A stretch of DNA of 64,000 nt from Acidimicrobiia bacterium (GCA_050249235.1 JBFWQW010000001.1:18145-82144); one strand, 5' to 3'. Positions 1-64,000 are shown, counted from the stretch's first letter. Translations and numbers: made by a program. The notes: generated by a model from the sequence alone, not told the origin.

Positions 1-1343
1 GGGATGGTGGTGGCCTCGGGGTAGTCGTCGACGTCGTGCATCCCGGCCAGTCCGGGCACGATCCCCTGCACGGCGTCGTGACCCCGGGCCACCCGCCGCA
101 ACAGGTCGCCGACGCTGAGGCCCACGGCGATGCCGACGCCGATGAGCAGCCCGAAGGCGACGACACCGCCGGCGGCCGCCACCATGATCACGGCCTCGCT
201 GGTGCGGAAGGCCACCACCCGGCGGAGCTCGCCGACGTCGAGGAGCTGGGCGGCGGCGTACACGACGAGGCCGCCGAGCGCGGCCAGCGGGAAGGCCTCG
301 AGCACCGGCGCGGCGACCACGAGCACCACCGCCAGGCACGCCGCCGCGACGAGCCCGGCCAGGTGGCTCCGCCCGCCGGATGCCACCACCAGGGCGGTGC
401 GGCTGTCGGACGACGAGACCGGTAGGCCCCCGGCCAGGCCGGCGGCCACGTTCGACGCCGAGAGGGCCAGCAGCTCCTGGTCGGCGTCGAGGTCGTCGCG
501 CCCACCCGGTGGGGCGAAGGCCCGGCTGGTGAGCACGTTGCCGCTGAAGGCCACGAAGGCGACGCCGACGGCGGCGCCGAGCACGGCCGGCCAGAGGTGG
601 ACCGGGACGTCGGGCAGGCTCGGCGCGGGCAGGCCGGTCGGCACGGTCCCGAGCGTGGCCACGCCGTGGGCCTCGAGGTCGAGGGCGGCGGTGACGACGG
701 TCGCGGCCAGGATGACGAGGAGGGTGCCCGGCACCCGGCGGAAGGGTCGCAGGGCGTAGAGGGCGGCCACCACCGCCAGGCCCAGCAGCAGGGGGGCGGC
801 CTCGAGCTCGTCGAGCCCGGTGGCGACGTGGGCGAGCTCGGGAAGGGTGGCGTCGTGCCGGCTGGGGATGCCGGTCAGGTTCGGGAGCTGGGACACGGTC
901 ATCGAGACGGCCACCCCGGCCAGGTAGCCGACGAGCACCGGCTTGGAGAGGAGACTGGCGAGGAACCCGAGGCGGGCGACCCAGGCCACGAGCGAGACCG
1001 CGCCGACCGCGACGGCGAGGGCGGCGGCCGCGGTCGGGGGGTCGAGCCCGGGCCTGGCCGCCAGCGCCGCCACCGCCGAGCCGGCGAGGAGGGCGGAGGC
1101 GCTCTCCGGCCCGACGGAGAGCGTCCGGCTGGAGCCGACGAAGGCGTAGATCACGAGGGCGGGCAGGGCGGCCCAGAGGCCCCGGACCGGTTCGAGGCCG
1201 GCCAGCTCGGCGTAGGCGAGGCACTGGGGCACCAGGTAGGCGGCCACCGCCACGCCTGCCACCAGGTCGCCCCGCCCGGTGGCCCGCCAGCCGGCGAGGC
1301 TCTCGAGCCCGGGCAGCCGGGGCCGGCGAGGGAGCAGGTTCAC
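1..1343 (-). CDS. SulP-family inorganic anion (sulfate) transporter, partial; the C-terminal part runs off the left edge
   Basis: Not in the ORF track because it has no stop inside the window. My translation of the minus strand from GTG at 1343 reads VNLLPRRPRLPGLESLAGWRATGRGDLVAGVAVAAYLVPQCLAYAELAGLEPVRGLWAALPALVIYAFVGSSRTLSVGPESASALL... and stays open to position 1. It is a polytopic membrane protein with a SulP-type N-terminus and high GC3. Confidence 0.75.
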   Translation of the reverse strand, partial: MNLLPRRPRLPGLESLAGWRATGRGDLVAGVAVAAYLVPQCLAYAELAGLEPVRGLWAALPALVIYAFVGSSRTLSVGPESASALLAGSAVAALAARPGLDPPTAAAALAVAVGAVSLVAWVARLGFLASLLSKPVLVGYLAGVAVSMTVSQLPNLTGIPSRHDATLPELAHVATGLDELEAAPLLLGLAVVAALYALRPFRRVPGTLLVILAATVVTAALDLEAHGVATLGTVPTGLPAPSLPDVPVHLWPAVLGAAVGVAFVAFSGNVLTSRAFAPPGGRDDLDADQELLALSASNVAAGLAGGLPVSSSDSRTALVVASGGRSHLAGLVAAACLAVVLVVAAPVLEAFPLAALGGLVVYAAAQLLDVGELRRVVAFRTSEAVIMVAAAGGVVAFGLLIGVGIAVGLSVGDLLRRVARGHDAVQGIVPGLAGMHDVDDYPEATTI

Positions 1344-1391
1344 GCGCGCTCGCCCCGTGTCTCTCGGCCCGGCCGGTTCGGCGAGCCGGGG

Positions 1392-2423
1392 TCAGGCCGG
1401 GACGGGTGGGAGGAGGTCGACGGCGGCCTCGGCGAGGAGCGGCACCTGGGTGGCGTAGGCGGCCGGGTCGCTCTCGTCGCCGCCGCCGGCCCCGCCCAGG
1501 TAGCGGGCGTAGACGCCCTCGAGGATGCAGGCCAGCTTCCAGTAGCCGAAGGCCATGTAGGTCCGGAGCTCGGCCAGGTCGAGTGGCGACGCGGCCCCGT
1601 AGGCGGCGATCAGCTCGTCGCGGCTCGGGAAGTCGCCGGCCGCGATCGGCGCGCCGAGGAGGTCGGGCACGGGGTCACCGGGCTGGGTCCAGTAGACCGC
1701 GAGCTGGCCCAGGTCGGCGAGCGGGTCGCCGAGCGTGCACAGCTCCCAGTCGAGGACGGCGATCACCCGGCCCCCGGGGTCGAGCACGGTGTTGTCGATG
1801 CGGTAGTCGCCGTGGACGATCGACGCCCGCTGCTGGGCCGGGGCCACGGCCAGCAGGCGGCGGTGGGCCTCGTCGACGGCCGGGATCTCCCGCTGCTTGG
1901 TCTGGCCGAACTGGCGGTGCCAGCGGTTGAGCTGGCGCTCGAGGTACGCCTCCCGCCGGCCCAGCTCGCCGAGGCCGGCCTCGTCGGGGTCGAGGGCGTG
2001 GAGGGCGGCGAGCACCTCGACCATGGAAGTGGCCGACGCCCGGCGGGCGCTGGCGCCGATGGCGTCGGCGGTCGCCTGGTCGCGCACGACCGCGCCCTCG
2101 ACGAAGGACATCACCATGAACGGCGCCCCGTTCACGTCGGGGTCGTCGCACAGCCCGAGCGCGGCGGGCACCGGCACCGTGTCGCTGTTGGCGCCGAGGG
2201 CGGCGATGATGCGGTGCTCCCGGCCGACGTCGTGGGCGCTCTCGAGCACGTGGCCGAGCGGCGGCCGGCGCAGCACGAACGCCCGGCCGGCGGCATCGTC
2301 GACCCTGAAAGTGAGGTTCGACCGTCCGCCCGCGATCAGCGAGAACTCGAAGGGCGGCGTCGCCGAGGCCACGTTGGCCCGGAACCAGTCGGTGACCCGC
2401 ACCTCGTCGATCCCTTCGGGCAT
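1392..2423 (-). CDS. phosphotransferase family protein (APH/ChoK-type small-molecule kinase)
   Basis: 343-aa ORF. Kinase catalytic loop IVHGDYRIDNTVLD and metal-binding VLDWELCTLGDP. Divergent from the acyl-CoA dehydrogenase gene 89 bp away. Confidence 0.85.
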   Translation of the reverse strand: MPEGIDEVRVTDWFRANVASATPPFEFSLIAGGRSNLTFRVDDAAGRAFVLRRPPLGHVLESAHDVGREHRIIAALGANSDTVPVPAALGLCDDPDVNGAPFMVMSFVEGAVVRDQATADAIGASARRASATSMVEVLAALHALDPDEAGLGELGRREAYLERQLNRWHRQFGQTKQREIPAVDEAHRRLLAVAPAQQRASIVHGDYRIDNTVLDPGGRVIAVLDWELCTLGDPLADLGQLAVYWTQPGDPVPDLLGAPIAAGDFPSRDELIAAYGAASPLDLAELRTYMAFGYWKLACILEGVYARYLGGAGGGDESDPAAYATQVPLLAEAAVDLLPPVPA

Positions 2424-2512
2424 GCGGCGGAGGGTAGCCCCCGCCGCTCCCGGGCCCCCGGAGCCGCACGCCGGACCGGGCGCGCACCGGCGCCACGTGG
2501 TAGGTCGGTGCC

Positions 2513-3676
2513 GTGACGATCGACTTCTCGCTCGAGCCCGAGGTGGCCGCCCTCCGCGACCGGGTGGTGACGTTCGTGGCCGAGGTGGTCCTCCCCCGGG
2601 AGGGTGAGGCCCGGGGGCCGCACGGGCCCACCGAGGCGCTGCGGGTCGAGCTGCAGGCCGAGGCCCGGGCCCGCGGCCTCCTGGCCCCGGCCGCGGGGGC
2701 GGCGTGGGGCGGCCTCGGCCTCGACCTGCGGGGCTGCGCGCCCGTGTTCGAGGCGGCCGGCTACAGCCCGCTCGGGCCGCTGGCCCTCAACTGCGCCGCT
2801 CCCGACGAGGGCAACATGCACCTCCTCGAGGTCGTCGCCACGCCGGCGCAGCAGGCCCGCTTCCTGGCGCCTCTCGTGCGGGGCGACGTGCGCTCGGCCT
2901 TCGCCATGACCGAGCCGGCGCCCGGGGCCGGCAGCGATCCCGCCGCGCTGGCGACGGCGGCCCGACCCGACGGCGACACCTGGGTGATCGACGGGCGGAA
3001 GTGGTTCATCACCGGCGCCGACGGTGCCGACTTCTTCATCTGCATGGCGACGACGGACCGGGGAGCCACCATGTTCCTCGTCGAGGCGTCGAACCCGGGG
3101 GTCAGGGTCGAGCGGCGCATCGGCAGCCTCGACCACTCGTTCGCCGGGGGTCACTGCGAGGTCGTGTTCCAGGACTGCGTGGTGGGGGCCGACGCCGTGC
3201 TGGGCGAGGTGGGCAAGGGCTTCGAGTACGCCCAGGTCCGCCTCAACCCGGCCCGGACGACCCACTGCATGCGCTGGCTGGGAGCGGCCCGGCGGGCCCA
3301 GGACACCGCGCTCGACTACGTGTCCCGCCGCGAGCTGTTCGGCCAGCCGCTGGGATCGCTCGGGCTGGCCCAGCAGCACATCGCCGACAACGAGATCGAC
3401 ATGGCCGCCACCCGGGCCCTCACCTGGCAGGCGGCCTGGCTGCTCGACACCGGCCGGCCGGCCAACCACGAGGTCGGCATCGCCAAGGTCTTCGCGGCCG
3501 AGGCCATCTTCCGGGTGGTCGATCGCGCCGTCCAGCTGTGCGGCGCCTACGGCGTGTCCGACGACTCACCCCTCGGCTGGCTCTTCCGCGAGGTGCGCCC
3601 GTTCCGCATCTACGACGGCCCCTCCGAGGTCCACCGCCAGTCGATCGCCCGCCGAGCCGTCCACCGCCGCCCCTGA
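2513..3676 (+). CDS. acyl-CoA dehydrogenase family protein
   Basis: 387-aa ORF with ACAD-type stretches FAMTEPAPGAGSDP, GDTWVIDGRKWFITGA and IYDGPSEVHRQSIAR. The stop TGA (3674-3676) lies inside the left arm of a palindrome. Confidence 0.9.
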   Translation: MTIDFSLEPEVAALRDRVVTFVAEVVLPREGEARGPHGPTEALRVELQAEARARGLLAPAAGAAWGGLGLDLRGCAPVFEAAGYSPLGPLALNCAAPDEGNMHLLEVVATPAQQARFLAPLVRGDVRSAFAMTEPAPGAGSDPAALATAARPDGDTWVIDGRKWFITGADGADFFICMATTDRGATMFLVEASNPGVRVERRIGSLDHSFAGGHCEVVFQDCVVGADAVLGEVGKGFEYAQVRLNPARTTHCMRWLGAARRAQDTALDYVSRRELFGQPLGSLGLAQQHIADNEIDMAATRALTWQAAWLLDTGRPANHEVGIAKVFAAEAIFRVVDRAVQLCGAYGVSDDSPLGWLFREVRPFRIYDGPSEVHRQSIARRAVHRRP

Positions 3677-3738
3677 TCCCGTTCGTCGTCGACCGAGCCG
3701 GGGGTGGTTCCCGCTCCGTCGACGGAGAACGGGATCAG
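3673..3738. terminator. long imperfect palindrome between convergent genes (bidirectional terminator candidate); copy A of a 3-member palindromic repeat family
   Basis: CTGATCCCGTTC-GT-CGTCGAC-C-GAGC-C-GGG / loop GGTGGTT / CCC-GCTC-CGTCGAC-GG-A-GAACGGGATCAG. The outer 12 bp are perfectly complementary. Both flanking stop codons (TGA 3674-3676; TCA 3735-3737) sit in the arms. Confidence 0.65.
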
Positions 3739-4640
3739 AGGCCGGCTCGTCGACCCCGCTCGACGGTGCGGGCGGCCAGCTTGCGGGAGGCCTCGTCGAT
3801 CATCTCGTCGCCGAACATGACGGCGCCGCGGCGGTCGCCGGTGGTGGTGGCCCCGGCGTAGGCGTCGAGCACCTGCACCGCCCGGGCGAACGCCTCGGGG
3901 TCGGGCGTGTAGACCTCGTTGGCCAGGGCGATCTGGTCGGGGTGCAGCACCCAGGCGCCGTCGTAGCCGAGGTCGCGGCTGCGGCCGAAGTGGGCCCGGC
4001 CCGCATCGGCGTCCCGGACGGCCGTGCAGGGCCCGTCGATCACCTGGACCCCGGCGGCCCGGGCCGCCACCAGCAGCGAGACCCGCACCGACGCGGGCAG
4101 CGCCGAGCCGTCGAGCGGGCCGGGCAGCTCGAGCGACGCCGAGAGGTCGATGGGGCCGAGGATCAGGGTCTCGACCCGGGGCGACGCGGCGGCGATCCGG
4201 GCCACGTCGGCCAGGCCGGCCGCGCTCTCGATCTGCACCTCGACGCCGATGCCGCCGACCTCGCGGCCGGCGTTGCGCTCGACCTGGGTGAGCAGGAGGT
4301 CGAGGGCGGCGACCTCGGTGGGCGAGCCGACCTTGGGGAGCACGACGACGTCCAGGCGATCGCCGGCGGCGGCCACCGCGCCGACCACGTCGAGGTGGGT
4401 CCAGGGCGTGTCCCACGCGTTCACCCGGATGCCGACGACCCGGTCGCCCCATTCCCCCTCCCGGACCGCGGCGGCCGCGGCCGGGCGGGCGGCGTCCTTC
4501 TCGAGCGGGGCCACCGAGTCCTCGAGGTCGACGAACACCATGTCGGCGGCGAGCCCGGGGGCCTTGGCCAGCATCCTGGCGCTCGAGCCGGGCACCGACA
4601 GGCACGACCGGCGGGGCGCGGTGCGGGAGCGCTCGCTCAT
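3735..4640 (-). CDS. HpcH/HpaI aldolase / citrate lyase beta-subunit-like (CitE-type acyl-CoA lyase)
   Basis: 301-aa ORF with CitE-like motifs MVFVDLEDSVAP, VVVLPKV and TLILGPIDLSASL. Confidence 0.85.
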   Translation of the reverse strand: MSERSRTAPRRSCLSVPGSSARMLAKAPGLAADMVFVDLEDSVAPLEKDAARPAAAAAVREGEWGDRVVGIRVNAWDTPWTHLDVVGAVAAAGDRLDVVVLPKVGSPTEVAALDLLLTQVERNAGREVGGIGVEVQIESAAGLADVARIAAASPRVETLILGPIDLSASLELPGPLDGSALPASVRVSLLVAARAAGVQVIDGPCTAVRDADAGRAHFGRSRDLGYDGAWVLHPDQIALANEVYTPDPEAFARAVQVLDAYAGATTTGDRRGAVMFGDEMIDEASRKLAARTVERGRRAGL

Positions 4641-4714
4641 GCCCGGACGGTAGCGCCGCCCGGGAACCGGGCCCCCGGCCCGGCTCCCGCGGCCCGGCTC
4701 TCAGCCCGTGCCGG

Positions 4715-5704
4715 TCAGCGGGGGTCGTCGCCCCGGCGGTAGTCGATGGTGAGGGCGTCGAGGGCGGCGAGCAGGTCGTCGTCGAGGACCACGCCGACGG
4801 CCGCCACGCTGTCGGCCAGCTGCTCCGGCCGGCTGGCGCCGATGATCGGTGCGGTGACGGCCGGGTTGGCGAGCACCCAGGCCACCGCCAGGGTGGCCAT
4901 CGAGAGCCCGGCCTCCGCGGCGAGGGGCCGGAGGGCGTCGACGGTGGCCTGCTCGCGGTCGTGCCAGTAGCGGGCCCGGTACATGCCGCCCGAGCGACCG
5001 ACCGTGAACCGAGAGCCGGCCTCCGGCTCGTCGCCGGTGTGCTTGCCGCTGAGGAGCCCGCCGGCCAGGGGGTTGTAGGGGATCACGCCCACGCCCTCCT
5101 CCCGGCAGAGCTCGAGCAGGTCGCGCTCGGGCTGGCGGAACAGGAGGTTGTAGCGGGGCTGGACCGAGTCGATCCGGCTGATCCGCAGGGCCTCGCTGCG
5201 CCCGAGGGCGCGCGCCACCCGGAACGCCAGCCAGTTCGACACGCCCACGTAGCGGGCCCGCCCGGACTGCACCACCGTGTCGAGGGCGTCGAGGGTCTCG
5301 TCGAGCGGTGTGTCGGCGTCGAAGCCGTGCACCTGGTAGAGGTCGACATGGTCCGTGCCGAGGCGGCGGAGCGAGGCGTCGATGGCGTCGAGCACGTGCT
5401 TGCGCGAGGTGCCCCGGTCCCAGGGCCGGGGCCCGGTCTGGCCGTGGCACTTGGTGGCGATCAGGACGTCGTCCCGCCGGCCCCGGAGCCAGCGGCCGAC
5501 GATCTCCTCGGTGAGCCCGGTCGTCTCCGGGCCGCCGCCCAGCGGGTAGACGTCGGCGGTGTCGAGGAAGTCGATCCCGGCCTCGAAGGCGGTGTCGAGG
5601 ATGGCGTGCGAACGCTCCTCGTCGCATTGCACCCCGAAGGTCATGGTGCCGAGGCAGAGCCGTGACACCTGCAACCCGGTCCGACCCAGCCGTCCGTGGT
5701 CCAC
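4715..5704 (-). CDS. aldo/keto reductase
   Basis: 329-aa ORF. N-terminus LGRTGLQVSRLCLGTMTFG, then IDFLDTADVYP and NWLAFRV, typical of the AKR family. Confidence 0.9.
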   Translation of the reverse strand: MDHGRLGRTGLQVSRLCLGTMTFGVQCDEERSHAILDTAFEAGIDFLDTADVYPLGGGPETTGLTEEIVGRWLRGRRDDVLIATKCHGQTGPRPWDRGTSRKHVLDAIDASLRRLGTDHVDLYQVHGFDADTPLDETLDALDTVVQSGRARYVGVSNWLAFRVARALGRSEALRISRIDSVQPRYNLLFRQPERDLLELCREEGVGVIPYNPLAGGLLSGKHTGDEPEAGSRFTVGRSGGMYRARYWHDREQATVDALRPLAAEAGLSMATLAVAWVLANPAVTAPIIGASRPEQLADSVAAVGVVLDDDLLAALDALTIDYRRGDDPR

Positions 5705-5828
5705 GTCGCTCCTCCCGCGCCTCGATGCCGGCGGCCCTCGATGCCAGGGGACCGAGTGTGGCAGCGGCTGGCGGTCGGCGCCGCCGTGGGGCTCGACGAG
5801 GATCAGGCGGGTGGCCCCGCCGGCCAGG

Positions 5829-6137
5829 TCAGATGCCGGAGGCGAGGCGCAGGCGGTTGGCCCGGCGGCGGGCCATGACCCGCTGCTCGTCGTTCTCGCC
5901 GCCCCAGAAGCCCTGCTCGCGGTGGAGGCGGGCGTACTCGCGGCACGCCACCAGCACCTCGCAGCCGGCGCAGATCACGGCGGCCACGGCCTCCCGCGCC
6001 TCACGGGCTTCGGCCTGCTCCCCGTGGGGAGCGAAGAAGTGATGGGTCTGGCCCTTGCAGCCGGCCACGTCCATCCACTCCTGCTGGGCCCATCGGGGCG
6101 AGAACTCCACAACTGCCACGTGAACATTGTGAGACAT
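5829..6137 (-). CDS. whiB: WhiB family transcriptional regulator
   Basis: Start moved to the ATG at 6137 (MSHNVHVAVV...) inside the 169-aa track ORF. Four-Cys pattern AGCKG ... ICAGCEVLVAC (CxxC-x5-C) plus a GFWGGE turn. A GC-poor upstream stretch (6138-6185) looks like a promoter. Confidence 0.85.
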   Translation of the reverse strand: MSHNVHVAVVEFSPRWAQQEWMDVAGCKGQTHHFFAPHGEQAEAREAREAVAAVICAGCEVLVACREYARLHREQGFWGGENDEQRVMARRRANRLRLASGI

Positions 6138-6316
6138 CTCGGTGAATCTGCACAGTGAATGTTTCAGATGACCTTCATCGCCTGGGGCGATGCAGGACGC
6201 GACGAACGGGGCCCGAGCGTCCGGTTCGGGCCGCCGGCGACCGACCCGATTGCCTCGGACGCAGCCGTCGCGGGAGGTGGTCGACCGGCCGGCGGCGGGT
6301 GTGGGAGCCTCGCCCG

Positions 6317-8353
6317 GTGCCGGAGACCCGACGACCACCGGAGGCGGGGGGCGACCTGCCGGAGGCCGGCTCGGGCCGGATTCGAGCCGGGGGTGCCGGC
6401 GCCGTCGACGACCTCGTGGTGGCGGCGCTGGCCCGGGTGGTGGGTGCGCTCCCCGGCGGGGAGGACCGGCCCGGGCAACGGGCCATGGCCGCGGCCATCG
6501 CCCGGGCGGTGGCCGGCGACGAGCACCTCGTCGTCCAGGCCGGGACCGGCACCGGCAAGACCCACGCCTACCTGGTCCCGGCGCTCCTGTCCGGCCGGCG
6601 GGTGGTGGTGGCGACGGCCACCAAGGCCCTGCAGGAGCAGCTGGTCGACCGCGACCTGCCCTTCCTCCACCGCCACCTCGGCATCCCCTTCACGGCCGCC
6701 CTCCTGAAGGGCCGTTCCAACTACCTGTGCCGGTCCGCCCTGGCCGAGGCGGTGGCGGCCACGGAGGGGCAGCTCCTCGACGACGGCACCCGGGCCCTCG
6801 ACCGCGACGTGCTGGCCGAGGTGGTCGAGTGGAGCGCCACCACCGTCACCGGCGACCGGTCCGACCTGCCCACGGCGCTCACCGACCGGCAGTGGGGCCG
6901 GTTGTCGGTGGGCGTGGGGGAGTGCCCGGGGGCGTCGCGGTGCTCGCACGGCGACGTCTGCTTCGCCGAGGACGCCCGGGCCGCGGCGGCCGCGGCCGAC
7001 GTCGTGGTGACCAACACCCACCTCTACGGGCTCCACCTGGCCAGCGGCGGGGCGGTGCTGCCCGAGCACGAGCTGCTCGTGGTCGACGAGGCCCACGCCC
7101 TCGAGGACGTGGCCGCCGACACGATGGGCCGGACCATGGGGCCCGGCCGGTTCGACAACCTGGCCCGGGCCTTCCGCGGCCTCTTCACGGCCGACCACCC
7201 GGCCGCCGCGTCCCTCGACGCGGCCGGCACCCGGCTCGGCACGGTGCTCGAGGCCGCCGTGCCCGAGCGGGGCGACGGGCGGGTCGACCCCTCGTCGGGC
7301 GACCTCGCCGTCGCGCTCACCGGCGCCGGCAGCGTGGTGGCCGAGGCGGCCGGCGCAGCCCGGGCCCTCGACCCGGGCGGCGACGCCGCCACCCGCAAGG
7401 AGCGGCTCCTGCAGCTGGCCACCCACCTCGCCACCGACCTGGCCGCCTTCGCCGAGCTGGGCGACGGCGAGGTGGCATGGGTGGAGCGGACCGGCCCCGG
7501 GGCCGGTGGCGGCGCGGGAGGCGGCGGTGGGGTCGTCCTGCGGTCCGCGCCGATCGACGTCGGGAACCTGCTGGCCGAGCGGCTCTTCACGGGTCCCACC
7601 GTCGTGCTCACGTCGGCCACCCTCTCGGTGGGCGGCAGCTTCGAGCCCCTGGCGGCCCGGCTCGGGCTCGACCGCTCGGCCCGGCCCTGGCGGGGCGTCG
7701 ACGTCGGCAGCCCCTTCGACTACGGCGCCCAGGCCCTGCTCTACTGCGCCGCCCACCTCCCCGATCCCCGGGCCGCGGGGCACGAGGAGGCCGCCCTCCG
7801 GGAGCTGGAGGAGCTCGTCGCCGCGGCCGGTGGCCGGGCCCTGTGCCTCTTCACCAGCCGCCGGGCCATGACGGTGGCGGCGGCCCGGCTCCGCGACCGG
7901 GTGCCGGGCCAGCTCCTGTTGCAGGACGAGCTGCCCCGGCCGCAGCTCCAGGCCCGCTTCCTGGAGGACGAGACCTCGGTCCTGCTCGCCACCATGGGGT
8001 TCTGGCAGGGCTTCGACGCCCCCGGCCGCACCTGCAGCCTGGTGGTGATCGACCGGCTGCCCTTCAGCAGACCCGACGACCCCCTGGCCGAGGCCCGCCG
8101 GGCGGCCGCCACGAAGGCCCGGCAGAGCGCGTTCCACGCCGTCGACCTCCCGGCCGCCGCCGTGCTGCTGGCCCAGGGGGCCGGTCGCCTGGTGCGCAGC
8201 CGGTCGGACCGGGGCGTGGTGGCCGTGCTCGACCGCCGGCTGGCGACGGCCTCGTACCGCTGGACGCTCGTGCGCTCGCTCCCGCCCATGCGCCGGACCA
8301 AGGACCCGGCCGAGGTGCGGCGCTTCCTCGCCGAGGTGACCGCACCGACCTGA
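6317..8353 (+). CDS. dinG: ATP-dependent DNA helicase, DinG family
   Basis: Frame of the 732-aa ORF. Helicase motif I VVQAGTGTGKT, a DinG-type Cys cluster (NYLCRS, GECPGASRCSHGDVCF) and DEAH-like VVDEAHAL. The start is uncertain: in-frame GTGs occur at 6299, 6317 and 6416. The ATG at 6155 sits in AT-richer non-coding-looking sequence. Confidence 0.8.
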   Translation: MPETRRPPEAGGDLPEAGSGRIRAGGAGAVDDLVVAALARVVGALPGGEDRPGQRAMAAAIARAVAGDEHLVVQAGTGTGKTHAYLVPALLSGRRVVVATATKALQEQLVDRDLPFLHRHLGIPFTAALLKGRSNYLCRSALAEAVAATEGQLLDDGTRALDRDVLAEVVEWSATTVTGDRSDLPTALTDRQWGRLSVGVGECPGASRCSHGDVCFAEDARAAAAAADVVVTNTHLYGLHLASGGAVLPEHELLVVDEAHALEDVAADTMGRTMGPGRFDNLARAFRGLFTADHPAAASLDAAGTRLGTVLEAAVPERGDGRVDPSSGDLAVALTGAGSVVAEAAGAARALDPGGDAATRKERLLQLATHLATDLAAFAELGDGEVAWVERTGPGAGGGAGGGGGVVLRSAPIDVGNLLAERLFTGPTVVLTSATLSVGGSFEPLAARLGLDRSARPWRGVDVGSPFDYGAQALLYCAAHLPDPRAAGHEEAALRELEELVAAAGGRALCLFTSRRAMTVAAARLRDRVPGQLLLQDELPRPQLQARFLEDETSVLLATMGFWQGFDAPGRTCSLVVIDRLPFSRPDDPLAEARRAAATKARQSAFHAVDLPAAAVLLAQGAGRLVRSRSDRGVVAVLDRRLATASYRWTLVRSLPPMRRTKDPAEVRRFLAEVTAPT

Positions 8354-8469
8354 CGGGGGCGTCGGACCGGAGGGTGGCGCCGCCGTGACCGTGGGTGACA
8401 CGCGAGCGACCCGAGATCGCAACCGTGACGACGGATCCGGTGCCACCGGCTCGCGCATACTGGCTCGCC

Positions 8470-10179
8470 ATGGCGGCGGTGGTGAAGCGGGGGCTCCGGC
8501 GCGTCCCGGCGGCGGTCCTTGCCGGCGTCGGCGTCGTCGTCGCGGTGGCGCTCGTCGTCGGGGGACTGGCCCTCATCCGGCCGGACGAGGGGCCGGCGCC
8601 CCTGCCCGAGCGCATCGCCGTCCTCCGGCCTGTGACCCGGTGGCTCCAGGCCTGGCAGGCGGACGACCGTGACGCGATGGTCGCCCTGGCCGGCGTCGAG
8701 GGCCGGGAGCGCGAGGCCATGCTCGCCGCCCTCGGCTCGTTCCGGGACGGGCTGGGCGGGTTGCAGGGCGAGGGCGGTGGCCTGCTGACCATCGTCGGCG
8801 AGCCCCGGATCGTCGGCGACCGGGCGGTCGTGCCCTTCGACGCCGTGGTCGGGCTCGGTGGGCACGGCATCTGGCCGTACCGGGGCGAGCTCACCGTGGT
8901 CAGGGTCGGGGGCGACCGGGACCGCGACCGGTGGCGGCCGGTCTGGGATCCGGGCGCGCTCCACCCGTCGTTGTCGCCGACCCGGCGCTTCGAGCTGGCC
9001 CTGGTCTGGCCGGCCCGGGCCGAGCTCGTGCTCGGCGACGGGCGTCCGGCGGCCGGTCGGGTGCCGGCGTCGCTCCTCGGCCGGGTGGCGCCGGCCACAG
9101 CCGAGCAGGCCGCCGCCCTGGGACCGCCCTACGTGGCCGGCCACCCGATCGGCGTCAGCGGCCTGCAGGCGTCGCAGGAGCGGGTGCTGGCCGGGACCCC
9201 CACCGCCGAGCTGCGCCTGCTCGACGGCGACGACGTGGTCGAGGTGGTGCTGCGGTCCGACGGGTCGCCCCCGAGGACGGCCCGGGTGACGATCGAGCCG
9301 GGCACCCAGTCGCTGGCCGAAGAGGTGCTCGAGGTCGTGCCGGAGGGCAAACCGGCCGCGCTCGTGGCCATCCGGCCCTCGACGGGCGACATCGTCGCCG
9401 AGGCCAGCCGGCCCTCCGGTGGCTTCGATCGGGCCCTGCTCGGCCGCTACCCGCCCGGCTCGACGTTCAAGGTGGTGACGACCCTGGCCCTGCTGGCCAA
9501 GGGCGTCGTCCTCGACGAGATGGTGCCTTGCCCGGTCGAGGCGGTCATCGGCGGGCGGCGGTTCGTCAACGCCGAAGGCCACGAGCTCGGCACCATCCCG
9601 TTCCGGCGAGCCTTCGCGGAGTCGTGCAACACGGCCTTCGTGCAGCTGGCCCAGCGGCTCTCGCCGGAGGAGCTGCACGCCGCCGCGGTGTCGGTCGGCT
9701 TCGACACCGACCTCGCCGTCGGGGTGCCGACGGCCACGTCGAGCATGCCGGTGCCCTCCGGCCCGGTCGACCAGGCTGCCAGCTCGATCGGGCAGGGCCG
9801 CATCCTCGCCTCACCCCTCCAGATGGCGGCGGTGGCCGCGGCGGTCGCCGCCGGGGGGTACCGCCCGCCCCGCCTGGCCGACGCGGGGCCGCCCGCCGCC
9901 CTCACGCCCTTCCCGCCCGGGGTGGCCGACGCCACCGCCGAGCTCATGCGGCTCGCCGTGTCGAGCGGCACCGGCACCGCGGCCCGGCTGCCGGGCGTGC
10001 CCGTGGGGGGCAAGACCGGCACCGCCGAGTTCGGGACCGAGGTCCCGCCCCGCACCCACGCCTGGTTCATCGCCTTCCGCGGCGATCTCGCCGTCGCCGT
10101 CGTGGTGGAGGACGGCGGCTTCGGCGGCCAGGTGGCGGCCCCGATCGCGGCCGCCTTCCTCCGCCGCGCCGCCCTCTGA
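8470..10179 (+). CDS. penicillin-binding protein (class B-like transpeptidase with N-terminal membrane anchor)
   Basis: Transpeptidase motifs STFK, SCN and KTGT. An N-terminal TM helix follows MAAVVKRGLRR. I prefer ATG 8470 because CATACT at 8456-8461 lies 8 nt upstream and GC3 is low between 8395 and 8469. The track start GTG 8395 remains possible. Confidence 0.8.
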   Translation: MAAVVKRGLRRVPAAVLAGVGVVVAVALVVGGLALIRPDEGPAPLPERIAVLRPVTRWLQAWQADDRDAMVALAGVEGREREAMLAALGSFRDGLGGLQGEGGGLLTIVGEPRIVGDRAVVPFDAVVGLGGHGIWPYRGELTVVRVGGDRDRDRWRPVWDPGALHPSLSPTRRFELALVWPARAELVLGDGRPAAGRVPASLLGRVAPATAEQAAALGPPYVAGHPIGVSGLQASQERVLAGTPTAELRLLDGDDVVEVVLRSDGSPPRTARVTIEPGTQSLAEEVLEVVPEGKPAALVAIRPSTGDIVAEASRPSGGFDRALLGRYPPGSTFKVVTTLALLAKGVVLDEMVPCPVEAVIGGRRFVNAEGHELGTIPFRRAFAESCNTAFVQLAQRLSPEELHAAAVSVGFDTDLAVGVPTATSSMPVPSGPVDQAASSIGQGRILASPLQMAAVAAAVAAGGYRPPRLADAGPPAALTPFPPGVADATAELMRLAVSSGTGTAARLPGVPVGGKTGTAEFGTEVPPRTHAWFIAFRGDLAVAVVVEDGGFGGQVAAPIAAAFLRRAAL

Positions 10180-10242
10180 GGAGACCCTCCGTCTCGTGCG
10201 ACCCCGGCGACCGCCGGCTCGTGGGGCATGCGGAAGGCAGGG

Positions 10243-10905
10243 TCAAGCGTGGATGGTCATCGGGCGGCCGCGGGCGTCGACGGTGGCGTCGCCGAGGGCG
10301 AGGGCGGTTCCGGCAGCCAGGCGGTGGGCCGTGCGGAGGCAGGCCAGGGCGTCGAGCACGTCGTCTGGGGCGGCGCCCCGGAGGCGGGGAGGGGCGGCCA
10401 GCCCGAGGGCGGCGAGGCGCTCGTCCCGGCCGGCGGGGGAGCGCTTGGGGCACGCCATCGGGGCGCCGGCCAGCACCGCGAAGGCAAGCTCGGGCGACAC
10501 CTCGTGGACCCGGGGCTCCCAGGCATCGTCGACCTCGCGGATCTTGGGGACCAGGTTCCAGGCCTGGATCGACAGGCCCGTCACCGCCTCGAACGAGGCC
10601 GCCCCCAGCGCCTCCCGTGACGGGGCGGGGAAGACGGACGACCGCCTGGGGCCGAGGGCGGCCCGGGCGGCCACGTCGCACGCCCGACGGGTGCCGGGGA
10701 CGGGCAGCCCGATCGGCATGTCCACGGCGACGACGCCGTCGACGAGCCGGAGCACGTCGGCGAACCGGCCCACCACCTCGAGGCCGGCATCGGTCGCCAC
10801 GACCCACCCGGTCCGGCACCCGTCGACGCCGGCGACGGAGGGTCGGGGGTCGGGTGGCGTGCGAGGGGGGTCGGGCGTTGGGCGCCGGGTGACGGGTCCG
10901 GTCAG
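10243..10905 (-). CDS. DUF429 domain-containing protein (predicted RNase H-like fold)
   Basis: C-terminal part of the 910-aa track ORF: ...[25 protein letters not shown]...MPIGLP.... No ATG/GTG/TTG lies upstream of the conserved GVDGCRTGW. Candidates are CTG 10905 (overlapping the phoH-like stop as CTGA) or GTG 10800 (which truncates the motif). Confidence 0.6.
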
Positions 10906-12239
10906 AGCAGCTCGGTGACGAGGGCGGCGATGGCCGACCGCTCCGAACGGCTCAGCGTGATGTGGCCGAAGAGCGGGTGGCCCCGGAGGGCGTCGATCAC
11001 GGCGGCCACGCCGTCGTGGCGGCCGACCCGGAGGTTGTCGCGCTGGGCCACGTCGTGGGTGAGGACGACCCGGCTGTTGGCACCCATGCGCGACAAGGCG
11101 GTGAGCAGGACCCCCCGCTCGAGGTTCTGGGCCTCGTCGATCACCACGAACGTGTCGGTGAGGCTGCGGCCCCGGATGTGGGTGAGGGGCAGCACCTCGA
11201 CCAGTCCCCGGGCCTGGACCTCCTCCACCACCGCCGGCCCGGCGATGGCGTCGAGGGCGTCGGCGACGGCGGCCGCCCACGGGTTCATCTTCTCGGCCTC
11301 GCTGCCGGGGAGGAAGCCGAGGTCCTGGCCCCCGACGGCGAAGAGGGGCCGGAACACGACCACCCGCTTGTGCACCCGCTGCTCGAGCACCGACTCGAGG
11401 CCGGCGGCGAGGGCCAGCACGCTCTTGCCGGTGCCGGCCGGTCCGCCGAGGCTGACGATGCCCACATCGGGATCGGCGAGGAGGTCCATGGCCAGGCGCT
11501 GCTCGGCCGACCGGCCGTGCACGTCGAACAGGGTGCGGTCGCCCCGCACCAGGTGGACCCGCTTGTCCTCGTGCACCCGGCCGAGCGCCGACTGCGACCC
11601 GGTGGTGAGCGTGACGCCCGTGTTGCAGGGCAGGTCGAGGCCGGCCAGCGCCAGCCGGTCGAGGTCGACCGCCCGCTCGGCGAACAGCTCGTCGATCACG
11701 GCGCCGGCCACCTCGAGCTCGACGTGGCCGGTCCAGGTGGCGTCGACGGCCTGCTCGTTGCGGTACTCCTCGGCCGCCAGTCCGACGATGCTGGCCTTCA
11801 GCCGCAGCGGCAGGTCCTTGGTGACGACGACCACGTCGGCGCCCTCGTCGGCCAGGCTGCGGGCCACGGCCAGGATGCGGTGGTCGTTGTTGCCGGCGTC
11901 GTGGCCGCTGGTGAGCCCGCTCGGCAGGCGGGACGTGTCCTGGTGGTTGAGCTCCACCCGGAGCGTGCCGCCGTCGTCGTTCACGGCCAGGGGCTGGACG
12001 ATCGAGCCGTGGGCGACCCGGAGGGCCTCGAGGGCCCTGATGGCCTCCCGCGCCGCCCAACCCAGCTCGGGGTGGTCGCGCTTCGACTCCAGCTCGGCGA
12101 GCACCACCACCGGGAGCACGACGTCGTGCTCCTCGAAGCGGGTCAGGGAGCGGGGGTCGGCCAGGAGGACCGACGTGTCGAGCACGTAGGTCCGCCGGCC
12201 GCCGTTGGCAGCGCGGGGGCGACGGGGCACGGCGTTCAT
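10902..12239 (-). CDS. PhoH2-like protein (N-terminal PIN domain fused to PhoH ATPase)
   Basis: Start at ATG 12239 (MNAVPRRPR...) within the 611-aa ORF. PIN-like [12 protein letters not shown]...VVLAELE, Walker A GPAGTGKS and Walker [10 protein letters not shown]. Confidence 0.9.
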
Positions 12240-12474
12240 GGTGGACCCCGCTCCTGTCGCGATGGTGGACCCGGGGTCGCGGGGAGGTGGCCGCCCGGCG
12301 ACCATCTCCAAACCCGACCCCAAGGGTCGACATTTCCCGGGGCGCACCGCTAGCGTCGCCGTGCCACGACCAGGTGCCCCCTCGACCGCCGGGCGGACGA
12401 CGGCACGCCGGCCCGGCGCCGCCGCCGGGAGGGTCGCAGGCACGAGTCCGCAGCAGAACCCCAAAGGAGCGAAC

Positions 12475-13119
12475 ATGGCAGTCCGTCTGGGAGACGAAGC
12501 CCCCAACTTCACGGCCGAGACCACCGAGGGCCCGATCGACTTCCACCAGTGGAAGGGCGACAGCTGGGCGGTCCTGTTCTCGCATCCCAAGGACTTCACC
12601 CCGGTCTGCACCACCGAGCTGGGCGCGGTGGCCGCCCTCAAGCCAGAGTTCGACAAGCGGGGCGTGAAGGTCATCGGGCTGTCGGTCGACGCCGTCGACT
12701 CGCACGCCGGCTGGGCATCGGACATCAAGGACGTCACCGGCGCCGAGGTGAACTTCCCGCTGATCGCCGACCAGGATCATTCGATCGCCGAGCAGTACGA
12801 CATGCTCCCGGCCACGGCCGGCGTCGCCCTCGCCGACGTCCTCACGGTGCGGTCCGTCTACATCGTCGGCCCGGACAACAAGGTGAAGCTGTCGCTCACC
12901 TATCCGGCCAGCACGGGTCGGAACTTCGACGAGGTGCTGCGGGTCATCGACTCCCTGCAGCTCACCGCCAAGCACTCGGTGGCCACGCCGGCGAACTGGA
13001 AGCAGGGCGAGGACGTGATCATCGCCAACTCCGTCTCCGACGAGGAGGCCAAGGCGAAGTTCCCCGCCGGCTGGGACGCGAAGAAGCCCTACCTGCGGGT
13101 CACGAAGCAGCCGGGCTGA
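12475..13119 (+). CDS. peroxiredoxin (1-Cys / Prx6-type)
   Basis: ATG 12475 is preceded by AAAGGAG. Motif [12 protein letters not shown] and C-terminus [11 protein letters not shown]. Its 3' end overlaps the convergent lgt gene by 20 bp. Confidence 0.9.
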
Positions 13120-14035
13120 CCGGCGGGGCCCCGGAGTCGGGGCTCACGTCACCGTCGGCCCCGGAGACGAGTGCAGCGGCGTCGTCACCCCCGGTGGCGG
13201 CGCCGCTCCCGCGCCCGGGAGGCTCCCGGTCCTGCGACAGCCGGGCGAGGGAGGGGCGCACGAACGCCCAGACCCACACCGCGGTGGCGAGCAACCCCAG
13301 GCACATCCACTGGGCGCCGGTGAGGCCGAGCACGGTGTCGTCGTAGGTGCGGAGGAAGTCGGTGAGGAAGCGTCCGACCCCGTACCAGACGAGGAACACG
13401 CCGACGCCGGTGCCGGCCCGGGAACGCGGCCGGGACAGGAGCCACCAGAGCAGGCCGGCGAGCACCACCAGATGGGCCAGCTCGTAGAGCGCGGTGTTGT
13501 GGATCGCCTGGCTCACCACGAGCGGTCCCTCGCGGGTCGAGCCGCCGTCGTAGCGGCTGGCGAAGGGGAACGACGTCGGGCCGCCGAGGTGCTCGCCGAC
13601 GGCGTAGCAGCCGACGCGACCGATGGCGAGGCCGACGGTGAGGCCGAGCGCCATGCCGTCGAGCAGCCGCCAGCGCTGGAGCCGGTCCCGCCGGCGGATC
13701 GACGGGAGGCCGACGGCGACGGCGGCGAGGAAGCCGCCGGAGAACTGCAGCCCCCCCTGCCACACCGCGACCAGGTCCAGGGGCGAGTCGATCTCGCCGG
13801 GATGGGTGAGCACCCAGGTGACCCGGGCGCCGACCACGCCGGCCAGCACCATGCGGGTGCCGAGCGAGATGGTGTCATCGGCGGGCACGCCGGCCCGCTC
13901 GCCCCAGCGGGCCGCGATGGCGATCCCCAGCAGCACCCCCAGGCCCACGCACAGCCCGAACGTGCGCAGGCTCAGCGGGCCGAGCTCGATGACGGGGAAC
14001 GTCGTGTAGGGGATCTCGGCCCACATGGTCGCCAT
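13100..14035 (-). CDS. lgt: prolipoprotein diacylglyceryl transferase
   Basis: Start at ATG 14035 (MATMWAEIPY...) inside the 359-aa ORF. Polytopic membrane protein with Lgt-like GRVGCYAVGEHLG and HNTALYE motifs. Confidence 0.9.
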   Translation of the reverse strand: MATMWAEIPYTTFPVIELGPLSLRTFGLCVGLGVLLGIAIAARWGERAGVPADDTISLGTRMVLAGVVGARVTWVLTHPGEIDSPLDLVAVWQGGLQFSGGFLAAVAVGLPSIRRRDRLQRWRLLDGMALGLTVGLAIGRVGCYAVGEHLGGPTSFPFASRYDGGSTREGPLVVSQAIHNTALYELAHLVVLAGLLWWLLSRPRSRAGTGVGVFLVWYGVGRFLTDFLRTYDDTVLGLTGAQWMCLGLLATAVWVWAFVRPSLARLSQDREPPGRGSGAATGGDDAAALVSGADGDVSPDSGAPPVSPAAS

Positions 14036-14104
14036 CTTCGCACCGGCCCGGGCCGCCCCCGGGGCGGCCCCGGCACCGCCCGGCGCGTCCCGTACCGTGG
14101 CGCG

Positions 14105-14332
14105 GTGCCCGAGCAGCTGGCCCAGGCGGATTCGACGACCACCACGTCGACCGAGGTGCCGCGTGTGGTCGGCGACCATCCCGGCACCGAGCCGGTGGTG
14201 GTGGCCGGCGCCGCGCTCCTGGTGACGATCCTCGCCGCCGGCGCGTACGCCCGGTGGCGGACCCGCCGGCCGGGCGGGCCCGCGGCCCCGGTGCCGACCA
14301 CGGGACCGGCCGCAAAAAGGGGCGGGGGCTGA
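14105..14332 (+). CDS. candidate small single-pass membrane protein (hypothetical)
   Basis: Tail of the 286-aa track ORF from GTG 14105 (or GTG 14156/14165). One hydrophobic helix VVVAGAALLVTILAAGAYA followed by RWRTRR. GC3 is very high in this frame. The stop lies inside a 9-bp stem hairpin. Confidence 0.4.
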   Translation: MPEQLAQADSTTTTSTEVPRVVGDHPGTEPVVVAGAALLVTILAAGAYARWRTRRPGGPAAPVPTTGPAAKRGGG

Positions 14333-14360
14333 GGCACGCCCCCCCGACGTACCTCAGCCC
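14326..14360 (+). terminator. hairpin (GGGCTGAGG / CCTCAGCCC, 17-nt loop)
   Basis: The 9-bp perfect stem was read directly. No U-tract follows, which is common in high-GC actinobacteria. Confidence 0.4.
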
Positions 14361-14489
14361 GCAACCGCACCTCTCCAGCCCGCAGCCGAGCTGTGGTGTG
14401 GAGTTCGAGGGTCACTATCGACCATCCGGGCGGATGTGTCAACTGGCACACTTCCCGAGGGGTCGTCGCACCGGCCGCCCGGCCGGGGC

Positions 14490-15191
14490 TCACAGGTCGG
14501 TGAGGAGCTTGAAGCGCTCGGCCCCGCCGGTGCCGGCGGCGACCCGCTCGGCGTGGGCCCGGAGGGCGCCGGCGTCGTCGGAGCGGTCGATGCCGAAGGT
14601 GGTGAGGTACTGCGACCGGTGGGCCTGGAGGGCGGCGACCTTGGCGCCGAGGGCGGCCCCGTCGACGGGCTCGTCGTGGTCGGGCTCGTCGGCCTCCCAC
14701 AGGAGGAGGGCCGAGGGTCGCCACGACGCCAGCCCCTGCTCGGGGAAGAACAGCGGGTCGCGGGCCGCGACGATGCCCTCGCAGGCGAGGCGACCGGCGT
14801 GGCGGTGGTCGGGGTGGAGCCGGTAGCGGCGCCAGGGGTCGTGGCCGAGCACGACCTGGGGCCGCAGCCGGCGGATGGCGGCCGCGACGAGGCCCCGCTC
14901 GGGGAGGCCGGAGGCGAGCTCGCCGTCGACCCGGTCGAGGAACACGCACACGCCGCTACCGCCGAGGGCCCGGAGGGCGGCCCGCTGCTCGTCGCGGCGG
15001 GTGGCGGCCAGGCGGTCGCGATCCTCGGCCCCGTCCCAGGAGCCCTTCGACCCGTCGGTGCACACGAGGATGCTCACCTCGCAGCCGGCCCCCGCCCACC
15101 GGGCCAGGGTGGCGCCGGCGTTGAGCTCGGCGTCGTCCGGGTGGGCCGAGATGGCGAGGGCCCGCTCGGGCACGGCCAGGGGCTCAGCCAT
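14490..15191 (-). CDS. PIG-L family deacetylase (LmbE-like)
   Basis: 233-aa ORF with AHPDDAELNAG and HPDHRH zinc-site motifs. Overlaps cofC by 8 nt. Confidence 0.85.
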   Translation of the reverse strand: MAEPLAVPERALAISAHPDDAELNAGATLARWAGAGCEVSILVCTDGSKGSWDGAEDRDRLAATRRDEQRAALRALGGSGVCVFLDRVDGELASGLPERGLVAAAIRRLRPQVVLGHDPWRRYRLHPDHRHAGRLACEGIVAARDPLFFPEQGLASWRPSALLLWEADEPDHDEPVDGAALGAKVAALQAHRSQYLTTFGIDRSDDAGALRAHAERVAAGTGGAERFKLLTDL

Positions 15192-15801
15192 CGTGGTCGG
15201 CGGCGACGGGTCGACCCGGGTCGGACCCCGTCCGGGCCTCGAGGTCGCCGGGGGCGAGGTCGGCCGGGTCGTCGACGTCGCGCACGAGGTCGGCAGCCCG
15301 GACCACGTCGAACGCGAGGCCCAGCCGGGCCGCCTCGGCCCGGTGGCGGGCGAACGAGCCGGGGCCGTAGGCGAACCGGAAGCCGGCGCCGGTCGGGACG
15401 ACCAGGACGTTCGTGCCGTCGTCGCGACGGTCGGGCACGGCCACCACGCCCGAGCCCCCGGCCAGGGCCCGGAGGTCGCGGGCGTCGGGGAGGTCGCCGT
15501 GGGCGACGACCACCCTCCTGCAGCCGGCGCCGGCCAGGGCGTCGACGCCGGCGGCGACGGCGCCGTTCAGGTCGAGGCCGGCCGTCCACGTCACCGCCGC
15601 GCCGGCGGCGACGGCCCAGGCGGCGACGTCGTCGTCGTCGCAGGCGACCGTGACGGGAAGGTCGTGGGCCGCGGCCAGAACCCGGGTGGCGAGCTCGCGG
15701 GCCAGGTCGGCCCGGGCCTCGGCACCGAGGACGGGGGCGAGCCGGGCCTTGGCCAGGCCGAAGGCCTTCACCGGGACGAGGACGGCGACCTCGGTCCGCA
15801 C
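15184..15801 (-). CDS. cofC: 2-phospho-L-lactate (or PEP) guanylyltransferase, F420 biosynthesis
   Basis: Last ~205 aa of the 1292-aa track ORF. Start GTG 15801 (VRTEVAVLVPVKAFGLAKARL...); ATG 15834 is an alternative. CofC/FbiD-like AVLVPVK...AK.RL and DLP motifs. Confidence 0.8.
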   Translation of the reverse strand: MRTEVAVLVPVKAFGLAKARLAPVLGAEARADLARELATRVLAAAHDLPVTVACDDDDVAAWAVAAGAAVTWTAGLDLNGAVAAGVDALAGAGCRRVVVAHGDLPDARDLRALAGGSGVVAVPDRRDDGTNVLVVPTGAGFRFAYGPGSFARHRAEAARLGLAFDVVRAADLVRDVDDPADLAPGDLEARTGSDPGRPVAADHDG

Positions 15802-15832
15802 AGGCGGGTGAGTGTACGTACGCTCCCGGCTC

Positions 15833-16822
15833 ATGGCGCTGCGGGTGACGGTGGTCGGCGCCGGCTCGTGGGGCACCACCGTGGCGGCGCTGCTGGCGGC
15901 GGAGTCGACGGTGGCGCTCTGGGCCCGGCGGCCCGAGGTGGCCGAGCTGATCGCCACGACCGGCACCAACCCGGTGTACCTGCCCGGCGTGATCCTGCCG
16001 CCGGAGGTGGTGGCGACCTCCTCCCTGGCGGACGCCGTCGCCGGGACGGACGTGGTGGCGATGGCGGTGCCGTCCGGCGGGTTCCGGTCGGTGCTGGCCC
16101 AGGCCCTGCCCGACCTGCCCGGGGGCGTCCCCGTGGTCAGCCTGGCGAAGGGGCTCGAGCCCGGGACCCGGCTCCGCATGACCCAGGTGGTGGCCGACGT
16201 GGCCCCGGGCCACCCGCCGGGGGCGCTCACCGGTCCGAACCTGGCCGGCGAGATCGCCGCCGGCCAGCCGGCCGCGGCCGTGCTCGCCGTCGCCGACGCG
16301 GACCTGGCCGCGTGGCTCCAGCCCGTGTTCCACCGGCCCACGTTCCGCGTGTACACGAACCCCGACGTGGTGGGCTGCGAGATCGCCGGCGTGGTGAAGA
16401 ACGTCATCGCCATCGCGGCCGGCATGGTCGAGGGCCTCGGCTTCGGCGACAACACCAAGGCGACGGTGATGACCCGTGGGCTCGCCGAGCTGAGCCGGCT
16501 GGGCGCGGCCCTCGGCGGCGACCCCCGCACGTTCGCCGGCCTGGCCGGCCTGGGCGACCTGGTGGCCACCTGCGCCAGCGAGCGCAGCCGCAACCACCGG
16601 GTGGGCGTCGAGCTGGGCCGGGGCCGGGCCCTGCCCGACATCCTGGCCGCCACCCCGATGGTGGCCGAGGGGGTGGCCTCGTCGGCGGTCGTCTGCGAGC
16701 TGGCCGCCGGGGCCGGCATCGAGATGCCGCTGGCCGACCAGGTCCGGGCGGTGTGCCAGGGCGTGGCCACGCCGGCCGAGGTGGTCGCCGCCCTGCTGCG
16801 CCGGGCCCCCACGAGCGAATGA
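15833..16822 (+). CDS. gpsA: NAD(P)H-dependent glycerol-3-phosphate dehydrogenase
   Basis: MALRVTVVGAGSWGTTVA (GxGxxG), then GpsA-like LAKGLE, NLAGEIA and VKNVIAIAAG. ATG 15812 is an in-frame alternative start. Confidence 0.9.
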   Translation: MALRVTVVGAGSWGTTVAALLAAESTVALWARRPEVAELIATTGTNPVYLPGVILPPEVVATSSLADAVAGTDVVAMAVPSGGFRSVLAQALPDLPGGVPVVSLAKGLEPGTRLRMTQVVADVAPGHPPGALTGPNLAGEIAAGQPAAAVLAVADADLAAWLQPVFHRPTFRVYTNPDVVGCEIAGVVKNVIAIAAGMVEGLGFGDNTKATVMTRGLAELSRLGAALGGDPRTFAGLAGLGDLVATCASERSRNHRVGVELGRGRALPDILAATPMVAEGVASSAVVCELAAGAGIEMPLADQVRAVCQGVATPAEVVAALLRRAPTSE

Positions 16823-18849
16823 GCCGGCGGCGGGCGGTGCCCCCGGGCGGCACCGCCGACCTCTCGGGCTGGATCTGGCCGGCCTGGCTGGAGCGCCAGC
16901 TCGACCCCGCCTCGCCGGCCCATGCGCCCGACCAGCCCCTGCCGGGCGCGACGAACGTCACCGCCCGGAGCTGGACCTCGGTCGGCAACCTCGACTCGGC
17001 GCTCGTGGCGACGGTCGACGGCCACGGCCTGGTGACGGGGCCGGGGGCGGGGTGGTCGCTCGACTGGTGGGTCGGCGCCGACGACCGCTGGCACCTGCCG
17101 AGCCGGGAGCCGGCCGTCCGCCAGCGGCTGCTGGAGGGCGCGCCGGTGGTCGAGACGTCGATGCGGGTGCCGAGCGGCGACGCCGTGCACCGCGTCCACG
17201 CCGTCCGGGAGGGCGGCCACGAGCTCGTCGTCGTCGAGGTGGAGAACCGCAGCCCGGCCCCCGTGGCGCTGGCCCTGGCGGTCCGGCCGTACGACGGCCG
17301 GTCGCTCGTGGCGGTGGGCCGGATCGAGCTGGTCGACGGCACCACGGTCGTGGTCGACGGCCGCCCCGCCCTGTTCCTGCCCCGCCCGCCGAACCGGGCG
17401 GCCGGGTCGACGGCGGCCGGGGGCGACGTGGCGTCGGTGGTGACGGCCGGCGCCGCCGGCGACCGGTTCGGCGCGGTCGACGACCCCGACGGGCTGGCCA
17501 CCGCCGCCTTCGTGTGGCCTCTGCCCCACCGCAGCGCCCTCCGGGTGGCGATGCCGCTGTCGGTGCCGATGGCGGGGCCGGGCTGGATCGGGTGGCGTCG
17601 CCGTCCCGGGCGGGGGAGGGAGGGGGTCGGGCCGCGACCGGACCTGGCCGGCCTCCCGGCCGGGGCCCGGGTGGCCAACGGCTGGAAGGCCCACGGCGCG
17701 GGCGGCCTGCGCCTGGTCCTGCCCGACGACCGCCTCGCCGAAGGCGTGGCCGCCACCCGCCAGCACCTCCGGGCCGGCACCGACCGGCCGCCCGCCGACC
17801 TGCGGGCCGCCACCTGGCTGCCTGGCGCCCTCGACCGGTTCGGCCTCGGCGCCGAGGTCGCCGGCCGGGCTGCCCGCTACCCCGAGGCGCTGCGGCTGGG
17901 GGGCGGGATCGGTCTGGCCGGTGCCGGCTCGGCGGGGGAGGGGGCTGCGCTGCACGCCCTGGCCGAGCACTGGCGGCTCCACCGCGACCGCCCGACCGCC
18001 GTCGAGCTGGTGCCCACCGTGGCCGCGGTCGCAGGCGCGCTGGCCGCACCGGCCCGCCGCCACCGGGGCGACCTGGGGTCGCCGTGGCGGCTGGCCGGGC
18101 TGCTGGCCGCGGCCGAGTTGCTGGGCGCGGCGGGCGAGGTGCGGGGCGCAGCCGACGCCCGCGGCCGGGCCGAGGCGGCTCGTGCCGGCCTCGCCGTCAC
18201 GGGGTCCGACGACGCCCTGGCCGCCTGCTGGCAGCTCCGCCTCGTCGGCCCCGACGACCCCCGGGTGCGGGCGGCCCGGTCGGCGGTGGGGGCGCGGCTC
18301 GACGGCGACCTCCCGGCCGGCGCCGGCCTCGACGCCCGGGCCGCGGTCGAGCTGGCGCTCGTCGAGGTCGAGGCCGGCGACCGGCGGGCCCTCGACCGGT
18401 TGGCCTGGCTGCTCGAGGTGGCGACGCCGACGTGGACGTGGCCGACGACCGTGCACCCCCGGCTCCGGAGCGGCTCGGCCGGCGACGGCGACGACGTCGT
18501 CGTGGCCGCCGGGCTCCTGCTGCTGGTCCGCCAGCTCCTCGTGCGGGAGCGGCCGGCGGGGCTGACCCTGGTCGGGCTCGTGCCGGAGGCCTGGCTGGGC
18601 CGGGGACTCGAGGTCCACGACGCCCCGACCACCCACGGCCTCCTCTCCTACGCGCTGCGTTGGCACGGCGACCGGCCCGCCCTGCTGTGGGAGCTGGCCC
18701 CGCACGAGGGGGCCGGCGTGGTGGTCCTCACCGCGCCCGGCCTCGATCCGTCGTGGTCGAGCGCCGAGCGCTCGGGCGAGGCGCTGCTGGCGCCGGTGCC
18801 CGTCCCGGCGGCGGCGACGCGCGTCGGACTGTCCCCCCGTCGGCGCTGA
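16819..18849 (+). CDS. hypothetical protein (676 aa), translationally coupled to gpsA
   Basis: Second half of the 1324-aa track ORF. ATG 16819 overlaps the gpsA stop as ATGA. The composition is non-repetitive and protein-like. I recognise no family. Confidence 0.7.
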   Translation: MSRRRAVPPGGTADLSGWIWPAWLERQLDPASPAHAPDQPLPGATNVTARSWTSVGNLDSALVATVDGHGLVTGPGAGWSLDWWVGADDRWHLPSREPAVRQRLLEGAPVVETSMRVPSGDAVHRVHAVREGGHELVVVEVENRSPAPVALALAVRPYDGRSLVAVGRIELVDGTTVVVDGRPALFLPRPPNRAAGSTAAGGDVASVVTAGAAGDRFGAVDDPDGLATAAFVWPLPHRSALRVAMPLSVPMAGPGWIGWRRRPGRGREGVGPRPDLAGLPAGARVANGWKAHGAGGLRLVLPDDRLAEGVAATRQHLRAGTDRPPADLRAATWLPGALDRFGLGAEVAGRAARYPEALRLGGGIGLAGAGSAGEGAALHALAEHWRLHRDRPTAVELVPTVAAVAGALAAPARRHRGDLGSPWRLAGLLAAAELLGAAGEVRGAADARGRAEAARAGLAVTGSDDALAACWQLRLVGPDDPRVRAARSAVGARLDGDLPAGAGLDARAAVELALVEVEAGDRRALDRLAWLLEVATPTWTWPTTVHPRLRSGSAGDGDDVVVAAGLLLLVRQLLVRERPAGLTLVGLVPEAWLGRGLEVHDAPTTHGLLSYALRWHGDRPALLWELAPHEGAGVVVLTAPGLDPSWSSAERSGEALLAPVPVPAAATRVGLSPRRR

Positions 18850-18904
18850 GCCCGTGTTTCGGTGCTGAGTCGGCGGGACGGCCCGCCGGCGTACGCTCCG
18901 GCCC

Positions 18905-19792
18905 GTGGCCCCTCCCGCTGCGACCACGGCCCCGGTGCTGCGCAGGGCCATCAGGCGCAAGCCCCCGTCGCTCGACCACGAGCGGGCCCTGTGGGCCGCC
19001 GGCCACGACGTCGTGGTCGGGGTCGACGAGGTGGGGCGGGGCGCCTGGGCCGGGCCGCTCACCGTCGGCGCCGCGGTGGTGCCACCCGACCGGCGGGTCT
19101 ACAAGGTGCGCGACTCCAAGCTGCTCCACGAGGCGGAGCGGGAGGCGCTGTTCGAGCGGATCGCGGGCTGGTGCCGGGCCTGGGCCGTGGGTCACGCCAG
19201 CCAGGAGGAGTGCGACGAGCTCGGCATGTCGGCCGCCCAGAAGCTGGCCGCCAGGCGCGCCATCGACGGCCTGGGCCTCGAGCCCGACCGCGTGCTCGTC
19301 GACGGCAACTGGGACTTCGTGGGCGGGGGCCGCACCGAGCGGCTGGTGAAGGGCGACGCCCGCTGCCTGAGCATCGCGGCGGCGTCGATCCTGGCCAAGG
19401 TGAGCCGGGACCGCATCATGCGGGCCGAGGCCGACCACTTCCCCGGCTATGACTTCGAGCGGAACAAGGGCTACCCGTGCCCCCGCCACAAGCTCGCCCT
19501 CCAGGGGATGGGCCCGACCTCGATCCACCGCCGCACCTGGGTGTTCATGGACCACCTGCCCTTCACGTCCCTGCACCGGCCGCTGGCGCTGGCGCTCGAC
19601 GACCAGCTGTCCCTGTTCGACGGCGGGGTTCCTCCCCGGGGGTCCGGGGGTGGGCCGGGTGCCGTGGCCGTCGACCCCTTCGGTGCCGTCGACGGTGCCC
19701 CCGCCGGCAGGGACGTCGAGGTGCTCGTCCGGCCCACCCGTCCCGCCGCTGCCGACACCGCCCTCGACGACCCGACCGTCATGCCGGCCTGA
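18905..19792 (+). CDS. rnhB: ribonuclease HII with a ~90-aa low-complexity C-terminal extension
   Basis: GVDEVGRGAWAGPL, RDSKLL, ILAKVSRD and KGYP motifs. GTG 18905 lies 7 nt after TACGCT (18892-18897), consistent with a leaderless start. Confidence 0.9.
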   Translation: MAPPAATTAPVLRRAIRRKPPSLDHERALWAAGHDVVVGVDEVGRGAWAGPLTVGAAVVPPDRRVYKVRDSKLLHEAEREALFERIAGWCRAWAVGHASQEECDELGMSAAQKLAARRAIDGLGLEPDRVLVDGNWDFVGGGRTERLVKGDARCLSIAAASILAKVSRDRIMRAEADHFPGYDFERNKGYPCPRHKLALQGMGPTSIHRRTWVFMDHLPFTSLHRPLALALDDQLSLFDGGVPPRGSGGGPGAVAVDPFGAVDGAPAGRDVEVLVRPTRPAAADTALDDPTVMPA

Positions 19793-19833
19793 CCGCGGGC
19801 CGGGGACTCCGGGCGGGCCGGTAGCGTCCGGGC

Positions 19834-20202
19834 GTGGCCGTCGCCCTCGCCGTCTGGACGCTCGTGGTGTGGGCCACCCGGGTCCGCAACGTCGTGGCCG
19901 ACGGCGGTGGGGCAGGCGAGCTGCTCGTGCCGGTCGGGCTGACCGCCCTGGCCGTGGCGGCCCTCGTCGACCGGCGCCGCGGGGCGTCCGTCCTGGCCGC
20001 GGCCACGGTGGCGGTGTGGGGGGTGCGGCTGCCGCTGCTCCTCGCCCACGACCACCCCGGTCCGTTCAAGGTGGTCCACGCCGTGCTGGCCGTGGTTTCG
20101 ATCGGCCTCGCCGCCGCCGTGCTGCGTTCGACCGGCCCGGGGCTGCGCCGGCGTCGCACCGCGCCGGTGGACGGGACCGCCCGGGTCCGCCAGGCCGGCT
20201 AG
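19834..20202 (+). CDS. hypothetical membrane protein
   Basis: 122-aa ORF with 3-4 hydrophobic segments. GTG 19834 lies 6 nt after TAGCGT (19822-19827). Confidence 0.5.
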   Translation: MAVALAVWTLVVWATRVRNVVADGGGAGELLVPVGLTALAVAALVDRRRGASVLAAATVAVWGVRLPLLLAHDHPGPFKVVHAVLAVVSIGLAAAVLRSTGPGLRRRRTAPVDGTARVRQAG

Positions 20203-20434
20203 CGCCCGCCGCTCGGTCGGCGGCCGGGTCGGGCTCGTCGCTTGGCCACGCCGACCCCCGCCCGTGGACCGGATCCCTCCGGCTCTTCGGCCGGCGCGGC
20301 CACTCGATCCGGGTCGGGCTTCGTCGGCACACCGCCGGTCGCCGTCGTCGATCCCGCCCCGGACGAGCCGGTGCAGGGCGCGGTGCGCATGGACCTGGGG
20401 CGCCCGGGCGGCGCGGGGTAACCTGCCGCCCGCC

Positions 20435-20779
20435 ATGGGCCAGCTCATCACCGTCGTCTCGAAGCCGTCGCCCCGACCGGGCGTGCTGCGCCTCGAGACC
20501 AACCGCAACCTCACCGGCATGGGCCACGAGCGCTACGCCGGCCCGGCCGACGCCACCGGCGACCGGCCGGTCGACCAGCTCGCCCGGCGGCTGTTCGAGG
20601 CGGACGAGATCGAGTCGATCCACATCTACGGCAACATCATCACCGTCGACCTGGCCAAGGGCGCCTCGGGCGCCGACCTGGCCGAGGTGGTGCGCGAGCT
20701 GTTCGTCCACTACCTGCCCGGCGTGCTCCCGCCCACCGACGAGGAGCTCACCGGGGTGGCGCCGGCCGCCGAGGCCTAG
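20435..20779 (+). CDS. NifU N-terminal-domain-like (Nfu_N) protein
   Basis: ATG 20435 inside the 171-aa ORF: MGQLITVVSKPSPRPGVLRLETNRNLTG...IESIHIYGNIITVDL. Resembles the scaffold Nfu/NifU N-terminal domain. The assignment is from memory. Confidence 0.65.
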   Translation: MGQLITVVSKPSPRPGVLRLETNRNLTGMGHERYAGPADATGDRPVDQLARRLFEADEIESIHIYGNIITVDLAKGASGADLAEVVRELFVHYLPGVLPPTDEELTGVAPAAEA

Positions 20780-20821
20780 CCCGGCGGTCCCGGCCGCCGA
20801 CGGCACGCGGGAGCGTCGTCG

Positions 20822-21673
20822 CTACCGCCCGAGCACGCGGCGCCAGCGCGCTTCGGCCAGCGAGTACACACCGAAGGCGGCGAAGCCGGCCGCCAGCACG
20901 ACGAGCACCGGCGGGCCGTACCACTCAGCCGCCACCTCCTTGAGGGCCCCGTCGAGGCCCTTCGCCTCGGTGGGGTCGAGGGTGATCGCGGCCCGGACGA
21001 CGAAGAGGCCGACGAGCGTGAAGCCGGCGCCCCGGCCGAGGTGGCCGGCGGTGCCGAGGACCCGCACGGTGCGCTCGCTGGCGTCGCCGAGCTCGCCCCG
21101 CTTGAGCCGCTCCATGAACGAGCCCGTCACGGCCCGGTAGCCGTTGAAGAGGCCGACGCCGACGACGGCGAGGCCGGCACCGGCGACGAGCAGGCGCCCG
21201 CCCGGCCAGCCCAGGGCGACGGCGGTGAGGGACTGCTCCTCCTCGCCGCCGTCGCCGCGGTGGGTGACGGCGAAGCGGGCGATGCTGATGGCGAAGCCGA
21301 TGTGGAGCACCGCCGTCGCCAGCGACCGCAGCCGGGTGCCGGCATCGGCGTCGGCCTCGCGGCTGGTGCGGCCGGTGGCGGCTTCGGTGGCCCGCCAGAC
21401 GGCGTAGCCGACCATGCCGAGGGCGAGGGCGGCCAGCAGGGCGGTCCCGTAGGAGCGGGCCGCGATGGTGGCCACGGCGCCCTCGCGGTCGGCCTGCCGT
21501 CCGTGGTCGCCGAAGGCGACGAGCAGGGCCAGCCAGCCGACGAGCAGGTAGACGAGGCCTCGGGCGGCCAGCCCGGCCCGGCCCAGGATCTCGACGCCGT
21601 CGGCTGCCTTGGCGCCGGGGGCGGTGGTGGTGAGCGGCACCGCCCTGAGTTGCCCCCGGGGCGCCCCCGGCAA
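20822..21673 (-). CDS. DUF1206 domain-containing membrane protein
   Basis: 283-aa ORF with repeated pairs of TM helices (ARGLVYLLVGWLAL..., GTALLAALALGMVGYAVWR...) typical of DUF1206. Confidence 0.8.
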   Translation of the reverse strand: MPGAPRGQLRAVPLTTTAPGAKAADGVEILGRAGLAARGLVYLLVGWLALLVAFGDHGRQADREGAVATIAARSYGTALLAALALGMVGYAVWRATEAATGRTSREADADAGTRLRSLATAVLHIGFAISIARFAVTHRGDGGEEEQSLTAVALGWPGGRLLVAGAGLAVVGVGLFNGYRAVTGSFMERLKRGELGDASERTVRVLGTAGHLGRGAGFTLVGLFVVRAAITLDPTEAKGLDGALKEVAAEWYGPPVLVVLAAGFAAFGVYSLAEARWRRVLGR

Positions 21674-21675
21674 CC

Positions 21676-21733
21676 TCCCGTTCCTTGTCGACCGAGGTGG
21701 AACGACCCCGCCTCAGCCGACAGAGAACGGGGT
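21676..21733. repeat. palindromic repeat family, copy B
   Basis: TCCCGTTC-CTTGTCGAC-CGAGG...CCTC-AGCCGACAGA-GAACGGGG. The left arm matches copies A and C (CCCGTTC-NN-(C)GTCGAC-N-GAG). It lies between divergent genes, so a terminator role is unlikely. Confidence 0.5.
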
Positions 21734-21752
21734 GTGGGGGCCGCCCGGTGAT

Positions 21753-21768
21753 ACGAACAGGTGTTCGA
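21753..21768 (+). promoter_or_regulatory. LexA (SOS) box upstream of imuA'
   Basis: ACGAACAGGTGTTCGA has one mismatch to the actinobacterial TCGAAC-N4-GTTCGA consensus. TACACT (21770-21775) follows, then ATG 21783 seven nt later. Confidence 0.8.
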
Positions 21769-21782
21769 TTACACTGCCGGGG

Positions 21783-22751
21783 ATGGCACTGGCGGAGCAG
21801 AGGGCCGATGGCCGGCCCGGGGGCCGGGTCGAGGGCTGGGTCGAGAGCTGGCTCGAGGATCCCGCCGACGAGTGGGTCGACCCGGTGCTCGAGCCGGTGG
21901 GGGCACCGCCAACCGCGGATGGCGAGGTGGGCCGGGCCGGGCGGGCGGGTGGTCGGGCGGGGTCGGTCCACCTCCCCGACCGGAGCCCGGGGGCGAGGGC
22001 GGCGCTGGCCCGGGTGGCCGAGCGGACCCGGCCCTCGGCCCTGGCCCGCCAGCGGGCCCTGCCGGTGCTGCCGGCGCTGGCCGGGCTGCTGCCGGACGGC
22101 CTGCGGCGGGGCTCCACCGTGGTGGTGGAGCCCGGGCCCGGCGCCACCACCCTCGCCGTCGCCCTGGTGGCGGCGGCCTCGGCCGACGGCAGCTGGGTGG
22201 CGGCGGTGGGGGTCCCGTCGCTCGGCCTGGCCGGGGCGGTCGAGCTGGGGATGGCTCCCGAGCGGCTGCTGCTCGTCGACCTCGACCTCGACCTCGACCT
22301 CGACTCGAGCTCGAGGGTCGAGCCGCACGGTGGCCGTGGGCGGTCCCCGGTCACCGCCGCCACGGTGGTGGCCGCGCTGGTCGACGCCGTCGACGTGGTG
22401 GTGCTCGGGGCCCGGGTGAGCCCGGCCGAGGCCCGCCGCCTGGCGGCCCGGGCCCGTGAGCAGGGGGCGGTGGTGGTGGCCCTCCCCGGTCGCTGGCCGG
22501 GGGTGGCCGACCTGCGGGTCCGGGTGGGCGGTGCCACCTGGGAGCTGCCCCACCGGCGTCTGGTGGCCCGCCGGGTGGAGGTGACGGTGGCGGGCCGGGG
22601 CGCCGCCGCCCGCCCCCGACGGTGCCCGCTGTGGCTCCCCGCCCCCGACGGCGCCGTCGCCGTCGTCGATGCCGAGCCGGGCGGGGATGCCACCGCCCCC
22701 CGGGCCGGGTGGGCCCGGCCCGGGGGGCCGGTCGCCGCGGTGGCGGGATGA
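21783..22751 (+). CDS. imuA': ImuA'-like SOS mutasome accessory protein
   Basis: ATG 21783 inside the 380-aa ORF. RecA/SulA-like core GSTVVVEPGPGATTLAVALVAAAS. Its position directly upstream of imuB with an ATGA overlap and an SOS box supports the call. Confidence 0.8.
   Translation: MALAEQRADGRPGGRVEGWVESWLEDPADEWVDPVLEPVGAPPTADGEVGRAGRAGGRAGSVHLPDRSPGARAALARVAERTRPSALARQRALPVLPALAGLLPDGLRRGSTVVVEPGPGATTLAVALVAAASADGSWVAAVGVPSLGLAGAVELGMAPERLLLVDLDLDLDLDSSSRVEPHGGRGRSPVTAATVVAALVDAVDVVVLGARVSPAEARRLAARAREQGAVVVALPGRWPGVADLRVRVGGATWELPHRRLVARRVEVTVAGRGAAARPRRCPLWLPAPDGAVAVVDAEPGGDATAPRAGWARPGGPVAAVAG
22278..22301 (+). repeat. (GACCTC)x4 in-frame hexanucleotide microsatellite inside imuA' (encodes DLDLDLDL)
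   Basis: Read directly: gacctc gacctc gacctc gacctc, flanked by the degenerate copies ctcgtc and gactcg. Confidence 0.9.
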
Positions 22752-24409
22752 CGCCGCCGACGACGCCGATGTCCACCACCAGCACCACCACGGCGGCGAC
22801 ACCCACCCGCACCCTGCTGGTGTGGTGCGCCGACTGGCCGGTCGTGGCCGGCGGGATCGGACCGGGCCAGCCGGCCGTGGTGCTGCACGCCAACCGGGTG
22901 GTGGCCTGCTCGGCGGCGGCCCGGGAGGACGGGGTGCGGCGGGGGCTGCGCCGGCGGGAGGCGCAGTCCCGCAGCCCCGACGCCGTCGTCCTGGCCGCCG
23001 ACCCCGACCGCGACGCCCGGGCCTTCGAGCCGGTGGCCGCCGCCGTCGAGGCGCTGGCCCCCCGGCTCGAGGTGGTGCGCCCCGGGGTCCTGGCCGTGGC
23101 CGCCCGGGGGCCCTCCCGCTACTACGGCGGTGACGACGAGGCCGCGGCCCGGGTGCGGGCGGCGGCCCTGGCCGCCATCGCCGGCCGGGCGGCGGTGGGC
23201 GCGGGGGTGGCCGACGGGCTCTTCGCCGCCCTCCTGGCTGCCCGTGACGCCGGCGGCGACCCATCCGCTCCCACCCCCGGGGGATCGGCGGCGGGGGGCG
23301 TGGTCGTCGTCCAGCCGGGGGCGGCCGCCGCCTTCCTCGCCCCCCGCCCGGTGGCGGCGCTGGCGCGGGTCCTCGTGGAGGACGCGGTGGTCGACCTGGT
23401 CGAGCTGCTCCGCCGGCTGGGGCTGCGCACCCTGGGGGAGGTGGCGGCGCTGCCCCCGGCCGACCTGCTCGGCCGGTTCGGACCGCTCGGGGCCCGGGTG
23501 TCGCGCCTGGCCCGGGGTCTCGACGAGCACCCGCCCCGGCCCCGGCCCGTCCCACCGGAGCTGGTGGTGGCGGCCGAGGTCGACCCGCCGGCCGAGCAGG
23601 TCAGCCAGCTCGCCTTCCTGGCCCGGGCCCTGGCCGCCGAGCTGGGCGACCGGCTGGCCGGTCGGGGCCTCGTCTGCACCCGCATCTCGATCGAGGTCGA
23701 GACCGAGCACGGGGAGACCCTGGCCCGGCGCTGGCGCCACGAAGGGGGCCTCGGGCCGAACGAGCTGGCCGACCGGGTCCGCTGGCAGCTCGACGGCTGG
23801 CTCCAGGCCCCCCGAGGCCGGCCGACCGGGGGCGTCAGCCTCCTGCGGCTGGTGCCCGAGCAGGTCGGCCCGGACGTGGGACGCCAGCTCGGGCTCTGGG
23901 GCGGGGCCCGCGACGGCGACGTCCGGGCCGCCCGGGGTGTCGCCCGCCTCCAGGGCCTGCTCGGTCCCGACGCCGTCCGGGTGCCGGAGCGCCGGGGCGG
24001 GCGGGGCCCCGGCGAGCAGCTGGCCCCGGTGCCGGCCCACGCCGTGCGCCTGGGCACCCCGGCGGCCACGGCCGATGCCGGCCGGCCCTGGCCCGGCCGG
24101 CTCCCGGCGCCGTCGCCGACGCTCGTGCACGCCGTCCCTCCGCCGGCGCTCCTGGTCGACGCCGCCGGCCGCCCGGTCGAGGTGACGGCCCGGGGGCTGC
24201 TGAGCGCCGAGCCGGCCACGGTGGCCGTGGGTGGCCGGCCGCCGGTGGCGGTGGCGGCCTGCGCCGGGCCGTGGCCGGCCGAGGAGCGGTGGTGGGATCC
24301 CACCGCGGCCCGCCGCCGGGCCCGCCTCCAGGTGGTGCTGGCCGACGGCACCGCCCATCTCCTGGTGGTCGAGGCCGGCCGCTGGACGGTGGAGGCGACC
24401 TACGACTGA
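22748..24409 (+). CDS. imuB: ImuB, Y-family-polymerase-like mutasome protein
   Basis: ATG 22748 overlaps the imuA' stop. N-terminus LLVWCADWPVVA...ANRVVACSAAAREDGVRRGLRRREAQSR...DPDRDARAFEPVAAAVE closely resembles mycobacterial ImuB as I recall it. Confidence 0.9.
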   Translation: MTPPTTPMSTTSTTTAATPTRTLLVWCADWPVVAGGIGPGQPAVVLHANRVVACSAAAREDGVRRGLRRREAQSRSPDAVVLAADPDRDARAFEPVAAAVEALAPRLEVVRPGVLAVAARGPSRYYGGDDEAAARVRAAALAAIAGRAAVGAGVADGLFAALLAARDAGGDPSAPTPGGSAAGGVVVVQPGAAAAFLAPRPVAALARVLVEDAVVDLVELLRRLGLRTLGEVAALPPADLLGRFGPLGARVSRLARGLDEHPPRPRPVPPELVVAAEVDPPAEQVSQLAFLARALAAELGDRLAGRGLVCTRISIEVETEHGETLARRWRHEGGLGPNELADRVRWQLDGWLQAPRGRPTGGVSLLRLVPEQVGPDVGRQLGLWGGARDGDVRAARGVARLQGLLGPDAVRVPERRGGRGPGEQLAPVPAHAVRLGTPAATADAGRPWPGRLPAPSPTLVHAVPPPALLVDAAGRPVEVTARGLLSAEPATVAVGGRPPVAVAACAGPWPAEERWWDPTAARRRARLQVVLADGTAHLLVVEAGRWTVEATYD

Positions 24410-24449
24410 TGTGGAACGGCCGCCGGGCCCGCCCCGGCGCGACCCGACC

Positions 24450-24498
24450 GAACTGGGTGCCACTGAAGCTGTGGTGCGGCTTCAGTGGCACCCAGTTC
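24450..24498 (+). terminator. perfect 20-bp inverted repeat with 9-nt loop downstream of imuB
   Basis: GAACTGGGTGCCACTGAAGC-tgtggtgcg-GCTTCAGTGGCACCCAGTTC. A second 14-bp palindrome GTGGACGCGTCCAC follows at 24504-24517. Confidence 0.6.
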
Positions 24499-24584
24499 AG
24501 TCCGTGGACGCGTCCACCGATCCGCGGCCGTCGTCCGGCGGGCGTAGCGTTCCGGCCCGGCCGGCCGAGGACGGGAGGGTGGCG

Positions 24585-26240
24585 ATGTCGAAGGCGACGA
24601 TCCTCACCGTCGACGACGACGTTGCCGTGTCCCAGGCCATCACCCGAGACCTCCGCCGCCGCTACGGCGCCGACCACCGGATCGTCCGGGCCGGCTCGGG
24701 TCGGGAGGCCCTCGCCGCCCTCGAGGAACTGGCCCGCAGGGGGCGGCCGGTCGCCCTGGTGGCGTCCGACCAGCGCATGCCGGGGATGACCGGCATCGAG
24801 CTCCTCGGCCTGGTCCGCCAGCATGCGCCGGACGCCAAGCTCGTGCTGCTCACCGCCTACGCCGACACCGAGGTCGCCATCAGCGCGATCAACGACATCG
24901 GGCTCGACCACTACCTCCTCAAGCCCTGGGACCCGCCCGAGGACGGCCTCTACCCCGTAATCGACGACCTCCTCGAGGACTGGCACCGGGCCCACCCGGA
25001 CGAGACGATCGACGTGCGGGTGGTGGGCCACCGCTGGTCGGAGCGCAGCCACGAGATCAAGACCTTCCTCGCCCGCAACCACGTGCCCTACCGCTGGCTC
25101 GACGTCGAGCGCGACGCCGACGGCCGCCGCCTCCAGGAGCTGGCCGGTGCCACCCCGGGCGAGCTGCCGCTGGTGCTGGTGGCCGAGGCCGAGGCGCTCC
25201 GGGCGCCGACCACCCGGGCCGTCGCCGACGCCGTCGGCCTGCGGACCGTCGCCGAGCAGCCGCTCTACGACCTGTGCATCGTCGGGGCCGGTCCGGCCGG
25301 GCTGGCCGCGGCCGTCTACGGCGCGTCCGAGGGGCTCCAGACGGTGGTCGTCGAGCGGGAGGCGCCGGGGGGCCAGGCGGGCCAGAGCGCGGCGATCGAG
25401 AACTACCTCGGCTTCCCCAAGGGCCTCTCGGGCGGCGACCTCACCCACCGGGCCGTGGCCCAGACCCGCCGCTTCGGCGCCGAGATGGTGCTGGCCAACG
25501 ACGTGGTCGGCTTCGAGGTGCGGGGCCCGGTGCGGGCCGTGTGCCTGGCCGACGGCGCCAGCATCGAAGCCCGGTCGCTCCTCGTCGCCACCGGGGTCTC
25601 CTACCGGCTCCTCGACGGGCCCGGGCTCACCGAGCTCTCCGGCCGCGGGGTGTACTACGGCGCCGCGGCGAGCGAGGCCCGGCTGTGCGAGGGCGAAGAC
25701 GTCTACGTTGTCGGCGCGGCCAACTCGGCCGGCCAGGCCGTGCTCAGCCTGGCCGCCTTCGCCCGCAAGGTGGTGCTCGTGGTCCGCGCCGACTCGCTCG
25801 AGGGGTCGATGTCCCGCTACCTCGTCGAGCGCATCCGCGCCGCGCCCAACGTCGAGGTGCGGCTCGAGACCGAGGTCTCGGGGGCGGCCGGCGACGACCA
25901 CCTCGAGACCCTCTCGCTCGCCCACCGGGCCACGGGGGCGGTGGAGGAGGTGGCGACCAACTGGCTGTTCGTCTTCATCGGCGCCTCGCCCCGCACCGAC
26001 TGGCTCGGGCCGGCCATCGTCCGCGACGAGAAGGGCTTCGTCGTCACCGGCCCCGAGCTGCTGGCCGGGGCCGATCAGCGCTGGCCGCTGAGCCGGCCCC
26101 CGCTGCTGCTCGAGACCAGCGTTCCCGGCGTGTTCGCCGCCGGCGACGTCCGCCTCGAGTCCATGAAGCGGGTCGCGTCGGCCGTCGGGGAGGGCGCCAT
26201 GTCCGTGCACCTCGTCCACCGCTACCTGGCGTCGAGCTGA
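24585..26240 (+). CDS. fused response-regulator receiver / thioredoxin-reductase-like flavoprotein
   Basis: ATG 24585 after GGGAGGG. REC motifs (TVDDD, VASDQRMPGMTG, LLTAY, LLKPW). Then a thioredoxin-fold-like stretch, then FAD/NAD(P) Rossmann motifs DLCIVGAGPAGLAAA, VYVVGAANSAG and GVFAAGDV. Confidence 0.9.
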   Translation: MSKATILTVDDDVAVSQAITRDLRRRYGADHRIVRAGSGREALAALEELARRGRPVALVASDQRMPGMTGIELLGLVRQHAPDAKLVLLTAYADTEVAISAINDIGLDHYLLKPWDPPEDGLYPVIDDLLEDWHRAHPDETIDVRVVGHRWSERSHEIKTFLARNHVPYRWLDVERDADGRRLQELAGATPGELPLVLVAEAEALRAPTTRAVADAVGLRTVAEQPLYDLCIVGAGPAGLAAAVYGASEGLQTVVVEREAPGGQAGQSAAIENYLGFPKGLSGGDLTHRAVAQTRRFGAEMVLANDVVGFEVRGPVRAVCLADGASIEARSLLVATGVSYRLLDGPGLTELSGRGVYYGAAASEARLCEGEDVYVVGAANSAGQAVLSLAAFARKVVLVVRADSLEGSMSRYLVERIRAAPNVEVRLETEVSGAAGDDHLETLSLAHRATGAVEEVATNWLFVFIGASPRTDWLGPAIVRDEKGFVVTGPELLAGADQRWPLSRPPLLLETSVPGVFAAGDVRLESMKRVASAVGEGAMSVHLVHRYLASS

Positions 26241-27628
26241 TGGACGTCGGCGAGCTGCGACCGCTGTTCCTCTTCGAGGGGCTCGACACCGAGGTCCTGG
26301 CCGACCTGGCCGCGGCCGGCGAGGTCGTGCCCTTCGACGAGGGCGATGTCCTGTTCCACCAGGGCAAGCCGGCCGACGCGTGGTGGGTGCTGCTCGAGGG
26401 CCGGGTCGAGCTGTTCCGACGGGCCGGCCGCGAGGAGTCGATGGTCGGTGCGATGGAGCGCCCGGGTGTGTGGGCCGGCGGGTTCCGGGCCTGGAACGAC
26501 ACCGGCAGCTACATGGCCACCGGCAGGGCGTCGGCCGCGGGGCGCATGTTCCGCGTGCCGTCGGACCGCTTCGGCGACTGGGCCCGCTCGACCTTCCCGC
26601 TCGGTGCCCACCTGATCGCGGGCTTCTTCCAGACCGTGCGCACCATCGAGTCCGTCGCCGGCCAGCGGGAGGCGTTGGTCGCCCTCGGCACGCTGGCCGC
26701 CGGCCTGGCCCACGAGATCAACAACCCGGCGTCCGCGACGGCCCGGGCCGTGGACGCCCTCGAGGAGACGTGCGACGACCTGCTCTCGTCCCTGGTCCAG
26801 CTCGGCGAGCGGTCGCTGCCGGCCGAGCGCTTCGTGGCCGTCGACGCCCTCCGGCGCGAGCTGGGGCCGGCGCCCACGAGCGCCGGCGCCCTCGACGTCG
26901 CTGACCGCGAGGACGCCCTCGCCGAGTGGCTCGAGGGCCATGGCGTCGTCGAGCCGTGGCGGATCGCGCCGGCGCTGGCCGCGGCCGGTGTCGACACGGA
27001 CTGGTGCGAGCGGGCCGGCGAGATCCTCGACGGCAACACGCTCGAGCCCGGCCTCGCCTGGGTGGCGAGCACCTTGTCGGCGTCGTCGCTGCTGGCCGAG
27101 ATGAAGGAGTCGACCTCCCGGGTGTCCGCCCTGGTGGCGGCGGTGAAGTCGTACTCCCAGCTCGACCGGGCGTCGCTCCAGGTCGTCGACGTCACCGAGG
27201 GCCTGGAGAGCACCCTCGTCATGCTCGGCCACAAGCTGCGCGACGGCGTGACCGTCGTCCGCGAGTACGGCGCAGACGTGCCGCCCGTCGAGGCCAACCC
27301 CGGCGAGCTCAACCAGGTCTGGACGAACCTCTTCGACAACGCCATCGACGCCATGGCGGGTGAGGGCACGCTCCGGCTCGTGACCCGGGTCGAGGGCGAC
27401 TCGGTGGTGGTGGAGGTGGTCGACTCGGGGCCGGGCATGGAGCCCGAGGTGCGGGCCCATGCCTTCGATCCGTTCTTCACCACCAAGGACGTGGGCAAGG
27501 GCACCGGCCTGGGCCTCGACATCTCCCGACGGATCGTGGTCGAGCGCCACGGCGGCGAGATCACCATCGAGGGCGGGCCGGGCGAAACCGTGCTCCGGGT
27601 CCGCCTGCCTCGTCAGCGACCTTCGTAG
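26240..27628 (+). CDS. sensor histidine kinase with N-terminal cyclic-nucleotide-binding domain
   Basis: ATG 26240 overlaps the upstream stop (TGATG). cNMP-binding-like LFLFEGLD...GDVLFHQGKPADAWWVLLEGRVEL, H-box LAAGLAHEINNPASA, N-box NLFDNAIDAM, G-boxes DSGPGM and GKGTGLGL. Confidence 0.9.
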   Translation: MDVGELRPLFLFEGLDTEVLADLAAAGEVVPFDEGDVLFHQGKPADAWWVLLEGRVELFRRAGREESMVGAMERPGVWAGGFRAWNDTGSYMATGRASAAGRMFRVPSDRFGDWARSTFPLGAHLIAGFFQTVRTIESVAGQREALVALGTLAAGLAHEINNPASATARAVDALEETCDDLLSSLVQLGERSLPAERFVAVDALRRELGPAPTSAGALDVADREDALAEWLEGHGVVEPWRIAPALAAAGVDTDWCERAGEILDGNTLEPGLAWVASTLSASSLLAEMKESTSRVSALVAAVKSYSQLDRASLQVVDVTEGLESTLVMLGHKLRDGVTVVREYGADVPPVEANPGELNQVWTNLFDNAIDAMAGEGTLRLVTRVEGDSVVVEVVDSGPGMEPEVRAHAFDPFFTTKDVGKGTGLGLDISRRIVVERHGGEITIEGGPGETVLRVRLPRQRPS

Positions 27629-27685
27629 GAGCCGGCCGGCCCGGGTCGAGGCGGGGCGGGGCGGGGGACGGGACAGACTCGGGGG

Positions 27686-28072
27686 ATGGCGGGCTCAAGG
27701 GGCGAAGAGGACGACCGGACGCTCGAACGGGTCCGACGCCTCTGCCTCGGCCTGCCCGGGGCCGAGGAGGCGGTGCTGCAGCGCCGCCCCCTGTTCCGGG
27801 TGGGGAACCGGCGCTTCGCGCTGTTCAACGGGTCGGCGTCCCCGCCGAGCGCCCGCTGGGACGCGTCGGGCCGGTCGCTCCACTTCCTGTCCGACCCGCA
27901 CGAGCTGCCCGCGCTCAGGGAGGATCCCCGGTTCGTGCCCTCGCCCCACCACGGCCACCGGGGTTGGCTGGCGATGCGGCTCGAGGGCGCCGATCTCGAC
28001 TGGGACGAGGTCGCCGAGCTGGTGGCGTCGGCCCACCGCCAGGTGGTGCCCCGGCCGGAGCGGTCCGGTTGA
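27686..28072 (+). CDS. MmcQ/YjbR family DNA-binding protein
   Basis: 128-aa ORF. The pattern LERVRRLCLGLPGAEEAV...RPLFRVGNRRFALF is YjbR-like. CAGACT (27674-27679) lies 6 nt upstream of the ATG. Confidence 0.8.
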   Translation: MAGSRGEEDDRTLERVRRLCLGLPGAEEAVLQRRPLFRVGNRRFALFNGSASPPSARWDASGRSLHFLSDPHELPALREDPRFVPSPHHGHRGWLAMRLEGADLDWDEVAELVASAHRQVVPRPERSG

Positions 28073-28156
28073 GGTTCGTCTCCTGATCTGTGAACCCTTG
28101 TGCTGCTTGGGTCTCTTTGCGTTCGGGGTTGTGGCTGTCACTACTTGCCGGTAGCA

Positions 28157-28172
28157 TCGAACAGGTGTTCGA
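28157..28172 (+). promoter_or_regulatory. LexA (SOS) box overlapping the start codon of the HNH gene
   Basis: TCGAACAGGTGTTCGA is a perfect match to TCGAAC-N4-GTTCGA. TAGCAT (28152-28157) abuts it. The in-frame GTG 28165 lies inside the box. Confidence 0.85.
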
Positions 28173-29379
28173 GCAGCGGATGGCGGTGCTGGAAGCCGCG
28201 GTCGACGGGTTGTCGGTCCCGGCCGGGGGTCGGGCGTTGGCCCGGCTGGTGGCGTTGCGGCACCGGCTGGATGCCGTGCTGGCGTTGGCGGTGGGGGCGT
28301 TCGAGCGGGACGGGCTGTGGGAGATCGACGGGGCCACCTCGATGGTGGGCTGGTTGCGGGACCGGGCCGGGGTCGACCGGCGCGACACCGCCCGGTTGCG
28401 GGCCACCGGCCGCCACCTGGCCCGCCTCCCGGTCGTCGCGGCCGCTGCCGTGAACGGGACGCTGTCGGGCGGGCAGGTCCAGGCCGTCGTGCGGGCCGTC
28501 CCCGACGGGGCGGTGGACGTGATGGCCTCCCAGGAAGCCGACCTGGTCCCGACGCTGGCCGGGTTGACGTTGGCGGACACGGTCACGGTGTTGCAGGCGT
28601 GGCGGGCCCGGGTCGACGCCGACGGCACCGACCCGGGGGTGGAGCCGGTGCGGTCGTTGCAGCTGTCCCAGACCATCGACAACCGGTGGGAAGCGTCGTT
28701 CAGCCTGGACGCCGAAGCCGGCGCAGTGGTCGACACCGCCATCCGCCTGGCCACCACCCGCGACGTTCCCGGGGAGGTGGTGCGGACAGCGGCGGAGCGG
28801 CGGGCCGACGCCCTGGTCGACGTGTGCCGGAGCTTCCTCGACCTCCAACACGGCAAGCGGGGTGGCCGGCACCGGCCGCACCTGAACGTGATCGTCGACA
28901 CCGACCGCGACGGGCACCCCCGGTCGGCCCAGGTGGTCGACGGGCCGGTCCTGCCGGCCCGGTCGTTGCGGCGTTTGTTGTGCGACTGCACGTTGCATCG
29001 GGTCGTGCTCGGCGCCGACAGCACCATCCTCGACCTCGGCCGAGCCACCCGAACCATCCCCGCCCCCCTCTGGAACGCCCTCGTGATCCGCGACCGGCAC
29101 TGCCGCTACCCCGGCTGTGACCGGCCCGCCCACTGGTGCGACGGCCACCACCTCCAACCGTGGGAACACGGCGGGGAGACCCGACCCGACAACCTCGTGC
29201 TCCTCTGCGTCCGGCACCACCACCACCTCCACAAACCCGGCTGGCACGCCAAGCTCCTCCCCGACCTCGCCCTCGAGGTCACCGCACCCGACGGCACCCA
29301 CCACACCAGCCCCGCCCCCCGCACCCTCACCCGAGCCACAGACCCGGGGAGCGGGCCACCCGACCGGGGACCGCCCTGA
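28165..29379 (+). CDS. DUF222 domain HNH endonuclease (REP13E12-type)
   Basis: VFEQRMAVLEAAV... start at GTG 28165 (ATG 28180 is an alternative; the track start 28090 lies in GC-poor sequence). DUF222-like body and C-terminal HNH: RDRHCRYPGCDRPAHWCDGHHLQPWEHGGETRPDNLVLLCVRHHHHLH. Confidence 0.85.
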   Translation: MFEQRMAVLEAAVDGLSVPAGGRALARLVALRHRLDAVLALAVGAFERDGLWEIDGATSMVGWLRDRAGVDRRDTARLRATGRHLARLPVVAAAAVNGTLSGGQVQAVVRAVPDGAVDVMASQEADLVPTLAGLTLADTVTVLQAWRARVDADGTDPGVEPVRSLQLSQTIDNRWEASFSLDAEAGAVVDTAIRLATTRDVPGEVVRTAAERRADALVDVCRSFLDLQHGKRGGRHRPHLNVIVDTDRDGHPRSAQVVDGPVLPARSLRRLLCDCTLHRVVLGADSTILDLGRATRTIPAPLWNALVIRDRHCRYPGCDRPAHWCDGHHLQPWEHGGETRPDNLVLLCVRHHHHLHKPGWHAKLLPDLALEVTAPDGTHHTSPAPRTLTRATDPGSGPPDRGPP

Positions 29380-29555
29380 CCGGCCGTGGCGGCGTCCCGG
29401 GTGGCGGACCGCCGGACGGGGACCACCCTGGGTCGCCGTGGCGGCTTCGTCAGCGTGGCTCGCGCCGGGTCGAGAGCTCACCGCCGCCTCGTTCGGCTCG
29501 ACCGGCAGACGCGTTGGTCTGGGCGTGGACGCGACGGAGGCGCCGCCGCGCCGGG

Positions 29556-29665
29556 CGCGGTCCGGGACGCGGGGCGCCTCGGCTGCTGGCGGGCGTCGTC
29601 CGGAACGCGGCCCCTCAGTGCTCGGCGGGCGCCGTCCTGAACGCGGGCACCTCGGTGCTGGCGGG
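29556..29665. repeat. three imperfect tandem copies of a 36-38-bp unit
   Basis: The anchors TCCGGGACGCGG (29561), TCCGGAACGCGG (29599) and TCCTGAACGCGG (29635) are each followed by ...CTCgGtGCTgGCGGG. Confidence 0.6.
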
Positions 29666-29695
29666 AGGGGCGAGCGAGCGGGCAGGCTTCGCGGC

Positions 29696-30139
29696 GTGGC
29701 CGCAGAGTTCCGGAACAGGTCGGCCCAGCTGTGGTTGGCGATCTCGTCGGGGATCGCGGCCGTGATCGGCCTGGCCATGCTGACGAGCCCCGACACGCGG
29801 ATCCCGGGGCTGCTCTTCGTGGTCGTGTGGGGCGCGGTGGCGTTCCGGGCGCTGCGGGCGTCGAGCGTGGTGGTCCGGGAGCACGACGTCGAGATCCGCT
29901 CGATCGTGCGGACGAAGCGGCACCGACTGGCCGACGTGGGCCGGGTGGAGGTGGCCTACAGCCGTCTCGGCCTGTACGGCTCGGGTCGGGAGTACCTGGT
30001 GTTTCTCCGTACCGACGGTCGGCAGGAGTCGTTCATGGAGCTCAACAGCCGGCCGCCCCGCGATCCCGACGGCGACTCCGTCGTCCGCCAGGCCGCGGCC
30101 CACATCAACGACCGGCTGGGCGGGCGCCCCGACAGCTGA
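29696..30139 (+). CDS. putative membrane-anchored PH-domain-like protein (hypothetical)
   Basis: Tail of the 340-aa track ORF. Two TM helices (LWLAISSGIAAVIGLAML, IPGLLFVVVWGAVAF) followed by a beta-rich domain (VVVREHDVEIRSIVRTKRHRLADVGRVEV). The start is uncertain (GTG 29696, TTG 29735 or ATG 29777). Confidence 0.55.
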   Translation: MAAEFRNRSAQLWLAISSGIAAVIGLAMLTSPDTRIPGLLFVVVWGAVAFRALRASSVVVREHDVEIRSIVRTKRHRLADVGRVEVAYSRLGLYGSGREYLVFLRTDGRQESFMELNSRPPRDPDGDSVVRQAAAHINDRLGGRPDS

Positions 30140-30196
30140 AGGGCGCTCCGAGGGGACGCCCGGGCGCACCTGGCGGGGCGCAGGGGAGGACGAGGC

Positions 30197-31087
30197 TCAG
30201 ACGGGCGGGTCGCCGAGGAGGCGGGCTGCGTTGGCCCGGCCCACGAGCTCGAGCTCGTCGTCGGTGAGCGGGAGGCCGCGGAGGGCGTCGGCGTAGGTCT
30301 GCTGGTCGACGAGCGGGTAGTTGGTGCCGAACAGCACCCGGTCGGCGCCGATGCGGCGCACGAGCTCGGCGGTGCGGGCGGGGGACTCGACGCCGAGCCG
30401 CAACGAGGTGTCGGTCACGACGTTGGGGTAGCGCCCGGTGAGCACGGCCACGTCGTCCTCGCCGCCCTGGCCGAGGTGGGCCAGCTGCACGGTGACCGTC
30501 GGGTACGACCGCAGCACGGCGTCGAAGTGGCGGGGGTGGCCCCAGGCGGTGTCGCTGTCGTAGCCCCGGGGCCCGCTCTCGCTGAGGACGAACACGCCGT
30601 GGTCGCGGGCGCAGCGCCAGACGACCTCCATGGCCTCGTCGTCGGGGCGGGCCCGGATGAACATCGGTGCGATCTTGAGCCCACAGGCTCCGGCGGCGAG
30701 CCGCTCGGCCACCTCGGCCTCGACGAGGTCGTCCGCCATGAGCACCGGGTCGAGCCCGACCAGGCAGGCCAGCCGGTCGGGGTGGGCGGTCACCGCGCCG
30801 GCGGCCCAACGGTTGAGCTCCCGCCACTCGTCGACCACGTCGGCGGTGGCCCGGTCTCGGTCGACGCCGGCCGCGACGGCGGCGGCCACCATGTCCTGGG
30901 CCGGCAGCCAGGGGACGATCATCGTCCGGGCGATCCCGGCCCGGTCCATCGACCGCAGCAGCTCGTCGACGGTGCCCTCCCGGTCGCTGCCGAACCCCCA
31001 CCGCCCGGCGAAGGCCCGCCCGGCCGCGGCGGTGGGCTGGGTGTGGGTGTGGGCGTCGATCAGCACCTCGGCGGCCATGGCGCCCAT
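30197..31087 (-). CDS. amidohydrolase family protein (Amidohydro_2 type)
   Basis: ATG 31087 or 31078 inside the 474-aa ORF. Metal-binding LIDAHTHT at the N-terminus and a TIM-barrel hydrolase-like body ending LFGTNYP. Confidence 0.85.
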   Translation of the reverse strand: MGAMAAEVLIDAHTHTQPTAAAGRAFAGRWGFGSDREGTVDELLRSMDRAGIARTMIVPWLPAQDMVAAAVAAGVDRDRATADVVDEWRELNRWAAGAVTAHPDRLACLVGLDPVLMADDLVEAEVAERLAAGACGLKIAPMFIRARPDDEAMEVVWRCARDHGVFVLSESGPRGYDSDTAWGHPRHFDAVLRSYPTVTVQLAHLGQGGEDDVAVLTGRYPNVVTDTSLRLGVESPARTAELVRRIGADRVLFGTNYPLVDQQTYADALRGLPLTDDELELVGRANAARLLGDPPV

Positions 31088-31141
31088 CGTGCACCAGCTC
31101 GCGTCCCGGGTGCCCCCGGCCCGCGGCCTACCGTCTCGGCG

Positions 31142-31921
31142 ATGAAGCTCCAGGTGACGGCGGTCGAGGGCATCCCGATGGTCGAGCCCGGGGCCGACCT
31201 GCCGGCGCTGATCCTCGCCGCCCTGGCCGGCATGGGACTCGACCTGCAGGCCGACGACGTCGTCGCCGTCACGGGCAAGATCGTCTCGAAGGCCGAGGGC
31301 CGCCTGGTCGACCTGGCCACCGTCGAGCCCTCGCCCCGCGCCCACCGCCTGGCCGTCGAGACGGAGAAGGACCCCCGCCTGGTCGAGCTCGTCCTCCGGG
31401 AGAGCGTCGACGTGATCCGGGCCCGGCCCGGCAACCTGCTCGTGCGCCACCGCCACGGCTACGTGTCGGCCATGGCAGGGATCGACCGGTCGAACGTGGG
31501 CGGCGACGACGAGCACGCCCTCCTCCTGCCGGACGACCCCGACGCGTCGGCGGCGGCCATCCGGGGCGGGCTCCTCGCCGCCACGGGCGTGGCGGTGGCG
31601 GTGGTGGTCACCGACTCCCACGGCCGTCCCTTCCGCATCGGGAACCTGGGCGTGGCCCTCGGGGTGGCCGGCCTGCAGGCGGTGCGGGAGCTCGAGGGCA
31701 GGCCCGACCTCTTCGGCCGGCCGCTCACGGCGGCGTCGGTCGTCCCGGTGGCCGACCTGGTCGCCTCGACGGCGATGCTGGTGTCGGGCGAGGCCGACGA
31801 GGGCCTCCCGGTGGTGCTGGTGCGGGGCCTGGCCCTCACCGAGCCGCCGTCCACCGCGGCCGGCCTCCTCCGCCCCCGGGACAAGGACCTCTTCGCCGTC
31901 CCCGACCGCGACTACGGCTAG
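31142..31921 (+). CDS. cofE: coenzyme F420-0:L-glutamate ligase
   Basis: ATG 31142 inside the 481-aa ORF; TACCGT (31129-31134) lies 7 nt upstream. CofE-like VVAVTGKIVSKAEGR, GYVSAMAGIDRSN and VVVTDSHGRPFR. Confidence 0.9.
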   Translation: MKLQVTAVEGIPMVEPGADLPALILAALAGMGLDLQADDVVAVTGKIVSKAEGRLVDLATVEPSPRAHRLAVETEKDPRLVELVLRESVDVIRARPGNLLVRHRHGYVSAMAGIDRSNVGGDDEHALLLPDDPDASAAAIRGGLLAATGVAVAVVVTDSHGRPFRIGNLGVALGVAGLQAVRELEGRPDLFGRPLTAASVVPVADLVASTAMLVSGEADEGLPVVLVRGLALTEPPSTAAGLLRPRDKDLFAVPDRDYG

Positions 31922-31949
31922 CTCCTCGCCGGCACCGCCGCTTGGAGGA

Positions 31950-31965
31950 TCGAACAGACGTTCGA
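31950..31965 (+). promoter_or_regulatory. LexA (SOS) box upstream of dnaE2
   Basis: TCGAACAGACGTTCGA is a perfect match. TTGGAG (31942-31947) is a -35 candidate. TAGGGT (31966-31971) is followed by ATG 31978 six nt later. Confidence 0.85.
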
Positions 31966-31977
31966 TAGGGTGGGGCC

Positions 31978-34900
31978 ATGGGCTGGCGGAACCCCCCGGT
32001 GCCGTGGAGCGAGCTCGAGCAGCGCCTGTCGAGCCGGGCGGCCGGCGGGCGCCCCCCGAGCGCCCCGCCCGGGGCCGACGGGGGCGACAGCCCGGCCTGG
32101 TCGCACGTCCGGACGGCCTACGAGCCGCCGGCCGAGGCCGTGCCGGCCCCGGCCGGCCCGGTGGTGCCCTACGCCGAGCTGCACTGCCACTCGAACTTCT
32201 CGTTCCTCGACGGGGCCTCCCACCCGGAGGAGCTGGTGGAGGAGGCGGTGGGGCTCGGCCTGACGGCGCTCGCCCTCACCGACCACGACGGCTTCTACGG
32301 CATCGTCCGGTTCGCCGAGGCGGCCCGGGCCGTCGGGCTGCCCACCGTGTTCGGCGCCGAGCTCACCCTCGACCTGCCCCGTCCCCAGGTGGGCGAGCCC
32401 GATCCCGAGGGCGACCACCTGGTGGTGCTGGCCCGGTCGCCGGCCGGCTACGCCCGGCTGTCCCGGGCCATCGCCGCTGCCCACCTGCGGGGCGGCGAGA
32501 AGGGCCTGCCCCGCTCGTCGGTGGCCGACCTGGCCGGTCGCCACGGGGGCGAGTGGCAGGTGCTCACCGGCTGCCGGAAGGGGGCGGTGGCCAGGGCCCT
32601 GGTCGATCGGGGCCCGGCCGCGGCCGCCGCCGAGCTGGGGGCGCTGGTCGACGCCTTCGGCCGGTCCCGGGTGGCGGTCGAGCTGTGGGACCACGGCGAC
32701 CCGCTCGACACCGTCCGCAACGACGCCCTGGTGCAGCTGGCCGTGCAGGCCGGTGTCGACGTGGTGGCCACCAACAACGTGCACTACGCCGCCCCGCCCC
32801 GCCGGCCGCTCGCCACCGCACTGGCCGCGGTGCGCAGTCGCCGCAGCCTCGACGAGGTCGAGGGCTGGCTCCCGGCCGCGGCCCTGGCCTGCCTGCGCTC
32901 CGGTGCCGAGCAGGCCCGCCGCTTCGCCCGGTACCCCGGGGTGGTGGCCCGGGCGGCCGCCCTCGGTCTCGAGTGCGCCTTCGACCTGGCGCTGGTGGCG
33001 CCGGCGTTGCCGCCTTTCCCGTGCCCCGACGGCCTCGACGAGATGGGCTACCTCCGCCGGCTCACCGAGGAGGGGGCCACCGCCCGCTACGGCCCCCGCC
33101 ACCGCGAGCGCCAGCCGGGGGCGTGGGACCAGATCGACCACGAGCTGGCCGTCATCGAGGCCCTCACGTTCCCTGGCTACTTCCTCGTGGTGTGGGACAT
33201 CGTCGAGTTCTGCCGCCGCAACGACATCTACTGCCAGGGCCGGGGCTCGGCCGCCAACTCCGCCGTCTGCTTCGCCCTCGGGATCACCAACGCCGACGCC
33301 GTCGCCCTCGGCCTGCTCTTCGAGCGCTTCCTCTCCCCGGAGCGGGACGGCCCGCCCGACATCGACGTCGACATCGAGTCCGGCCGCCGGGAGGAAGCCA
33401 TCCAGTACGTCTACGCCAAGCACGGCCGGGAGCACGCCGCCCAGGTGGCCAACGTCATCACCTACCGGGGCCGGTCGTCGGTCCGCGACATGGGCAAGGC
33501 CCTGGGCCACGCCCAGGGCCAGGTCGACGCCTGGTCGAAGCAGCTCGACCACCACCTGCCGGTGGCCGGGGCCGGCGACGCCGACTCGTTCGACATCCCG
33601 CCCGAGGTGCTCGAGCTGGCCGGGCAGGTCGAGCACTTCCCCCGCCACCTCGGCATCCACTCCGGCGGCATGGTGATCTGTGACCGGCCGGTCGTCGAGG
33701 TCTGCCCGGTCGAGTGGGGCCGCATGGCCGACCGCACCGTCCTGCAGTGGGACAAGGACGACTGCGCCGCGGTGGGCCTGGTGAAGTTCGACCTGCTCGG
33801 CCTCGGGATGCTCACGGTGCTGCACGGGGTGGTCGACCTGGTGCGCCGGCACCACGGCGTCGAGGTCTCCCTCGCCACCATCCCGCAGGACCCGGCCGTC
33901 TACGCCATGCTCTGCGAGGCCGACTCGGTGGGTGTGTTCCAGGTCGAGAGCCGGGCCCAGATGGCCACGCTGCCCCGCCTGAAGCCCCGGGGCTTCTACG
34001 ACCTGGTCGTCGAGGTGGCGCTCATCCGGCCCGGTCCGATCCAGGGCGGCTCGGTGCATCCCTACATCCGCCGCCGCAACGGCGAGGAGGCGGTCACCTT
34101 CCTGCACCCCCTCCTCGAGCCGGCCCTGGCCAAGACCCTGGGCGTGCCGCTGTTCCAGGAGCAGCTCATGCAGATGGCCATCGACGTGGCCGGCTTCACC
34201 GCCGCCGAGGCCGACCAGCTCCGCCAGGCCATGGGGTCGAAGCGGTCGCGGGAGCGCATGGAGCGCCTGCGGCGGCGGTTCTACGACGGCATGGCCGAGC
34301 GGGGGATCACCGGCGAGGTCGCCGACGCCATCTTCGACAAGCTGGCCGCCTTCGCCAACTTCGGCTTCCCCGAGAGCCACTCGGTGAGCTTCGCCTACCT
34401 CGTCTACGCCTCGGCCTGGTTCAAGCTGCACCACCCGGCGGCCTTCTGCGCGGCGCTGCTCAACGGCCAGCCCATGGGGTTCTGGGCCCCCCACACCCTG
34501 GTGCGCGACGCCCGCCGCCACGGCGTGGTGGTGCGCCGGGCCGACGTCAACGAGAGCGAGGCCGCCTCGACCCTCGAGCCCGACCCGGCCAGCGCCGGCG
34601 GCGTCGCCGTGCGCCTCGGCCTCAAGGAGGTGCGCTCGGTGGGCGACGACCTGGCCGAGGCCATCGCCGCCGGCCGGCCCTACCGCTCGGTGGAGGACCT
34701 GGTCCGCCGGGCCGACGTGCCTCTCGCCGCGGTGGAGGCGCTGGCCACGGCCGGGGCCCTGGCCGGCTTCGGGCTCGACCGTCGGTCGGCGCTCTGGTCG
34801 GCGGGGGCGACCGCCCAGCTCCGCCCCGGGCCCTCGGGGCAGCTGCGCCTGCCGGGCATCGTCACCGGCATCCGGGCGCCCGACCTCCCCGGCATGACCC

Positions 34901-35307
34901 CGATGGAGGAGACGGTGGCCGACCTGTGGGCCACCGGCATCAGCGCCGACACCCATCCCACCGAGCACGTGCGCGAGCACCTGGCCTCGCTCGGGGTGCG
35001 CACCTCGGTCGAGCTGCGCCGGGTGGCGGACGGCGACCGGGTGGTGGTGGCCGGGGTGGTCACCCACCGCCAGCGCCCGGCCACCGCCTCCGGCACGGTG
35101 TTCCTCAACCTGGAGGACGAGACCGGGCTGGTGAACGTGATCTGCTCGGCCGGCCTCTGGAAGCGCCACCGCAAGATCGCCCGCACCGCGCCGGCCCTGC
35201 TCGTCCGGGGCACGGTCGAATCGGCCCAGGGCGTGGTGAACGTCGTCGCCGACCGCCTCGAGGTCCTCTCGCTGGGGGCACCCACCCGCTCCCGCGACTT
35301 CCGCTGA
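31978..35307 (+). CDS. dnaE2: error-prone DNA polymerase III alpha-like subunit DnaE2
   Basis: 1109-aa ORF. N-terminus MGWRNPPVPWSELE, PHP domain YAELHCHSNFSFLDGASHPEELVEEA, polymerase core, and an SOS box upstream. Confidence 0.95.
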   Translation: MGWRNPPVPWSELEQRLSSRAAGGRPPSAPPGADGGDSPAWSHVRTAYEPPAEAVPAPAGPVVPYAELHCHSNFSFLDGASHPEELVEEAVGLGLTALALTDHDGFYGIVRFAEAARAVGLPTVFGAELTLDLPRPQVGEPDPEGDHLVVLARSPAGYARLSRAIAAAHLRGGEKGLPRSSVADLAGRHGGEWQVLTGCRKGAVARALVDRGPAAAAAELGALVDAFGRSRVAVELWDHGDPLDTVRNDALVQLAVQAGVDVVATNNVHYAAPPRRPLATALAAVRSRRSLDEVEGWLPAAALACLRSGAEQARRFARYPGVVARAAALGLECAFDLALVAPALPPFPCPDGLDEMGYLRRLTEEGATARYGPRHRERQPGAWDQIDHELAVIEALTFPGYFLVVWDIVEFCRRNDIYCQGRGSAANSAVCFALGITNADAVALGLLFERFLSPERDGPPDIDVDIESGRREEAIQYVYAKHGREHAAQVANVITYRGRSSVRDMGKALGHAQGQVDAWSKQLDHHLPVAGAGDADSFDIPPEVLELAGQVEHFPRHLGIHSGGMVICDRPVVEVCPVEWGRMADRTVLQWDKDDCAAVGLVKFDLLGLGMLTVLHGVVDLVRRHHGVEVSLATIPQDPAVYAMLCEADSVGVFQVESRAQMATLPRLKPRGFYDLVVEVALIRPGPIQGGSVHPYIRRRNGEEAVTFLHPLLEPALAKTLGVPLFQEQLMQMAIDVAGFTAAEADQLRQAMGSKRSRERMERLRRRFYDGMAERGITGEVADAIFDKLAAFANFGFPESHSVSFAYLVYASAWFKLHHPAAFCAALLNGQPMGFWAPHTLVRDARRHGVVVRRADVNESEAASTLEPDPASAGGVAVRLGLKEVRSVGDDLAEAIAAGRPYRSVEDLVRRADVPLAAVEALATAGALAGFGLDRRSALWSAGATAQLRPGPSGQLRLPGIVTGIRAPDLPGMTPMEETVADLWATGISADTHPTEHVREHLASLGVRTSVELRRVADGDRVVVAGVVTHRQRPATASGTVFLNLEDETGLVNVICSAGLWKRHRKIARTAPALLVRGTVESAQGVVNVVADRLEVLSLGAPTRSRDFR

Positions 35308-35309
35308 AC

Positions 35310-35327
35310 GCGTCCCCGGCGGGACGC
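35310..35327 (+). terminator. short hairpin after dnaE2 (GCGTCCC-cggc-GGGACGC)
   Basis: 7-bp perfect stem starting 3 nt after the stop codon; no U-tract. Confidence 0.45.
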
Positions 35328-35353
35328 CGACCGTACGACGTACTGTCGCTCTC

Positions 35354-36655
35354 GTGCGCAGGGGGGCGACCCGGAGCTCGTCCGGCATGTTCCGCGTCTT
35401 CCGCCACCGCAACTACGCCCTGCTCGCCACCGGCAACTTCGTGAACCAGCTCGGCATGTGGGGCCGCATGATCGGGATCGGCTGGGCCGCCCAGGACCTC
35501 ACCGACAGCGCCTTCCTGGTCGGGCTGGCCCACGGCTCGCAGTTCCTCCCGAGCCTCCTGCTGGCGCCGTTCTGCGGGCTGGTGGCCGACCGGTTCGACC
35601 GGCGCAACGTCGCCGTCCTGGGCAACCTCGGCATGGCCATCCCGTCGGCCGCCATCACGGTGCTGCTCCTCACCGACCGGCTCACCATCACCGGCCTGGT
35701 GCTGCTGGCCCTGGTGGGCGGGACCCTCCAGTCCTTCACCACGCCGGCCATCGCCGCCCTCGTGCCCCACGCCGTGCCCCCGGCCGACGTGCCGGCCGCC
35801 ATCGCCATGAACAACGTCCTCAGCAACGTCAGCCGCTTCCTCGGCGCCGCCCTGGTCGGGGTCATCATCACCGCCTGGGACACCCCGGCCGCCTTCGCGT
35901 TCAACGCCGGGTCGCTGCTGGCCGTGGCCGTGCCCTGGCTGGCCTTGAGGGTGACCGTGCCGCCCCGGGTGGTGAGCGACGAGTCGTTCGTCACCCAGCT
36001 GGCCGGCGGCTTCCGCTTCGCCCGCCACCAGCCGTCCGTCGGCAGCCTGCTCGTGCTCAACACGGTCGTCGGCCTCCTGATCATGCAGGCGCCGCTCATG
36101 CCGCTCGTCACCCGCGACCTGCTCGACGCCGGGCCGTCGACCTACGGGCTCCTCCAGTCGGTCACCGGCATCGGGGCCATCGTGGGTGCCGTCTTCGCCG
36201 GGCGGGCGGCCACCGGCACCCGGCTGATGGCGGTGATGACGATCGCGCTGGTGGCGACGGCGGCCAGCGTGCTCGGCGTGGCCCTGTCGAGCTGGGTCGC
36301 GGTCTCGGTGGTGGTCCAGATCGTCTTCGGCTTCGGCCTCTTCACGCTGATGACCAGCACGGTCACGGTGATCACGCTGTCGACGCCCGACCGCTACCTC
36401 GGCCGGGTCATGTCGCTGCACGGCATGACCATCGGCGGGATGGTGCCGATCAACGCCATGGTGGCCGGCCTCTTCGCCAACCTGATCGGGACCCGGATGA
36501 CCCTGCTCGTGGCCGGCGCCACGCTCGGCGCCTACGTCGTCTGGTTCGTCGCCCGCCGGCTCGGCCGCATCCACGTCGTCCGCCCCGACGACGAGGCCAC
36601 GGGCCCGGCGGTGCCCGTGCCCGCGGTCCCCGACGTGGCCGTCGTGCCGGGCTGA
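35354..36655 (+). CDS. MFS transporter
   Basis: 433-aa ORF with about 12 TM segments and an MFS-type loop motif GLVADRFDRRNV. GTG 35354 lies 7 nt after TACTGT (35341-35346). ATG 35387 is an alternative. Confidence 0.85.
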   Translation: MRRGATRSSSGMFRVFRHRNYALLATGNFVNQLGMWGRMIGIGWAAQDLTDSAFLVGLAHGSQFLPSLLLAPFCGLVADRFDRRNVAVLGNLGMAIPSAAITVLLLTDRLTITGLVLLALVGGTLQSFTTPAIAALVPHAVPPADVPAAIAMNNVLSNVSRFLGAALVGVIITAWDTPAAFAFNAGSLLAVAVPWLALRVTVPPRVVSDESFVTQLAGGFRFARHQPSVGSLLVLNTVVGLLIMQAPLMPLVTRDLLDAGPSTYGLLQSVTGIGAIVGAVFAGRAATGTRLMAVMTIALVATAASVLGVALSSWVAVSVVVQIVFGFGLFTLMTSTVTVITLSTPDRYLGRVMSLHGMTIGGMVPINAMVAGLFANLIGTRMTLLVAGATLGAYVVWFVARRLGRIHVVRPDDEATGPAVPVPAVPDVAVVPG

Positions 36656-36719
36656 CGGGCTCGACGTCGACGGGTCGCTCGGCCGGGGCCGGTGCCCTTG
36701 GCCGCCCGGCCGGGCGTGC

Positions 36720-37724
36720 CTAGGGCGCCGACCAGGCGGTGCCCTCGACGACCGGCGAGCGGCCGAGCAGGGGCTCCCACCACGGCCGGTTGGCGGCGTA
36801 CCAGTCGATGGTGGCGGCGACCCCCTCGGCCCAGGGCACGGAGGGGGCCCAGCCCAGCTCGGTCCGGATCTTCGAGGAGTCGAGGAGGTAGCGGCGGTCG
36901 TGGCCGGGCCGGTCGGGGACGATCGTCTTCATCGAGGCCGGCTTGCCGAGGTGGTCGAGGACGGTGTCGGCGATCTGTTCGACGCTCAGCTCGTCGCCGG
37001 TGCCCACGTGGTAGGTCTCGCCCAGGCGGCCGTCGGCCAGCACGAGGTCGATGGCCCGGCAGTGGTCGAGGGCGTGGATCCACTCGCGCCGGTTCTGGGT
37101 CGAGGCGTAGAGGGGGAGGGGCTGGTCCCGGAGGGCGAGGGTGGTGAAGAGGGGGAGCACCTTCTCCGGGAACTGGAAGGGCCCGTAGTTGTTGGCGCAG
37201 TTGGTGATCGTGACCGGCAGGTCCCACGTCTCGTGGTACGACCGCACGACGTGGTCGCCGCCGGCCTTCGACGCGTTGTAGGGGGTGCGGGGCCGGTAGG
37301 GGGACCGCTCGGTGAAGGCCTCGTCGGTGTCGAGGTCGAGGTCGCCGTACACCTCACAGGTCGAGACGTGGTGGAAGCGGCGCACGCCGACCCGGCGGGC
37401 GGCCTCGCAGAGGCCCTGGGTGCCGAGGACGTTGGTGCGGAAGAACCGGGCCGGGTCGAGCACGGCCAGGCTGTTGTGCGACTCGGCCGCGAAGTTCACG
37501 ATCACGTCGACGGCGTGCTCGCGCAGCACGTGGGCCACCGTGTCCGTGTCGCCGATGTCGGCGTGGACGAAGGCGACGCCCGCCAGCCCGTCGACGCTCT
37601 CGCGGACGCCGGCGTAGGTGAGGGCGTCGAGGACGACCAGCCGATCGCCGGGATGGGCCTCGCGCCAGTAGCGGACGAAGTTCGAGCCGATGAACCCGGC
37701 GCCGCCGGTCACGAGGATGGCCAC
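36720..37724 (-). CDS. rmlB: dTDP-glucose 4,6-dehydratase
   Basis: GTG 37724 (VAILVTGGAGFIGSNFV) inside the 483-aa ORF. Catalytic YNASKAGGD, plus NCANNYGPFQFPEK and DRRY motifs. Confidence 0.9.
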   Translation of the reverse strand: MAILVTGGAGFIGSNFVRYWREAHPGDRLVVLDALTYAGVRESVDGLAGVAFVHADIGDTDTVAHVLREHAVDVIVNFAAESHNSLAVLDPARFFRTNVLGTQGLCEAARRVGVRRFHHVSTCEVYGDLDLDTDEAFTERSPYRPRTPYNASKAGGDHVVRSYHETWDLPVTITNCANNYGPFQFPEKVLPLFTTLALRDQPLPLYASTQNRREWIHALDHCRAIDLVLADGRLGETYHVGTGDELSVEQIADTVLDHLGKPASMKTIVPDRPGHDRRYLLDSSKIRTELGWAPSVPWAEGVAATIDWYAANRPWWEPLLGRSPVVEGTAWSAP

Positions 37725-37856
37725 GCCGAAACTCTCGCACGGGTGCGCGGGCGGTGCCGCGCCCCCCGGGCCCGGCGCCGCCCCATCCCGATGTGTGCTC
37801 GCGCCGCGCTCGGGTACACCGGGAGCCGCCAGACCCCCGGACAAGGAGCACCACCC

Positions 37857-38420
37857 ATGGACGTCACGAAGATGCTGGAGGCCGACCACCGCAGTGTCGA
37901 GGAGCTCTTCGCCGCCATCGAGCAGGCCGAGGCCGCCGAGCGGCAGCCGTCGATCGACGAGCTGGTCACCTCGCTCCGGGCCCACATGGAGCTCGAGGAG
38001 TCCGTCGTCTACCCGCGGATGAAGCCGGTGACGGGTGACGAGCCGGTGGAGGAGGGCGTGGTCGAGCACGAGCTCGGCCGCAAGCTGCTCGCCGACCTGG
38101 TCGCCCTGGCGCCCGACGAGCCCGGCTTCGGCGCGGCCCTCGACGCCCTGAAGGCCGGCATCGAGCACCACGTCGAGGAGGAGGAGCAGGAGGTCTTCCC
38201 CAAGCTCCGGCAGGAGGGAGGGACCGTGCTCGCCGAGATGGCGACCCCCTTCATGACCAAGCGGCTCGAGCTCGGCATGCCGATCGACGCCGAGGGCCTC
38301 ATGGCCTCGTCCAGCAAGGAGGAGCTGCTCGAGGAGGCGCGGGGCGCGGCCGTCGACGGTGCCGGCTCGATGACGAAGGCCGAGTTGGCCGAGGCGCTCG
38401 CCGCCAAGATGGCCTCCTGA
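37857..38420 (+). CDS. hemerythrin domain-containing protein
   Basis: ATG 37857 after AAGGAG. LEADHRSVEELF...HMELEESVVYP...EHHVEEEEQEVFP is the H/E ligand pattern of hemerythrin-like domains. Confidence 0.8.
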   Translation: MDVTKMLEADHRSVEELFAAIEQAEAAERQPSIDELVTSLRAHMELEESVVYPRMKPVTGDEPVEEGVVEHELGRKLLADLVALAPDEPGFGAALDALKAGIEHHVEEEEQEVFPKLRQEGGTVLAEMATPFMTKRLELGMPIDAEGLMASSSKEELLEEARGAAVDGAGSMTKAELAEALAAKMAS

Positions 38421-38542
38421 CCCTCTGGCGTTCGTGTCGCCGGCCCGGCCGATCCCTCGAAACGGGTCCCCCCACCGATTCGGGTCAGGCCGGGCCGGTG
38501 GCGCGCCGGGCGGCGGTCAGGGTGCGCCGTCAGGGCCGCCGG

Positions 38543-38857
38543 TCAGGGTGCGCCGGTCACAGAGGTCGGTTGGCGGCGGGCGATGGTGCGCTGCTCCTCG
38601 GTCGTGCCGCCCCACACGCCGGAGGTCGAGGCTCCGAGCGACCGCGCGTAGTCCAGGCAGGCGCCGACCACCGGGCACTCGGCGCAGATGGCGAGGGCTC
38701 GGTGGCTCCCGTGACGCGCCGTGTCGTCGAGGAAGTCGACCTCCGGGTGCTGGCGGCAGCGGGCCTCGGCGATCCAGGGCTGGTCCCCGAACCGGCTGGC
38801 GCCCGAGGTCGGCCCGGGGAGGTCCGGAGCGGTGTGCAGATCGAGGGCCGTTGCCAT
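38543..38857 (-). CDS. whiB: WhiB family transcriptional regulator (second paralog)
   Basis: 104-aa ORF. ARCRQ ... ICAECPVVGAC (CxxC-x5-C) and GVWGGTTEEQR. Confidence 0.85.
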   Translation of the reverse strand: MATALDLHTAPDLPGPTSGASRFGDQPWIAEARCRQHPEVDFLDDTARHGSHRALAICAECPVVGACLDYARSLGASTSGVWGGTTEEQRTIARRQPTSVTGAP

Positions 38858-39374
38858 CGTGCGGTTCTCCGAGCGCTGGAGGTGCCCGGGGCGCGGCTGC
38901 CCACCCGGGCCGGCCGACCCGCCGGGAGCGTCGGGGAAGCGGACCTGACCGGACCACGGTCAGCTGGGCCGGCGGACCCCAGCGTCGCGACGCGTCTGCC
39001 ACCGGCCCGGGCGACCCTACCGGTGGGTCGCCCGACTCCCTCGTCGCCGTGCCTGCCGCCGGCGACGGCGGGACGAGCGGTCCCGCCGGCCGGGCCCGAC
39101 CGTTCCGCGGCGGGCCGATGCCGACCCGGGCAGGGCGACGGCGGCGGCGCGTCGAACTGCTCTGCCATGGGTCGTCCGTCTCCCAAGGTCACGATCGGCG
39201 CCGCGTTCGTCGCCGAGGCGGCCTGGCTGGCGCTCCTCGGCCGCTTCCTCGTCGGCCTGGTCTGACCGCCGCCCTGCGGCCCCTCGCCGGCGGGTCCCGG
39301 CGGCCCCGGGCGAGCGACGGGCCGGCGTCGGCGTCGCGTCGAAGCGGTCGTGCACCCGAGCGGTGCCAACTCGG

Positions 39375-39677
39375 TCAGCCGGGCGGCGCGTTCACCGTGC
39401 CGACCACCTCGAACCACTCGACGCGGACCGGGTCGCTGGCCCCGGCCCGCTCGAGGGCGGCGGCGAGCCGGTCCTCCATGAAGCGCTCCTGGGCGACGCG
39501 GCTCTCCCAGAGCTCGAAGACGACCAGCCCGCCGGCGGCGGAGACGACCGCGGCGTGCGAGATGGCGCCGGCGGGGATCTCGTCGCCGAGCGCCAGCTCC
39601 GTCATCACCGTCGCGTACTCCTGCCGGGCGTCCTTGCCGTCCTGCGGGTCGAACTCCATCAGCAACGCCTCGGCCAT
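39375..39677 (-). CDS. hypothetical small cytoplasmic protein (100 aa)
   Basis: ATG 39677 preceded by GGGGAGGGA. MAEALLMEFDPQDGKDARQEYATVMTEL...VVFELWESRVAQERFMEDRL. Coding-like composition; family not recognised. Confidence 0.6.
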   Translation of the reverse strand: MAEALLMEFDPQDGKDARQEYATVMTELALGDEIPAGAISHAAVVSAAGGLVVFELWESRVAQERFMEDRLAAALERAGASDPVRVEWFEVVGTVNAPPG

Positions 39678-39754
39678 GGTGTCCCTCCCCTCGACCAGCT
39701 GCTGGCGGCACGATAACTCTCGTGCCTCCCGGCCCGACAGGGCCCGACCTGCGC

Positions 39755-40618
39755 TCATCTCCCGGTCGACGAGAAGTGCATGTAGTCCTTGAGGGTGCGC
39801 CAGGTGCCGCCCCAGGTCCAGCCGATGTCGGCGAAGGCTCGAACCGCCTCGTCGTCGGCGACGATCATCCCGGGCCGGACGGCGGTGCGGTCGAGGTAGG
39901 CCGAGGCCAGCTCGGGCACGACGACCTCGCCACGGACGTACGGGTTGTGGAAGGGGTTGACGTCGACGGCCCGGCCGTGGGCGTGCTCCGACCAGGCCCG
40001 GGTGGAGCCGGTGGGCGGGCGGCACACGAAGCTCTCGGTGTTGTTGCCGTCGCCGGTGGGGTGGGCGTCGAGCTCGGCGGCGGTGGTGATCCGCATCTCC
40101 TCGATCGGGACCCCGGCGTCGAAGAGGCGGCGGAAGACGTCGACGATGCCGTCGGCGAAGCCGGTCGCGACCAGCAGCTCGCCGGTGTGGGCGGCGCCGT
40201 CGAAGCCGCGGTGCACGACGGTCACGTAGCGGAGGCCGTCGACGCCGACCGGGCATCCCTCGTGCCAGGTCGACCGGGCCAGGACGTCGGGCGGAACGGG
40301 CGAGACCGTCGACGCGAACCGGCCGTCGGCCGGGTCGGGGAGGTGCCCCGGCGTCCGGAGCTGCCGGTCGACCAGCTCGGGCGGGGTCGGTCGGATCTCG
40401 CCGAATCCGTCGGGGCGGCGGGGGAGGAGGCGGGTGCCGAGCCAGGTCGGCCGGGCGAAGCGGTCGGGCAGGGTCGCGACGGTCGTGGTGGTCGTGGTCG
40501 CCCCGTCCGGCGCCGACACGGCCGCGGTCGTCGTGCTCGGGGCCGACCCCGTCCTCGAACCCCCGTCGTCACCGCCGCAGGCGGCCGCCCCGGCGAGCAC
40601 CGCGACCACGCCCATCAT
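39755..40618 (-). CDS. M15 family metallopeptidase (VanY/D-Ala-D-Ala carboxypeptidase-like), probable lipoprotein
   Basis: ATG 40618. MMGVVAVLAGAAACGG (lipobox-like), Thr/Ser-rich linker, and M15 motifs SEHAHGRAVDVNP and DYMHFS. Confidence 0.8.
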   Translation of the reverse strand: MMGVVAVLAGAAACGGDDGGSRTGSAPSTTTAAVSAPDGATTTTTTVATLPDRFARPTWLGTRLLPRRPDGFGEIRPTPPELVDRQLRTPGHLPDPADGRFASTVSPVPPDVLARSTWHEGCPVGVDGLRYVTVVHRGFDGAAHTGELLVATGFADGIVDVFRRLFDAGVPIEEMRITTAAELDAHPTGDGNNTESFVCRPPTGSTRAWSEHAHGRAVDVNPFHNPYVRGEVVVPELASAYLDRTAVRPGMIVADDEAVRAFADIGWTWGGTWRTLKDYMHFSSTGR

Positions 40619-40637
40619 CCCGGCCCACCGCCGAAGG

Positions 40638-40694
40638 CCCCGAGCTCCGTCGACGACGCCGGCATCGTCCCGGCTCCGTCGACGAGGAACGGGG
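40638..40694. repeat. palindromic repeat family, copy C (opposite orientation)
   Basis: The reverse complement reads CCCCGTTC-CT-CGTCGAC-G-GAGCCGGG..., matching the copy A left arm TCCCGTTC-GT-CGTCGAC-C-GAGCCGGG. Two CGTCGACG cores can pair. It lies in a divergent intergenic region. Confidence 0.5.
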
Positions 40695-40804
40695 AGGGGG
40701 GCCACCGGGCCCGACGGTACGGCGCGGCCGGGCCGCACGGGAGGCGGACCGCCCGCCCGGCGCCGGACGGACCGGGTGGGCGGGGCCCGTAGGCTGCCGG
40801 CCTC

Positions 40805-41674
40805 ATGGGCGCGACGGACCTGGCCTGGCTGCTCGACCTCGAGGAGATCGACACCGACCTCTACCGGAGCCCGGTGGAGCCGCTCGAGGTGCCACGGGTC
40901 CACCTCTACGGCGGCCTCGTGTGCGCGTGGGCCCTCATGGCCGGGGCCCGGACGGTGGGCCCGGACCGGGCCCCCCACTCCCTGCACGGCTACTTCCTGC
41001 GCCGGGGCAACGCCGATCGGCCGGTGATCCTGAAGGTCGACCGGGACCGCGACGGCCGCTCCTTCTCGGCCCGGCACGTCACCGCCGTCCAGGACGGCGA
41101 GGTCATCCTCTCGATGCTGGCGTCGTTCCACGTCGAGGAGGGCGGTGCCACGTTCGAGACGCCCACCCGCATGAGCGACGTGCCGCACCCCGACACGCTC
41201 GAGGGCAACCCCAACCGGCGCATGGGCTTCGCCGCCCTCGACGTCCGCAACGTGGTGCCCGAGCAGGAGGGCTGGCGCCCCCCCACCCGGCAGTGGATCC
41301 GGACCGTCGACCGGCTGCCGGACGACCCGGTCCTGCACGCCTGCGTCATCGCCTACATCAGCGATCTCGGCACCGGCTTCGGCGAGCTCGAGGTGCCGGA
41401 CCTCCCGAAGGGCGGCCCGACCATCGACCACGCCCTCTGGTTCCACGGCCACCACCGGGCCGACGAGTGGCTCTACCTCGACCAGTGGCCCATCAAGGCC
41501 ATCGGGGCGCGGGGCCTCTACATGGGTGCGATGCACACCCTCGAGGGCGAGCTGGTGGGCTCGCTCACCCAGGAGGCGCTCCTGCGCCCCGGCATGGGCC
41601 CGCCGCCGAACTGGAGGCCGGAGGACGGCTTCCCGCCGAACTGGAAGCCGGGGGACGACTTCCCGACCGCCTGA
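40805..41674 (+). CDS. tesB: acyl-CoA thioesterase II
   Basis: 289-aa ORF. TesB-like LLDLEEIDTDLYRS, HSLHGYFLRRG, DRDGRSFSARHVTAVQDG and a double hot-dog layout. Confidence 0.9.
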   Translation: MGATDLAWLLDLEEIDTDLYRSPVEPLEVPRVHLYGGLVCAWALMAGARTVGPDRAPHSLHGYFLRRGNADRPVILKVDRDRDGRSFSARHVTAVQDGEVILSMLASFHVEEGGATFETPTRMSDVPHPDTLEGNPNRRMGFAALDVRNVVPEQEGWRPPTRQWIRTVDRLPDDPVLHACVIAYISDLGTGFGELEVPDLPKGGPTIDHALWFHGHHRADEWLYLDQWPIKAIGARGLYMGAMHTLEGELVGSLTQEALLRPGMGPPPNWRPEDGFPPNWKPGDDFPTA

Positions 41675-41713
41675 CCACCCGGCCACCGGTCCGCAGGATC
41701 GGCCTGGACGCGA

Positions 41714-41739
41714 CGATGGGGGCCCGGAGGCCCCCATCG
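41714..41739. terminator. perfect 11-bp stem / 4-nt loop hairpin between convergent tesB and cspA
   Basis: CGATGGGGGCC-cgga-GGCCCCCATCG, read directly. Confidence 0.65.
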
Positions 41740-41759
41740 AACACCGTTGCCGCCGATCG

Positions 41760-41960
41760 TCAGACGACTCGGACGCCCTGCGCCTGGTCGCCCTTCGGGC
41801 CCTGGGTCACCTCGAACTCGACGTGCTGGCCCTCCTCGAGGGAGCGGTAGCCCGACCCCTCGATGGCGGTGTAGTGCACGAACAGATCGGAGCCACCCTC
41901 ACGGGAGATGAACCCGTAGCCCTTCTCGGCGTTGAACCACTTCACGGTACCGGTTGCCAC
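41760..41960 (-). CDS. cspA: cold-shock protein
   Basis: 66 aa. [18 protein letters not shown]...DLFVHYTAI (RNP1/RNP2 motifs). Confidence 0.95.
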
Positions 41961-42135
41961 AACCGATCCCCCTTGCTTGCTGTTGGGGAACGGCCATGAT
42001 GCGCGGTCCCGCTTGACGGCAGAACGGTACCACCGGCCCCTGCGGCCGGGTCCAGTGTCGACGGGTCGTCACGGTGTGTCGAACGACCACGCCAGTTGGC
42101 GGTGCCGACCACCGTCGCCCTGCTTCAATCGAACG

Positions 42136-42912
42136 GTGGACACGGTCTTCGACAAGGAGACCGCCGTCGAGCACCTCGGCGGCGGTCGTTACGCCGCCAG
42201 CGCATCCGAGCGCTGGGGCGCCTACGTCGGGCCGAACGGCGGCTACCTCGCGGCGGTGTTCCTGAACGCCTTCGCCGACATGGTCCACGACCCCGCTCGC
42301 CGGGTGCGCTCCATCTCGTTGCAGTACCTCGAGCCGCCGGCCTTCGGCGCCTTCGAGGTCCACGTCAACGTCGAGCGGGCCGGCCGGTCGATGACCTCGC
42401 TGTCCGGCCGGCTCGTGCAGGGCGGCCGGGCCAAGGCGCTCGCCATCGCCGCCTTCTCGGGCGACCGGGCCAGCCCGTCGTTCCACGACGCCGTCATGCC
42501 CGTCGTGCCCCCGCCGCCGACCGGTGCCGTGCGGGGCGACGCCCGGCTCGAGATCACCCAGGTGCTCGGGTCGGTGCCGCAGAGCGGCGGTCCGGCCGAC
42601 TTCGGGGCGTGGATCCGCCTCGACGAGCCCAGGCCGCTCGACCCACTGCTGGCGGCGGTCTACGTCGACGGATGGTTCCCGGCCATGTCGCTCCGGGTGG
42701 CCCGCCCGGTGGCGGCCCCGACCGTGGACCTCACGATCCACTTCCGCCAGCACCTCCCGCCGGCGGGGATCCCGCCGGAGAGCCGTTACTTCCTCCGCCT
42801 CACCTCCCGGGTGGCCCAGGAAGGCTTCGTCGAGGAGGACGCCGAGCTGTGGTCGCCGGACGGGACGCTGCTCGTGCAGTCCCGCCAGCTCGAGGTCGTG
42901 CTCCGGGCCTGA
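42136..42912 (+). CDS. thioesterase family protein (TesB-like / 4HBT_3 type)
   Basis: GVGTG-free start at GTG 42136 (VDTVFDKETAVEHLGGGRY...) inside the 326-aa ORF. Hot-dog-fold thioesterase pattern GPNGGYLAAV...SISLQYL...DLTIHF. Confidence 0.75.
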   Translation: MDTVFDKETAVEHLGGGRYAASASERWGAYVGPNGGYLAAVFLNAFADMVHDPARRVRSISLQYLEPPAFGAFEVHVNVERAGRSMTSLSGRLVQGGRAKALAIAAFSGDRASPSFHDAVMPVVPPPPTGAVRGDARLEITQVLGSVPQSGGPADFGAWIRLDEPRPLDPLLAAVYVDGWFPAMSLRVARPVAAPTVDLTIHFRQHLPPAGIPPESRYFLRLTSRVAQEGFVEEDAELWSPDGTLLVQSRQLEVVLRA

Positions 42913-42980
42913 TGCCGCTCGGTGGCGGCCGGCCGCCAGGCCATCGGGCAGACTCGGCGGGTGCCGAGGAGCGTCCCCCC

Positions 42981-44237
42981 ATGTCTGCCGCTCCCGGGTC
43001 CCGGCAGGGGCGCGTCGCCCGGGCCGGTCGCCGCTGGCGGGGCCTGCTCGGCGCCGACCGGGCCGCCGTCCGCCAGGCGCTCGTCGCCCTCGTCCTGAAC
43101 AGCTCCACCAGCCTGGTGGCGGGCGCGGTCCTCGGCGCCATCACCGGCACGTTCGAGGAGCACCCCGGCCTGCTCGTGCTGGTGCCCGCCGCCATCGGCC
43201 TGCGGGGCAACATCTTCTCGGCCGTCGGCACCCGCCTGTCGACGGCCATCCACGCCGGCACCTTCCGCTTCTCCAGCCGTCGCGACACGGTGCTGGGCCA
43301 GAACGTGAGCGCCGCCGTGGTCCTCACGCTCGGCCTGTCGCTGCTGCTGGCCGTCATCGCCAAGGTCATCGCCGTCGTCCTCGGGATCGAGGGCTCGGTC
43401 TCGATCGGCGACCTCGCCGTGGTGTCCGTGCTCGGCGGGGCGCTGGCCAGCGGCCCGGTGCTGGCCGCCACCATCGGGGTGGCCGGGGGCGCCGTCCGCT
43501 ACGACTGGGACCTCGACAACGTGAGCGCGCCGCTCGTCTCGACGCTGGGCGACGTGCTCACGCTGCCGGCCCTGTGGCTGGCGACCTCGCTCATCGGCGT
43601 CCGCGTGCTCACGCCGACCTTGGCGGTGGTGGTGGCGGTCGTGGGCGGCGTGGCCATGGTCGTGGGCCTGCGCTCGCCGCTCGACGACCTCCGGCGGATC
43701 GTGCGCGAGTCGGTACCCGTGCTCGCGGTCGCCTGTGCCGTGAGCGCCATGGCCGGGGTGGCGGTCGAGAAGCAGCTCGACGTGTTCGCCACCTACCCCG
43801 CGCTGCTGGTCGTGCTCCCGGCCTTCCTCTCCTCGGCCGGCGCGCTCGGCGGGGTGCTGTCGAGCCGGCTGGGCAGCAAGCTCCACCTCGGCCTCGTGCC
43901 CCCGCAGGGGGTGCCGTCGCGTGAGGCCCGGCGCGAGATCGCCCTCGTCGCCCTCCTGGCCGCCCCGGTGTTCGTGTTCAACGCCGCGGGGGCCCACCTC
44001 GTGGCCGGGGCCCTCGGCCAGGCCAGCCCGGGCCTGGTCCGGATGCTCGAGGTCACCGTCGGTGGCGGGGTCCTGGCCCTCGCCTTCGTCCTCGTGGTCG
44101 CCTACTACGGCACCGTCGCCGCCTTCCGCGTGGGCGTCGACCCTGACACCTACGGCATCCCGATCGTCACCTCGACCGTCGACTTCCTGGGGGCCTTCGC
44201 GCTGGTGCTGGTCGTCACCGCCCTCGGGCTCGGATGA
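42981..44237 (+). CDS. MgtE-like divalent-cation transporter made of two tandem MgtE membrane domains (no N-terminal MgtE_N/CBS region)
   Basis: ATG 42981 after GAGGAG. Internal duplication visible: LVLVPAAIGLRGNIFSAVGTRLST vs LLVVLPAFLSSAGALGGVLSSRLGS, and DNVSAPLVSTLGDV vs DTYGIPIVTSTVDF. Confidence 0.8.
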   Translation: MSAAPGSRQGRVARAGRRWRGLLGADRAAVRQALVALVLNSSTSLVAGAVLGAITGTFEEHPGLLVLVPAAIGLRGNIFSAVGTRLSTAIHAGTFRFSSRRDTVLGQNVSAAVVLTLGLSLLLAVIAKVIAVVLGIEGSVSIGDLAVVSVLGGALASGPVLAATIGVAGGAVRYDWDLDNVSAPLVSTLGDVLTLPALWLATSLIGVRVLTPTLAVVVAVVGGVAMVVGLRSPLDDLRRIVRESVPVLAVACAVSAMAGVAVEKQLDVFATYPALLVVLPAFLSSAGALGGVLSSRLGSKLHLGLVPPQGVPSREARREIALVALLAAPVFVFNAAGAHLVAGALGQASPGLVRMLEVTVGGGVLALAFVLVVAYYGTVAAFRVGVDPDTYGIPIVTSTVDFLGAFALVLVVTALGLG

Positions 44238-45496
44238 CCGGGCGTACGCTGAGCGCTGCTGTGGAGGAACGACCGCGCAACCTGAGGACCATGCTCTCGG
44301 AAGCGAAGGACACCTCCGAGCTGATGGTCGACCTGGCCTACGCCGCCGTGTACTTCGGCGATCTCCAGATGGCCGAGGAGGTCGACGAGCTCGAGGACCG
44401 GCTCAACGACCTCGTGCACGACATGCGGGCGGTGTGCGTGATGGCGGCCCGGGCGCCGAAGGAGGCCGACGCCATGGCGTCCGTCCTCCAGGTCGTCTCG
44501 TCCATCGAGCGGATCGGCAACGCCGCCGTCGACATCGCCCGGATCGTCGTCCACCGCCTCGGCATCCCCCGTGAGCTGGTGGCCGACCTGTCCGACGCCG
44601 AGGAGGTGGCCCACCGGGTCCTGCTCCGGGAGGGCTCGCACTTCGCCCACCGGCCGCTGCGCGACTTCGAGCTCCCCGTGGCCGTGGGCATGCGGGTCGT
44701 CGCCATCCACCGGGGCCGCGACTGGATCACCGATGTGCGGGGCGACGAGGTGCTCGTGCCCGGCGACATCCTGTTCCTGCACGGGTCGCCGTCGGGCATC
44801 CCCCGGCTCCGCCAGCTGGCCGGAGCCGACCTGTGGTCGCCGCCGGAGGCGCCGGAGGAACCGGTCGTCACCGACCTCGGCCGGGCCATCGACGTGCTCG
44901 TCGAGATGAAGAACATCTCGATGACCTGCGTCGGTCTGGCCTGGTCGGCCCTGGTGCTGCGCGACCAGGGCCTGGCCGCGGAGGTCAGCCACCTCGAGGA
45001 CCGCCTCGACGAGATGAAGGAGCGGCTGGAGAGCTGGGTGCTGCGGGCCGCCTCGGCCGCGGCCGCCGACCCCACGCCCCTGCGCGGCCTCCTGCACCTG
45101 GCCGAGGCCTCGGAGGACCTCGGCGACGCCGCCCAGCAGATGGTGTGGCTGGTCGAGCGCCAGGAGGAGGTCCACCCGATCCTGTCGATCGCCCTCGGCG
45201 ACGCCGACGAGGTGGTCATGCGCATGCCGGTCGGGGAGGGGAGCCGGGTCGACGGCGCGTCGCTGGCCGAGCTCCGCCTCGACATCGACCCCGGATTCCA
45301 CGTGCTCGCCGTCCGGCGGGGCGGCCGGTACCTGTACCGGCCCCGGGGCACGCAGCGCCTGGTGGCCGGCGACGAGCTCATCGCCTCGGGACCGAGCGAG
45401 GGCGAGTCCCTGCTGGCAACGCTGTGCGGCTGGGTGCTGGTGGAGGACGACGAGACCGGCGAGGACCGGCTCGAGCCCGTGCCGACCACCGCCTGA
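44234..45496 (+). CDS. PhoU-like / TrkA-C (RCK_C) repeat protein, partner of the MgtE-like transporter
   Basis: ATG overlaps the upstream stop (ATGA). There are two repeats, each with a PhoU-like helical segment (AEEVDELEDRLNDL / AAEVSHLEDRLDEM) followed by an RCK_C-like beta segment (GMRVVAIHRG..VLVPGDILFLHG / GFHVLAVRRG..LVAGDELIASG). Confidence 0.8.
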   Translation: MTGRTLSAAVEERPRNLRTMLSEAKDTSELMVDLAYAAVYFGDLQMAEEVDELEDRLNDLVHDMRAVCVMAARAPKEADAMASVLQVVSSIERIGNAAVDIARIVVHRLGIPRELVADLSDAEEVAHRVLLREGSHFAHRPLRDFELPVAVGMRVVAIHRGRDWITDVRGDEVLVPGDILFLHGSPSGIPRLRQLAGADLWSPPEAPEEPVVTDLGRAIDVLVEMKNISMTCVGLAWSALVLRDQGLAAEVSHLEDRLDEMKERLESWVLRAASAAAADPTPLRGLLHLAEASEDLGDAAQQMVWLVERQEEVHPILSIALGDADEVVMRMPVGEGSRVDGASLAELRLDIDPGFHVLAVRRGGRYLYRPRGTQRLVAGDELIASGPSEGESLLATLCGWVLVEDDETGEDRLEPVPTTA

Positions 45497-45559
45497 CGGG
45501 GCGGTCCCGACCGGGTGTCGGGGGTCGGGGGAGCCGGACCGGCCGGTAGCGTCGGCGCC

Positions 45560-46441
45560 ATGCCGGACGAGCGACTCTGCCTGCTGACGGTCCACGCCCA
45601 CCCCGACGACGAGGCGTCGAAGGGAGCGGGGACGGTGGCCCGGGCCCGTGCCGAGGGCATCAAGACCGTGCTGGTGTGCTGCACCGGGGGCGAGGAGGGC
45701 GAGATCCTCAACCCGGCCATGGAGAGCGACGAGGTCCGGGCCCGGCTCCACGAGGTCCGCATGGAGGAGCTGGCCGAATCCGTCCGGATCATCGGCTACG
45801 AGGAGCTGGTGCTCCTCGGCTACCGCGACTCGGGGATGCCCGAGTCCGAGGCCAACGCCGACCCGCGGTCGTTCGCCCAGGCCCCCCTCGACGAGGCCGT
45901 CGGCCGCCTGGTCGCCGTCATCCGCCAGCACCGGCCCCACGTCGTGGTCACCTACGACGAGGAGCAGAGTCGCTACCCGCACCCTGACCACCTGCGCGTC
46001 CACGAGATCAGCGTCCTCGCCTTCGACGCCGCCGGCGACCCGGAGCGATACACCGACCTGGGCGAGGCCTGGCAGCCGCTGAAGCTGTACTACACGGCCT
46101 GGTCGTGGCGCCGCTCGCTGGCCATGCACGAGCGCATGCTCGAGCTCGGCCTCGAGTCGCCGATGTCCGAGGAGCGGCTGGGCTGGATGCGGGAGGCGGG
46201 GGCGGACGACCGCACCACGACGTCCGTCCCGATCGACGGCTACGTCAACGTGGGTCGCCAGGCGCTGCTGGCCCACCGCACCCAGGTCGACCCCAACAGC
46301 GGGTTCTGGTTCGGGCTGCCTCCCGACGAGCAGGAGCGCATCCATCCCTTCGAGGAGTACGTGCTGGCCCGCTCGCTCGTCGACACCGAGCTCCCGGAGG
46401 ACGACCTGTTCGCCGGCATCCGGGCCACGGCCTCGCGCTGA
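45560..46441 (+). CDS. mca: mycothiol S-conjugate amidase (Mca; an MshB-family deacetylase is possible)
   Basis: ATG 45560 lies 7 nt after TAGCGT (45547-45552). LLTVHAHPDDE, YPHPDHLRVHE and a long Mca-like C-terminal region. Confidence 0.8.
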   Translation: MPDERLCLLTVHAHPDDEASKGAGTVARARAEGIKTVLVCCTGGEEGEILNPAMESDEVRARLHEVRMEELAESVRIIGYEELVLLGYRDSGMPESEANADPRSFAQAPLDEAVGRLVAVIRQHRPHVVVTYDEEQSRYPHPDHLRVHEISVLAFDAAGDPERYTDLGEAWQPLKLYYTAWSWRRSLAMHERMLELGLESPMSEERLGWMREAGADDRTTTSVPIDGYVNVGRQALLAHRTQVDPNSGFWFGLPPDEQERIHPFEEYVLARSLVDTELPEDDLFAGIRATASR

Positions 46442-46461
46442 GCCGGCTTCCGACGCCGCCC

Positions 46462-46869
46462 GTGGCCCCCGTCGAGCTCTTCGGCGAGGCATGGTGCGCC
46501 GCCGCCTCGGCCCTCGGGCCCGTGACGTTCGACGCCCGGCCGACCGGGTTCTCGGTGCAGGTGATCGTGACCGGCTCGCCGAGCGGTGACACCCGGCTGG
46601 TGGCCACCGTCGATGACGCCGGCGGGCTCTCCGTCGGCCCCGCCGACGGCGGCCCGGCCCCGGACCTGGTGGTGACGGTGCCGCGGGCCGAGGCCGCCGC
46701 CCTCCTCGCCGGTCGGCTCCGGCTCGACACCGCCTACATGCAGGGACGGGTGAAGGTGGCCGGCGACCACGCCCTCGTGCTGCGGGTCCTCGCCGCCAGC
46801 GCCGGTCAGGGCTGGGCTGCCGGGCTGGCCCGGCTGGCGGCGGTGACTGCCTTCCCCGAGCCGGTCTGA
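46462..46869 (+). CDS. SCP2 sterol-binding-domain-like protein
   Basis: GTG 46462 in the frame of the 254-aa ORF. The C-terminal pattern LLAGRLRLDTAYMQGRVKVAGDHALVLRV is SCP2-like. Confidence 0.65.
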   Translation: MAPVELFGEAWCAAASALGPVTFDARPTGFSVQVIVTGSPSGDTRLVATVDDAGGLSVGPADGGPAPDLVVTVPRAEAAALLAGRLRLDTAYMQGRVKVAGDHALVLRVLAASAGQGWAAGLARLAAVTAFPEPV

Positions 46870-46882
46870 GCCGCGCCCGCGG

Positions 46883-47725
46883 TCAGGCGCCGGCCCGCTG
46901 GAGGTCGCGCAGGGCCCGGTAGCCGATGAGGGTGGCCCCGCTGGCGGCCACCTGGGCCCGCACCTTGGGGTCGTCGACGAGGAGCCGGCGGTCGCCGACC
47001 CGGCTCTCCCAGTCCGGGGCGGCGGCCCGGAGCTCGGGGGTGTCGGCCGCCGGGTGCAGGCAGAGCTCGGTGACGCCCGGGGCCAGGGTGGCGAGGACGC
47101 GGTCGAGCGCGGGCGCCAGCCCGCCGCTGCCTGGGTTCACCACCTGGTCGGGCGAGACGACCCCCTCCTCGGCGGCCAGCCGGCGGAAGGGGAAGCCGAT
47201 GGTCCGCTCGGCGGCGGCATCGGGCAGGCGCAGCGGGAGGCCGAACTCGACCGCCAGCTCGAGGGCGATGTCGAAGAACTCCGGCCGGCGGGGGAGGGCG
47301 TCGAGGTACGAGCTCAGGTGGCTGACGTCGAAGCCCCAGAGGATGGCCCGCTCGACCTGGGTGCGGCACTCCCGGCGGACCTCGTCGAGGTCGGCGTGGT
47401 CCCAGAGCTCCGGCACGGTCCGGGGGAAGCCGCCGTCGCCGTCGAGCAGCGACGGGGACCGGGTGGTGGGCCCCCAGCGCAGGATCTCCCACTCGCTGTT
47501 CAGGGTGAGCTGCACGCCGAGGTCCTCGCCCCGGTAGCGGGCGGCGGCGTCGCGGGCCCAGGGACCCGGCACGAGGAGCGACGCCACGGTCGCCCAGCCG
47601 GCGGCGCCGACGGCCTCGAAGCTGGCCAGGTTGGCGGCATGGCAGGAGCCCACGTCGTCGCAGGTCACGATGAGCAGGCGATCGTCTTCCCGGTGGCCGA
47701 GGCGTTCGGCCAGTGACGGCGGCAC
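46883..47725 (-). CDS. ChbG/HpnK (YdjC) family carbohydrate deacetylase
   Basis: 280-aa ORF. LLIVTCDDVGSCHAAN and LCLHPA resemble YdjC-family motifs. Confidence 0.75.
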   Translation of the reverse strand: MPPSLAERLGHREDDRLLIVTCDDVGSCHAANLASFEAVGAAGWATVASLLVPGPWARDAAARYRGEDLGVQLTLNSEWEILRWGPTTRSPSLLDGDGGFPRTVPELWDHADLDEVRRECRTQVERAILWGFDVSHLSSYLDALPRRPEFFDIALELAVEFGLPLRLPDAAAERTIGFPFRRLAAEEGVVSPDQVVNPGSGGLAPALDRVLATLAPGVTELCLHPAADTPELRAAAPDWESRVGDRRLLVDDPKVRAQVAASGATLIGYRALRDLQRAGA

Positions 47726-47734
47726 GGCCCGACG

Positions 47735-48262
47735 CTACCGGCCGCCTTGCGCGGGGCAGCTCCCCCACAGGCCCGACCTGGCCGACCTGGCCGACCGGGC
47801 GGCGGCGGCCAGCTCGGCGGCGTGGGCGCTGTTCGGCGCGATCGTGAGCGTGTCGGCGTAGCCCTCGACCACGAGCGTGAGGTTCACGTGGACGCCGTCG
47901 GCCACCCGGTAGACGTGGGCGAGGAGACGGCCGTAGCGGTCGCGGGCCTCGACGTCGCGCTCCAGCCGGACCCGGGTGCCGGCCGGGAGCAGGGCGGCCG
48001 TGCGGGCCGCGGCCTCCTTGCCGTAGCACTCGACCGGGCGGCGGGGATCGACGCTCTCGGGCGCGTCGATCCCGAGGAGGCGGACCCGCTCGTCACCGCC
48101 CGCCACGAGGACGTCGACGGTGTCACCGTCGACGGTGCGGGTGACGGTGGCTTCGCCGGGCGGCAGCCGGTCGGCCCGGTCGGCTCGGAGGGTGGCGAGC
48201 CCGAGGATGGCGACCGCCACCACGGCGAGCCCCGCGACCAGGCGCCGCCGGCCGCGGCTCAC
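47735..48262 (-). CDS. thermonuclease (SNase) family protein with N-terminal membrane anchor
   Basis: GTG 48262 (VSRGRRRLVAGLAVVAVAILG...). SNase motifs VDGDTVDV, VRLLGIDAPE, RDRYGRLLAHV and LVVEGYA. Confidence 0.8.
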   Translation of the reverse strand: MSRGRRRLVAGLAVVAVAILGLATLRADRADRLPPGEATVTRTVDGDTVDVLVAGGDERVRLLGIDAPESVDPRRPVECYGKEAAARTAALLPAGTRVRLERDVEARDRYGRLLAHVYRVADGVHVNLTLVVEGYADTLTIAPNSAHAAELAAAARSARSARSGLWGSCPAQGGR

Positions 48263-48267
48263 GGTGC

Positions 48268-48492
48268 TCAGGCGGCGTGACTGCGGGAGGGGTCGACGGG
48301 GGCGGGCCGCCCCGAGCGGGCCCGGCGCAGCGCGTCCCGGGCCTCGGCGACGCCCCGGAGGCCGATCTGGCGGGTCCGCTCGTCGAGCTGCCAGCCCGGC
48401 TCGGGGAGCAGCGAGAGCTGTGACCGGGAGGGGCGGGTGCCGGCCCGACCGCGGTGGGGCGACGACGGGTGGGACGAGCGCGGGGCGGACAT
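48268..48492 (-). CDS. hypothetical small basic protein (74 aa)
   Basis: ATG 48492. ...SQLSLLPEPGWQLDERTRQIGLRGVAEARDALRRA.... Directly upstream of, and co-oriented with, the thermonuclease gene (5-bp gap). Confidence 0.45.
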   Translation of the reverse strand: MSAPRSSHPSSPHRGRAGTRPSRSQLSLLPEPGWQLDERTRQIGLRGVAEARDALRRARSGRPAPVDPSRSHAA

Positions 48493-48551
48493 GGCATCGA
48501 CCTCCAACGATCGGGGGGCAGGGTGGATTCCCACGGGCACGGTCGTACCCA

Positions 48552-48737
48552 TCAGGCGGCCTGGGGCACGTGCCAGGCCTCGCCGGTGCAGGCGCAGCCG
48601 ACCTCGTGGCAGGCCACGACGTGTTCGTGGCGGAGCTCGTCGGCACCGCAGACGGGCTGGTGCTCGCATTCGTCGGTGCCGTCGGCGTGCAGGATCAGGG
48701 TGCCCCGGCAGGTGTGCGCATCGCTCGTGAACCGCAT
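48552..48737 (-). CDS. hypothetical Cys/His-rich small protein (61 aa)
   Basis: ATG 48737. MRFTSDAHTCRGTLILHADGTDECEHQPVCGADELRHEHVVACHEVGCACTGEAWHVPQAA has 6 Cys and 7 His with non-shadow-like composition. Confidence 0.45.
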   Translation of the reverse strand: MRFTSDAHTCRGTLILHADGTDECEHQPVCGADELRHEHVVACHEVGCACTGEAWHVPQAA

Positions 48738-48914
48738 GTCCGCAGTATGCGGACGGGGTGTGACAGCGAGATCGGCCGGGCGGACCGGCCCCGTCCATCC
48801 GTGACGGCTCGATGAACTCCCACGCCGGCGATCACGGTGACGTTTGGCGGAGCCGGCCCGCCGGTACACTGCGCCGAGCGGTCGACCGAACGGCCGGACC
48901 AGGATGGAGCGCAG

Positions 48915-49082
48915 ATGACCGAGACGACCGAGCCGGCGATCATCACCGAGGCGCTCGCGGTGATCGACAAGGGCCTGGCCGAGCTGCTCCACCGTGAGCT
49001 CGTCTCCACCAACGAGGTCGCCGACCTGCTCCTCGACGTCCGCATGCTGCTCGCCGCCAGCGAGGCCGCCGCCGTCAACTGA
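48915..49082 (+). CDS. hypothetical small helical protein (55 aa)
   Basis: ATG 48915 after AGGATGGAG. MTETTEPAIITEALAVIDKGLAELLHRELVSTNEVADLLLDVRMLLAASEAAAVN. Confidence 0.45.
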   Translation: MTETTEPAIITEALAVIDKGLAELLHRELVSTNEVADLLLDVRMLLAASEAAAVN

Positions 49083-49149
49083 TCCGCCGTCGGCGATGAC
49101 CCTCGACTGATCGCCGGTCCGGCCGCCCCTCCGGGTGGGTGACCGTGCG

Positions 49150-49734
49150 TCAGCGGCTGATGGCGGTGTGCTTGAACTCGTTGAGCGCCGGCCAGCCCTC
49201 GAGCATCGCGACGAGGCGCTCGACCGTCTCCACCGGCCCCAGCTCGGCCTGCTCGGGCCGGTCCATGAGCCGCACGAAGGCGGCCTGGTCGTCGACGATG
49301 AAGGTCGGCACCCCCCAGCACTGATGGTCGGCCACGGCCGCCTCGTGCTCACGACGCACCGTCTCGGCGGCCTCGCCCCGGTTGACGGCGGCCCGGGCGG
49401 CGTCGATGTCGACGCCCGCCTCCAGCAGCGTCGACGCCAGGATCTCCGGGTCGCGCTGGTTGAGGCCACGGTCGTGGCGGATGGCGAAGAGGGCCCGGTG
49501 GGCGGCCAGGAACCGGTCGGGCTGGCCGTCCCGCACCGCCACGGAGAGCTGCAGGGCGAGCAGGCCGGAGTCGTCGGCGACCGACCAGTCCGGCTCCTTG
49601 AGCTGGCTCAGCGAGAGCGGCAGGAACCGCACGTCCCAGTCGGCCCCCTGCTCGAGCCCGTCGAGGAGGTGCTCGTGGGCGTTGCGGGCGAAGGGGCAGC
49701 GGTAGTCGTAGGTGACGGCGAACCGGAGGGTCAC
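49150..49734 (-). CDS. DsbA-family (thioredoxin-fold) oxidoreductase-like protein
   Basis: GTG 49734 (VTLRFAVTYDYRCPFARNAHEHL...). DsbA-like layout, but with a single Cys (CPFA) where CxxC is expected, and WGVPTFIV near the C-terminus. Confidence 0.75.
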   Translation of the reverse strand: MTLRFAVTYDYRCPFARNAHEHLLDGLEQGADWDVRFLPLSLSQLKEPDWSVADDSGLLALQLSVAVRDGQPDRFLAAHRALFAIRHDRGLNQRDPEILASTLLEAGVDIDAARAAVNRGEAAETVRREHEAAVADHQCWGVPTFIVDDQAAFVRLMDRPEQAELGPVETVERLVAMLEGWPALNEFKHTAISR

Positions 49735-50405
49735 GGGCGGCCTTTCGTTTGGATGGGCCAGCGCCGGCGCACGAGGGCACCGAACGACAGGCCGAGGAGG
49801 GCACCGCCGACGACGTCGGAGGCGTGGTGGATCCGCACGTGGACTCGGCTGGTGGCGACCACGCCGGCCAGGCCGAACCACAGGGCCCGCTGGCGGGGCC
49901 GGCCGGCGGCGAGGAGGCTGGCGGCGAGGAAGCCCGAGGTGGCGTGGCCGCTCGGGAAGCTGCTCGACCGGGGCCGGCGGAGGTCGTGGGGGCGGTCGTC
50001 CACCCACGCCGGCCGCTCCCGCCGGAAGAGCGACTTCACGCCCACGTTCACGACCACCGACTCGACCGCCAGCGCGGCGGCGGCCCGCATGGCCTCGCGC
50101 TCCGACCGGGGGTCGGCCACCGCTCGGCCCAGCGAGAGGAGGTGCCAGAGCAGCGAGAAGTCGCCGAGGGCGGAGGCGCCGTAGAGCACCCGGTCGGCCA
50201 GCGGGTTGCCCCGAAGGCGGTCGAACCACCGGTCGGCCCGGGCGTCGAAGCGCCGGACGACGGCTGCCGGGCCGGGCGGGAGGGGGAGGGTGACCGGGCT
50301 GACGACCGGTCGGACCTCGGGGGTCCCGAGCTCGTCGTGGGCACCGGCCCGGGCCGGTGGCTCGCCCCCGGACGCGCGGTCGGCAGCGGCGAGATCGAGG
50401 ACCAT
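49731..50405 (-). CDS. PAP2 family phosphatase
   Basis: ATG 50405 inside the 283-aa ORF. PAP2 motifs KSLFRRERP, SFPSGHAT and SRVHVRIHHASDV. Overlaps the downstream gene as GTGA. Confidence 0.8.
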   Translation of the reverse strand: MVLDLAAADRASGGEPPARAGAHDELGTPEVRPVVSPVTLPLPPGPAAVVRRFDARADRWFDRLRGNPLADRVLYGASALGDFSLLWHLLSLGRAVADPRSEREAMRAAAALAVESVVVNVGVKSLFRRERPAWVDDRPHDLRRPRSSSFPSGHATSGFLAASLLAAGRPRQRALWFGLAGVVATSRVHVRIHHASDVVGGALLGLSFGALVRRRWPIQTKGRP

Positions 50406-50497
50406 CCGGTCCGACGGTAGCGGCGGCGGGGTCGGTTCCACCGTCCGAGCCGGCCACCGAGCCGGCCACCGGGCCGGCCGGGCCGGGATCGACGCCG

Positions 50498-51295
50498 TCA
50501 GGCGGTGGCGGCGAGGAGGCGGGCCGAGGTGGGATCGCCCCCGAAGGCGGGGCAGTGGGCCTTGAACGCGCACCAGTCGCACAGGCGGCCCGGGTTGGGC
50601 CGGAAGTCCTCCCGCTCGCAGGCCCGCTCGACCGCGGCCCAGATGGCGCCGACCCGCCGGGTGAGACCCCCGATCGACTGGTCGCTCGGCTCGGCCACGA
50701 TGGCGACCGGCTCGGCCAGGTAGAGGAGCTGGACCCGGCTCGGCCGGCGGCCGAGCGCCTGCTCGCAGAGGTAGGCGTAGAACTGGACCCCCCCGAGCTT
50801 GCCCTGCTCGAAGCGCTCGCCCGGCACCCGCCCGGTCTTGTAGTCGGTGACGACGAGCGCACCGTCGGGCCCCTCGTCGAGGCGGTCGATGATGCCGCGG
50901 AGCCGCACGCCGCGCACCTCGGCCTCGAGCATGAGCTCGAGGCCGACCGGGTTGATTCGGGTGGGGTCCTCCAGGCGGAAGTAGCGCCGGACCAGCTCCT
51001 CGGCGCTGGCCACGAAGGCGGCCCGGTCGGGGAGCTCGAGCGCGGCGTACTCGTCGGACGCGAGCACCTCGTCGACGGCGGGGACCACGAGCGCGACGGC
51101 CGCGTCCAGGGTCCGAGCGGCGGGAGGCAGGCCGAACAGGAGCTCGAGGGCGCGGTGCACGGCCGTCCCCTTGGCGGCGGGAGCCGTGGGCGGCTCGGGC
51201 AGGTGGTCGATCACCGAGAAGCGGAAGGCGAGCGCGCAGTCGCGGAACGACGACACCTTCGACGGCGACAGCGATCCGGGGACGGTGAGAGCCAT
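50498..51295 (-). CDS. PD-(D/E)XK nuclease family protein (RecB-like / Cas4-like exonuclease with Fe-S Cys cluster)
   Basis: 265-aa ORF. N-terminal Cys (FRDCALAF), nuclease core GIIDRLD...VVTDYKTG, and a C-terminal CDWCAFKAHC cluster. Confidence 0.85.
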   Translation of the reverse strand: MALTVPGSLSPSKVSSFRDCALAFRFSVIDHLPEPPTAPAAKGTAVHRALELLFGLPPAARTLDAAVALVVPAVDEVLASDEYAALELPDRAAFVASAEELVRRYFRLEDPTRINPVGLELMLEAEVRGVRLRGIIDRLDEGPDGALVVTDYKTGRVPGERFEQGKLGGVQFYAYLCEQALGRRPSRVQLLYLAEPVAIVAEPSDQSIGGLTRRVGAIWAAVERACEREDFRPNPGRLCDWCAFKAHCPAFGGDPTSARLLAATA

Positions 51296-51333
51296 CGACC
51301 GACCGTAGCCAGGGCCTGGGACAGCGCCGGGGG

Positions 51334-51828
51334 ATGCCCGACCGTCACCGGGCCCGGCCGGGGCCGCGGATCGCTCCCGGTACGGTCGTCCGGGTGGACG
51401 AGTCGGTGGCGGGTGGCGGCGACGAGGGGGCGGGGCGGGTGGACGCTGCCGACGCGGCCGCGGTGCGGGCCGCCAACCGCGCCTACTACGAGGCCTTCGA
51501 GGCGGCCGACATCGACGCCATGTCGGCGCTCTGGGAGCACGGCGAGGCCGCCCTCTGCACCCATCCCGGCTGGGCCGCCCTCCACGGCTGGGGGGCGATC
51601 GCGGCGTCGTACTTCGCGCTGTTCCAGAACGGCCGCTCGCTGCAGTTCATCCTCACCGACGAGCGGGTCGAGGTGGCCGGCGACACCGCCTGGGTCGCCG
51701 TCGACGAGAACATCCTCGGCCACGACGTGGGGGCCACGGCGTCGGCCCTCAACGTCTTCCGGCGCGGGCCGTCGGGCTGGCGAATGGTCGTCCACCACGC
51801 CTCGCAGGTGGTCGACGCCGAGCCCTGA
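51334..51828 (+). CDS. nuclear transport factor 2 (SnoaL/DUF4440-like) family protein
   Basis: 164-aa ORF. AVRAANRAYYEAFEAADIDAMSALW...GWRMVVHHAS. The true start may be a GTG further downstream. Confidence 0.7.
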   Translation: MPDRHRARPGPRIAPGTVVRVDESVAGGGDEGAGRVDAADAAAVRAANRAYYEAFEAADIDAMSALWEHGEAALCTHPGWAALHGWGAIAASYFALFQNGRSLQFILTDERVEVAGDTAWVAVDENILGHDVGATASALNVFRRGPSGWRMVVHHASQVVDAEP

Positions 51829-51852
51829 TCGGGTCGATCCGAGCCCGCCCCC

Positions 51853-52752
51853 TCAGGGCCGGACCGGTGTCCACCCGGATCGGTTGAGCTCCGCCAGCTG
51901 GAACTCGATGTCCTGCACGTAGGCGTGGCCCGCCGCCCCCGCCACCTGGTGGCCGATGAGCTCACCGGCCCCGTCGAGGACCACCGTGCCCGAGTTGCCG
52001 GACGCGCCGAGCGGCGCGCCCTTCTGACGGGTGACGGCCCAGGTGCAGCCCCAGACGTCGGCACCACCGCTCGACTGGACCCAGTCGAAGATGCCGATCA
52101 CGTGGCCGGCGCCGGACCCGGCCGACGCGGCCGCCACCTGGGCCGGCCAGGCGGCCGCCGCCCGGCGGGCGAGCGGCCGGGCGCCCGGCCAGGTCGGTCC
52201 GTCCATCGAGGCGACGTCAGCGGCGCCACCGAAGCCGCCGCAACGGGTCGGCGTGGCGCCGAGCGATGCCCGCGGCACCAGCACGACGTCGACCGACGCC
52301 GTCCCGAACCCGCCGTGGACCTTGTCGCCCTGCACGAGGCCGAGGTGCCCGGCCGTGAGGATCCGGAGGTTCCCGGCGCCGTCGTCGATGCCGCATCCCG
52401 CCCGTCCGGTCCGTACGGCGTCGCCCGGGGCCAGCGTGGGCTCCGGTGGCACCAGTTGCTCGGCCCGGACGGCGTCGACCAGGTCGTCGCCGAGCGGGAG
52501 CCCGATGGCCTCGAGGAGCTCGGCGACGCTGTCGACTCCGGCGTCGGCGGCCAGGCGCTCGAAGTCGGCCGCCAGGCCGATCGAGCGCGTGCCGTCGCCC
52601 GCCACCACCCCGACGCCCGTGACGTGCCGGGCGAGGCGCCCCTCGGTCTCGAGCCAGTCGGCGGCGATCGCCCCGAGCAGCCCGCCGCTCAGGCGGCGCA
52701 GGAGCGCCACCGACCGAGGGTCGTGGCCGAGGACGTCGGCCAGGTCGGTCAT
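51853..52752 (-). CDS. hypothetical protein with chymotrypsin-fold-like motifs (possible S1-type serine protease)
   Basis: ATG 52752 inside the 643-aa ORF. LRILTAGHLG (TAxH-like) and GASGNSGTVVLD (GxSG-like). I see no signal peptide. Confidence 0.6.
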   Translation of the reverse strand: MTDLADVLGHDPRSVALLRRLSGGLLGAIAADWLETEGRLARHVTGVGVVAGDGTRSIGLAADFERLAADAGVDSVAELLEAIGLPLGDDLVDAVRAEQLVPPEPTLAPGDAVRTGRAGCGIDDGAGNLRILTAGHLGLVQGDKVHGGFGTASVDVVLVPRASLGATPTRCGGFGGAADVASMDGPTWPGARPLARRAAAAWPAQVAAASAGSGAGHVIGIFDWVQSSGGADVWGCTWAVTRQKGAPLGASGNSGTVVLDGAGELIGHQVAGAAGHAYVQDIEFQLAELNRSGWTPVRP

Positions 52753-53483
52753 CGCCCGCCGGTCCCGGGTCCGGCCGCCGTGGTGCCGGTGGCGGTGGTG
52801 CCGGGCGCGGTGCCGGGCGGCGGCCCGGCCGCCGCCGAGGGGCCGCCGGTCGGCGTCGGGATCGAAGACACGTCCTCCTCGGGAACCGTCCCGCCCGATG
52901 CCACCGGCCACCCCCCGACGAGGAGTGCCAGCAGCACGAGCACGGCATCGGCGGTGACCACGGCGAGCACGAGGTCGCCGGCGTCCTCGGCGTCGAGGAA
53001 CGGGGCGGGCAGGGTGGCGATGCCGGTCGAGAGCGCGAGCACGGCGGCCCGCAGCATCCAGGAGCCGGCTCGCACACCGGCGGCGGCCCACTCGACGAAG
53101 GCCCGTACCGCGGCGTCGGGATCGTGCGGGAGGAGAGGCCCGGTCCTGACCCGCCCGGGCAGGAAGGCGCGGTACCCGAGCGCGAGGACGACGGCGAGGC
53201 CCAGCGCCACCGCAGGCGCCACCGCCCAGGCGGTGATCGCCGTCTCGTCGTCGGCCGGCCCGAAGCGCAGCGCCAGCACGCCGGTGTAGATCGTCCCGAC
53301 CGCGGCCGCAGCCGCCGTGACCAGCTCGACCCGCTTGATGCTCCGGTCGAGCGAGGCCTTCATCGTGTCGAGGTAGGCGGCAGCCACGGCGGCCCGCACG
53401 CCGCCGGCGATCGGGTCGGGCGGCGGCTGGCCGACCGGGGGATCGTTCCAGCGGACGTCGAGGCGGACGTCGTGCTCGGCCAT
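52749..53483 (-). CDS. hypothetical polytopic membrane protein with Pro/Thr/Gly-rich tail
   Basis: ATG 53483 after GGGAGG. About 4 TM helices. Its stop overlaps the downstream start as ATGA (52749-52752). Confidence 0.6.
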   Translation of the reverse strand: MAEHDVRLDVRWNDPPVGQPPPDPIAGGVRAAVAAAYLDTMKASLDRSIKRVELVTAAAAAVGTIYTGVLALRFGPADDETAITAWAVAPAVALGLAVVLALGYRAFLPGRVRTGPLLPHDPDAAVRAFVEWAAAGVRAGSWMLRAAVLALSTGIATLPAPFLDAEDAGDLVLAVVTADAVLVLLALLVGGWPVASGGTVPEEDVSSIPTPTGGPSAAAGPPPGTAPGTTATGTTAAGPGTGGR

Positions 53484-53596
53484 CACGGACCTCCCGGTCG
53501 GCCGCCTCCGTGGGGGCGGGCAGCGGCACGATAGGCAGCCCGCCGGGGGGGACCAGAGGGTCCAGCCGGCCTCTGTCGGTCCCCGGCGTGCCGGGG

Positions 53597-54502
53597 TCAG
53601 CGGCCTTCCACGCCGAAGCGCTTGCTGAGCTCGGCCAGCTGGGCCTCGAGGTCGTTGGGCACCCAGTAGTCGGCCTCGGACATGATCGCCGCCAGGTTGT
53701 CGGCGACGGCCTCGGGGGTGAGCTCGGGGTCGTAGTGGCCCGACGTGAGCCCCACGAAGAACCGGGCCACCCGGCCGCCGGCACAGGAGAGCGCCTCGCC
53801 CGACAGGCCGCAGCTCTCGTGGGCGAGGTAGCCCACGACGGCGGCCACCCGTTCCGGGAGGAGGAAGGGCGCCAGCGACGAGAACATCTCCTCGGTCATG
53901 CGGGTGAGGGCGATGGGCGCGATGGCGTTGACGAGGATGCCGTGGCTGGCGCCCTCGATGGAGAGCACCTTGGTGAGACCCCACAGGCCCATCTTGGCGG
54001 CGGCGTAGTTGGCCTGGCCGAAGTTGCCGAGCAGCCCCGACGCCGAGGTCGTGTTGACCACCCGGCCGTAGCCCTGGGCCCGCATGTGCCCCCACGCCGG
54101 GATGGTGACGTTGAAGGCGCCGCGGAGGTGGACGTCGAGCACGGGGTCGAGCAGCTCGGGCGTCAGGTTGTGGAACGACTTGTCCCGGAGGATGCCGGCG
54201 TTGTTCACGACGATGTCGATCCGCCCGAACGCGTCGAGCGCGGTCTGCACGATGGCCTCGCCGCCCTCGGCGGTGGCCACGCTGCTCGTGTCGGCCACGG
54301 CGACGCCCCCGGCCGCCTCGATCTCGTCGACCACTCCCTGCGCCGGGCCCTTGTCGGTGCCGGACCCGCCGACGGAGCCGCCCAGGTCGTTGACGACGAC
54401 CATGGCCCCCCGGCTGGCCAGCAGCAGGGCGTGGGCCCGACCGAGACCGCCACCCGCCCCGGTGACGATCGCCACCCTGCCGTCGAACCCGAGCTCGGAC
54501 AC
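53597..54502 (-). CDS. SDR family oxidoreductase (MFE-2 / 3-hydroxyacyl-CoA dehydrogenase-like)
   Basis: GTG 54502. VAIVTGAGGGLGRA, NNAGI and the YAAAK catalytic motif. Confidence 0.9.
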   Translation of the reverse strand: MSELGFDGRVAIVTGAGGGLGRAHALLLASRGAMVVVNDLGGSVGGSGTDKGPAQGVVDEIEAAGGVAVADTSSVATAEGGEAIVQTALDAFGRIDIVVNNAGILRDKSFHNLTPELLDPVLDVHLRGAFNVTIPAWGHMRAQGYGRVVNTTSASGLLGNFGQANYAAAKMGLWGLTKVLSIEGASHGILVNAIAPIALTRMTEEMFSSLAPFLLPERVAAVVGYLAHESCGLSGEALSCAGGRVARFFVGLTSGHYDPELTPEAVADNLAAIMSEADYWVPNDLEAQLAELSKRFGVEGR

Positions 54503-54513
54503 GGCGAACGAGG

Positions 54514-55785
54514 TTAGCCCGGTCCGGCCCAGGCGCCCGCCGAACGTCGCCCGGTCGTCACGCGGCGTGCCCCCGCTCCGACACGATCGTGTCCCCACCG
54601 CCACGGGGTGACCGGCTGGGCCCGGGGGTAGTCCTCGAACAGCCAGCGCCCGAACTGCGCCCGGGCCCACGGCCCGGCTCCTGCGGCCCGGACCGCGGCC
54701 CGGGTGCCGAGAGGCGACCGCAGGACCGTGCCGAGGACGCGGGCGAGCAGGGCGTCCGGGACGAGACCGGAGCGGACCCGGCGGGCATAGGCGGCGGCGG
54801 CGTGGCCGGGACCGAGGGCGCCGGCCGCGACGATGGCCTCGGCGGCCCAGCGCCCGGTGAGCAGGGCCTGACCGATGCCCTCGCCCGTCATGGGGTCGGT
54901 GGCGGCGGCCGCGTCGCCCACGAAGAGCACCCGGCCACCGGCGCCGGCCAGCGTGGTCCGCTCGACGCGGGCCGGGATCGGCCAGGCCCGGTGGGGCGAC
55001 TCGGGCTCGGCGGCCGGTCCGAGGAACTCGGCGATGTGGGGACGGGCGAGCAGCTCGGGCCAGAGCTCCTTCATCGCCTGCGTCCGGATGCGCCCGCCCC
55101 GGTGGATGCCGAAGCCCACGTTGGCGACGCCGCCGGGCAGCGGGAAGGACCAGGCGTAGCCGGGCAGCAGGTCGGGCTCGAACCAGACCATCAGCTCCGA
55201 GGCGGCCCGGGGCCCGACGCCCGTGAAGTACTGGCGGAAGGCGTGCCACTCACCGAGGTTCCCCGGCCCGCCCCCGCCGAGGGAGCGCCGGACCGGCGAC
55301 CACATGCCGTCGGCGGCCACGACGTACCGGCACCGGAGCCGCTCGCCGTCCTCCAGCGCCACGTCGATCGTCGGCGCGCCGTCGTGGCCGGGACCGCCAG
55401 CCACGCCCCGCACCGCCCGGCCGGTGAGCGGGCGGGCCCCGGCGGAGACCGCGAGGTCGACGAGCCGGGCGTCGAGGTGGGCCCGGCGGGCGACGGCCGC
55501 GTACGTGCCCGGCCCGGGTCGCAGGGGCAGGACCACCTGCCGCCCGGAGGGGCTGCGCAGGTGGGCGTCGCCGACGTCCCGCCAGGAGTCGACCGTGCCG
55601 GGGTCGAGGCCGAGCGCTTCGAGCTCGCGCAGCGCCGAGGTGGTGAGGCCGTCGCCGCAGCACTTGTCCCGGGGGAACCGGGCCCGGTCCACGAGCACCA
55701 CGTCGCGGCCCAGGCGGGCCAGGTGGGTGGCGGCCGCGCTGCCGGCCGGGCCGGCACCCACCACGACCACGTCGGCCGTCAGCAC
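54514..55785 (-). CDS. geranylgeranyl reductase family FAD-dependent oxidoreductase
   Basis: GTG 55785 (VLTADVVVVGAGPAGSAAA). GDAAAATDPMTGEGI motif. Confidence 0.85.
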   Translation of the reverse strand: MLTADVVVVGAGPAGSAAATHLARLGRDVVLVDRARFPRDKCCGDGLTTSALRELEALGLDPGTVDSWRDVGDAHLRSPSGRQVVLPLRPGPGTYAAVARRAHLDARLVDLAVSAGARPLTGRAVRGVAGGPGHDGAPTIDVALEDGERLRCRYVVAADGMWSPVRRSLGGGGPGNLGEWHAFRQYFTGVGPRAASELMVWFEPDLLPGYAWSFPLPGGVANVGFGIHRGGRIRTQAMKELWPELLARPHIAEFLGPAAEPESPHRAWPIPARVERTTLAGAGGRVLFVGDAAAATDPMTGEGIGQALLTGRWAAEAIVAAGALGPGHAAAAYARRVRSGLVPDALLARVLGTVLRSPLGTRAAVRAAGAGPWARAQFGRWLFEDYPRAQPVTPWRWGHDRVGAGARRVTTGRRSAGAWAGPG

Positions 55786-57563
55786 GCCACGCCCTCGCCC
55801 GGGCGGTAGTTGGCGACGACGCTGTCGACGGCGGTGCGGCCGTCGACGTAGGTGCGGGTGCGCTCGGTCCGGACCCTGGTGCAGCGCCCGTTCGGCGTCG
55901 CCGTCTGGCCGGTCTGCTCGCCCGAGGCGTAGCGGGTCGACCAGAGCGTCACCGTGATCGACGTCGACGTGTACTCGGTCCAGATCAGCACCCCGTGGGG
56001 CGTGGTGTTCTCGAGGACGAGGTCGGGCTTCGGGTACGAGAGCGTCGCCTCCCGCCCGTAGGGGTAGCGGCTGATGTAGATCGAGTGGCTCTGGTACTCC
56101 TGGAAGTCGAGGCCGCCGAAGAAGGCGGCGTTGAAGAGCGTCGTCGCGAACTGCGAGATCCCGCCCCCGACGCTCGACGTGAACACGCCGTTCTGAATCA
56201 CCCCGCCCGTCACGAAGCCGCCGTCGGCCGTGCGCCGGCCGACGAACTCGTTCACCGAGAAGGTGGCGCCCGGCTCGATCACCTGGCCCCGCACGAGGTC
56301 GGCGATCCGGTGGATGTTGACCACGCGGGACTCGCCGGCGGCGTGCCTGGTGGTGAACTCGCCGATCTTCTCGACGATGCCGAGGCGGGTCAGCTCGTCG
56401 TTGGTCCGGTCGGGCTCGCGGACGGTGAGGGGGAGCTCGACCGGCTGGTCCGGGCGGGATCCCATGGCGTCGAAGAGGACCGTCGCCACCTCGGGCCCGC
56501 AGCAGCGGGTGCCGGGTGTCCCGGGCACGAGCACCGGCCTGTCGTCGCGGATCTCGAGGGTGGCGTCGCCGGCCGGTGCCCCGACGTCGCCCAGCGCCTT
56601 CACCAGGTCGTCGACGAGGTGGTCGCCCGACAGCTCGAGGGCCAGCCGCCCGGCGTCGTCGACGTGGGTGGTGATCCACCCCTGCTGCGTCTCCACCGGG
56701 ATGCTGGCCACGACGTCGCCCACCCGGACGTCGAGCGGTGCCGCCGTCAGGCGGCGGGCGTCGACGAGCAGGGCGGCGGCGGCCTCGTCGTCGAAGCGGG
56801 GCGGGAGGGTGGCAGGGGCGACGCGGACGTCGATGCGGCGCCGGCCGGTCTCGGCCGCGGCGGCGATGGCGTCGGCGACGTCGCCGGGTCGCAGCCCCCG
56901 ACCGTCGACGCCCTCGGTGGCCACGAGCGCCCCAGAGCGGACGGTCACGGTCGGCTCCAGGGGCTCGAGCCGGCCGGTCGGGTCGCCGGCGGCCACCACC
57001 TCGGCGAGGGCCTCGCGGTCCAGCTCGACCACCACGGGCACCTTGGCCGGCGACACCGTTCGCCAGAGCCACGTCACCGGGCGCAGCAGGCCGGGGCCGT
57101 CCCGGCCGGACTCGAGCGCGGCGGCGGTGACCTCCTCCCGGTCCACGACGAGGTGGATCGCCAGCGGGTCGATGTCGAGGTCGCCGTCGGCCGTGGCCAC
57201 GGTCACCGGCCGCTCGAGGAGGTCGGCGGCCAGCCGGTCGACCACCGTGCCGACCTCGGCCGCCGACATGCCGCCGATGTCGACACCGGCCAGCTCGACG
57301 TTGCCGACGACCCGGCCGTCCTCGGAGCGCCCGAAGATCAGCCAGCCGACGACGAGCAGGAAGAGGACCAGCAGCGGGGCTCCCGCCACCAGCGCGAGCC
57401 GCCGATGCATCGGCCCGAGCCTCGCAGACGGCGCCGAGGTGTCCAGATCGGTGGCGTTGCTCCCCGCGGTGGGTCCGATGGCGGCGGTGGGTCCGGTCGC
57501 CTCGGCGGGGTCGGTCGGGCGCTCGTCGCGCCCGCGGTCGGAGGGATCGTCGGGGGTGGTCAT
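55779..57563 (-). CDS. VanW family protein with N-terminal membrane anchor
   Basis: ATG 57563 inside the 690-aa ORF. TM helix LALVAGAPLLVLFLLVVGWLIF. C-terminal VanW-like domain (GGGISQFATTLFNAAFFGGL...). Confidence 0.85.
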   Translation of the reverse strand: MTTPDDPSDRGRDERPTDPAEATGPTAAIGPTAGSNATDLDTSAPSARLGPMHRRLALVAGAPLLVLFLLVVGWLIFGRSEDGRVVGNVELAGVDIGGMSAAEVGTVVDRLAADLLERPVTVATADGDLDIDPLAIHLVVDREEVTAAALESGRDGPGLLRPVTWLWRTVSPAKVPVVVELDREALAEVVAAGDPTGRLEPLEPTVTVRSGALVATEGVDGRGLRPGDVADAIAAAAETGRRRIDVRVAPATLPPRFDDEAAAALLVDARRLTAAPLDVRVGDVVASIPVETQQGWITTHVDDAGRLALELSGDHLVDDLVKALGDVGAPAGDATLEIRDDRPVLVPGTPGTRCCGPEVATVLFDAMGSRPDQPVELPLTVREPDRTNDELTRLGIVEKIGEFTTRHAAGESRVVNIHRIADLVRGQVIEPGATFSVNEFVGRRTADGGFVTGGVIQNGVFTSSVGGGISQFATTLFNAAFFGGLDFQEYQSHSIYISRYPYGREATLSYPKPDLVLENTTPHGVLIWTEYTSTSITVTLWSTRYASGEQTGQTATPNGRCTRVRTERTRTYVDGRTAVDSVVANYRPGEGVAC

Positions 57564-57613
57564 GGCGGTGGGGGATGGGGAGGCGTGGCGTGGGGAACGT
57601 CGGGGCGGGCTGG

Positions 57614-58273
57614 TCAGAAGAGCCGGAGCGTGGCCGGCTCGGCGCCGCGGAGGGCGTCGTAGTCGATCTCGACGCACGTGATGCCGCGGTCGGCGGCCAG
57701 CACCCGGGCCTGGGGCTTCACCTGCTGGGCCGCGACGATGCCCCGCACGGGGCGGAGGCGGCCGTCGAGGTCGAGGCGGGCGAGGTAGCGGGTGAGCTGC
57801 TCGACGCCGTCGATGTCGCCGACCCGCTTCACCTCCACGGCGACGGCGCACCCGGACGCGTCACGGCACAGCAGGTCGACCGGGCCGATGCCGGTCGGGT
57901 ACTCCCGCCGCACGAGCACCATGCCGGGCTCGAGGGCGGTGGGGTCGGCGGCCAGCAGCACCTGGAGCTGGGCCTCGACGCCGTCCTTCTGCAGCCCGGG
58001 GTCGATGCCCAGCTCGTGGTCGAGGTCGGCGTGGATGGCATCGATGGTGATCGTGAGCCGCTCGCCCTTCGGTGTGGAGACGGTCCACCGGGTGGGCTCC
58101 TCCACGAGCCGGCAGGGCGCCGACATCCAGTTCAGGGGCTTGTACGCGCGGTCGTCGGCGTGGATCGAGATCGAGCCGTCGGCCTTCACCATCAGCAGCC
58201 GGGTGGCCATCGGGAGGTGGGCGGTGAGCCGGCCCTCGTAGTCGACCGAGCAGGTGGCGATCACCAGTCGCAT
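57614..58273 (-). CDS. nucS: endonuclease NucS
   Basis: 219-aa [19 protein letters not shown]...[15 protein letters not shown] is typical NucS/EndoMS. Confidence 0.95.
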
Positions 58274-58283
58274 GGCGCCGTCG

Positions 58284-59036
58284 CTACCACGCCCGGTCGA
58301 TGGCGTCGAGACAGGCCTCGGCCAGCTCCGGCCGGCAGACGAGGAGGTCGGGCAGCCAGGGGTCGGCCCGGTTGTAGACCAGCGGGGCGCCGTCGGCGCG
58401 CGAGACGTGGAGCCCGGCGGCCGCGGCGACGGCGGCCGGCGCCGCCGAGTCCCACTCGTACATGCCGCCCACGTGGAGATAGGCGTCGGTCTGGCCGGCC
58501 ACCACGGTCATGGCCTTGGCGCCGGCCGAGCCGAGCGACACCAGCTGGGCGCCGATGGCCTCGGCCATGCGCACGGTGACCATGGGCACCCGGTAGCGGG
58601 TGGTGACGACGAGCAGCGGGCGGTCGTCCGGCTTCGGCGGCACCGCCGGTGGATCGTCGGTCGCGTAGACGACGCCCATGGCGGGCAGCGCCACCGCGCC
58701 GGCGGTGAGGGTGCCGCCCTCGGCCAGGGCCACGTGCACGGCCCAGTCAGGCCGGCCCGGCTCGCCGAACTCCCGCGTGCCGTCGAGGGGGTCGACCACC
58801 CACACCCGGTCGCGGTGGAGCCGGCGGCCGTCGTCGTAACCCTCCTCGGAGAGGATCCCGTCGTCCGGCCTGGCGTCGCCCAGCATCGCCATGAGGAGGT
58901 CGTGGGCGCCACGGTCGCCGGCGGCCCGCAAGCGGTCGGCCTGCATGCCCTGGCCGGCCCGGCGGAGCTCGATCAGCAGGTCACCGGCCCGCTCGGCCGA
59001 CGCCCGGGCCAGCCGGTGGTCGTCGGTCGTGGGCAC
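58284..59036 (-). CDS. cysQ: 3'(2'),5'-bisphosphate nucleotidase CysQ (copy 1)
   Basis: GTG 59036. Inositol-monophosphatase-family motifs [15 protein letters not shown] and WDSAAP. Confidence 0.85.
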
Positions 59037-59089
59037 TCGGGCGACGGTAGCGGTCACCCGCGGTGGCCGGGCGCGGGCCGCCGGAGCCG

Positions 59090-59839
59090 TCAGACCGCGG
59101 CCAGGCAGGCGGCGGCGAGCTCGGGCCGGCACACGAGCAGGTCGGGCAGGGCCGGGTCGGGCCCGTTGTAGACGAGCGGGGAGCCGTCGAGCCGGGACAC
59201 GTGCAGGCCGGCCGCGGCCGCCACGGCGACCGGTGCGGCCGAGTCCCACTGGTACTGGCCGCCGGCGTGGGCGTAGACGTCGGCATCGCCCCGCACCACC
59301 GCCATCGCCTTGGCGCCGGCCGAGCCGAGCAGCACCACCTCGGCCCCGAGGGCGGCCGCGATCCGCGCCGTCTCCGGCGGCCGGCGGGTGCGGCTGGTCA
59401 CGACCCGCAGCCAGCCCGAGCGGGGCGGGACGGTGGGAGGATCGTCGGTGGCGTAGACGACGCCGAGCGCCGGGAGCGCGACGGCGCCGACCGAGGCGAT
59501 CCCGCCGACGACGAGGGCGACGTGCACGGCCCAGTCCGCCCGGCCGGGCTCGCCGAACTCCCGGGTGCCGTCGAGGGGGTCGATGATCCAGACCCGGTCG
59601 GCGTCGAGGCGGCCGAGGTCGTCGGCGGCCTCCTCCGAGAAGACGGTGTCGCCCGGTCGGGCCGCGGCGAGGCGCTCGGCGAGCTGCACGTGCGCCCGGC
59701 GGTCGCCCGCGGCCCGGAGCTCGTCGGCCGAGCGGCCTCCCTCGGCCCGCAGGGCCAGCAGCAGCGCGCCTGCGCCGGCGGCCAGCTCCCGGGCGAGTCG
59801 GTGGTCGTCCCCGGTGGGGCTGGCGGCAAATGACGACAA
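59090..59839 (-). CDS. cysQ: 3'(2'),5'-bisphosphate nucleotidase CysQ (copy 2, tandem paralog)
   Basis: 249-aa ORF, collinear with copy 1 ([70 protein letters not shown]). Confidence 0.85.
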
Positions 59840-59882
59840 GATCGGTCAGGAATGTAGCCTGGTGGGTCGTGGGTGATGAAGC

Positions 59883-60809
59883 ATGACCGGGGCCGCCGTC
59901 CAGCACCACTACGAGCTCGGCCACCTGCAGGCGCTCGAGGCCGAGTCGATCCACGTGATCCGCGAGGTCGCCGCCAGCATGGAGCGCCCCGTCCTCCTGT
60001 TCTCCGGCGGCAAGGACTCGATCGTCATGCTCCGGCTGGCCGAGAAGGCGTTCTGGCCGGCCCGCATCCCCTTCCCGGTGATGCACGTCGACACGGGCCA
60101 CAACTTCCCCGAGGTCATCGCCTACCGCGACCGCACCGTCGAGCGGCTCGGCCTGCAGCTGGTCGTGGCGTCCGTGCAGGACGACATCGACGCCGGCCGG
60201 GTGCACGAGGAGACGGGTCCCCGCGCCAGCCGCAACCGGCTCCAGACCACGACGCTGCTGCGCGGGATCGCGGAGGGCGGCTTCGACGCCGTGTTCGGCG
60301 GGGCCCGGCGCGACGAGGAGAAGGCCCGGGCCAAGGAGCGGGTGTTCAGCTTCCGCGACGAGTTCGGCCAGTGGGACCCCAAGAACCAGCGGCCCGAGCT
60401 CTGGAGCCTCTACAACGGCCGCCACCGCAAGGGCGAGCACATCCGGATCTTCCCCCTCTCGAACTGGACCGAGCTCGACATCTGGCAGTACATCGCCGAC
60501 GAGGACATCGAGATCCCGGCGATCTACTACGCCCACCGCCGGCCCGTGGTCAGGCGGGACGGGATGCTGATGGCCGTGAACCAGTTCGTCCAGGTCGCCG
60601 AGGGCGAGGAGTGCACCGAGATGCTCGTGCGCTACCGGACCGTGGGCGACGCCACCTGCACGGCCGCGGTCGAGTCGGCGGCGTCGAACGTCGAGCAGGT
60701 CATCCTCGAGGTGGCGGCCACCCGCATCACGGAGCGGGGCGCCACGCGTGCCGACGACCGGATCTCCGAGGCCGGCATGGAGGATCGCAAGAAGGAGGGC
60801 TACTTCTGA
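59883..60809 (+). CDS. cysD: sulfate adenylyltransferase subunit 2
   Basis: 308-aa ORF. LEAESIHVIREV, LLFSGGKDS and a C-terminus ending KKEGYF. Confidence 0.95.
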   Translation: MTGAAVQHHYELGHLQALEAESIHVIREVAASMERPVLLFSGGKDSIVMLRLAEKAFWPARIPFPVMHVDTGHNFPEVIAYRDRTVERLGLQLVVASVQDDIDAGRVHEETGPRASRNRLQTTTLLRGIAEGGFDAVFGGARRDEEKARAKERVFSFRDEFGQWDPKNQRPELWSLYNGRHRKGEHIRIFPLSNWTELDIWQYIADEDIEIPAIYYAHRRPVVRRDGMLMAVNQFVQVAEGEECTEMLVRYRTVGDATCTAAVESAASNVEQVILEVAATRITERGATRADDRISEAGMEDRKKEGYF

Positions 60810-62047
60810 GCGAGATCCTCCGGTTCGCGACCGCGGGCAGCGTCGACGACGGCAAGTCGACGCTCATCGGGCGGCTGCTCTACGACTCCAAGGCCATCTT
60901 CGAGGACCAGCTCGAGGCGGTCGAGCGCACGTCCCGGCAGCGGGGCGAGGAGACCAACCTGGCCCTGCTCACCGACGGCCTGCGGGCCGAGCGCGAGCAG
61001 GGCATCACCATCGACGTCGCCTACCGCTACTTCGCCACGCCCAAGCGCAAGTTCGTCATCGCCGACACGCCCGGCCACGTCCAGTACACCCGCAACATGG
61101 TCACCGGCGCGTCGACCGCCGACCTGGCCCTCGTGCTCGTCGACGCCCGCAACGGCATCGTCGAGCAGAGCCGCCGCCACGCCTTCCTCGCCACCCTGCT
61201 CCGCGTCCCCCACCTCGTCGTCTGCATCAACAAGATGGACCTGGTCGGCTACGACGAGGACCGCTTCGAGGAGATCAAGGCCGAGTTCCGCCAGTTCGCC
61301 ACCAAACTCGACGTCGCCGACCTCACCTTCGTGCCGATCTCGGCCCTGCTCGGCGACAACGTCGTGCACCGTTCGGAGAACATGCCCTGGTACGAGGGCT
61401 CGTCGCTGCTGCACCACCTCGAAGAGGTGCACATCGCGTCCGACCGCAACCTCATCGACGTCCGCTTCCCGGTGCAGTACGTGATCAGGCCGCGCGATGA
61501 CGCCCACCACGACTACCGGGGCTACGCCGGCCAGGTCGCCGGCGGCGTGCTGAAGGCCGGCGACGAGGTCGTCGTGCTTCCCTCGGGCTTCACCAGCCGC
61601 ATCGAGGCCATCGAGACCATGGACGGCCCCATCGACGAGGCCTTCTCGCCGATGTCGGTCACGGTGCGCCTGGCCGACGACCTCGACGTGAGCCGGGGCG
61701 ACATGATCTGCCGACCCCACAACCGGCCCCACGTCACCCAGGACGTCGAGCTCATGGTGTGCTGGCTGCACGAGCGGCCCCTCCAGGTCGGCGGCAAGTA
61801 CGCCGTGCGCCACACCACCCGGGAGGCCCGCGCCCTCGTGCAGGGCCTCCAGTACCGCCTCGACGTCAACACCCTGCACCGCGACGAGTCGGCCAGCACC
61901 CTCGGGCTCAACGACATCGGCCGGATCTCGCTGCGCACCACCCAGCCGCTCTTCATCGACGAGTACCGCCGCAACCGGTCGACCGGCAGCCTGATCCTCA
62001 TCGACGAGGCCACCAACGCCACCGTCGGCGCCGGCATGATCCTCTGA
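60806..62047 (+). CDS. cysN: sulfate adenylyltransferase subunit 1 (GTPase), not fused to APS kinase
   Basis: LSEILRFATAGSVDDGKSTLIGRLL..., DTPGH and NKMD. No ATG/GTG/TTG is available before the G1 motif. CTG 60806 overlaps the cysD stop (CTGA) and has GAAGGAGGG 7 nt upstream. Confidence 0.9.
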   Translation: MSEILRFATAGSVDDGKSTLIGRLLYDSKAIFEDQLEAVERTSRQRGEETNLALLTDGLRAEREQGITIDVAYRYFATPKRKFVIADTPGHVQYTRNMVTGASTADLALVLVDARNGIVEQSRRHAFLATLLRVPHLVVCINKMDLVGYDEDRFEEIKAEFRQFATKLDVADLTFVPISALLGDNVVHRSENMPWYEGSSLLHHLEEVHIASDRNLIDVRFPVQYVIRPRDDAHHDYRGYAGQVAGGVLKAGDEVVVLPSGFTSRIEAIETMDGPIDEAFSPMSVTVRLADDLDVSRGDMICRPHNRPHVTQDVELMVCWLHERPLQVGGKYAVRHTTREARALVQGLQYRLDVNTLHRDESASTLGLNDIGRISLRTTQPLFIDEYRRNRSTGSLILIDEATNATVGAGMIL

Positions 62048-62048
62048 C

Positions 62049-62367
62049 ATGGCCTCGCTCCGCAGGCTGCGCTCGGCTGCTCCGCATACCGCGGGTGAGA
62101 GGTGCTGCTCCGGCTGGCGCCTGCGCAGCGTTGCTGTGTCGATGGCCTCGCTCCGCGGGCTGCGCTCTGTGAGATGGCCTCGCTCCGCGGGCTGCGCTCT
62201 GTGAGATGGCCTCGCTCCGCGGGCTGCGCTCTGTGAGATGGCCTCGCTCCGCGGGCTGCGCTCTGTGAGATGGCCTCGCTCCGCGGGCTGCGCTCGGCTG
62301 CTCCGCATACCGCGGGTCCCTTGGGCTGCTCCGGCTGGCGCCTGCGCAGCGTTGCCGGGTTGATGGC
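62049..62367 (+). repeat. nested tandem repeat array: 93-bp unit, 4 x 32-bp units, 93-bp unit, 5-nt partial unit
   Basis: Unit starts (ATGGCCTCGCTCCGC...) at 62049, 62142, 62174, 62206, 62238 and 62270, with a partial unit at 62363. The 32-bp unit equals the first 26 nt plus a tail resembling the last 6 nt of the 93-bp unit. The four short units are identical. Confidence 0.9.
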
Positions 62368-62988
62368 ATGACCGACGGCGCTTGGTCCCCCACCGGCGCG
62401 CCGGGGTCTGGGGACGTGGTCTGGCACGCCGGGCTGGTCTCGCCGGAGGCTCGGGCCGCGGCGCTGGGGCACCGGGGGGCGACGGTGTGGCTGACGGGGC
62501 TGTCGGGCTCGGGGAAGTCGACCGTCGCGGTGGAGCTCGAGCGGCGCCTGGTGGAGGCCGGTCGGCCCGCCTACGTGCTCGACGGAGACAACCTCCGCCA
62601 CGGGCTGAACCGCGACCTGGGCTTCGGCGACGACGACCGGGCCGAGAACGTGCGCCGGGTGGGGGAGGTGGCCCGCCTCCTCGCCGACGCCGGCGTCGTG
62701 GCCCTCGTGCCGGTCATCAGCCCCTTCCGCTCGGGCCGGGAAGCGGTCCGCGCCGTGCACCAGGCGGCCGGCGTGCCCTTCCTCGAGGTCTTCGTCGACA
62801 CCCCGCTCGACGAGTGCGAGCGCCGCGACCCGAAGGGCCTCTACGCCCGGGCCCGCGCCGGCGAGCTGTCCGGGATGACCGGCATCGACAGCCCGTACGA
62901 GCCCCCCGAGGCACCAGAGCTGGTGCTGCGGCCCTCCGACGGCGGGCCGGTCGAGCAGGCGGCCCGCGTCGCCGACCTCCTCGTCTGA
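62368..62988 (+). CDS. cysC: adenylyl-sulfate kinase
   Basis: 206-aa [27 protein letters not shown] and PYEPPE. Confidence 0.9.
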
Positions 62989-63174
62989 CCGTGCCGGGGC
63001 GGGGAGCGGCGCCGTGCCCGTGCCCGCGTCCGGCCAGGGACGCGGGCGCGGGCGGACGGCCACCGCTCCCCCGCAGGGCCCGCGACCGGTGCGACGGCCG
63101 CGGGTGTGCTGCTACTGAGAGATAGCATCGGGTGCGGGGACCTGTCAACGGGTCCACCACCCCCGGATGGGGCA

Positions 63175-63465
63175 TCAGGCGGGGCGGGCGGCGCGGGGGG
63201 CGCGGAGGGTGTCGGCCTGGGGGGCGCCGTAGGGGTCGCCCAGGCCGGTGTAGCAGTCGTCGTGGTAGTGCTCGACCCTGTCCCAGCGGCCGTCGACGTA
63301 GACGTTGGCGATCACCTGCTGGCCCTGTTCCCGGGCCACGAACCGCACCCGCTCGCCGCAGCGGGTGCACAGGCTGAGGGTGCCCGGCTCGATGCGTCGC
63401 CGCACGGCCCGGGTGCCGGGGCCGGCGGTGACGGCCCCGGCGATCGGTGACGTGGTCGTGGCCAT
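63175..63465 (-). CDS. hypothetical small protein (96 aa)
   Basis: ATG 63465 inside the 196-aa ORF. ...LSLCTRCGERVRFVAREQGQQVIANVYVDGRWDRVEHYHDDCY.... The upstream in-frame extension runs through repeats and looks non-coding. Confidence 0.55.
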   Translation of the reverse strand: MATTTSPIAGAVTAGPGTRAVRRRIEPGTLSLCTRCGERVRFVAREQGQQVIANVYVDGRWDRVEHYHDDCYTGLGDPYGAPQADTLRAPRAARPA

Positions 63466-63582
63466 GAGAACACCATCGGCACGCCGGGCCCCCGACGTGA
63501 GCCTCCCGCCGGCGAAGCTGCGGACGGTGCAGCCGCATCTTGACGCGGCGCCCCTGGTCGGCGACCCTTTCCCGGCCAGGTC

Positions 63583-63807
63583 GGGGTGCTTCCGCCGTGC
63601 ACCCCGACCCGGCACTGCTCCGTGGCGGCGAGGGCGTCCCGACCGGGGATGGCAGCCGGGGTGCTTCCGCCGTGCACCCCGACCCGGCACTGCTCCGTGG
63701 CGGCGAGGGCGTCCCGACCGGGGATGGCAGCCGGGGTGCTTCCGCCGTGCACCCCGACCCGGCACTGCTCCGTGGCGGCGAGGGCGTCCCGACCGGGGAC
63801 GGCAGCC
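63583..63807. repeat. 3 x 75-bp tandem repeat abutting the ettA stop codon
   Basis: Copies start at 63583, 63658 and 63733 (GGGGTGCTTCCGCCGTGCACCCCGACCCGGCACTGCTCCGTGGCGGCGAGGGCGTCCCGACCGGGGATGGCAGCC). Copies 1 and 2 are identical. Copy 3 differs at one position that I can see (GAT to GAC). Confidence 0.9.
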
Positions 63808-64000
63808 TCAGTGGGCGGCGAGGGGCTTGTACTTGATGCGGTGGGGCTGGTCGGCGTCGCTGCCGAGGCGGCGGTGCCGGTCGGCCTCGTAGTCGCTGAA
63901 GTTGCCCTCGAACCAGCGAACCTCGGAGTCGCCCTCGAAGGCGAGGACGTGGGTGGCGAGCCGGTCGAGGAACCAGCGGTCGTGGCTCACGACGACGGCG
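63808..64000 (-). CDS. ettA: energy-dependent translational throttle protein EttA (ABC-F), C-terminal fragment; the gene continues off the right edge
   Basis: ...SHDRWFLDRLATHVLAFEGDSEVRWFEGNFSDYEADRHRRLGSDADQPHRIKYKPLAAH matches the EttA C-terminus as I recall it. Confidence 0.8.
   Translation of the reverse strand, partial: AVVVSHDRWFLDRLATHVLAFEGDSEVRWFEGNFSDYEADRHRRLGSDADQPHRIKYKPLAAH

Follow-up and report, generated by a model that had tools for sequence, protein, structure and literature searches.

How can an operon junction at which translation probably passes from one gene directly to the next accommodate a repeat array placed exactly between the stop and the start? Mycobacterial interspersed repetitive units (MIRUs) are the textbook case of repeats that persist within operons because they leave translational coupling intact; they come in size classes, the short units being internally deleted forms of the long ones. 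The cysDNC operon of an Acidimicrobiia bacterium raises this question outside the mycobacteria. In the window analysed here, the whole stretch of 64,000 nt (GCA_050249235.1, JBFWQW010000001.1:18145-82144), cysN and cysC are parted by an array of long and short repeat units, in which a first-pass annotation saw a MIRU-like chain of small open reading frames inserted at the position of the interdomain linker of a fused CysNC protein. Below we consider how the array is built, which relatives carry it, how CysC could still be made downstream of it and how it compares with known repeats. With moderate confidence, we read it as a lineage-specific minisatellite at a coupled cysN/cysC junction, tolerated by virtue of a stop/start relay that keeps CysC made.

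Architecture of the array and its chain of small ORFs

The first-pass assignment of the two flanking genes as cysN and cysC is confirmed by NCBIfam profile matches (Table 1). The start of cysN is the probable CTG at 60806, which overlaps the cysD stop as CTGA, at a position where relatives have GTGA or TTGA. Exact look-ups of the window CysC and CysN sequences returned no record; among the homologues listed, the nearest CysC sequences that carry a source name come from Acidimicrobiales, Acidimicrobiia or Actinomycetia MAGs.

Table 1. Genes, repeat units and small ORFs at the cysN/cysC junction, in coordinates of the window.
Feature	Position	Strand	Remarks
cysD (sulfate adenylyltransferase small subunit)	59883-60809	+	NCBIfam CysD, E 4.5e-142; GC3 0.99; first gene of cysDNC operon
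cysN	60806-62047	+	NCBIfam CysN, E 2e-179; stop TGA 62045-47
Repeat array	62049-62367	+	319 nt between cysN and cysC, Acidimicrobiia bacterium
Long unit L1	62049-62141	+	93 bp; ATG 1 nt past cysN stop
Four short units	62142-62269	+	32 bp each; starts 62142, 62174, 62206, 62238; 100% identical
Long unit L2	62270-62362	+	93 bp; 89% identical to L1
Partial unit ATGGC	62363-62367	+	directly 5' of cysC ATG 62368
cysC (APS kinase)	62368-62988	+	NCBIfam adenylyl-sulfate kinase, E 2.3e-72
Relay mini-ORF 1	62049-62204	+	51 codons; entered from cysN TGA 62045-47, c, ATG 62049
Relay mini-ORF 2	62206-62268	+	20 codons
Relay mini-ORF 3	62270-62371	+	33 codons; TGA overlaps cysC ATG 62368 as ATGA
Alternative ORF	62238-62363	+	41 codons; route for odd short-unit numbers

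Between these genes lie, in order, a long unit of 93 bp, four short units of 32 bp, a second long unit of 93 bp and the remnant ATGGC, so that the units, copy numbers and 5-nt partial unit of the first description are all present as given, both by inspection of the sequence and by Tandem Repeats Finder (period 32, 4.8 copies, 100% matches, score 310). The 26-nt head of the unit occurs six times in the 64-kb window and the long-unit tail twice, with none of either expected from shuffles, and no other unit copies are found in the window beyond this locus. Alignment of L1 with L2 over 105 nt gives the identity listed in the table. The short unit consists of ATGGCCTCGCTCCGCGGGCTGCGCTC, the first 26 nt of the long unit, followed by TGTGAG, which bears out its earlier description as the head plus a short tail of the long unit and adds that the TGTG agrees with the L1 tail (TGTGTCG) and not with that of L2 (CGGGTTG). 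Every short-unit boundary reads TGAgATG, and the four internal TGAgATG junctions are to be counted as copies of one event and not as four independent signals. At the 3' end, ATGGC together with its flanks forms TTGATGGCATGA, which holds stops in two frames and an ATG, the remaining frame being that of cysC.

The start/stop-coupled chain that had been traced from the cysN stop through the array proves exact, with its ORFs of 51, 20 and 33 codons and its ATGA exit: each stop lies 1 nt ahead of a start or overlaps one. This relay is one path among overlapping ORFs, for each unit ATG opens an ORF; the stop of the alternative ORF, TGA 62361-63, overlaps the ATG at 62363 of the two-codon ORF ATG GCA TGA. 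When 0 to 8 short units were simulated, the chain ended at the cysC ATGA in every case, odd numbers taking the route via TGATG and then this two-codon ORF. The relay survives any copy number because TTGATGGCATGA puts a stop into two of the frames no more than 7 nt from the cysC ATG, the one left over being that of cysC itself. Copy number should thus make no difference to where the relay ends, which sets the array apart from a contingency repeat: with 0 to 8 short units, the simulation showed no on/off frame switching of the phase-variable kind. An in-frame fusion of a small ORF to CysC at odd short-unit numbers was also considered and is ruled out by arithmetic and by the simulation.

The small ORFs are not protein-coding-like. 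GC3 in the array frames is 0.63-0.84 versus 0.96-0.99 in cysD, cysN and cysC, and their G+C content at the three codon positions (0.61-0.83, 0.63-0.83 and 0.63-0.84) is without periodicity, the GC2 of the three genes being 0.41-0.53. A protein search with the 51-aa product of the first small ORF gave no match, and an antisense ORF of 131 aa, compared with 1.84 billion representatives, gave a single one, to an unrelated repeat protein. At the G+C content found here, a frame that stays open for about 31 codons is no surprise. With the internal TGAgATG junctions tracing back to one event, and the entry junction, TGAcATG, perhaps no more than the ancestral one, there is little independent evidence that the relay has been under selection.

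Filled and empty sites among relatives

A contig of a second assembly, L022 (GCA_050177425.1), aligns with window positions 62078-63657 at 99.87% identity, gapless and with 2 substitutions in 1580 nt, and runs from the end of L1 through the same set of four short units and L2 into cysC. The same layout in an independent assembly means that the array is not an artefact of the window assembly. The short-unit number is four in the window and four in L022, the sole other assembly that spans the short units. A further contig, L001 (GCA_050187725.1), is 99.89% identical to the window and ends inside cysN, and a metagenomic one, L002, of about 95% DNA identity and with a CysC that is 97% identical, starts 24 nt before cysC. 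Those 24 nt differ from the window and hold an array remnant in the form of a variant tail, ...gttgcagggttgATGGCATGA, in which TTGATGGCATGA is kept despite differences in the preceding 7 nt. A search for CysN C-terminal homologues found nothing closer than 92% and no further contig with the left junction.

The site is thus filled in the window, L022 and L002, and it is empty in L003, in L024-L027 and, judged from coordinates only, in P0002. At the empty sites the two genes are separate and meet directly: the cysN/cysC junction reads TGAgATG in L024-L027 (...atgttgTGAgATGtct) and GTGATG in L003 (...atgttgTGATGtct), and in P0002 the genes overlap by 8 nt, by gene calls only. As the array-less relatives already have separate, coupled genes, the array is an insertion into a pre-existing coupled junction. 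The final codons of cysN differ from those of relatives (ATC CTC here, ATG TTG there), but a rewriting of them by the insertion was rejected because the CysN ending they encode, GAGMIL, is the commonest among the relatives listed. One relative, P0124, has an odd CysN C-terminal extension; on its contig the gene calls break cysD and cysN into pieces and place no cysC after them, which makes it uninformative on the junction.

A second junction of the operon holds inserts of its own. In L003 and L025, both without the cysN-cysC array, 150 and 156 nt, respectively, stand between cysD and cysN: cysD stop and a following ATG share bases in TGATG, with the Shine-Dalgarno sequence AAGGAGGG that cysN has in the window, and the ORF of 49 or 51 codons that opens there ends at a TGA that overlaps the cysN start (GTGA or TTGA). 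This ORF is kept in both despite a diverged second half, and its GC3 is 0.68-0.73. These two cases support the view that inserts at such junctions persist only if a stop/start bridge is kept.

Translation across the array and rival explanations

In the window, cysN has a strong Shine-Dalgarno sequence, AAGGAGGG, with an anti-Shine-Dalgarno pairing of -13.1 kcal/mol. None is seen at cysC, where the upstream 20 nt pair with the 16S tail at -3.7 kcal/mol against a background median of -4.7. The same is true of the array-less relatives, in which cysC is likewise without a Shine-Dalgarno sequence (-2.1 to -3.5 kcal/mol), and the relay ATGs pair at -1.6 to -3.7 kcal/mol. Since cysC lacks this signal with the array or without it, dependence on termination-reinitiation is probable. 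Going by that missing signal, cysC translation in this lineage would probably draw on ribosomes that arrive from the upstream cistron.

On our preferred reading, two genes that were separate and coupled in translation beforehand would have received a minisatellite precisely between stop and start; it would have grown there, probably by slipped-strand or unequal recombination; the four identical short units indicate that the expansion was recent. The array would have been tolerated thanks to the start and stop that its units bring along, ATG in the head and TGA in the tail: ribosomes finishing cysN would reinitiate along the three non-coding-like small ORFs, of 51, 20 and 33 codons, and those leaving the last would terminate on the ATGA that holds the cysC start; as cysC is without a Shine-Dalgarno sequence, the relay would keep CysC made. 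By analogy with MIRUs, the small ORFs of the array could thus pass ribosomes from gene to gene. We infer small-ORF translation, reinitiation and the co-transcription of cysN with cysC. Since CysC output is expected to drop over three reinitiations in a row, the array may do slight harm instead of being neutral.

How far the unit extends beyond this locus bears on its origin. The first-pass annotation had proposed to search the units in other genomes, and the scans of sequence collections, which required exact matches, recovered one copy of the head and no dispersed family. Across 185,579 species-representative genomes, the exact core was found at 17 loci, none of them a copy of the array; they are judged to be chance matches, given flanks with no more than random resemblance to the unit. 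Several of them proved to be coding sequence, for example for an ASLRRLR motif in genes that we take to be aldo-keto reductase-like. No unit copies were found in viral collections (two scans) or in plasmids (blastn), and an nhmmer profile of the unit, run against 172 kb of loci, found none in the flanks of the relatives. The metagenome scan yielded one locus, L021, which is identical to the L1 head in 32 of 32 nt and, beyond the head, partly similar in a GCTGCTCC..CTGGCG stretch. The ORF opened there ends at a TAG 10 nt upstream of the GTG of trpD, and it could be the end of a longer gene because only 14 nt stand upstream of its ATG and the frame is open. The GC3 of this trpD is 0.85 versus 0.96-0.99 for the window genes; L021 therefore comes from a different organism. 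Judged by sequence, there appears to be one homologous head at another locus, and a dispersed family was not found in the collections searched.

The strongest rival is a neutral local tandem duplication, in which the start/stop pattern is incidental and cysC is translated independently of the small ORFs; we regard it as possible, if doubtful. The ATG and TGA of the units would then come from a duplicated segment that included or abutted the native TGAnATG junction, and cysC would be served, for example, by an internal transcript or by direct initiation. Such an origin fits with the short-unit boundary, TGTGAGATG, a 9-mer found unchanged at the native cysN/cysC junction of L024-L027, and with the unit head ATGGCC, which is one base off the cysC start ATGACC. 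It also agrees with the non-coding character of the small ORFs and with the distribution of the unit, of which the species-representative genomes hold no other copy and the metagenomes one partial copy. It is harder to reconcile with the absence of a Shine-Dalgarno sequence at cysC, here or in relatives, which would leave independent initiation without a visible signal, and with the absence of a promoter consensus in an E. coli-type scan. Also against it, TTGATGGCATGA lets the relay survive any copy number, and this tail is kept in L002 despite seven differing upstream nucleotides, while the 32/32-nt head copy at another locus in another organism speaks against a purely local origin.

That same copy, upstream of trpD in a different organism, is the lead for a wider reading, which we offer as speculative and unlikely. 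In it, the units would belong to a mobile family of stop-start 'relay cassettes' of Acidimicrobiia-type genomes, which would insert at coupled junctions and feed the downstream start at any copy number; each change in short-unit number would alter the count of reinitiation steps and thereby adjust how much CysC is made relative to CysN.

An improbable alternative is that the array acts as a regulatory or structural element, be it a hairpin of the REP or MITE type, an attenuator or terminator, or an internal promoter of cysC. The long unit does contain a 7-bp inverted repeat (GCTGCGC...GCGCAGC) and the L1 head a palindrome, CGCAGGCTGCG, and promoter activity is reported for the MIRU-containing senX3-regX3 spacer (PMC4213456). 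Against this, the RNA fold of the array has no excess stability (z = +1.83, weaker than 97 of 100 shuffles), none of the Rfam 15 families matches within it, terminal inverted repeats are absent and the inverted repeats present are short and at chance level. Neither a promoter nor a terminator consensus was found in the array; the promoter search was based on an E. coli-type consensus, which may overlook promoters of the actinobacterial kind. Only one TA dinucleotide occurs in each long unit, which makes a -10 element of the TANNNT type impossible. Elsewhere in the window, at 63821-63909, the lone Rfam hit scores far under the gathering threshold and is put down to a chance resemblance to a miRNA.

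That the array split a fused cysNC gene, replacing its interdomain linker, had been suggested on the strength of its position. The placement itself holds: in the bifunctional CysNC model of 632 positions, CysN covers 23-430 and CysC 437-626, one half each, and the array falls at profile positions 430-437. The split is nevertheless scarcely credible: no fused gene is seen at the site among close relatives, the array-less ones having separate genes whose stop and start overlap or adjoin; the best 120 CysC homologues listed are all stand-alone proteins of about 178-225 aa from Acidimicrobiia-type genomes; and both protein ends are of a kind seen in relatives, GAGMIL being the commonest CysN ending among those listed and the CysC N-terminus (MTDGA...) lying inside the natural variation of the relatives. 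Equally remote is an assembly artefact, which the first-pass annotation had itself raised and for which it could be said that short-read contigs of the species break at or near the array (L001 in cysN, L022 in L1, L002 24 nt before cysC), since the separately assembled L022 runs gapless from the end of L1 to cysC with two SNPs.

Comparison with MIRUs and other known systems

The likeness to MIRUs that the first-pass annotation had proposed stands for the architecture and falls for the sequence and the Mycobacterium host; the exact-match scans showed no dispersed family. According to PMC3184786 and PMC12548453 (citing Supply et al. 1997), a MIRU unit measures 40-100 bp, a genome holds some 40-50 such loci, the repeats are part of polycistronic transcripts and contain ORFs whose ends overlap the adjacent genes, and both filled and empty sites are known. 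They insert at start codons with a -4 coupling, which is seen as a way to limit the consequences for the downstream gene (PMC12548453). The array shares with them tandem direct repeats of tens of bp that stand between genes of one probable operon and run along the direction of transcription; small ORFs that adjoin or overlap the stop and start of the neighbouring genes (TGAcATG at the entry, a -4 ATGA at the exit); filled versus empty sites among relatives; and long and short units linked by an internal deletion.

There are differences as well. The 93-bp unit falls within the published size range, whereas the 32-bp unit falls below it; as 32 is not a multiple of 3, the relay changes frame with each unit and still lands on the cysC start. 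The host is an Acidimicrobiia-type genome and not a Mycobacterium, and the 40-50 dispersed loci contrast with the single locus plus one 32-nt head copy recovered here by exact-match scans. Compared with one MIRU unit, MIRU292 of M. avium subsp. paratuberculosis (taken from Table 1 of PMC7977185), the array aligns locally over 11 identical nt at best, and its scores lie inside the range of shuffles (p 0.08-0.36). The array would hence be best described as a sequence-unrelated analogue of MIRUs and should not be classed as one. No description of MIRUs outside mycobacteria was found in the literature, as far as it was searched; what would be new here, as far as found, is MIRU-like logic outside mycobacteria, at a single locus. 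The same logic with an unrelated sequence in another actinobacterial class would suggest a general rule, namely that insertions are filtered at a junction at which the second gene has no ribosome-binding site, survival being limited to those that keep a stop/start relay.

Other systems share single aspects of this arrangement. REP/BIME, ERIC and MITE-type repeats are likewise short, non-coding and intercistronic, whereas the array has no stable hairpin or terminal inverted repeats, and its copies are in tandem, not single and interspersed. The fused CysNC of other actinobacteria (NCBIfam NF004035) has the same two domains in the same order, with the array at the position of its linker, whereas in the present lineage the genes are separate, array or not. 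Related in the proposed mode of action are the short upstream ORFs of termination-reinitiation, which hand ribosomes to a coupled downstream gene (PMC12548453). As with these, stop and start at the locus stand at +1 or -4, the ORFs are non-coding-like and the gene that follows has no Shine-Dalgarno sequence. In place of one dedicated ORF there are here three in series, built of repeat units, which would make the locus a natural test of serial reinitiation, with three hops and a relay that tolerates frame shifts between units.

Gene junctions and neighbourhood of the cysDNC operon

The cysN gene appears to start at a CTG that overlaps the cysD stop as CTGA (window 60806-60809), and a strong AAGGAGGG lies 7 nt before this CTG. 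At the homologous cysD/cysN overlap in relatives, GTGA or TTGA stands in place of CTGA. Two of the relatives that lack the cysN-cysC array, L003 and L025, carry between cysD and cysN an insert (150 and 156 nt, respectively) that is absent from the window. This insert contains a small ORF coupled at both ends (TGATG...GTGA or TTGA), has a low GC3 and includes a conserved stem-loop, CTTCGGTCGACC...GGATCGACCGAAG. Upstream of cysD and divergent from it, the pair of inositol-monophosphatase/CysQ-like genes and nucS retain the same layout in L003, L025 and L001 (a contig ~99.9% identical to the window), a gene order that is consistent with a PAPS-producing cysDNC operon.

Features in the window and in related or other loci
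Feature	Location	Strand or context
Inositol-monophosphatase/CysQ-like gene pair (adjacent) and nucS	window, about 57600-59850	minus strand
cysD-cysN insert, 150/156 nt	L003 6614-6763; L025 3606-3761	relatives
Tandem repeat, 75 bp, 3 near-perfect copies	window 63582-63806	minus-strand genes on either side
Small 96-aa gene	window 63465..63175	minus strand
Tandem repeats, degenerate: 52-bp unit x 2, 36-bp unit x 3.1	window 29343-29665
Long-unit head copy, 32/32 nt	L021 1233-1330	minus strand, upstream of trpD
Repeat with shared core	L007 2440-2717	Amycolatopsis marina
Repeat with shared core	L004, about 1039-1445	uncultured actinobacterium

Other tandem repeats of the window

The 75-bp repeat separates an ABC-F-type gene, whose stop codon is the TGA at the complement of 63808-63810, from the 96-aa gene, and the frame remains open throughout the array from the former gene to the latter. 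Every unit contains a hairpin, GGTCGGGGTGC..GCACCCCGACC, which is kept in L024, a relative at 87%. Against the three copies of the window, the 99.9% identical contig L022 and the metagenome contig L002 each have a single one, a difference that may reflect real copy-number variation or short-read collapse. Separately, the degenerate 52-bp and 36-bp repeats are situated where a gene with its stop at 29379 ends, and immediately past it.

Matches to the unit head in other organisms

The head of the long cysN-cysC unit recurs upstream of trpD on L021, a metagenome contig from an organism other than that of the window. Here, the ORF stops at a TAG 10 nt ahead of the trpD GTG; judged from the contig, it could be a small ORF in its own right or else the tail of a longer gene. 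Further, the unit head has a core of 21-24 nt, GGCCTCGCTCCGCRGGCTGCGC(T), in common with two other actinobacterial repeats (L007 and L004), neither of which resembles the window unit beyond this core. One forms a tandem array (103 bp x 2.7) flanked by two co-directional genes, and the other is a different element that is present three times. The sharing of this core could be due either to chance or to common origin.
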